From: a virus
Lineage: Duplodnaviria > Caudoviricetes
IMG/VR virus record: IMGVR_UViG_3300020044_001998
Span: 1 to 29,183 of that record
Length of the DNA: 29,183 nucleotides
Direction: 5' to 3' (one strand)
The stretch's first letter is position 1. The number at the start of each line of letters is the position of its first letter. Shown here piece by piece: positions 1 to 29,183 of the stretch. The position numbers were made by a program, and so were the translations under genes. Under the pieces are notes generated by a model. The model was not told the DNA's origin and ran no database searches. It saw only the letters and a program-made list of their open reading frames with translations.

Positions 1-1
1 A

Positions 2-619
2 ACAAGGAACATAAATGGATCCAACCTATATCGGAGTAATAGCGGGCAGACTTACCTTCTTGATGCTTATGTTTCTTCTCGTAAGATGGATTTGGAAAAA
101 AATAACCGCCCGGTTTTCGGCGCAAAGAAAGAACAAGGAAATGCTTTTGACCGCTTCTATAGTAAAGTAAGCAACTATAGATCAAGTCTTAGCTTTGAAT
201 CGCAATATGCAAAAGACCCGTTTACTAAACAGGCAAAGGGTATCTCCGGAGTTGCTGTTGGTTTTTTTCAGGGCTTTTTAGATTTGCCTTACGCCGTGTC
301 CAATCCTAAAAGAACATTTCAGGGGTTTAAATCGTTTGTATCCGATCCAACGGCGGCAACTTACGATTTTGGCAGACAAATTAAACAAGATCCAGGCGGA
401 AACTTAGGGCAGATCGCAGGCGGTGCAAGTTTTGGAAAAGGATTAAATTATGCTACTTTATTGGGGAAAAACACTTATGTTTCGTCATTTGCTAAATATG
501 TTCCTGAAGCTAGTTCATTTGATAGCCAAGTGCTAGCTGGTAAAGCTAGATTTCCTAAAAGTTCAGGAAGCCTATTGGGCGATATAAGGCAATTTGAAAA
601 CGCAAGAAATCCTATTTGA
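2..619 (+). CDS. Partial hypothetical protein, probably from a foreign or chimeric segment
   Basis: The frame of the 86..619 ORF stays open back to position 2 (TRNINGSNLYRS...), so it is 5'-truncated. No recognisable family. Convergently overlaps the ABC-GNAT ORF. Confidence 0.5.
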   Translation, partial: TRNINGSNLYRSNSGQTYLLDAYVSSRKMDLEKNNRPVFGAKKEQGNAFDRFYSKVSNYRSSLSFESQYAKDPFTKQAKGISGVAVGFFQGFLDLPYAVSNPKRTFQGFKSFVSDPTAATYDFGRQIKQDPGGNLGQIAGGASFGKGLNYATLLGKNTYVSSFAKYVPEASSFDSQVLAGKARFPKSSGSLLGDIRQFENARNPI

Positions 620-1380
620 TTTAAACCATCCCACAATCCATAGAAATATTGCTTTCCACCCGCTAAATTTTCGCTTAAATAATGATATTGGCTAAAATAA
701 GGCCATGAGCGCCTATCGGTTTCGTAAATTTTAAATTCAAGTTGTTCTGTTCGTTGGAAATTTTGCCGAAGTAACCTCCGATTAACATACTCTTGTTTGT
801 TTGCATCAATGACCCAATCAGGGTTAAGCCAATCTATTACATCGTAATGGCACGACAGCAATACAATTTTCTTGTTTGTTTTGCGTGCGTGTTTTTGTAT
901 GCAATGACTCATCACTTTGGCAACTGTGCGATCAACAACGCTTGTCCATTCATCTATGACAATGATTTCTTGATCTTTGCGTGCCATTTGCAATGCGCAT
1001 TCTGCTCTTGCTTTTTGCCCGTTTGACAATGTGTAAGCGGGTCGTATCCAACAAGGCACGCTTGTTAGTCCAACGCCACACAACATGCCCGCACATTCAT
1101 CGTATGACATTTCTTCTGGAAACTGCTCAATGATTGGTTTTGATAAATCTAATATTTGCTTAAAGCATTCGTCAGTCCATACATGTTTTGCAAATGTTGT
1201 CTTGCCACTTCCAGATGCGCCAACAATTAAACCAATGTTGTATGGCGTATCAATATCCGCTTTAACGTTGAAGTGATGTATGGATTTTTTTTCTGCGTCT
1301 ATATCAAGACTGTTTGCCGCTTTAACGGCACGAAACGAAGTTGCAACTGGCGACGATAACGTCAACTCATAATTTTGCAT
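475..1380 (-). CDS. ABC-type ATPase fused to an apparently truncated GNAT/Mom-like acyltransferase domain
   Basis: Walker A GASGSGKTT, signature LSNGQKARA, Walker B IIVIDEW, H-loop SCH. Then W..FSQYHYLS...IGFLAF, which resembles the start of phage ABC-GNAT fusions. The protein loses family resemblance below nucleotide ~590. Confidence 0.8.
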   Translation of the reverse strand: MQNYELTLSSPVATSFRAVKAANSLDIDAEKKSIHHFNVKADIDTPYNIGLIVGASGSGKTTFAKHVWTDECFKQILDLSKPIIEQFPEEMSYDECAGMLCGVGLTSVPCWIRPAYTLSNGQKARAECALQMARKDQEIIVIDEWTSVVDRTVAKVMSHCIQKHARKTNKKIVLLSCHYDVIDWLNPDWVIDANKQEYVNRRLLRQNFQRTEQLEFKIYETDRRSWPYFSQYHYLSENLAGGKQYFYGLWDGLNQIGFLAFSNCLISPNRLPELLGNLALPASTWLSNELASGTYLANDET

Positions 1381-1907
1381 TCGAGTCCTCTGCCTTTCAT
1401 TTCATCAAACAACTTTTGCAGTTCTGTTTCTGAAAAGCATTCGATCAAAAGAATATTGCGCGATTCATCTATGGTTTCTTTGCCATTGCTTTCATCATCA
1501 TCTTTGTTTTCTTCAAGATATTTTTCCAACTCATCATCGCTAAAGCCAAGCAATGACAAATCAAAATCTTGCATATCTTTTAATTCGTTAGCAAGTGTTT
1601 CTTCATCCCAACCAGCATTCATTGCCAATTTATTATCTGCAATGATGTATGCGCGTTTTTGTATGTCTGATAAGTGCGTCAAATCTATTGTTGGCACTTG
1701 CTCTGTCTCCATTTTTATTGCCGCCAATAATCTGCCATGACCAGCAATGACGCCATTTTTTCCATCAAGCAAGATTGGATTTGTCCAACCAAATTGTTTG
1801 ATGCTTTCAACAATTTGATCTATTTGCGCATCGCTGTGCGTGCGACTGTTATTAAAGTATGCGACTAAATCTTGCGTTGGTTTATATGTGATTTGTAATT
1901 TTGTCAT
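1362..1907 (-). CDS. ParB/Srx-like N-terminal domain protein
   Basis: NSRTHSDAQIDQIVESIKQFGWTNPILLD...IAGHGRLLAA...AYIIADNKLA.NAGWD is the typical phage ParB-like domain. Confidence 0.9.
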   Translation of the reverse strand: MTKLQITYKPTQDLVAYFNNSRTHSDAQIDQIVESIKQFGWTNPILLDGKNGVIAGHGRLLAAIKMETEQVPTIDLTHLSDIQKRAYIIADNKLAMNAGWDEETLANELKDMQDFDLSLLGFSDDELEKYLEENKDDDESNGKETIDESRNILLIECFSETELQKLFDEMKGRGLECKIMS

Positions 1908-1923
1908 GTCTTATTGTGTAGTT

Positions 1924-2424
1924 TTATTTTAAGAACTTCAACATATAAACTGTTTGATTTAACAACGTTGATATGCTGTCAATCTCGTTTTGTATTTCTG
2001 AATCTTCTGGCAATTCTTTTCTATACAGTCGCACATAGTCACGCAAGTTGCGCATGTACTCTAATGCATCCAAACTGTTGCCAGCATAGGCAGATGGATA
2101 CGGCTCGATCAATTCTTCATACGCGCCTTGTATTGACTCTGTGAGTGAATCAACAAGTTCAACGATTTTGTCATAGTATGTTGCAAGTGCAACGTGCGTG
2201 GCATATGAACCTACACCAGTAACTTGGAAATGTTTTAAGTGCGTGAGCGTTGCAGAATGCAACAACGTGCCTATAAATTGTGCCGTTGCGTCTTTGTTTA
2301 GCATTTCGTTTTCCTTGTAACCGCTTGCATATGCCGCTTGTCCGACTTGCATTGCTTTTTGCTTTGTCGGAAAGGGACCCTTACTGCCCCAATACCATCC
2401 GTCAGATTTCTTGTTTACTGGCAT
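1924..2424 (-). CDS. Ferritin/Dps-like four-helix protein (DUF5856-like) with a 40-aa N-terminal extension
   Basis: H..HFQ...SYATHVAL..YYD.I..LVD.LTE matches the Dps-like His/Asp/Glu pattern. ATG at 2424 has SD GGAG; a second in-frame ATG at 2304 has SD AAGGA. Confidence 0.7.
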   Translation of the reverse strand: MPVNKKSDGWYWGSKGPFPTKQKAMQVGQAAYASGYKENEMLNKDATAQFIGTLLHSATLTHLKHFQVTGVGSYATHVALATYYDKIVELVDSLTESIQGAYEELIEPYPSAYAGNSLDALEYMRNLRDYVRLYRKELPEDSEIQNEIDSISTLLNQTVYMLKFLK

Positions 2425-2656
2425 CTGGCTTCTCCAATTTTGTTGTATGGAAATGATACAGCCAAACTTTTTTGCGACCAATAGATGTATTAGCAATTTG
2501 CTCACGGCTTAAATATCTTTGGCGCATGAAGTAACAAAGTGCCATTGATATTTCGCTGGACTTTAATTCTGGAACTGCTTTTCCAATCTCATGCAATGTC
2601 AATGGTGCTTGCGCTTGCTTAAAAACTTCCCTGACTTTTACAGATGCATTTGCCAC
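2402..2656 (-). CDS. Winged-helix DNA-binding protein (putative)
   Basis: PLTLHEIGKAVPELKSSEISMALCYFMRQRYLSRE...KKVWLY has wHTH-like spacing. Likely GTG start at 2656 after AGGGG. Confidence 0.55.
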   Translation of the reverse strand: MANASVKVREVFKQAQAPLTLHEIGKAVPELKSSEISMALCYFMRQRYLSREQIANTSIGRKKVWLYHFHTTKLEKPDASKQEI

Positions 2657-2687
2657 AAAAAACCCCTTGTCGTTTATTACAAGGGGT

Positions 2688-2715
2688 ATCATACCAAAAG
2701 TATTACGCTTGTAAA
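2688..2715 (-). promoter_or_regulatory. Sigma70-like promoter for the wHTH/Dps/ParB/ABC genes
   Basis: On the minus strand: TTTACA, 16 bp, TATGAT, with an extended -10 TG (TGgTATGAT). Confidence 0.5.
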
Positions 2716-2754
2716 TAGCCCTTTTGGGGGACTATGACAAGCGTCTACGCGATT

Positions 2755-3720
2755 TTAAATGGCGAGCAATGTCTCCAATGCAACTGCCTTTTTACTCTCG
2801 CCTGTGCCGAACCAAGATTGATTTAAACGCGCATCGGCAGTTCTGGCGGGGTGATGATGATCGTAATACTCTGTGACTGCGTTCAACATGCCCCATTTTG
2901 TATTGCCAGCCAGTTCTACGCCCTTTGCATCGCCTTGGAACAAATCAATGATCTTGCGATAAGCGCGGTTCTTTTCATCGTTGTCGGTGTCATACAACGA
3001 TTTGCCTTCCTTGACAACCAAGTTTCTTACAAACAATTTTGCCTTTGTATCGGTGAGTTTTTGCTTTTGCAGAGTCTTTGCCATTTCAATATAACCCCCA
3101 AAACTCTCAACAGCGATGCCTAATTTCGCTTGCATGATTTCTTTTTTGAAGTGCGTGGCATGAGTGTATGACACCATTTGACTGCCGTCTTGCATTGCCA
3201 TTGACAAAGTGTTATTACAAACAACGCGCACAGTTGTAAAACGTGCAGTCGTTGCAAGCGATCTATCCGCAGATGTTGACAAGAGCAAAAAGCCCCCAAT
3301 GCCATCGCCTTTGCTGATCTCTGCAAACTTGCCCGTTTCTGCTAATGCCCACAGACGCTTGCCTCCAAACAACGTGCCAGCAGTATGCAAACGAAATCCG
3401 TTTTGCTCAACCAAGTCTCTGAAGAACTCTAATACTTCGATTGGCTGTACGGGTTTATATCGATCACTAACAACTGATAAAGGCGCGTTTGTGTCTGAGC
3501 GATACAAAACGTTTTGCCCTTCAAAGCGAACTGGCAATGGCTCGTTGCCTGTGAACAAAACGGGTGCGCGATTGATTGTCCAATCCATTCCCGCAGATAC
3601 TTGCCATTGCTCGATGCTTGCATCTTTGTCAAGAGATTGACCAAGCCCGTGCCAAGGGGTATCGCCTACAAATGCCATTTCTGTGTAGCCGTCTGTGCGT
3701 GTTGTGAGTTGATGTGCCAT
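2755..3720 (-). CDS. DUF932 family phage/plasmid protein (TIGR03299-like)
   Basis: MAH...TPWHGLG...AGMDW...VVSDRYKPVQP.EVLEFFRDL...TAG.L.GGKRLWALA...RVVCNNTL...WGMLNAVTEYYDH; strong SD AAGGA. Confidence 0.9.
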   Translation of the reverse strand: MAHQLTTRTDGYTEMAFVGDTPWHGLGQSLDKDASIEQWQVSAGMDWTINRAPVLFTGNEPLPVRFEGQNVLYRSDTNAPLSVVSDRYKPVQPIEVLEFFRDLVEQNGFRLHTAGTLFGGKRLWALAETGKFAEISKGDGIGGFLLLSTSADRSLATTARFTTVRVVCNNTLSMAMQDGSQMVSYTHATHFKKEIMQAKLGIAVESFGGYIEMAKTLQKQKLTDTKAKLFVRNLVVKEGKSLYDTDNDEKNRAYRKIIDLFQGDAKGVELAGNTKWGMLNAVTEYYDHHHPARTADARLNQSWFGTGESKKAVALETLLAI

Positions 3721-3748
3721 GATTAAATTTCCTTAAAAAAGTTGATGA

Positions 3749-3916
3749 TTACTTAGATTTAACAATTAAAAAACACCCGTTTTCGTGAACGATACCTTTT
3801 GAGTCTGTATACGTTTCACCGCAACCACTTGCCCATTCAACAACAATCACTCCAATAATGATTGCTATTAAAACTGCAAGAATTGCACCCGTTAAAAATG
3901 CTAAAAATTTTTGCAT
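3749..3916 (-). CDS. Small single-pass membrane protein
   Basis: SD AAGGAG then ATG at 3916. Hydrophobic helix followed by EWASGCGETY...HENGC. Confidence 0.65.
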   Translation of the reverse strand: MQKFLAFLTGAILAVLIAIIIGVIVVEWASGCGETYTDSKGIVHENGCFLIVKSK

Positions 3917-3937
3917 GTAATGTTTACTCCTTTTGTT

Positions 3938-3989
3938 GAACAAGACCGCATCTCTGCGGTTTCGGCTAATCAAGCCTCTTCAGTTGTCC
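3938..3989 (-). ncRNA. Type I hammerhead ribozyme
   Basis: Minus strand reads GGACAA CUGAAGA GGCU-UGAUU-AGCC GAAA CCGCA-GAGA-UGCGG UC UUGUUC. Complete CUGANGA/GAAA/UH core with three stems; predicted cleavage between 3944 and 3943. Confidence 0.92.
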
Positions 3990-4291
3990 TGATAAAACAC
4001 TTCTGCTGTTGTCTCCCATGCAGATGCATCTAAAGCAAGTTGTTGTGTAATTAAATTTCCGTATGTATTGATGCTCATTTCTATTTGCTTAACAGTAGGC
4101 GTGTGTAATAGATATGAATCAAGCGTTTGACTGCATACGCGTGTTCCTTCTGACCACATAACTGTTACAGCCATGTTGATGCCGTTTTGATTGTGTAGTT
4201 TTGCAATCGTGCGAACTACTGCGTCTGGTGCATCGCTACAAGTAACAAGTTGTCCAACATACAAGTGAGTTGTTTTTAAAAAACGTTTCAT
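3980..4291 (-). CDS. Hypothetical early protein
   Basis: SD AAGGA then ATG at 4291 (MKRFLKTT...). Its TGA stop is the UGA of the hammerhead core. Confidence 0.7.
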   Translation of the reverse strand: MKRFLKTTHLYVGQLVTCSDAPDAVVRTIAKLHNQNGINMAVTVMWSEGTRVCSQTLDSYLLHTPTVKQIEMSINTYGNLITQQLALDASAWETTAEVFYQDN

Positions 4292-4323
4292 AATGATTTC
4301 CTTTAGTTTGTGATGTTTACTTT

Positions 4324-4376
4324 GTATCAACTTCTTGAGTTGATGTAAGTATTATAAGGGAAATAGTTTATCACAA
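4324..4376 (-). promoter_or_regulatory. Putative early promoter with a 5' hairpin
   Basis: Perfect TATAAT (4356-4351) followed by hairpin ATCAAC-TCAAGAA-GTTGAT. The -35 is not convincing. Confidence 0.45.
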
Positions 4377-4495
4377 ACTCTTTTTGGAAAATATTTCCAT
4401 TTATTTTGGGCTATATTGAAAACAAGAGTATTACTTTTAAACGTTATAACGTCAAAACTGGTAATGCCAGAGCGAGATGGGGCTATTTACAGACG

Positions 4496-4524
4496 AAAAA
4501 AAGCCCCGTTTTTTATGCGGGGCT
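4496..4524 (-). terminator. Rho-independent terminator after ssb
   Basis: AGCCCCG/CGGGGCT stem followed by T7 on the minus strand. Confidence 0.85.
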
Positions 4525-4560
4525 AAAGGCTACTGCTTGCAATTATTCTAGATGCATCTT

Positions 4561-4968
4561 TTAAAAAGGAATGTCATCATCGTTTGCAAACTCTTGAACT
4601 GGCGGTGTTGCTTCTTTGATTGCGCTTGTAACTGCTTCGCCTTTGCTCGACAAAATGTCCACTTTTTCTGCCGTGATTTTTGTTGCGCTTTTTTCGATGC
4701 CGTTTTTGTCTGTGTACTTCTCCGTTTTTAATTTGCCTTCAACGTACACCTTTGTGCCTTTGCGCACATACTCTCCGCAGATTTCAGCAAGTCGACCAAA
4801 CGTTGCAACATTAATCCATTCTGTTACTTCTTTTTGATCGCCAGATTTATCTTTGTACTTTTCGGTTATTGCAAAACTAAAATTGCAAACTGCTTTGCCG
4901 TCACCCATGTAGCGCAACTCAGGGTCGCGCCCCAAATTTCCAATGCCTATAAATTTATTTACTGCCAT
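4561..4968 (-). CDS. ssb: Single-stranded DNA-binding protein
   Basis: VNK.IGIGNLGRDPELRY...TEW...GTKVYVEGKL OB fold with acidic DDDIPF tail. Confidence 0.97.
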   Translation of the reverse strand: MAVNKFIGIGNLGRDPELRYMGDGKAVCNFSFAITEKYKDKSGDQKEVTEWINVATFGRLAEICGEYVRKGTKVYVEGKLKTEKYTDKNGIEKSATKITAEKVDILSSKGEAVTSAIKEATPPVQEFANDDDIPF

Positions 4969-4971
4969 GTA

Positions 4972-5637
4972 TTACTCTCCAAGTTTGATGATTAACGATT
5001 CAATCTCTGTCAAAAACTTTTTGACTTCAACTTCCATTTCCGCAATAAGTTCTTCATTACGTTCTGCGCGAACAATCAATAACTGATTGTGTTTGCGTAG
5101 TCTTGAATCATAGGAAACAAAATCGCACCATTGCCGACCCGTTACCCATAACTGACATTGGATTTGTTTAATGTACTCTGCGGGTACTTTGTTTGTCATC
5201 AAGTAATCAAGATGCGTTGTCGAATTTGGGCATTTGACTTCGATCAATCCATCATCGCCAACAAGGCGATCAGGAGAAACACCAAGCCATTTGATTGTTG
5301 GGTGCAACCAAAAACCCGTGCGTTCAACTAAAACGTTTTTCTGTTCCTCGTATGCAATGCACGCAAATTGTTCTTGCTCAATTCCCCATTCCATCGCGGG
5401 ACTTGTAAATGATTCAAAACTAGGGTCTGTCACTATGCGTTCTGCAAGCAAGCGCATTTTGTATTTGTGACGCGTGATTGATTCGCTTTCGCCTTTGCCT
5501 TTTGCCATTACGTCAGCAACGTTTGATGCCGTTACGTGACCAAGACGCAAGCGTTTCCATTCAGTTGAGCCTTGCTCAATGTTGCGCGTATCAATAACGT
5601 CTGCGCCCATGCTTTGCAATATTGATACATCAATCAT
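4972..5637 (-). CDS. YqaJ/lambda-type exonuclease
   Basis: QGSTEW..LRLG.VTAS, AMEWG...E, GVSPDRLV...LIEVKCP, QIQCQLWVTGRQWCDFVSYD. Confidence 0.93.
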   Translation of the reverse strand: MIDVSILQSMGADVIDTRNIEQGSTEWKRLRLGHVTASNVADVMAKGKGESESITRHKYKMRLLAERIVTDPSFESFTSPAMEWGIEQEQFACIAYEEQKNVLVERTGFWLHPTIKWLGVSPDRLVGDDGLIEVKCPNSTTHLDYLMTNKVPAEYIKQIQCQLWVTGRQWCDFVSYDSRLRKHNQLLIVRAERNEELIAEMEVEVKKFLTEIESLIIKLGE

Positions 5638-6230
5638 GATTTGTTGTCCTCATGCTCTTGTTGTAATGCGTCTTTGTTTGCTCTTGCTTCATTTGCAATC
5701 ATTGCTTTGCGTGTATTTTTTGATGATTCCAAAATTACTTGCAATTCAAGATCGCCATTAACTGCTTTAATTGCCTTGATGTACGCAACTTTTAATTCAT
5801 CCATTGTTTTTGCATCTTGTATTGCAATGATCAATGGCGCAATATCAATCGGTTCTTTTTCTTCTTGCGATTCACGCGGGACATCCTCGCCAGAATAAAT
5901 GTACAAACCAATTCCAAAGCAAGCAATACATTTAACTAAGCAACGCATCATGGCATCTGAAATCTTGCGCGAATCAGGTTGTTTGACAGCGTTGTTGCGA
6001 TTGTCCATTACGGGCAAATGCATAGTCATCGATTTGCCCATGGCATGTACAGTACAAAACACCATGACTGTTTCGCCTATGTATTTTGGTTCTGCAAATT
6101 CCCATGTAGCAGTTGGGTCGTTTGTCAACAATGTTTCAACTGCATATGTCCATGAGAGATAAGACAGAGTGCCTTTTTTCTCAATGTTTGCGCTGACGTT
6201 TATTTTGTTTAGTTCTGCAAATGTTTTCAT
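5634..6230 (-). CDS. DUF1071 (Sak3-like) single-strand annealing protein
   Basis: EKKG.LSYLSW..A...LPVMDNRN...MRCLVKCIACFGIGLYIYSGED; next to the exonuclease and ssb. Confidence 0.85.
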   Translation of the reverse strand: MKTFAELNKINVSANIEKKGTLSYLSWTYAVETLLTNDPTATWEFAEPKYIGETVMVFCTVHAMGKSMTMHLPVMDNRNNAVKQPDSRKISDAMMRCLVKCIACFGIGLYIYSGEDVPRESQEEKEPIDIAPLIIAIQDAKTMDELKVAYIKAIKAVNGDLELQVILESSKNTRKAMIANEARANKDALQQEHEDNKS

Positions 6231-6238
6231 GATTACAT

Positions 6239-6535
6239 TTATCCTTCATTAATGATTGTTTGTGCTTCTTGTATCGCGCTATTAACGCAATAGGTTTGTA
6301 CCGCTTTAAAAACGTAGCGACCAAGTTCTTCCCAAGGCGCGTTTGTGTTTAAGATTTCGGCAAGTTTTTCTTGATCGGCATACAGACAGTTGTTGTCAAT
6401 AGCATCCATAAAAACTTTTACTTTTGCGGGGTTGTAATCAGTTTCTAGTAACCGATCAATTTCATTGTCTATTGCTTGATCGCGTGCTTCCTGATCTAGA
6501 TATGGTTTTTCTAACCAATCGTCATGTGCTGTCAT
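6239..6535 (-). CDS. Hypothetical protein
   Basis: SD AAGGAG then ATG at 6535; first gene of the leftward recombination operon. Confidence 0.7.
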   Translation of the reverse strand: MTAHDDWLEKPYLDQEARDQAIDNEIDRLLETDYNPAKVKVFMDAIDNNCLYADQEKLAEILNTNAPWEELGRYVFKAVQTYCVNSAIQEAQTIINEG

Positions 6536-6552
6536 ACTTACTCCTTTTGTGA

Positions 6553-6584
6553 ACACACCACAAATGCGTGGTGAATGTATTATA
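6553..6584 (-). promoter_or_regulatory. Leftward -10 element with a 5' hairpin in a 66-bp divergent gap
   Basis: TATAAT at 6584-6579 followed by CACCAC-N6-GTGGTG. Confidence 0.4.
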
Positions 6585-6601
6585 TACAGGAGTTTTGAAG
6601 T

Positions 6602-6886
6602 ATGAGATACGCTTTGCGTAAAGATTTAAACCAAACTGCGATAGTTGATTGTCTAGTTAAAGGCGGTGCAAGCGTCTACGCACTACATGTACCCGTTGAT
6701 TTGCTTGTGGGCATACGTGGCAAAACATATTTGGTCGAGATAAAAAACAAAAAAACGCAGTACGGGAAAAAAGGTTTAAACGAAAATCAAAAAGAGTTTG
6801 TTACAAACTTTAAAGGTGGGGCTGTCGTAATACTTGATTCTGTCGAGTCGGCAATTAATTTTTTAAATAGTACGGCAAAACTTTAA
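6602..6886 (+). CDS. VRR-NUC-like PD-(D/E)xK nuclease (possible resolvase)
   Basis: R.D.NQ..IV..L...GASV...VDLLVG.RG.TYLVEIK...L...Q..F; SD AGGAG. Confidence 0.75.
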   Translation: MRYALRKDLNQTAIVDCLVKGGASVYALHVPVDLLVGIRGKTYLVEIKNKKTQYGKKGLNENQKEFVTNFKGGAVVILDSVESAINFLNSTAKL

Positions 6887-6902
6887 ATCTCAATATATGA
6901 TT

Positions 6903-7003
6903 GGGTGGAACACGGATAGGTCTGAAGTCATGAGCAGATCGAAAAGAGTTACACCCTTCTCCTTCCGTTGTTTCTTTCAAAGGGTTTTTTAAGGGTGAAA
7001 ACT
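6903..7003 (+). ncRNA. Putative structured cis-regulatory leader of the replication gene
   Basis: Follows a TATGAT -10. Stems ACGGA/TCCGT and GGTCTG/CAGATC. GTTACACCCTT is complementary to both upstream GGGTGGAAC and the downstream RBS AAGGGTG. Confidence 0.55.
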
Positions 7004-7822
7004 ATGCATTATTTTCAGTTTGAAATCAAAGAATGGGTGAGCAATACTGCGCATCTAACGCACAACGAAGAATCAGCATATCTTCGATTGATTTGTTTTT
7101 ATTACGACTCTGAAAGATCATTTCAATTTGGCGATTTGCCAATGATCTTTCGCAAATGTCGCGTCAATGATGATTTAGGCATGTCGATTCTTAACGAGTT
7201 TTTTCGTTTAGATGAAGAATTAAATGTTTGGATACATGATCGATGCGACAAAGAGATTGACAAATATCATGCGAAACAAGAGCAAGCATCACGCGCTGGT
7301 AAAGCATCTGCTCAACGCAAGTTCAACGCCCGCTCAACAGACGTTCAACCAATCATTAATCAAGAATCATTAATCAATAATCAATTAATAGACAACGCAA
7401 CTAAAGTCGCGTCAACAACAAAGTCTGCCAAAAGAGGTTCACGGCTTGACGATAACTGGGTTTTACCGCCCCTTTGGAAAGAATGGGCAGTCAGAGTGCG
7501 ACCGACTTTAAACATCGATGAAACGGCTGATTCTTTTCGAGACTTCTGGCATAGCAAAGCGGGACAAAATGCAACCAAACTTGATTGGCACGCTACATGG
7601 CGCAACTGGGTACGCAGTCAAAAAGTCCCACCGCCAAACAAAGCAGACGTAATACATGTAACAGTACCAAGTACAAATGAACGTGACCCATCACTGGTCA
7701 AGATCGATAAGGACAGAGCAAATTGGACACCACCTCCACCAGAGATAAGAGCAAGAATGCTGGCAATCAAAGCATCTGGCGAAAGCGCAAATCAATCAAT
7801 CATCACGAAGGGAAATCTATGA
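7004..7822 (+). CDS. DUF1376/YdaU-family replication initiator-like protein
   Basis: MHYFQF.I.EW...TAHLT..E..AYLRLI.FYYD.E...H.RCDKEI..Y...ASRAGKASA; C-terminal FRDFW...K.DW.ATWRNWVR. Confidence 0.85.
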   Translation: MHYFQFEIKEWVSNTAHLTHNEESAYLRLICFYYDSERSFQFGDLPMIFRKCRVNDDLGMSILNEFFRLDEELNVWIHDRCDKEIDKYHAKQEQASRAGKASAQRKFNARSTDVQPIINQESLINNQLIDNATKVASTTKSAKRGSRLDDNWVLPPLWKEWAVRVRPTLNIDETADSFRDFWHSKAGQNATKLDWHATWRNWVRSQKVPPPNKADVIHVTVPSTNERDPSLVKIDKDRANWTPPPPEIRARMLAIKASGESANQSIITKGNL

Positions 7823-8046
7823 TCAACGCATTTTTAAATCAAAAGGGTATCAAACTTGCCTACTGCGATTACATCGCATCAATTATTAAAAAAGAATTAT
7901 TGCCAAACGATCATGCAAAGTTGCTTGATGAAGTTGGAAAGATTCAATTTAATTTTGGACCCGAGGGCGAGTTTGATACGACAAAGACAATAGATGTATT
8001 AGACATGCAAGGCAAGATGTATCGCATAACTATCCAAGAGTTATGA
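7819..8046 (+). CDS. Hypothetical protein
   Basis: ATGA-coupled to the replication gene (MINAFLNQKG...). Confidence 0.65.
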   Translation: MINAFLNQKGIKLAYCDYIASIIKKELLPNDHAKLLDEVGKIQFNFGPEGEFDTTKTIDVLDMQGKMYRITIQEL

Positions 8047-8204
8047 AATGCCCGTTATGCAACGCGCCAACGGATGTTAAACAGACGTTGAATAGAGATG
8101 GTGAATACGTAAGACGCAGAATGTGTTTTAACCGCCATACGTTTAGCACAAAGGAAGTGCCAATAAACGAACCAAAACCCAAACGTAATTATCGAGATCA
8201 ATAA
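8043..8204 (+). CDS. NrdR-N-like zinc-ribbon protein (53 aa, not in the ORF track)
   Basis: MKCPLCNAPTDVKQT...RRRMCFNRHTFSTKE; ATGA-coupled. Confidence 0.75.
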   Translation: MKCPLCNAPTDVKQTLNRDGEYVRRRMCFNRHTFSTKEVPINEPKPKRNYRDQ

Positions 8205-8215
8205 AAGGAGTAAAC

Positions 8216-8551
8216 ATGACAGAGCATGACATTAGCCCATTTAAGGCATTGGACTTTATACGAGACAACGCGCAAGCGTATGCGCAAGCAAAGGCAAACG
8301 TTGTCTACATGACAGAGTATCGCAAGACTATCAAAGCATCTTTAATGGCAAGTTGCTCTGAGAAAACAGAGTCGGCAAAAGAAACATATGCGTACTCGCA
8401 TGATGATTACAAACATCATTTGCGTGCGTTGCAATTAGCCGTAGAGCAAGCAGAAAAAATGCGTTGGCTAATGATTGCCGCAGAAGCCAAGATCGAGGTC
8501 TGGCGGTCGCTTGAATCATCTGCACGCGCTGAAGGGAGATCAACGCAATGA
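8216..8551 (+). CDS. Conserved phage coiled-coil protein
   Basis: SD AAGGAG; helical YAQAKA...EYRK.IKA.LM...IEVWRSLESSAR. Confidence 0.75.
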   Translation: MTEHDISPFKALDFIRDNAQAYAQAKANVVYMTEYRKTIKASLMASCSEKTESAKETYAYSHDDYKHHLRALQLAVEQAEKMRWLMIAAEAKIEVWRSLESSARAEGRSTQ

Positions 8552-8688
8552 GTAAAAGACCAAAACCAAGCAAACAATTTTGTCTTGAAAGTGCCAAGTA
8601 TTATCACGACAACGATTGCCCGTTGATGATGTGGGATTGGTTAGTCATGTGGGCTTTTTACGATATGTACGTGGTTGCATATCGATGA
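8548..8688 (+). CDS. Small hypothetical protein (46 aa, not in the ORF track)
   Basis: MSKRPKPSKQFCLESAKYY...VAYR*; ATGA overlaps at both ends fill the gap exactly. Confidence 0.55.
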   Translation: MSKRPKPSKQFCLESAKYYHDNDCPLMMWDWLVMWAFYDMYVVAYR

Positions 8689-9182
8689 TAAGAGTCACAT
8701 TAACAAAAACAGAATACGCAATTCTGGAGTTTGTTGGCAACATGCGTCACTCTATTACAAGTGCATCAGGCACAGAGATGAAACAAGATACATCAATGAA
8801 TGGTTTGCAAGCAAGCATTGATGGTGTCATTACAGAGTACGCAGTTGCTAGATATTTAAATCTACATCTTGATTTGAATTGCGACTATCGCGCATTTGGC
8901 GCGGACTTAGTTTCTCGTCTTGGCAATCACATAGACGTAAAGTCCACAAGACGCGCAAACGGCAATTTGAATGCAGTAGGTTGGTCGAACGGAAAGTGTG
9001 CCGATATTTTTGTCTTGACCGAAATTCTGCATTCTGCCGTTGGTATAGTCGGTTGGATTCCCCGCGACTTGTTGTTGCAAGATGCGAACATTGTTGTGCC
9101 AAAAGATCGTGCGCCATACTATTCAGTTGATCGTTCCAAATTGCAATTATTTTATGAACAAGCAGACGCAAAAACACTTTAA
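8685..9182 (+). CDS. Putative PD-(D/E)xK nuclease-fold protein
   Basis: G...EYAVA.YL...ADL......IDVKST...DIFVL...IVGW. Confidence 0.6.
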   Translation: MIRVTLTKTEYAILEFVGNMRHSITSASGTEMKQDTSMNGLQASIDGVITEYAVARYLNLHLDLNCDYRAFGADLVSRLGNHIDVKSTRRANGNLNAVGWSNGKCADIFVLTEILHSAVGIVGWIPRDLLLQDANIVVPKDRAPYYSVDRSKLQLFYEQADAKTL

Positions 9183-9450
9183 CGCTCTTGCTGAATTGGG
9201 TTGCATACTCTGCTGGCATCTTGGCAATAGGGGTACGCCAGCAGAGATTCATCACATAAGACGCTATGGCGGTAAACGTGACAATGCGCCTGTCATACCG
9301 CTATGCACAGAGCATCATCGTGGCAATACTGGAGTACACGGGCTAGGTGCAAAAGGTTTTGAAAAACACTACGGCATTGATCAAGATTTTCTTTTGAACT
9401 TATGCGCTGAAAAACTTACGCAAATGGGCGAGTACCCGTTTTATCAATAA
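9154..9450 (+). CDS. Ref/DUF968-like HNH-type Zn nuclease
   Basis: GCILC...AEIHHIR...IPLCTEHHRG..GVH....FEKHYG. Confidence 0.8.
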   Translation: MNKQTQKHFNALAELGCILCWHLGNRGTPAEIHHIRRYGGKRDNAPVIPLCTEHHRGNTGVHGLGAKGFEKHYGIDQDFLLNLCAEKLTQMGEYPFYQ

Positions 9451-9883
9451 TTAGTTGCGACTTCTTTGGTGCATCGCCTTCGTGCGTTGGAATCGCTACA
9501 TGTGTCCAACGATCAAACTCGCGTATGACTTGTGCATACGGCAATTCACTTTTAATAATTGCACGCGTTACTTCATCAGGTGTCATACCACTAACGCGTA
9601 TATCTGCCGCGCATCCGCGCCTATGATCGCTTGTATCTTTAGAACCAACTGCCGCGTTGACATAGCGTGATCTAAACGCGCTGTTAACAATGATTGGTTT
9701 GTTACCAAGTACGATGCGAACTTGCTCTAAAAAAGCCGCAAGTCGTGGCAAATTAGCAAGTGCATCTATCGATACTTCGCGCCCGTCAATGATGCACAAC
9801 TCCGCATTGGTAGGAGTGTTATCAAATTCGCGGTGGTCTGTGTGTGTCAAATCTTCAAACGTAAAATGTTCTGTTAAGTTCAT
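9416..9883 (-). CDS. Endolysin, peptidase M15A family
   Basis: LTEHFT.E.L...VNSAFRS..VN.AVG....SDH..GCAADI...WTHVA has the Zn ligands. Confidence 0.88.
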   Translation of the reverse strand: MNLTEHFTFEDLTHTDHREFDNTPTNAELCIIDGREVSIDALANLPRLAAFLEQVRIVLGNKPIIVNSAFRSRYVNAAVGSKDTSDHRRGCAADIRVSGMTPDEVTRAIIKSELPYAQVIREFDRWTHVAIPTHEGDAPKKSQLIIDKTGTRPFA

Positions 9884-10359
9884 TTCTTACCGCCCTTTAT
9901 AGCCATGATATTTTCGATTGTCTTGCCTCCGAAATAGGCGGTCATCACTAACATGCCCCATTGTCCCAATAGATTAACGTATGACTCATTTACTTGATGC
10001 CCAAATGCAGACATAAGCGCAAACACGTTGTACGTTGACAAAAGATAAACAAGCGTTGCGGGTCGTATGTTTTTATTTAACCACCCATCGGATTGATTGT
10101 CCGATTTCCACCGATCAGTTACGTTGTTATCTTCATTCTTCTGCGCATCCATTGCGACTTTAGTTAATTCAAGTTCGTACTCTTTTATTTTTTCAGTCGC
10201 TTCTGGATTAGCCACAATAGCCTTTGCAACAGACTCAACGGAATCAGAAACGCCAAGGCGAGAAGCCAAAGCGGTAACAGCAACAGCACCCATAGGACCA
10301 GCGATAGCAGTTGCCAATGTGGGTGCGATACCCTTGAGTAGACCGAGTAGTTCATTCAT
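9880..10359 (-). CDS. Holin (GTA holin 3TM-like)
   Basis: APTLATAIAGPMG...W..D..SD.WL.KNIRP...AYFGGKTIE, with TM helices; directly upstream of the endolysin. Confidence 0.75.
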   Translation of the reverse strand: MNELLGLLKGIAPTLATAIAGPMGAVAVTALASRLGVSDSVESVAKAIVANPEATEKIKEYELELTKVAMDAQKNEDNNVTDRWKSDNQSDGWLNKNIRPATLVYLLSTYNVFALMSAFGHQVNESYVNLLGQWGMLVMTAYFGGKTIENIMAIKGGKK

Positions 10360-10508
10360 TGAACCTCCTGTAATTGCTTTATCAAACGATTAACTTGCCG
10401 TTCTTTTTTTTCGATTCTTACTTCTGCTTTTTGAATCTTAATCCACATGTGAATCATTACAGGCGTGATGATAAGTAGGATTGCAAGTATTATGCAAACC
10501 AAAATCAT
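10356..10508 (-). CDS. Small membrane-anchored coiled-coil protein
   Basis: N-terminal TM followed by a basic coiled coil; ATGA-coupled on both sides. Confidence 0.6.
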   Translation of the reverse strand: MILVCIILAILLIITPVMIHMWIKIQKAEVRIEKKERQVNRLIKQLQEVQ

Positions 10509-11218
10509 AGTGCCTCGGAAAATGAAGTTACCCATACCGCCCACAGCCATGCAACTATTACAAGAGTTAGAAACAAACCAGCAATCATTTCTGTTTGCTC
10601 GCGTTCAATTCTTTCCCGCCTGTTAGTTTCTTGTTGCCGTCTTATGCGAATTTGTTCCTTGCGTTTTAATTGCTCGGCTTGTACTTTGCTATAAATCTGA
10701 TTGTAATTCTCCCACAAGGGACCCAGTTGTGCTGGCACGTTTGCACCGCGCATCATGCCACTTAGTTTTACGTATGACTGATCGAGTTCATTTTTGTAAA
10801 CGCTTAACTCTAATATTACTTCTGGGTCTGGGTCTATGCTGGTAAAAACTTCCTCATACTTTATCTCCACGTACTCGGTTAATTCTTTGTGATGCCGAAA
10901 AAATGCGCCTAGATGCCCAATAAATTGTTGAACAATTTCAGTCTCGTTTGGCACATGTTTGATGTAGACTTCTTTTGCCTTTTTTGTTTCCGTAGGCTCT
11001 GCGGTTTTGGTAGGTTCTGCTTTACTTACAAATAAACCCTTGAAAAAACCCCATATTCCTTTTACGTCAGCAACGATTGCCTTGGCATCTTCGGTTGCTT
11101 TTTTTATTTTTTGTACTTTGACTTTGCCTTCTGACAATGCTTCACAACAATACGTTATGCCGTCATATGCCGCTTGCATTGCCTTAAAGGCAAGACCAAT
11201 AGTTAGCGGGTCAAACAC
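10505..11218 (-). CDS. Hypothetical coiled-coil protein with C-terminal TM anchor
   Basis: 237-aa ORF within the lysis cassette; ends in a hydrophobic helix. Confidence 0.75.
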   Translation of the reverse strand: MFDPLTIGLAFKAMQAAYDGITYCCEALSEGKVKVQKIKKATEDAKAIVADVKGIWGFFKGLFVSKAEPTKTAEPTETKKAKEVYIKHVPNETEIVQQFIGHLGAFFRHHKELTEYVEIKYEEVFTSIDPDPEVILELSVYKNELDQSYVKLSGMMRGANVPAQLGPLWENYNQIYSKVQAEQLKRKEQIRIRRQQETNRRERIEREQTEMIAGLFLTLVIVAWLWAVWVTSFSEAL

Positions 11219-11222
11219 ATGC

Positions 11223-11417
11223 TTATATGCCTAGAAATTTGCGCACAAATTCTGCCGCGACTCCAGGTCCCAATAGCACAACGCCAATGACTGCATAAAG
11301 TAAATACTCAATTTTGGTCATGCGCTTTTCGCCAGCAGTTAATGAATCATCGATGCGACCATAACGTTCTGCGCAAATTGCCTCATGCACCGCGAGTTTT
11401 GTTTCCATAGATTCCAT
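11223..11417 (-). CDS. Small membrane protein (XhlA/holin-like)
   Basis: L.VHEAICAERY..I......G.KRM.KIE plus a C-terminal TM; SD GAGG. Confidence 0.7.
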   Translation of the reverse strand: MESMETKLAVHEAICAERYGRIDDSLTAGEKRMTKIEYLLYAVIGVVLLGPGVAAEFVRKFLGI

Positions 11418-11435
11418 TTGCACCTCACGTAAAAA

Positions 11436-11541
11436 GTTGGATTCGATTCGGTTGTTTTATATACATATCAATGTATACGTGCATAGGAAAGCCAGAAAAA
11501 TATACACATCAACATCCTCGATTGCTGGCTTAACATCCAAC
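11436..11541 (-). ncRNA. Putative pseudoknotted structured RNA of unknown class
   Basis: Five nested stems plus a 7-bp pseudoknot (AAGCCAG/CUGGCUU) fill the intergenic gap; starts 7 nt after an extended -10. Confidence 0.7.
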
Positions 11542-11547
11542 GCGGGC

Positions 11548-11556
11548 AGTATATCA
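11548..11556 (-). promoter_or_regulatory. Extended -10 promoter element
   Basis: TGaTATACT overlapping the stop codon of the upstream glycosyltransferase gene. Confidence 0.45.
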
Positions 11557-11982
11557 AAGGCACTTAAAGACTTCACGCGCTGACACAAACGTTTCTTCAT
11601 TGTGATCGTATGCCTCCCACCACAAGAACTGATTGCCAGCCAAATATTTTCTGTCTTTTAAAAGATTAATATTTTCGGGATGACCATATATTAGAGGGTC
11701 GCTAACTGACCATAATACTATTCCCTTTTTTCCAACTGTCCATGCAAGATGCTGAAAAAAACTATCACACGCAATCCATGTTCTGCATTCTGCAAGTAAC
11801 GTTTTTAACTCTGTCATTGGCAAGTCTGTACGAAAGTCATCAACTAATGCAACTTCATTAGCAACGCCAATTTGAACAATCGGTTCTTTAATCATTGCAA
11901 TTAGTTCTTCCCAAAACGGATAGTTCTTGGGGTTGCGTTTGCCATTTGATAGCGGTCGCGAATACGGCTGTATGACAATCAT
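11554..11982 (-). CDS. GT9 (heptosyltransferase-like) glycosyltransferase, C-terminal lobe only
   Basis: K.YP.WEELI...IVQIG...L...L.ECRTWIACDSFFQHLA...GKKGIVLW....P..YGH..N. Confidence 0.75.
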   Translation of the reverse strand: MIVIQPYSRPLSNGKRNPKNYPFWEELIAMIKEPIVQIGVANEVALVDDFRTDLPMTELKTLLAECRTWIACDSFFQHLAWTVGKKGIVLWSVSDPLIYGHPENINLLKDRKYLAGNQFLWWEAYDHNEETFVSAREVFKCL

Positions 11983-12944
11983 AGATACATCCTTTCAAAT
12001 GCTTCTTGCAGACTGCGTGTCCATTTCCAATCATCCATTTTTTTATAAATAGAGTATTGATCTATGTTGCCAAATATTGCTTGCGCTTCTGCTATCGATT
12101 TCCCTTCTATGACTTCTGGATAGCAAGTAAACACCAATGGCTTTTTAATCTTTGGTAATACTTTGCTAAAAACTAAATGATCACCAAGACCGCAATTCAA
12201 TATTACAACTGTGTAATCCTTAAACTTTAAATGCGTGCGGAATATATGTTCGTCATGCTCATACATTTCGCGTTTTGTTTCGCTACGTATACCGCCATTG
12301 GGATTTTTTAAATGCCACGATATTGCATTACTCACAGCGTACACGCCATAGCCACGCTTGTGTAGCCCATACGTAAATAATGTTTCCTCTCGATGCGCTA
12401 CGCGTGAAAGATTTAAATTGTAGTCATGTATGCCAGCACGATAAAGAAAAGAACAATGCAGATGCTCAACTTGTTTGTAGCCTTTGATCATGCCCCATTG
12501 AATGTTAGGCTCTAGGTCTATTAGATCAATCGTGCCAGCAACTTTGCTTGTATCTATTACAGGCGGTGTAAGAATAGAGCCACCAACTGCACCAACTTTG
12601 TCAAAGAATTTTGTAAAAGAATATAGTCGTTCTAATACATTTGGTTCTGGCAATGCATCATCATCAACGCGCCACACCCATTCATAGCCCATGCTATTAG
12701 CCATTTGGTGAATGTAATGCTGACCTTTCTTATGGGCATAAAGCCATTCCCATTTAATGCCTTTAATGTCTAGCATCTGAAAGAAATGCGCGTAGATCAA
12801 TTCGTTCCGCATATCTTGCGGTTCGTCATTGTCATCAAAGATTACTAACTTATCTACTGGTAGCGTTTGGTTAATGATTGCTTGAAGGGTAAGCGGTAGG
12901 GTTGTAAAGTAACGCCCCCGTGTAGCCACAGAACAAAGAATCAT
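11979..12944 (-). CDS. GT2-family glycosyltransferase with a C-terminal GT9-like N-lobe
   Basis: ILCSVATRGR...LVIFDD...WVWRVDDD (DxD)...REET; the last ~80 aa begin LNCGLGDHLVF...P. Confidence 0.82.
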   Translation of the reverse strand: MILCSVATRGRYFTTLPLTLQAIINQTLPVDKLVIFDDNDEPQDMRNELIYAHFFQMLDIKGIKWEWLYAHKKGQHYIHQMANSMGYEWVWRVDDDALPEPNVLERLYSFTKFFDKVGAVGGSILTPPVIDTSKVAGTIDLIDLEPNIQWGMIKGYKQVEHLHCSFLYRAGIHDYNLNLSRVAHREETLFTYGLHKRGYGVYAVSNAISWHLKNPNGGIRSETKREMYEHDEHIFRTHLKFKDYTVVILNCGLGDHLVFSKVLPKIKKPLVFTCYPEVIEGKSIAEAQAIFGNIDQYSIYKKMDDWKWTRSLQEAFERMYL

Positions 12945-13615
12945 GCATCCCACCTACATAGCATTAAGTTACAACGATTTGTTTCGCAAATTATTTGGGG
13001 CTGGTCGGTAATGTTGCCAGCCTCCGAGATATAAGTAAATTTAAAGTCTAAGAAATGGCTTTCGTTTAGCCCGTGCAATTTGTGATGCTCACCCCAGAAG
13101 CCTTGCGGTTCATTCCAAGGCACAGAAATCAAAAGCCGTTGGCAATGTTGTTGAAGCATTTTCACAATCTCTAAACCATTGTCTAGATGCTCAATAACTT
13201 CAAACGCAATTATGGTGTCCCAAGAATGATCTAGCCCGTCATTTATATTGGCTTCTTTAAAATGTCTATGCAAACCCCATGATTGTTCTTGTGCCACGGC
13301 AACAATGATTGGGTCGTAATCAAAACCAAGGTAATGCGCGGTAACTGGTAAAAACTGTGTGCCGTATCCAGTAGAGCAACCAACCTCTAAAACTTCTTGT
13401 CCATAGAAATTTTGATTTGCCCAAATGTAGCGTGTGGCTTCCCTTGGAAATACTGGGTCACCTTTTAAGAACACCGCCCGTTCATAGTTGTTGGATAGTC
13501 TCCAACGATACCAGTCTGGGTGATGTTCTTTGGCAAGTTTTAATGCGTGTATTTCTAGGATTTGTTCCCAATGGGTTACAACGCTTAACCCGTATATTGT
13601 CTTGTTTTGTATCAT
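12941..13615 (-). CDS. Class I SAM-dependent methyltransferase
   Basis: VLEVGCSTGYG (motif I), YLGFDYD, DTIIAFEVIEHL, LLISVP; small-molecule/sugar MTase type. Confidence 0.88.
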   Translation of the reverse strand: MIQNKTIYGLSVVTHWEQILEIHALKLAKEHHPDWYRWRLSNNYERAVFLKGDPVFPREATRYIWANQNFYGQEVLEVGCSTGYGTQFLPVTAHYLGFDYDPIIVAVAQEQSWGLHRHFKEANINDGLDHSWDTIIAFEVIEHLDNGLEIVKMLQQHCQRLLISVPWNEPQGFWGEHHKLHGLNESHFLDFKFTYISEAGNITDQPQIICETNRCNLMLCRWDA

Positions 13616-13618
13616 TTT

Positions 13619-15874
13619 TTATCTTGGATATGTTGCGTCAACCCTTGTTCCGACTGCCAAGCCCGTGCCAAACACAATAGATGTTCCGCTTGTAACTGTT
13701 ACATCTGTGCCGTTGACCATTTTTACACCATTAACAAACACTTGAATTTTTCCAGATGTATAACTTAATGAAGTTGTAAATGTTGTCTGTGCCGCAGTAG
13801 CAGTAAACGAATCATAAGTCATGCCTGTGGCATTGCCTGAGTATCCAGAATAGCCAGAGTACCCAGATGTTCCAATTCCAGAGTAACCAGAATATCCAGA
13901 ATATCCCGATATGCCAGAGCCAGAATAACCAGAATATCCACTTATACCGCTTGCACCATTTGTTCCATTTGTGCCTGAGTAACCACTAATGCCAGATGCG
14001 CCAGAGTATCCAGAAATTCCGCTTGCCCCGTTACTTCCGTTTGTTCCAGAAATTCCTGAGAAACCAGAAAATCCGCTTGTGCCAACCGCGCCTGAGTAAC
14101 CGCTATATCCACTTATGCCACTTGCGCCATTGCTTCCCGTGCCACCAGAAATTCCTGAGTATCCAGAAAAACCGCTTATTCCGCTTGCACCAGAAAATCC
14201 AGACACTCCGCTTCCGCTATATCCAGAGATTCCAGAGTAACCAGAGTAACCGCTTGTGCCGCTATATCCGCTTTGGGTATACATGACTTGCGTTGCAGTC
14301 AAGATTACAGAAGGCGTTAATGGATATGTTCCGTTGCCAGCAAGAGTTTCTATGTATACGCTTGCGTTTGTTGTGTCCCAAAAAAGTTGATACACATCAC
14401 TTGCTGAAACATCTAAAACATAGTTAACAGTTAAAACTTCAGAAGAATATGCGCTACCTTGTTTGTCAGGAACGTCATAATGCGTATTGCTGTCAGCAAC
14501 ATTAGTTCCGTTTTTCTTTAACCAAACTTGCGTAGTTCCAAGAGCCGTACTGTGATTTGTAAACTGTAAAGAATAGGTAATGCTATAAGTTCCAGCATTA
14601 GTAAATTGCCATTGGCTTGCAGATATTAGAGTTACGCCATTGTTGCCAGCCGTTGTGTTTAGCGTTACAGCCGTTGGCGTATTAGCGGTTGTTGTTTGAT
14701 TTGTTGTGTCATAGAAAGAACCATAAGCACCAACTGCGCCACCCAAACCAGCCGCACCACTAAATCCGCTTTGTCCGCTATAACCCGATATGCCAGAGTA
14801 ACCGCTAAAGCCAGACACACCGCTACCAGAAAATCCAGAGTAACCAGATATGCCAGAGTAACCAGACCATCCGCTAACACCGCTACCAGAGAATCCGCTT
14901 ATGCCTGATGCGCCAGAGTAACCGCTTATTCCCGAATACCCGCTTATGCCTGACGCACCACTAAATCCAGAAATGCCACTACCAGAATAACCAGAGATTC
15001 CGCTAAAGCCAGAATATCCACTAATGCCAGACGCGCCACTCCAACCACTTACTCCGCTACCAGAATAACCGCTAATTCCAGATGCGCCAGAAAATCCACT
15101 TATGCCAGAGTCTCCGCTAAAACCGGAGATGCCAGACCAACCGCTTATTCCAGATGCACCGCTAAAACCTGAAATGCCAGAATATCCACTCCATCCAGAA
15201 ACACCGCTACCTGAGTAACCAGAGATTCCAGACCAACCAGAAATGCCACTTGCACCAGACCAACCCCTGACACCGCTTCCGCTATAACCAGAGATGCCAC
15301 TAAAACCTGACCAGCCACTAATGCCAGAAAATCCTGAGTAGCCCGATATACCGCTATCGCCTGAGTAACCAGAGATGCCAGAGAATCCAGAATAACCACT
15401 TACTCCACTACCAGAGTATCCCGAAATTCCGCTATCGCCTGAGTAACCGCTTATGCCAGACCAACCAGATATTCCTGAGTAGCCAGAGTAGCCACTAAGC
15501 CCTTGGGGTCCGACTATTTGTCCCGCATCGTACCAAGCAGTTCCATTCCATACCCAAAGATTGCCGTCTGCTGTGACGATGTATGCATCATTAACTTGAT
15601 TGCCTGTTGGCGGTAAATCACCAACTGTCGGCACTTCGCCTTTGACGTTAATGCTTGTGCCTTGCTGACCGCTGTAACCTGAGTAGCCAGAAATTCCGCT
15701 AAAGCCAGATATGCCACTAAAGCCAGAGTATCCGCTTGTGCCTGACGCACCGCTATAACCTGACCAACCGCTGGGACCGATTAGTCCGCGATCAATGTTG
15801 ATGACTTGATTAGGCGTTGGCGTTACTTCAACGGCAATGTTGTTTTCGTTTACGACTGTGACTTGTATGGACAT
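13619..15874 (-). CDS. Collagen-like (Gly-X-Ser)n fibre protein with a BclA-C/C1q-like domain
   Basis: Three GXS tracts. A DAYIV..DGNLWVWNGTAWYDAGQIVGPQG module, a GAYGSFYDTTNQ...AGTYSITYSLQF beta domain, and a C-terminal FTATAAQTTF...VFVNGVK domain. Confidence 0.85.
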   Translation of the reverse strand: MSIQVTVVNENNIAVEVTPTPNQVINIDRGLIGPSGWSGYSGASGTSGYSGFSGISGFSGISGYSGYSGQQGTSINVKGEVPTVGDLPPTGNQVNDAYIVTADGNLWVWNGTAWYDAGQIVGPQGLSGYSGYSGISGWSGISGYSGDSGISGYSGSGVSGYSGFSGISGYSGDSGISGYSGFSGISGWSGFSGISGYSGSGVRGWSGASGISGWSGISGYSGSGVSGWSGYSGISGFSGASGISGWSGISGFSGDSGISGFSGASGISGYSGSGVSGWSGASGISGYSGFSGISGYSGSGISGFSGASGISGYSGISGYSGASGISGFSGSGVSGWSGYSGISGYSGFSGSGVSGFSGYSGISGYSGQSGFSGAAGLGGAVGAYGSFYDTTNQTTTANTPTAVTLNTTAGNNGVTLISASQWQFTNAGTYSITYSLQFTNHSTALGTTQVWLKKNGTNVADSNTHYDVPDKQGSAYSSEVLTVNYVLDVSASDVYQLFWDTTNASVYIETLAGNGTYPLTPSVILTATQVMYTQSGYSGTSGYSGYSGISGYSGSGVSGFSGASGISGFSGYSGISGGTGSNGASGISGYSGYSGAVGTSGFSGFSGISGTNGSNGASGISGYSGASGISGYSGTNGTNGASGISGYSGYSGSGISGYSGYSGYSGIGTSGYSGYSGYSGNATGMTYDSFTATAAQTTFTTSLSYTSGKIQVFVNGVKMVNGTDVTVTSGTSIVFGTGLAVGTRVDATYPR
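14770..15500 (-). repeat. Degenerate 9-bp tandem repeat encoding the main Gly-X-Ser tract
   Basis: About 80 triplets with varied Ser/Gly codons. Shorter tracts at ~13835-14270 and ~15670-15775. Confidence 0.9.
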
Positions 15875-15875
15875 A

Positions 15876-16355
15876 TCAATTCACCACGCCATCTGAACGA
15901 ACCAAGAACAACAAAAAGATTACTAAGTCTTGCGCGGGTGTTTCGCCTACCGCTTCAAAACTAATCAAGATGCGACCGCTAAACGCTACGGGGTCTACTG
16001 CCGCAATGTTTAATTCTGGGTCAGTAGAGATTACATCCCATGTAGATTCCTCAATCACCAGCGTAAACAATCCATCTACATCATGTCGGTTGGCAATCGT
16101 AAGGCTTACTGGGGATGGTTCTGGGTCATAGTCGTTTATGTCAAAACTCAAACCATTGCGCGTGTCTACTAAATTAGATACTTGTCTACGAATGATTTGC
16201 GCGTCAATGCCTACGCCTGTTAAGTCGATTGGCACACCATTGGTAGCCATGACCAGATTCCAGTAGGTGCGCTGGTTGTAGACAAGTTCACCAGAGATGA
16301 TCTGATTGTCAAACCCTGACACTTGCGTCAAAGTGTTTTTAGAAAATAATGCCAT
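15876..16355 (-). CDS. Putative fibre-attachment/baseplate upper (BppU-N-like) protein
   Basis: G.PIDLTG..I.AQI...G.FTL.I beta-sandwich pattern; directly upstream of the fibre gene. Confidence 0.55.
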   Translation of the reverse strand: MALFSKNTLTQVSGFDNQIISGELVYNQRTYWNLVMATNGVPIDLTGVGIDAQIIRRQVSNLVDTRNGLSFDINDYDPEPSPVSLTIANRHDVDGLFTLVIEESTWDVISTDPELNIAAVDPVAFSGRILISFEAVGETPAQDLVIFLLFLVRSDGVVN

Positions 16356-16421
16356 GACAGTTCCCTGTACTCAGGTTATAACGTACCTCGCGTACTCGCA
16401 AGGCTCGGGTGTCTTGTCTTA
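16356..16421 (-). promoter_or_regulatory. Hairpin-rich leader covering the RBS
   Basis: CCUUGCG-AGUA-CGCGAGG hairpin, GUAC/GUAC stem, and CCC/GGG plus GACA/UGUC closing over SD AGGGA. Confidence 0.4.
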
Positions 16422-16431
16422 TGTTTCTATT

Positions 16432-16713
16432 TTAATACTTGCCTTCAGCAAATACATTTACAAAAACAGTTCCATCTTCCAATGCTTCAATCTCATGCCA
16501 TTCATTAGCAACAAGATTTATGGGTTGCGTGTTTTTGTCTGCTATCTTTTCAATGCCTTCTTTGCGTATGACGCAACTACCAGCATGGCACATAGTCAAA
16601 TGTGCGTAGAGGTGTTCATGTCTTGATAAACCTTGCCCTTTGTTAGCATGATATACATTAACACTTGCCCCATCATAAATAACTTGATGCACAGGTTGAA
16701 TGCCGTAAGTCAT
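16432..16713 (-). CDS. Cupin (RmlC-like) protein
   Basis: HEH.YAH.T....G...WHEIEALEDGTVFVN. Confidence 0.8.
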   Translation of the reverse strand: MTYGIQPVHQVIYDGASVNVYHANKGQGLSRHEHLYAHLTMCHAGSCVIRKEGIEKIADKNTQPINLVANEWHEIEALEDGTVFVNVFAEGKY

Positions 16714-17015
16714 AATGTCTGCGAACCTTGACTAATAGGTTGAACAGTTTGTGGTACTGGCAAGCCTGTCATTGGGTCTACATCAGGTGCAAGTTGTGTA
16801 ATAGTGCCAACTATGTTTCCATCAATAATTTGTTGATAGACCCATTTACCCGTCTTTGCATAATCATCTGCTCTAGCGCAATACATACAAGTTTCAAAAG
16901 GAAAACCTTCTGCTTCTTGCAACTCTACATCAGCAAAATAAACGCCTTCTTCATCACCAGATTTACGAACATTTTTAATTTGTCCAAAAGTAACATTTCC
17001 AATAGTGTGTGTCAT
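16710..17015 (-). CDS. Hypothetical protein (possible fibre assembly chaperone)
   Basis: SD AAGGA then ATG at 17015; directly after the short fibre gene. Confidence 0.6.
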   Translation of the reverse strand: MTHTIGNVTFGQIKNVRKSGDEEGVYFADVELQEAEGFPFETCMYCARADDYAKTGKWVYQQIIDGNIVGTITQLAPDVDPMTGLPVPQTVQPISQGSQTL

Positions 17016-17026
17016 TTTTAATTCCT

Positions 17027-17611
17027 TTATGCGGTTCGTTGCGCAAGGGTATTTGCCCAGCCACAACATCCAAGTGTTATACCGCCACGCGCTCTCCATG
17101 TACCAGACAACGTAAATCTAGTCCCAACGGCAAGTCTACCAAAAGCGCTAAAACTATCTGTTATGCCTGCTGTATATCCGTAAATTGTGGACGTAGAATT
17201 TCTCTCACCTCCACCCCCATATCCAACGGCTATGTAACTACCTATTGGATAAGAAGATAAATTCCTATCTGTGCCTGTATAGTAATCAAGCGATAAAGTT
17301 CCAGTAGAAGTAATAGTTCCACCAGTTAAACCATTGCCCGTTGCTACTGAAGTGACTGTGCCAGAACCGCCCGTGCCTGTAATAGTTACCGAACCAGTTG
17401 ATGCAGATACAGATACAGTACCCGCACCAGTTACAGAAGTAACACCAGCATTAGTTAGCGTTACAGAACTGCCCAAAGCAACTGAGCCACCGCCTGACAT
17501 TCCTGTTCCAGCCGTAACTGTTAACGAAGGATTTTGCAATCCCGCATTTGTGGTTGCCCCGCTTGTGTTTAAATTGTTGGCAAAGTTTGCCAGATTAAGT
17601 GCTTGCGTCAT
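17027..17611 (-). CDS. Short tail fibre protein
   Basis: VTAGTGMSGGG and GTVTSVATGNGLTGGTITSTGTL repeats; C-terminal IGSY...LSGTWRARG...QRTA. Confidence 0.75.
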   Translation of the reverse strand: MTQALNLANFANNLNTSGATTNAGLQNPSLTVTAGTGMSGGGSVALGSSVTLTNAGVTSVTGAGTVSVSASTGSVTITGTGGSGTVTSVATGNGLTGGTITSTGTLSLDYYTGTDRNLSSYPIGSYIAVGYGGGGERNSTSTIYGYTAGITDSFSAFGRLAVGTRFTLSGTWRARGGITLGCCGWANTLAQRTA

Positions 17612-20600
17612 ACTGCCCCTGTCCTAGTAAAAGTTTGTTGAACCAAAATATTCGTATTTGTAACTGGCGTTTGAGCCAATGTGTACGAACCTGATGCCAC
17701 GGAATAATCCACAGTCTCTAGCAACAATGCGCCATTATTCCATAAGTTAAACGCCAACGGGTCAAATGTAAATGGGTAAATAGATTGACCTACTACTGTA
17801 AATGCATCCACATTGACGGGCGTTCCATTGGGTACGCTCAAGTTATTTTGCGCCCACATAATGACTTGCAAATCCCCCGATACCGCATTAGTAAAGGTAA
17901 TGTCTTGCCCAGATATGTTGTAATCTTGTGCGTTAATTACTGTGCCGTTTAAGAATATCAATTCCTGACCGCTTATTAGCCAACCAGATGCCGTGTAGGT
18001 TGCTTGGTTTGTTAGCGTGTCCGTATATCGGGTAAAAGAATCATAAGTCGCTGGCGTAGAGTTTATAGACGCAAAGGAAATAATAGTCACAATGTCGCCA
18101 GAATGTGCGCCTATTGCCAATGTGACAGTTGATGCCGCATCTGTGTATTCACTCTCATCTAGCAGTAATCCGTTTTGTAATACCCAACAATTACCGACCA
18201 CGTATTCTGCACCACGGGTAACGCTAAAAACTGTCTGACTGCTGGATGCGCTAAAGGCAGTCATTGTGTAATAGAACTCATCTGGTGCTTCAAAGCCAAC
18301 CACTCGCCCGTAAATGTCAATAGTCAAGTTTGCTACGGCAGATGTTCGCGTATACGCACCGCCAGTAAAAGTAAGCAGTTGCGCCAAAGATGCAACCACT
18401 TGCCCCTGTGGATTATTGGTAATGGCAATCTCGCCCGTGCCGACTGTTGTTGTTCCAGTTTGGATTAACTGCCCAGACCTATGCGTTGTATCAATAATGT
18501 TAAACCCATCTTCCAATGCGTTCCAAATAGTTTGGTCGTACAAGGCGGTATCGCTTGGAACAAATTGTGCCGTGCCAGCCGATAATTGTGCGCCACCTAC
18601 GGCAAAACTCATCAGGCTATTTGTTCTGCTACTCCACAATAAATAGTTGTCCGTGCCAAATGCGGGGTCTGCAAGATACCAGTTGTAATCGCTAGGTGTT
18701 GGGCTAAATTCTGCAATGTTTGTGCTGTGCAATCCAAAATATGTTTTGCCACCTCTAGGGCTTGTGCTAAAGCCCGTACCCGTTGCGCTTGTTGCATAAG
18801 CAATACTTAGATAACGCTCTGCAAATTGAAACGTCAATGGTCGCCAATTAAAGATTGTGCTTGCAGAACTAAATGCAGACTTTGCAAGAGAGTTAACCAT
18901 GCGAGTATAAAAATACCAATTACCTGCGGGAATACCAGTTAGCACTACTGGAGGCGTTGCTACGTTATTGCCGTATGGTGTGCCATTAGATTGCACTTCA
19001 GTCGTGCCAGCAAAAATCATTTGTCCAATGCTTGCATTATTAAATGCCGCATACCAAACTTCCGCATACTGTGTAATGCCCGCGCTTGATGTAGTTACAT
19101 TGACTTGAAAAGACGGGACAGGCGCAGACACCAATGGGTTGCTTATTGTTACAGGCGGGACAGTTCCAAAGATTGCGGGGTTAGGCAAGCCAGTATTTTC
19201 TGGAGGCGTAAACTGCGTGATAGATGCATCATCATAAACAGTTGGGTCAAAATTTAACAAAGTTAAATCCATAGTTATTGCGCCATCATCAGCAATTCTT
19301 TGCACAACTTTACTTATGCGAAATAACTTTTCATCCCATCCATAGTTAACACTTGTAACAGTAACTATGTCGCCAGCCTCTAATTGCAAGCCAACAAAGT
19401 TAATTGAACAAGTAACTTGCAAATCTAATCTTGCCGCTTTTAAGAAACGTTGACCTAAGAGTTGCGCTTGCACATTGTTATTGCATAGATTAAGTTGAAT
19501 TGTTTGCAAATTAACAGGCTCGTTTGGATACAACAATTCTGGCGCAACATCCGCTAAATCAATCTGCGTTGTATTAAACGCGCTATTGATTGTTATATCT
19601 GGAAACTGACATTGTGCAATGTTGAAAGTGTTTGATATGTCCAACGAAGAAATACCAATGGTAGAAATCATGTTGGAATCGTTAATGTTCATTGCGACTG
19701 TATAAGTCGGGCTTTGAACAACGGCAGACCACAACCCAAGTATTTCGTTATATTTCAACAAACAATCGCAACTATCAGTTAAGACTTGCAAGTTCTGCAT
19801 TACTGGTTTTGTTGTATCCAGAAAACCATTCATCTTAAATCTGGGTTGCGTTGCAGTTCCACCGCCAGAAGGCGTGTATGTGTACGATTGATTTGAATAT
19901 GTATTCAATGCCGTTATGCTTGCCGTATCTATTTGTGATTCGGGTATAGCCGCGCCATAACGCTCATTGCTTAGATAATCATATAAAACATCTCCCGCGC
20001 TATTGCGTGAGTTTATTATTTCAAACTGTGTTTGTTGAATGTTTGTGATGCCAGCATCTTGGTTGTAATTCAAATGAACAATAGCAAACGCACAATCACT
20101 CATTGCTTTATTTGAGTCCCAAGTGTAATCAGAACCACTTTGATTCATTACGCTAATTGCAGTTGCGCTTGTGTTAAATCCATCAAAAGAACCATTGCTA
20201 TACAAATAAATGTATAGATGACCATCTACTGTGTTATCGGTTGTGCCTGTTGATTGATCTGTTAATCCTACTACTTTAGTTAAATCTGTTTCGTCAAAGA
20301 CGCAAAGTTTTCCACCAAAGAAAACGTCACCAAAAGTAATTGTGTCTGGGTATGCGCCACCAGTAACTTCGCAAAGAGACATTACATAATAAAGGTCTTG
20401 GTTGTCTGGTGAAATAACCAAATCGGTAATCGTTCCACCAATAAAAGAATTGCCATATACCACGGGTAACTTATTATTAGTGGCTGGTGCTACTTGTAAA
20501 TTTACACCTGTATTCAAAGATGCTTGATTGTTCATCCCAGAATTAGGAGGGTCTGATGCAAACACTTTAGAAACAACTGAAGACGCAACCATCTGAATAG

Positions 20601-20676
20601 CAAAAGATGCAACTGCCGCTTCTGCCGCAGACAATGCAAACGTATCCATTAACCAACCCGCTAATACTTCTCCCAT
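17608..20676 (-). CDS. Central tail tip/hub protein (gpJ-like)
   Basis: LPVVYG, DYLSNERYGAAIP...ID, LQLEAGDIVTVT...WDEKLFRI, an FN3-like region and C-terminal beta repeats. Confidence 0.85.
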   Translation of the reverse strand: MGEVLAGWLMDTFALSAAEAAVASFAIQMVASSVVSKVFASDPPNSGMNNQASLNTGVNLQVAPATNNKLPVVYGNSFIGGTITDLVISPDNQDLYYVMSLCEVTGGAYPDTITFGDVFFGGKLCVFDETDLTKVVGLTDQSTGTTDNTVDGHLYIYLYSNGSFDGFNTSATAISVMNQSGSDYTWDSNKAMSDCAFAIVHLNYNQDAGITNIQQTQFEIINSRNSAGDVLYDYLSNERYGAAIPESQIDTASITALNTYSNQSYTYTPSGGGTATQPRFKMNGFLDTTKPVMQNLQVLTDSCDCLLKYNEILGLWSAVVQSPTYTVAMNINDSNMISTIGISSLDISNTFNIAQCQFPDITINSAFNTTQIDLADVAPELLYPNEPVNLQTIQLNLCNNNVQAQLLGQRFLKAARLDLQVTCSINFVGLQLEAGDIVTVTSVNYGWDEKLFRISKVVQRIADDGAITMDLTLLNFDPTVYDDASITQFTPPENTGLPNPAIFGTVPPVTISNPLVSAPVPSFQVNVTTSSAGITQYAEVWYAAFNNASIGQMIFAGTTEVQSNGTPYGNNVATPPVVLTGIPAGNWYFYTRMVNSLAKSAFSSASTIFNWRPLTFQFAERYLSIAYATSATGTGFSTSPRGGKTYFGLHSTNIAEFSPTPSDYNWYLADPAFGTDNYLLWSSRTNSLMSFAVGGAQLSAGTAQFVPSDTALYDQTIWNALEDGFNIIDTTHRSGQLIQTGTTTVGTGEIAITNNPQGQVVASLAQLLTFTGGAYTRTSAVANLTIDIYGRVVGFEAPDEFYYTMTAFSASSSQTVFSVTRGAEYVVGNCWVLQNGLLLDESEYTDAASTVTLAIGAHSGDIVTIISFASINSTPATYDSFTRYTDTLTNQATYTASGWLISGQELIFLNGTVINAQDYNISGQDITFTNAVSGDLQVIMWAQNNLSVPNGTPVNVDAFTVVGQSIYPFTFDPLAFNLWNNGALLLETVDYSVASGSYTLAQTPVTNTNILVQQTFTRTGAV

Positions 20677-21092
20677 TACATTACCCAATCATTTGATCTT
20701 TTGGTTGCGCCAAGTTTTGACAAGTCCGCATCCGAATAGGTTGAAATGTAAAACTGAACTATGTCGCCTTTATGCTTCATACGTTTGCCCAGTTCAATGT
20801 ATTTTTTTATAAGCATCACGCTTGTCTTTTTACTTTTTGCATACCACATGGTTTCTTGTAATACATACAAATGCGGTATCCAAAAACATGGCGCACGCAT
20901 AGCGCATAAAAATCCATCATTTTCAATTAATACAAAACCAAGCCCCGCATAAATTTTTGCAAGTTGTTCATCCACATGATTGCTTGACCATTTGTCTATG
21001 TGATGCGATAAAGCATTGCCATATTCTCTATGGTAGTCTTTCAAGAACTCCTTGATTTGCTCGTTATCAAATTTGTTGGCAAGGCGAATCAT
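20676..21092 (-). CDS. Degenerate GNAT-fold protein in the tail tip cluster
   Basis: MIRLANKFD...I...GFLCA...W......LQETMWY...LIKKY...KLGA; coupled on both sides. Confidence 0.55.
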   Translation of the reverse strand: MIRLANKFDNEQIKEFLKDYHREYGNALSHHIDKWSSNHVDEQLAKIYAGLGFVLIENDGFLCAMRAPCFWIPHLYVLQETMWYAKSKKTSVMLIKKYIELGKRMKHKGDIVQFYISTYSDADLSKLGATKRSNDWVM

Positions 21093-21676
21093 ACTTCTTT
21101 GCCAAATGGATAATAGATTGTGGAAACAAATCCAACCCGCGCCATGCTTGTATCGGTTGGGTTGTAAAACTTCCAACTCTGATCATTTGTAAATCTTCCA
21201 GCAACTCTGTTTTGCAAAATAATCTGTATGCTAGATGCAGTTATATTAATAGTTCCCACATACATACGAGCATCTTCCATCCATTGCTCGCCAATAGAAA
21301 AGTTGTTTATGTAACCATAGAAATATTGATACAGCCCGCCCGTGCCACCGCCTGTAATTAAATTGCCGTCAGTATTGAAAAAACCTTTCCACATTGTTAT
21401 CTGTGAACCTTTAATTTCATGACCTAAAACCCAACCAAGTAATGCAGTATCTATGCCCACCAAAGTTACTGACGTTTGATTTGCCGTTGATTTAATATCG
21501 CGTTGCACATCACCAATGCCTACCAATGCGCCTAGCCCATCAAATGTTCCAAGCCCCGTTACTGCCAATGCCGTTGGCGTTGTTGCAAAACTATATGTGG
21601 CGGTTGGCGTAACAACTCTTACAAAGTCCGCAAAGCGAATATTGTTTGTATTTTCTAAAGGTGCTATTACGTTCAT
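21089..21676 (-). CDS. Minor tail protein (gpL-like)
   Basis: Position after the distal tail gene; G.QITMWKGFF...YFYGYI...GRFTND.SW....P.D. Confidence 0.7.
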   Translation of the reverse strand: MNVIAPLENTNNIRFADFVRVVTPTATYSFATTPTALAVTGLGTFDGLGALVGIGDVQRDIKSTANQTSVTLVGIDTALLGWVLGHEIKGSQITMWKGFFNTDGNLITGGGTGGLYQYFYGYINNFSIGEQWMEDARMYVGTINITASSIQIILQNRVAGRFTNDQSWKFYNPTDTSMARVGFVSTIYYPFGKEV

Positions 21677-22368
21677 AGTACGGCTTCAAATGCTTTAAAA
21701 GAATTGTTCCATGTAATAAATGAATCATTAGCAATCGGCACTAATGTGTATTGTGGATATTGCTGAAGTATTACGGGAAAGGTAATGCCTGTGTATGTAG
21801 TCCCACCCATTGATACAGTTGTGCCATATTGCCCTATGACGGCATTGATTGCGCTAACAATGGGTCCGTTAATCAAGTTGCGATGTACGGGTATGGTGAC
21901 TGTTGAACTTGTGCCACGCAATACGTCAGCGGTCGCAATGTATGCATACAAACCTACTTGGCAAAAGTCGCCAGCACGCACAATATATTTTGTACTTGGT
22001 TCTAATGTATTGTTAGGCAAATTACCCAACACCATATTTTTTGCAGATGAACTTGTTTGCCATTGACAAGATGCAATTTGCGATGGAGTCAAATCGCCTT
22101 GATAGGCAATGTAGTTGTACCAACCAGTAGCACCAAAATTTAAATACTGCGTCAGCGACTTATCAAAGTAACGAAGATTGGCAAGCAAATCTCTATTCTT
22201 ACTATATTGCAAATAGTTGTTAGGCTTGAATTCAAACTGGAAAGGAACGACTGTGATAATTTCAGATGTTGCAATTCTTTGATTCCTTGAAATGACTTGC
22301 CCAACAAAACGTTGGTCATTGATTGAAACCGATTCGGCAAAGCCTAGTACGTCTGTTAATGTAGCCAT
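21673..22368 (-). CDS. Distal tail protein (Dit-like)
   Basis: Immediately after the tape measure gene; VRAGDF.QVG.Y.YI.TADV; ends FEAVL. Confidence 0.7.
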   Translation of the reverse strand: MATLTDVLGFAESVSINDQRFVGQVISRNQRIATSEIITVVPFQFEFKPNNYLQYSKNRDLLANLRYFDKSLTQYLNFGATGWYNYIAYQGDLTPSQIASCQWQTSSSAKNMVLGNLPNNTLEPSTKYIVRAGDFCQVGLYAYIATADVLRGTSSTVTIPVHRNLINGPIVSAINAVIGQYGTTVSMGGTTYTGITFPVILQQYPQYTLVPIANDSFITWNNSFKAFEAVL

Positions 22369-22371
22369 GTG

Positions 22372-24312
22372 TTACCTACTTTGTGGCAATGCGCGTTGTG
22401 CGGTTTGATTTGCCGCCCATACTGCGCTCTTGTTACGAGACAAGAATTGTGTTGCTGACTGTGTATCGATTGCGCTCATCTGTGCAATATAGGGACCATT
22501 GTAGGTAATGCTTGGTTGATTGTTGCCCATTGAACTTAGCATGTTATTTGGAATAACTGTGCCAGACGTTTTAGGAACAAACAATTCGGGACCTCGTTCG
22601 CCTACCATGTATGTTGTATTAGCGGATATATCCCCACCTTCAGCCGCGTAGCCACCAAAACCGCCAGAATAATTTGCTTGACCTTTAAACAAACTATCCA
22701 TTCCACCCGTATATGGTGTGCCAAAACCCAAACTTTTAAACATAGCCATGGCTGATGCTTTTAATTCAATAGAAATTAAATCTTGAATAATGCTACGCGC
22801 TAAATCTTTAAACGATAACTTGCCTGTGCGTACAAAGTTATCAAGTGCCGCATTCATGTTGCCCATTACAGATTCAAATGCTTGTTGCCCACGCTCTAGT
22901 TCTGTTGACATGTTACGGAACGTATCTTCCATAGCCATGGTAAACCCCGCGCCAAATGAACCACCGCGTTGAGCCTTTGTAATTTCTTGTCTTGCTCTTG
23001 CATTACGTTCTGCAAGTTGTGCAAGTTTTTCTTCACGCTCTATTGCAACATCTTTTGCCGCCTGATCTAATACACCGCTACGGCTAATTTCATCTACCAT
23101 TTTTTTACGATTACTTTCGATTTGCAATAACTCTTTAGAGAGTTGCACATCTTCAGCACGCATGTGCTTTGCTTGTATACCTAATTTAAATTCTTCTTGT
23201 TGATCTTGCAATACTTTTTCGTGTTCTTTTTGACGCAACGAAATGGCAGTAAATGCATCTACTTCCAATTTAAGATTTGCAAATAATTGTTTGCCTTCTT
23301 GTATTTGTAGATTGTTTATGTAACGAATTTCTGCAAGACGTTGACGCGCTAATTTTTCTGCTTCCGCATTACGACCTTCAACTACGTTTCTGCCACCGCC
23401 TTTTTCGCGTTCCTTTGGCATCCACCCTTCGTAATTGCCTTGATCAAATTTGCCTAGTTCTTGTAGTTTTTGTAACTTTTGATATTCTTCGTTAAACTTT
23501 TTTAACTTTTCTGGGTCTGCACCAAGACCCGCAAATCCAAATGCTGTTGTAAATTGAGCCAACATTTTCATGTTGCGCCCTAAATTGGTAAATGCATCGG
23601 AAGCGTTTTCTGCTTTCTTTGCAATTCCTTCTAACCAATTAACAAACTGTAATGCTGGCGTTCCAATAAACGCAGTAAATTCCACCATTAATGCATGTGT
23701 GATTTTGTGCAGTTTGTCCCATGCATCACCAGCGTCTTTAACGCTTTGCGCTTGCACTTCTGTAATGTGTCCAGCCTCTTGCATTTGCTTTGCAAGATCA
23801 CCTATTGCTACGCCTTTAACGCCTTTGCCAAACAACTCCATTGCGCGAGCGTTGCGCGTTATGGTGTCTGGCATTTTTTCTAAACCACGGAACACTTTTT
23901 CAAGTAACTGTTCCATGCTCATTGAGCCTAAATCTTTAAGACTAATGTCAAGGTCTTTAAAAGATTTTTGTGCTTCAAATGAACCGCTTGCCGCTTTATC
24001 AACAAACGCGGTAAACGATGAAAGCATCTTGCTTGCGTTTTCAGCCTTGCCACCATTTTGTGCAAGTGCTTCGCCTAACTTTAATACTGTGTCGATTGCT
24101 AATTCATTAGCAGTTGCAACGTCTGCAACGCTGTCTGCAAACTCTAATGCTTTATAAGTCATTGCCGCAAATGCGGTAACGCCCACAGTTGCCATTGTCT
24201 TTGCTTGTGACGCAAACTCCGACAAATCTTTTTTGGCGGCTTCTATACCTTTAACAAACTCGGCAGTATCTAAACCAAGTCGTACACCTAAGCGAGCAAT
24301 CGTATTAGCCAT
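22372..24312 (-). CDS. Tail tape measure protein
   Basis: IARLGVRLGLDTAEF start, long helical body, lambda-TMP-like FV.TGKLSFKDLARSII.DL, YMVGERGPELFVP. Confidence 0.93.
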   Translation of the reverse strand: MANTIARLGVRLGLDTAEFVKGIEAAKKDLSEFASQAKTMATVGVTAFAAMTYKALEFADSVADVATANELAIDTVLKLGEALAQNGGKAENASKMLSSFTAFVDKAASGSFEAQKSFKDLDISLKDLGSMSMEQLLEKVFRGLEKMPDTITRNARAMELFGKGVKGVAIGDLAKQMQEAGHITEVQAQSVKDAGDAWDKLHKITHALMVEFTAFIGTPALQFVNWLEGIAKKAENASDAFTNLGRNMKMLAQFTTAFGFAGLGADPEKLKKFNEEYQKLQKLQELGKFDQGNYEGWMPKEREKGGGRNVVEGRNAEAEKLARQRLAEIRYINNLQIQEGKQLFANLKLEVDAFTAISLRQKEHEKVLQDQQEEFKLGIQAKHMRAEDVQLSKELLQIESNRKKMVDEISRSGVLDQAAKDVAIEREEKLAQLAERNARARQEITKAQRGGSFGAGFTMAMEDTFRNMSTELERGQQAFESVMGNMNAALDNFVRTGKLSFKDLARSIIQDLISIELKASAMAMFKSLGFGTPYTGGMDSLFKGQANYSGGFGGYAAEGGDISANTTYMVGERGPELFVPKTSGTVIPNNMLSSMGNNQPSITYNGPYIAQMSAIDTQSATQFLSRNKSAVWAANQTAQRALPQSR

Positions 24313-24670
24313 TTTTAAACCTACTCTTTGTAAATTTTGGGGCTTGTGTTACATACGCCAGCAGACTATTATTTACTGACTCCTTCTTGTCTTGTTCGCT
24401 CATTGGCGGGTAGATGTAATCATAACCTCTGCCCAATATTGTGGCAAGTTTGTACGCTGGTGAATTGGGTGTTCGCATGTAGTTAAACACGCCAGCAGTC
24501 AACGTGCCTAATACTTCTAAAATTGCACGATTGCCAATTACTCCATCCGCATACATTGTTTGGATTTGCGCCATAGTTACATCGTCTATGTCTGCAAGTG
24601 TGTCATGTGTATGCCCATTGAAGATCATCGCCACTTCGACTTGTTTCCTCAATGAGCCTATTAGTTTCCC
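24305..24670 (-). CDS. Tail assembly chaperone, -1 frameshift extension (gpT-like)
   Basis: The -1 frame after G GGA AAC reads GKLIGSLRKQVEVAMIFNG..., continuous with ORF 24305..24652. Confidence 0.8.
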   Translation of the reverse strand, partial: GKLIGSLRKQVEVAMIFNGHTHDTLADIDDVTMAQIQTMYADGVIGNRAILEVLGTLTAGVFNYMRTPNSPAYKLATILGRGYDYIYPPMSEQDKKESVNNSLLAYVTQAPKFTKSRFKNG

Positions 24671-25143
24671 CGCGACTCCTTGTAACTAGGGCTAATAGAT
24701 TCTGCAATCTTTTCCATTAACGCTATTTGCACAGTTATGGGAAATTCTTCTTCAACTTCTGCATAGGTTAATTCTGTCAATGAGTCGTTAGCGTTTTCTG
24801 GAATTATTAATTTAATAAATTCTGTAATACGTATCTGCGTCATTAGTTTTGTTTTGGCAGTTTCGCGCAACGAGCGACCGCTGACAACTATGTCATCGTC
24901 TGTAAATTTAAATTCTTCTGTTTCTTGATCTCTAAATTGTTCAAGAGGTGTAGAAATAGTTTTATAGATTTCATCTATTTCTTCTTGTGGCGGGTTTTGA
25001 ATGCGCTCATACATTGCATCCGATTCCGCGACCGATGGAATGCGCACTTTAAAAATGTGTCCACCTAATTCAAACTGCCGAATGAATAAGCCTTTACGCT
25101 TAGTTTCGTATTGAGTCCCCAAGAGACTTGCTAATTTTGTCAT
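24661..25143 (-). CDS. Tail assembly chaperone (gpG-like)
   Basis: Acidic 160-aa protein upstream of the tape measure gene, ending in a slippery site. Confidence 0.8.
   Translation of the reverse strand: MTKLASLLGTQYETKRKGLFIRQFELGGHIFKVRIPSVAESDAMYERIQNPPQEEIDEIYKTISTPLEQFRDQETEEFKFTDDDIVVSGRSLRETAKTKLMTQIRITEFIKLIIPENANDSLTELTYAEVEEEFPITVQIALMEKIAESISPSYKESRGN
24664..24670 (-). other. Programmed -1 frameshift slippery site GGGAAAC
   Basis: X XXY YYZ heptamer in the correct phase, immediately before the chaperone stop codon. Confidence 0.85.
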
Positions 25144-25155
25144 ATCGTGTCCTTA

Positions 25156-25737
25156 TCATTTGACGTTCTTTGCTCTAAATTGTTCACAGCGTCTGCCGAT
25201 TATCTCACCCAAGTTATTAGCCACATGCGTTGATTGACTTTCAAGAGCAATGCGCAAATATGGTTTAGGCGCCATATTTGCTGTGCCAAATTCTTGTGCT
25301 ATTGCACGCGCATCGTAAGGAAAGTCCAAAGAATATGCATACTCTTTAAATTTCTTTTTGTATGCGTCTTTGTCTTTTTTGTATAACTCAACGTTAGCCG
25401 CAAAGAACTCGCGTTTCTTTTTCTTTGGAAAAGGTTTAGTAGTTACAAGACCAATGACTGTATCTGTCGCGCTTGCATACTTTGATTTTTGGTCACGCTT
25501 GTTTGGTCTGCGTGCCTCTATCCATAACGTTCTTGCAAGATCGCCAGAATCTTTTGGTGCTAGAAATCTTGCCACCGATAAGACGGGCTTCATTGCTTCG
25601 CGTGCCGCTGGAACAAGAACTTTGCTTGTTGCGTGTTTGTCGCCTATCTCATCCGCTAATTCTTCAAAGATAGCAAGAGCCTCGCTCAAGCCAGTTACTT
25701 CAACTTGCGCACCACCAAAAGCACCAGAGACATTCAT
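25156..25737 (-). CDS. HK97 gp10-like tail component
   Basis: V.GLSE....APKDSGDLAR...QEFGTANMAPKPYLRIAL. Confidence 0.85.
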   Translation of the reverse strand: MNVSGAFGGAQVEVTGLSEALAIFEELADEIGDKHATSKVLVPAAREAMKPVLSVARFLAPKDSGDLARTLWIEARRPNKRDQKSKYASATDTVIGLVTTKPFPKKKKREFFAANVELYKKDKDAYKKKFKEYAYSLDFPYDARAIAQEFGTANMAPKPYLRIALESQSTHVANNLGEIIGRRCEQFRAKNVK

Positions 25738-25741
25738 GGCA

Positions 25742-25963
25742 TTACCCTTTGAGTATCTTGTTATAAATCGCGCTGTTTAAATCAAGTACAAATTGAACTA
25801 TCTGCTCTGGTGTCATTTTGTCTGCATGAGCAACTGACAGACGATAGGCTAAATCAACGCCAGCAAGACGTTGTTGTTGCCAGCCAAACCAATTTTTTTG
25901 TTGACCATTTTGTGTTTGATCAATTAAGAAATTTAAAAGAGCGTCTGAATTATTTATTGTCAT
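25742..25963 (-). CDS. Hypothetical protein
   Basis: 73-aa ORF filling the gap between the terminator and the gp10-like gene. Confidence 0.65.
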   Translation of the reverse strand: MTINNSDALLNFLIDQTQNGQQKNWFGWQQQRLAGVDLAYRLSVAHADKMTPEQIVQFVLDLNSAIYNKILKG

Positions 25964-25973
25964 GTCTTGTAGT

Positions 25974-25993
25974 AAAAGCCCCGAAGGGCTTTT
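25974..25993 (-). terminator. Terminator after the major tail gene
   Basis: AAAAGCCC-TTCG-GGGCTTTT directly after the stop codon. Confidence 0.85.
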
Positions 25994-25994
25994 G

Positions 25995-26519
25995 TTATGT
26001 ATTGTCTGACCAGCCGTAGGAGTTACCGCCTACTGGGTGAATCACAAACTCAAACTTACCTTCAGCAGTTGGAGACATGTCCCACTTTAGACCGCCAACG
26101 CGACCATTGAATGCATACGCAACTGTGTTTGTGCCGTCATAGACTGCGACAACATAAGTGCGAATGATTGTGCCGTTGTAGCCGTCATCACGAATTAGCA
26201 ACTGCGCTGTGTCTGCGGGATTCCAAGGTGCAGTAATGCTCAATGATGTAACCTGATTTTGTGTGGTGATCTTTGCACCAGTTCTTGCACCAGCAACGTT
26301 GTATGCCGCAAACGCATCGTCAGAACCAAATGGAGGAACTGCTTCAACAGGCACTTGTATGCCGTCAGTACCAGTACCACCAGCGGATGTGCCGATAATG
26401 TCTGCAACTTGTGCTGTCCAAGTTTCTAGTTGTGCATCTGTTAACGCTGTGGGTGATGCGCCAGTTTGCATCCATAGGGTTGCTACGTATCCAGGCAAGA
26501 CTTTATTAATGAGAGCCAT
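25995..26519 (-). CDS. Major tail tube protein
   Basis: Follows the tail terminator gene; strong SD, downstream terminator, beta-rich 174 aa. Confidence 0.8.
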   Translation of the reverse strand: MALINKVLPGYVATLWMQTGASPTALTDAQLETWTAQVADIIGTSAGGTGTDGIQVPVEAVPPFGSDDAFAAYNVAGARTGAKITTQNQVTSLSITAPWNPADTAQLLIRDDGYNGTIIRTYVVAVYDGTNTVAYAFNGRVGGLKWDMSPTAEGKFEFVIHPVGGNSYGWSDNT

Positions 26520-26556
26520 TTTTAATTTCCTTTAAAAGAAGTTGATCATTCTTGTC

Positions 26557-26979
26557 TTATGTTGGTACGTCAATCGTGCAGTCGATTATCACTTGGTTCA
26601 TACCCAGAGTGTCATCATAGGTGTTGTAGAGCCACATGCAATCTACTTTGGCTACAAAAAACCCGCTAGTGGCTGGATTGCCAAACGTGCCTGAGTAACC
26701 ATGCAAGGATTGTAGTATTTCATTTGACAAATTGAAAGCATCATCCATTGTTTTACCAAAGCATGATACTTGGAAGATTGGGCGGTCAATGCCTTTGTTG
26801 CTTTGCGTTTGCCCCGTGTAGACCTCTTGGTGAACGTTGCGCAACTGCCATGTAAGAAACTGCGTTTGCGTTGCCCAATTTCTGTTGAAGTTGGCATATA
26901 CAGGCACAGGGTCAACCACATCCGAGAGTTGCCATTGAATGCACTCTGCGTACAGAATGGGGTTTTGTTGCGTACTCAT
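26557..26979 (-). CDS. Tail terminator/completion protein (DUF3168-like)
   Basis: Position in the cluster; FQVSCFG.T...A..L...I...LHGY. Confidence 0.75.
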   Translation of the reverse strand: MSTQQNPILYAECIQWQLSDVVDPVPVYANFNRNWATQTQFLTWQLRNVHQEVYTGQTQSNKGIDRPIFQVSCFGKTMDDAFNLSNEILQSLHGYSGTFGNPATSGFFVAKVDCMWLYNTYDDTLGMNQVIIDCTIDVPT

Positions 26980-27320
26980 ACAGGCGTATCAGGGTCGTTG
27001 CGATAGCAAAGCAAGTTAACAGTTAGACGATCATTCGATTCGCGTATGTCAGTTATACGCCAATCAAATCCACGCCATGTAATACTATATAAGTTTTGAT
27101 TGTCTACCATTGTTTTGGTATTGGGCGTGTAGTTCAAAGTCAACCCAACAAGATCAGAGTAAACCCTATATTTTTCAGAGATGCGTAGGCTATTGGCAAC
27201 ATCTGCAACAAGTGCGCGAGTATCAAACCACTTTGTAATAGTAGTTGTATATTCGCCAATAGTATTTACGCTATTGGTCACGTTGTTTACAACGATGTTT
27301 TCATAGCGTCTAATGCCCAT
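26976..27320 (-). CDS. Head closure protein (SPP1 gp16-like)
   Basis: N..GE.......WF..RA.V...ITWRG.DWRITDI; position in the cluster. Confidence 0.75.
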   Translation of the reverse strand: MGIRRYENIVVNNVTNSVNTIGEYTTTITKWFDTRALVADVANSLRISEKYRVYSDLVGLTLNYTPNTKTMVDNQNLYSITWRGFDWRITDIRESNDRLTVNLLCYRNDPDTPV

Positions 27321-27321
27321 G

Positions 27322-27990
27322 CTACATCACCAAAGGCTTGTATGGGCGAAGCATAGCGTGTACGCCAAAAGGTATTTCAGACTTCATGCCAACTGTGTCG
27401 CCAACTGTGGAACGCGTGTTGTACAAATGCGTTAACAACATTAATCCCGCTTGTTTTATTACTGGGTAACTTGCAAGTGGATTTGCATTTTGCGTAAAAG
27501 TTACAACGATTGGATTGGCAACTTGTTGGCTTAATTCATTTAATGCAACATTTAAAATAACGCGACTGCCTGTCGGGTCATATGAATAGTCAGCCGAACT
27601 AATTGTGATTGGTACTGTGTTAGAACTGCCGTAGTAACGCACATTGTTAATTGTTACTGCGGGATAACCAACAACGTCAACGCCTGTTTCTGGCAAATCT
27701 AAATACAACGTTGTGTCATACATGCCAAAGTTGGCATAGTAAACATTCCATTGCGTAGAAAAAATTGCCATGCCAAGAATATCTTCAATAGACATTCGCG
27801 TTGCAAGTTCAAGCGAGGACAAATATGTGTCCTGACTTTCATCATCAAACAAATTTAATTGTTGTGTAATTTCTTCAAGCGTCAACCATGGCGTTGCAAC
27901 ATCACGCGAAATTTGTTCAAACCTCGCGTAGTTGTACGGATTCCTACCATTCGAGTAGAACGGGGCAAGGGTTTGATTTTCTACTGGCAT
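27322..27990 (-). CDS. Head-tail adaptor (HK97 gp6-like)
   Basis: LTLEEI..QL.L....QDTYL..L...IKQAGLMLLTHLYNTR...IPFGV.AMLRPYK. Confidence 0.88.
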   Translation of the reverse strand: MPVENQTLAPFYSNGRNPYNYARFEQISRDVATPWLTLEEITQQLNLFDDESQDTYLSSLELATRMSIEDILGMAIFSTQWNVYYANFGMYDTTLYLDLPETGVDVVGYPAVTINNVRYYGSSNTVPITISSADYSYDPTGSRVILNVALNELSQQVANPIVVTFTQNANPLASYPVIKQAGLMLLTHLYNTRSTVGDTVGMKSEIPFGVHAMLRPYKPLVM

Positions 27991-28001
27991 ATTTATTTGC
28001 C

Positions 28002-29024
28002 TTAGTCGATACCACGCACGCCAGCAAACGGGTCGCGTATTGTGCTGACCATTCTTTTTTCACACCACAAAGTAATAAATCCTGGACTTGTCTGATCAAA
28101 TGTTTGAATTGACATTTCTTCCACATCTGCAATTTGCAAGAATCTATTCCAGTTTGCTAAATAAACTGGGTATGCATCAGTTAAATATGGATTGATTACT
28201 ACTGGTGCGCCAAAGATTGAACCTACTGCACCGCCTTCACCTTTTTCACCTAGTTCAAGAAACTTAGGCAACCCTTGTTCGTCTGCCAAGTTACGCAAAC
28301 CTTTGATGTAGGTTGGAGTCATATGCCATGCAGTTGTTGGTTGTCCCCAATACTGCGCTGGCAATGCATCAGCCAAAGCAACAATTTGCGCATATGTTGG
28401 CGCGTTGTAACTTGTACCAACTTGCAAAATAGTGTGAATGCCGTCTGTCATCTGTGTACCAGAATCGCCAAACGATGCTTCTGTATTGTCGCCAAGATAC
28501 ATATCTAAGCCACGCAAGCCAGCAGTTGCTCCAGTTGTGGTAGTGCCAGAACCCGCTTGGTCATTGTTACGCGCCATTGAATAGGCTTCGGCTTGAGAAA
28601 ATTCTAAAGTTAAGTCTTGCATTAATTCTTCTTGCAAGCCATTAATGTCATCAAGTGCGGCAATGCGAATAGGCAACTGCGCTGATAAAACGCGAGTAGG
28701 CAAAACCCATGTGTTTGTTGCCGTAGCGGGAGTACCCGTGTTTGGAGTAAATGTGTAACCCCACGGGTCTGATTGTGTCAAAGCGTTACCAACTTTGGCA
28801 ACAAATTGCACCGAGGACATGTTAGGTGTTTTGATTTGCAATGCACCCATACGGAAAGGGTTTGCAAAACGCAGAGCGGCAAACGCATCGTCAAAATATG
28901 TGCGACCACCAATTCCCGCGCCTGAACCTGTCAGGGTAGATGCTTCACGTAGATCAACTGTGACCTTACGATTTTCTTGTAGCGATTGCTTGATGCCGTC
29001 AATAATTTTTTGCGTTGCACTCAT
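28002..29024 (-). CDS. HK97-fold capsid protein (second paralogue, no long scaffold domain)
   Basis: NPFR...L...FSQAE...AWHM.......LR.L.D..G.P...IFGAPVVINPYL...V.LANW...PGFITLWCEKR.....DPFA. Confidence 0.88.
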   Translation of the reverse strand: MSATQKIIDGIKQSLQENRKVTVDLREASTLTGSGAGIGGRTYFDDAFAALRFANPFRMGALQIKTPNMSSVQFVAKVGNALTQSDPWGYTFTPNTGTPATATNTWVLPTRVLSAQLPIRIAALDDINGLQEELMQDLTLEFSQAEAYSMARNNDQAGSGTTTTGATAGLRGLDMYLGDNTEASFGDSGTQMTDGIHTILQVGTSYNAPTYAQIVALADALPAQYWGQPTTAWHMTPTYIKGLRNLADEQGLPKFLELGEKGEGGAVGSIFGAPVVINPYLTDAYPVYLANWNRFLQIADVEEMSIQTFDQTSPGFITLWCEKRMVSTIRDPFAGVRGID

Positions 29025-29041
29025 TTTGATTCCTTAATAAA

Positions 29042-29076
29042 ACAAAGAAGGGGAGGGTTTTATTCCTCCCCTTTTT
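29042..29076 (-). terminator. Terminator between the two capsid genes
   Basis: AAGGGGAGG/CCTCCCCTT stem followed by CTTTGTTTT. Confidence 0.8.
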
Positions 29077-29077
29077 A

Positions 29078-29182
29078 TTACGCTACATCGTAACCAGTTG
29101 CGGTAGAGCGATAACGAATGATAGAGAAGGGATCAACAACAGAAGTTGCCAAACGCTTTTCGCCATAGAACGTTATAAATCC
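29078..29182 (-). CDS. C-terminal 34 aa of another HK97-fold capsid protein (probable true major capsid)
   Basis: GFITFYGEKRLATSVVDPFSIIRYRSTATGYDVA* aligns with GFITLWCEKRMVSTIRDPFAGVR of the next gene. Confidence 0.8.
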   Translation of the reverse strand, partial: GFITFYGEKRLATSVVDPFSIIRYRSTATGYDVA

Positions 29183-29183
29183 A

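What the first reader, a model, noticed from the sequence alone, without database searches (positions are those of the whole stretch)
11436..11556. Compact pseudoknotted RNA with its own promoter directly upstream of the lysis genes
Seen on the minus strand: P1 GUUGGAU/AUCCAAC; linker GUUAAGCCAGCAA; P2 UCGA/UCGA; internal loop GGAU/CGAA; P3 GUUG/CAAC; P4 UGUGUAUA/UAUGCACG with loop UUUUUCUGGCUUUCC; P5 UAUACAU/AUGUAUA. Linker AAGCCAG pairs perfectly with loop CUGGCUU as a pseudoknot. An extended -10 predicts a start at about the first base of P1, and the SD of the first lysis gene is 9 nt after P1. It does not match the hammerhead, twister, pistol, HDV or riboswitch consensuses I recall. Inference: an unclassified ribozyme, riboswitch or sRNA, possibly timing lysis.
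Basis: partly seen in the sequence, partly recalled or inferred. Interest (0 to 1): 0.82.

Follow-up and report, generated by a model that had tools for sequence, protein, structure and literature searches.

The report
Streamlined phage form of At1 RNA
The folded, pseudoknotted RNA gene in front of this phage's lysis operon is real and recurs in over a thousand uncultured phage sequences; it is a stripped-down relative of At1, a catalogued bacterial stress RNA of unknown job, and likely works as a free-standing RNA rather than as a switch for lysis.

Summary
The structure is real. In scans that left the pseudoknot unspecified, 262 distinct cores show 56 pseudoknot sequences with 1829/1834 cells paired, and the 18 strongest covariations are the predicted pairs. 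P5 is optional. About 1,200-1,500 viral stretches carry the motif.

It is not lysis-specific: 6 of 142 loci precede a holin-like gene. Many copies end operons or lie antisense to both neighbours, and 20/26 compact copies follow a T4-type late promoter.

It is not a new class. The window misses Rfam, but a phage-only model finds Agrobacterium sRNAs At1 and Ti2 (RF02496) at their published coordinates (E about 2e-7 and 2e-5). Those carry the same pseudoknot, which Rfam's model lacks. At1 is a discrete, stress-induced transcript spanning the whole fold, which argues against self-cleavage.

The window belongs to an abundant phage subclass with an invariant GGAU internal loop and without At1's conserved P5. 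Likeliest role (inferred): a trans-acting structured RNA that binds a host partner. This scan already noted At1-type phage copies on other DNA; sequence look-ups found no note on this subclass. Verdict: new variant of a known kind, interest 0.55.

The parts
11548..11556 (-). extended -10 promoter-like element TGnTATACT, predicted start at 11541
   Evidence: sequence; kept in window, L001, L010, L014, L016, L018 in front of different RNA modules; not listed by the -35-dependent scan; start site inferred
11436..11541 (-). 106-nt structured RNA gene, phage GGAU subclass of the At1 (RF02496) superfamily
   Evidence: model R1 78.8 bits; R1 finds At1 and Ti2
11535..11541 (-). P1 5' strand (pairs 11436-11442); closes the RNA; its 3' strand runs straight on from P2
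   Evidence: 7/7 pairs change on both sides
11522..11534 (-). J1/2: conserved GUY, pseudoknot 5' strand (11525-11531, first A invariant), conserved C
11510..11521 (-). P2 5' strand, GGAU internal-loop strand, P3 5' strand
   Evidence: AGGAU in 95/96 distinct hits of a scan that did not specify it
11478..11508 (-). P4 hairpin; 15-nt loop with UUUU, pseudoknot 3' strand (11489-11495) and UC
   Evidence: UC and first U 96/96
11460..11477 (-). P5, optional AU-rich insert of the window's lineage, at the place of At1's conserved P5
   Evidence: insert in about 7/104 rows; At1-type P5 absent
11443..11454 (-). P3 3' strand, CGAA internal-loop strand, P2 3' strand
11431..11435 (-). U-tract after P1, possible 3' end
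   Evidence: U-rich tail in 87/179 loci vs 10% background; function inferred
11223..11417 (-). 64-aa gene with hydrophobic C-terminus, first gene of the operon (GAGG at 11423-11426); holin-like only by weak resemblance
9880..10359 (-). holin (phrog_3427)
9416..9883 (-). endolysin, peptidase M15
11554..11982 (-). upstream GT9-like glycosyltransferase gene; its stop codon overlaps the promoter

Best explanation
This is a phage gene for a compact pseudoknotted RNA of the At1/Ti2 (RF02496) superfamily that likely acts as a free, uncleaved transcript and likely works through its folded surface, binding a host partner (most likely a protein) during infection, not by gating lysis. Shown: the fold (P1-P4 plus a 7-bp pseudoknot between J1/2 and L4), kinship to At1/Ti2, placement in many unrelated gene contexts, and discrete stress-induced transcription of the bacterial relative At1. 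Inferred: P1/P2 stack, P4 folds back, the invariant UUUU forms U-A-U triples with the invariant A-U end of the pseudoknot, and this docks on the GGAU/CAAA loop. Phages would then express the RNA from whatever strong promoter or operon end is at hand, to supply or mimic a host general-stress RNA function. The partner is not identified. Free-standing At1-family RNA: about 0.8; host-partner-binding mechanism as stated: about 0.5.
For: Fold. Pseudoknot pairs 3-7 vary freely while A1-U, GUY, C, UUUU, UC and GGAU stay fixed, so selection acts on shape, not on a seed sequence. Stand-alone units: 20/26 compact copies have TAAATA 10-13 nt before GUYA (1.5% background); 17/179 loci have both neighbours on the other strand. 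No partner gene: the largest protein cluster is in 38/179 loci. Copies are stacked with other RNA modules and tRNAs; L010, L014, L016 carry 1-2 extra modules between the same promoter and the same RNA. Kinship: R1, built from phage-type copies only, finds At1 (30 bits, E 1.7e-7) and Ti2 (21.7 bits, E 2.4e-5) at their published coordinates; RF02496 aligns full length to member L622 (26.3 bits) and to bridging phage copies L635/L711 (51 and 50 bits). The pseudoknot also covaries in the At1 type (A3: 96.4% paired, 5/7 pairs; 109/120 viral loci 7/7). At1: 113 nt by dRNA-seq, 115 nt by Northern, highest at high OD (PMC3384568); 118 nt by RACE, RPKM 45 log, 866 stationary, 3597 AB medium, kept after TEX (PMC3738593). 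GGAAC-N16/17-[CG]NNT precedes 8/13 bacterial copies (1.5% background; EcfG consensus GGAAC-N16-CGTT in PMC7083833).
Against: No expression or binding data exist for the phage subclass. The window gives no RF02496 hit even at E<=10, lacks At1's conserved P5 and has a different internal loop, so function may have diverged from At1. R1 E-values are rough. 57/153 long-type copies abut an upstream gene within 40 nt and 87/179 have a U-tail, which also fits a gene-end role. A -10-like box is only modestly enriched before long-type copies (27/153 vs 6% background). The triple-helix and docking model rests on invariance alone; no covarying tertiary pair beyond the pseudoknot was found.
Confidence: 0.52

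Rival explanations
1. A cis-acting gene-end or stabilising element: the rigid fold terminates transcription or blocks exonucleases and so tunes the ratio of upstream to downstream mRNA (for example ssDNA-binding protein vs polymerase).
For: 57/153 long-type copies lie within 40 nt of an upstream same-strand gene, often an ssDNA-binding protein or exonuclease gene. U-tail in 87/179. Many copies end an operon facing a convergent gene.
Against: Copies with their own late promoter, antisense to both neighbours. At1 and Ti2 are discrete transcripts. About 20 fixed core bases are more than a terminator needs (inference).
Confidence: 0.18
2. A free aptamer: the RNA binds a small molecule (a stress or defence signalling nucleotide) in the pseudoknot/triple-helix pocket and acts as a sponge or sensor in trans.
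For: Fixed unpaired bases cluster at the P1/P2/pseudoknot junction. The topology resembles ligand-binding pseudoknots such as c-di-GMP-II and THF (recalled, not tested). Stress-promoter link in bacteria.
Against: No riboswitch model matches. No expression platform or coherent downstream pathway to name a ligand.
Confidence: 0.12
3. A self-cleaving ribozyme of a new class that processes phage transcripts.
For: Small, pseudoknotted, many invariant bases, intergenic in phage operons and next to tRNAs.
Against: At1 and Ti2 are not among the eight sRNAs with several Northern bands (PMC3384568) and At1 RACE ends span the whole fold. No permuted form in two scans (0/37; none seen among 102 loci). No known ribozyme in 40 loci scanned. 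The phage-specific GGAU loop could still be catalytic.
Confidence: 0.07
4. A 5' riboswitch or leader that times lysis.
For: In the window it starts the transcript and sits 9 nt before a ribosome-binding site; 58/179 loci have a same-strand gene within 60 nt; At1 lies 51 nt before ligD.
Against: Holin-like gene next in 6/142. About 30 loci have a convergent gene next (39 by mechanical call, at least 6 contradicted). No conserved anti-SD or terminator platform.
Confidence: 0.05
5. A base-pairing sRNA, or a pRNA-like multimer in which the two pseudoknot strands pair between molecules.
For: At1 was catalogued as an sRNA. Covariation cannot tell intra- from intermolecular pairing.
Against: No conserved single-stranded seed: variable positions covary as pairs. 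Fixed spacings fit an intramolecular fold. It occurs on plasmids and chromosomes and in unrelated phage contexts.
Confidence: 0.06

Closest known systems
Rfam RF02496 Atu_At1: Agrobacterium fabrum C58 sRNAs At1 (pAT_55271R) and Ti2 (PMC3384568, PMC3738593)
   Same: Order and spacing of P1, GUYA, 7-nt pseudoknot strand, C, P2, internal loop, P3, P4 with UUUU-pseudoknot-UC loop. At1 and Ti2 even read GGAUG at the loop. Reciprocal model hits.
   Different: The window's subclass lacks the conserved At1 P5 segment, has a shorter P2 and an invariant 4x4 GGAU/CAAA loop where bacterial At1 copies have a variable loop, and uses sigma70-like or T4-late promoters rather than EcfG-type ones. It scores below the cut-off. 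Rfam draws a hairpin where the pseudoknot strand lies.
c-di-GMP-II and THF riboswitch aptamers (recalled)
   Same: A distal hairpin loop folds back to pair with a strand at the P1/P2 junction.
   Different: No model match; pseudoknot strand on the 5' side; no regulon or expression platform.
Pistol, twister and hammerhead ribozymes
   Same: Small pseudoknotted RNAs in phage intergenic regions (PMC10085705).
   Different: No model match; hammerhead CUGAnGA/GAAA blocks absent; pistol-like order not found; relatives appear uncleaved.
Orphan structured ncRNAs drum, skipping-rope, FuFi-1, DUF3800-I, ROOL, raiA (PMC5737381 passages)
   Same: Riboswitch-like complexity without a 5'-UTR role; sometimes beside tRNAs or in prophages; function unknown.
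   Different: Different folds, no Rfam match; no single partner protein here, unlike drum, skipping-rope and DUF3800-I.

Membership tests
RF02496 Atu_At1 | Rfam gathering score of 60 bits | tested here: not met
   window: no hit at E<=10; 1 of 20 members hit weakly, L622 26.3 bits
RF02496 Atu_At1 | reciprocal detection: a model built without At1 finds the founding members | tested here: met
   At1 30 bits E 1.7e-7 in 11.7 kb; Ti2 21.7 bits E 2.4e-5 in 3.5 kb; both RF02496 members
RF02496 Atu_At1 | shared core: P1-P4, GUYA, UUUU..UC loop, J1/2-L4 pseudoknot | tested here: met
RF02496 Atu_At1 | conserved P5 segment of the At1 consensus | tested here: not met
   window has an unrelated AU-rich hairpin; most subclass members have a short linker
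RF02496 Atu_At1 | EcfG-type general-stress promoter (trait of bacterial copies) | tested here: not met
   8/13 bacterial copies; the window has an extended -10 instead
RF02496 Atu_At1 | discrete transcript of about 110 nt | not testable with these tools
   no RNA holder on record; contigs cannot show ends
known self-cleaving ribozymes | match to Rfam models or catalytic consensus | tested here: not met
known self-cleaving ribozymes | natural circular permutations (seen in hammerhead and twister) | tested here: not met
   two permutations scanned, none found; not required of every class
known self-cleaving ribozymes | site-specific self-cleavage | not testable with these tools
   indirect: At1 and Ti2 run full length
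riboswitch | consistent 5'-UTR position before functionally coherent genes | tested here: not met
riboswitch | ligand binding | not testable with these tools
   needs probing

The most novel reading that the evidence does not exclude
At1, Ti2 and well over a thousand phage copies form one widespread class of free pseudoknot/triple-helix RNAs that bind a stress or anti-phage signalling molecule or a defence protein, and aquatic phages have streamlined it into an RNA sponge or decoy that they stack in shuffled RNA cassettes behind early and late promoters.
Probability: 0.15. Interest if true: 0.88.

Novelty: new variant of a known kind. Interest (0 to 1): 0.55.

Why it matters
At1 and Ti2 are validated Agrobacterium RNAs for which I found no described function. 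This subclass supplies deep covariation that corrects the Rfam structure (adds the pseudoknot) and defines a minimal 62-75-nt core with about 20 fixed bases. It shows that phages carry this form roughly ten times as often as the At1-type form (about 1,200-1,500 vs about 160 viral stretches, by different patterns). No cultured phage carries it in my searches, but the link to genetically tractable alphaproteobacteria makes its function directly testable. If phages use it as a decoy, it would be a new kind of RNA-based host manipulation.

Tried and rejected
Rfam at gathering level: nothing in the window or, apart from tRNAs, in 40 phage loci; the link came only through two variant loci.

blastn against GenBank phages with four members: only short chance matches or none. 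Four related uncultured spring phages lack it (0/4). blastn against plasmids: one chance match.

GTDB pattern scan: 4 true copies of 11 hits, on short MAG contigs. L271 is a chance hit that was left in A1 and R1. R1 over two betaproteobacterial families: 2/151 and 1/151 genomes, seeds included, so no common host copy of this subclass in those searched.

Expression: no RNA holder listed. In run X4 (probably DNA) short contigs cover the motif and one ends at 11541, but contigs cannot show ends; not used as evidence.

tRNA mimicry: CC follows P1 at discriminator distance in 57/194 vs 2-9 at offsets of 2 or more, but NCCA in only 3 of the 179 with P1 of 5-9 bp, and P1 length runs 4-12; not pursued.

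Likeness of AGGAUG to CsrA sites or rRNA, and of the U-rich loop to the telomerase pseudoknot: recalled, untested, kept only as analogy. Extra pairs GGA/UCY and RAA/UUU are possible but cannot be tested for lack of variation. One search used a mis-registered structure and was replaced.

Literature: searches found no description of this subclass or of the At1 pseudoknot. The alignments of Fremin 2023 (8,495 DNA-virus candidates) and the supplement of Weinberg 2017 could not be read, so a prior listing there is not excluded.

Full report
Observation. Folding of the single sequence does not favour them: z -1.04, and the proposed nested fold is -20.3 against an MFE of -24.3 kcal/mol, with the pseudoknot duplex at -9.3. 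Rfam 15 gives no hit in the window at gathering level, and only a chance miRNA at E<=10 over 401 bases.

Homologues. A 16-base pattern gave 19 viral loci, 8 of them true. A pattern fixing both pseudoknot strands gave about 400 stretches. A pattern leaving them free gave about 1,500, with matched changes on both strands. The metagenome scan gave about 1,200; 110 of 120 loci pair 7/7 and 113 pair at least 6/7, one of these probably by chance. These estimates count stored stretches, not species.

Covariation. On alignment A1 (104 rows, including chance hit L271) 95.5% of cells pair against 67% shuffled; the pseudoknot is fully paired and 6 of 7 pairs change on both sides. On 262 distinct cores from pseudoknot-free scans (effective number 82; filtered at 6/7 or better) there are 56 pseudoknot strands, 1829 of 1834 cells pair, and the 18 highest MI-APC pairs are the predicted ones. 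G-U outnumbers A-C 110 to 2, which fixes the strand. To avoid circularity I scanned once without the AGGATG block: 105 of 120 loci were assigned, 96 distinct; AGGAU 95/96, C after the pseudoknot, first U and UC 96/96; the first P3 pair changes to A-U in 5. P5 is an optional insert. A compact form of 62-65 nt with short P3/P4 exists.

Context. The first downstream gene has no family hit and only a weak XhlA-like neighbour; holin and endolysin come fourth and fifth. Across 142 loci with long flanks only 6 have a holin-like gene next. Upstream neighbours include a PD-(D/E)XK exonuclease (28), Enc34/Gp2.5-type (4) and DUF669 (3) ssDNA-binding proteins, two unnamed families (16 and 15) that I take for ssDNA-binding proteins from their place before the polymerase or exonuclease (inference), DUF968, terminases, capsid and endolysin. 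Among 179 loci the largest protein cluster occurs in 38. The next gene is convergent in 39 by mechanical call (at least 6 contradicted), both neighbours are antisense in 17, and 58 have a same-strand gene within 60 nt. TAAATA, the T4 late-promoter core (recalled), lies 10-13 nt before GUYA in 20 of 26 compact copies against 1.5% background. Close relatives L010, L014 and L016 carry one or two further structured modules between the same promoter and the same RNA. The window therefore holds one unit of a shuffled RNA cassette that happens to head the lysis operon. One chromosomal copy lies beside pyrG in a Methylophilaceae genome.

Identity. Two variant loci hit RF02496 Atu_At1 at 51 and 50 bits, and the consensus shows the same core. 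A canonical member aligns full length at 26.3 bits (1 of 20 tested); the window gives no hit. Model R1, built without At1, finds At1 on the At plasmid at 30 bits, E 1.7e-7 and Ti2 on the Ti plasmid at 21.7 bits, E 2.4e-5, both at their published coordinates; both are RF02496 members. Both have the 7-bp pseudoknot and GGAUG. RF02496 occurs in 11 of 151 genomes of one alphaproteobacterial order and 4 of 151 across the phylum. The pseudoknot covaries there too, though Rfam draws a hairpin. An EcfG-like motif precedes 8 of 13 bacterial copies against 1.5% background, with near misses in others (consensus from PMC7083833 passages). At1-type copies also occur in about 160 viral stretches; 109 of 120 pair 7/7, and 12 of 65 with context lie near a ferritin/Dps-like gene. 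The window's subclass differs by lacking the At1 P5 segment and by its fixed GGAU/CAAA loop. I file it as a variant, not a member by Rfam's threshold.

What is known of the relatives. Wilms 2012 (PMC3384568; passages and two supplement rows): At1 113 nt by dRNA-seq and 115 nt by Northern, strongest at high density; Ti2 113 nt, induced through VirA/VirG; neither is among the eight RNAs with several bands. Lee 2013 (PMC3738593; passages with a Table 4 row): pAT_55271R 118 nt by RACE, about 140 nt by Northern, RPKM 45, 866, 3597 and 877 across log, stationary, AB and induced, similar after TEX. Schlueter 2013 (PMC3616915; passages) reports RpoE2 motifs before 23 sRNAs, with no link to At1 seen. 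No function for At1 turned up in these passages.

Mechanism. Free variation of pseudoknot pairs 3-7 with fixed flanks points to selection on a three-dimensional surface. I infer that P4 folds back along P3, that UUUU forms triples with the fixed A-U end of the pseudoknot, and that this packs on the internal loop; no covarying tertiary pair confirms it. With stand-alone transcription units, no partner gene and uncleaved stress-induced relatives, the best reading is a trans-acting structured RNA that binds a host partner (0.52). Rivals: gene-end or stabilising element (0.18; 57/153 abut an upstream gene, U-tail 87/179), free aptamer (0.12), ribozyme (0.07; no permutations), base-pairing or multimer (0.06), lysis riboswitch (0.05).

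Novelty. Ten paper searches found no account of this subclass. Fremin 2023 (PMC10690425; passages, first parts of two tables) may list it among 8,495 candidates whose alignments I could not read. The Weinberg 2017 supplement was also unreadable (passages only). Eckert 2023 (parts 1 and 3 of 8, supplement search) shows no match. This scan already holds nine notes on At1 (eight shown), seen after I had made the link. Sequence look-ups with two members of this subclass found none. Verdict: real; new variant of a known kind; interest 0.55.

Noticed in passing
L010, L014, L016, L017, L018, L030, L034, L067, L073 (upstream or downstream of the motif): Module B: a hairpin with a conserved base (CACGCAUGRGGAYU ... 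CAGCCGUG) and a freely variable top; 26 distinct matches among fetched loci, sometimes twice per locus; no Rfam hit.
   Followed up: partly
L014, L016, L017, L023, L030, L067, L133, L163, L458: Module C: about 90 nt, hairpin loop GUUAGCG with a downstream CUGCU segment that could form a pseudoknot; no Rfam hit. The window lacks B and C; a shared GTTGG start suggests loss or gain by microhomology.
   Followed up: partly
L145, L167, L171, L174, L184, L157, L206 (just upstream of the motif): Further G-rich/C-rich closed modules (types with GGGGAAAGC, CCUUCAC or AACAAAAGG) between the exonuclease gene and the motif, many ending in ACC; no Rfam hit.
   Followed up: no
L466:1170-1365 and 1790-1985 (G071:C135, between an aldolase-type gene and pyrG): A chromosomal copy of the motif is flanked by two diverged ~165-nt direct repeats that look like another uncatalogued structured RNA.
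   Followed up: partly
L713:5162-5275: At1 lies 51 nt upstream of ligD in a Ku/LigD/Hsp20 cluster; other bacterial copies neighbour DUF892 ferritin-like or LysE genes.
   Followed up: partly
window 11554-15874 (minus strand): GT9, GT2 and methyltransferase genes follow a 751-aa Gly-X-Ser repeat fibre gene; earlier scan notes describe this pairing as possible virion glycosylation.
   Followed up: no
L188, L197, L485, L487, L019, L059, L071; At1-type L635, L711, L781: Dps/ferritin-like (DUF5856, phrog_858) genes recur next to both subclasses, echoing the stress context in bacteria.
   Followed up: partly
194 distinct members, bases after P1: CC follows P1 at tRNA discriminator distance in 57/194, but CCA is rare.
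   Followed up: partly
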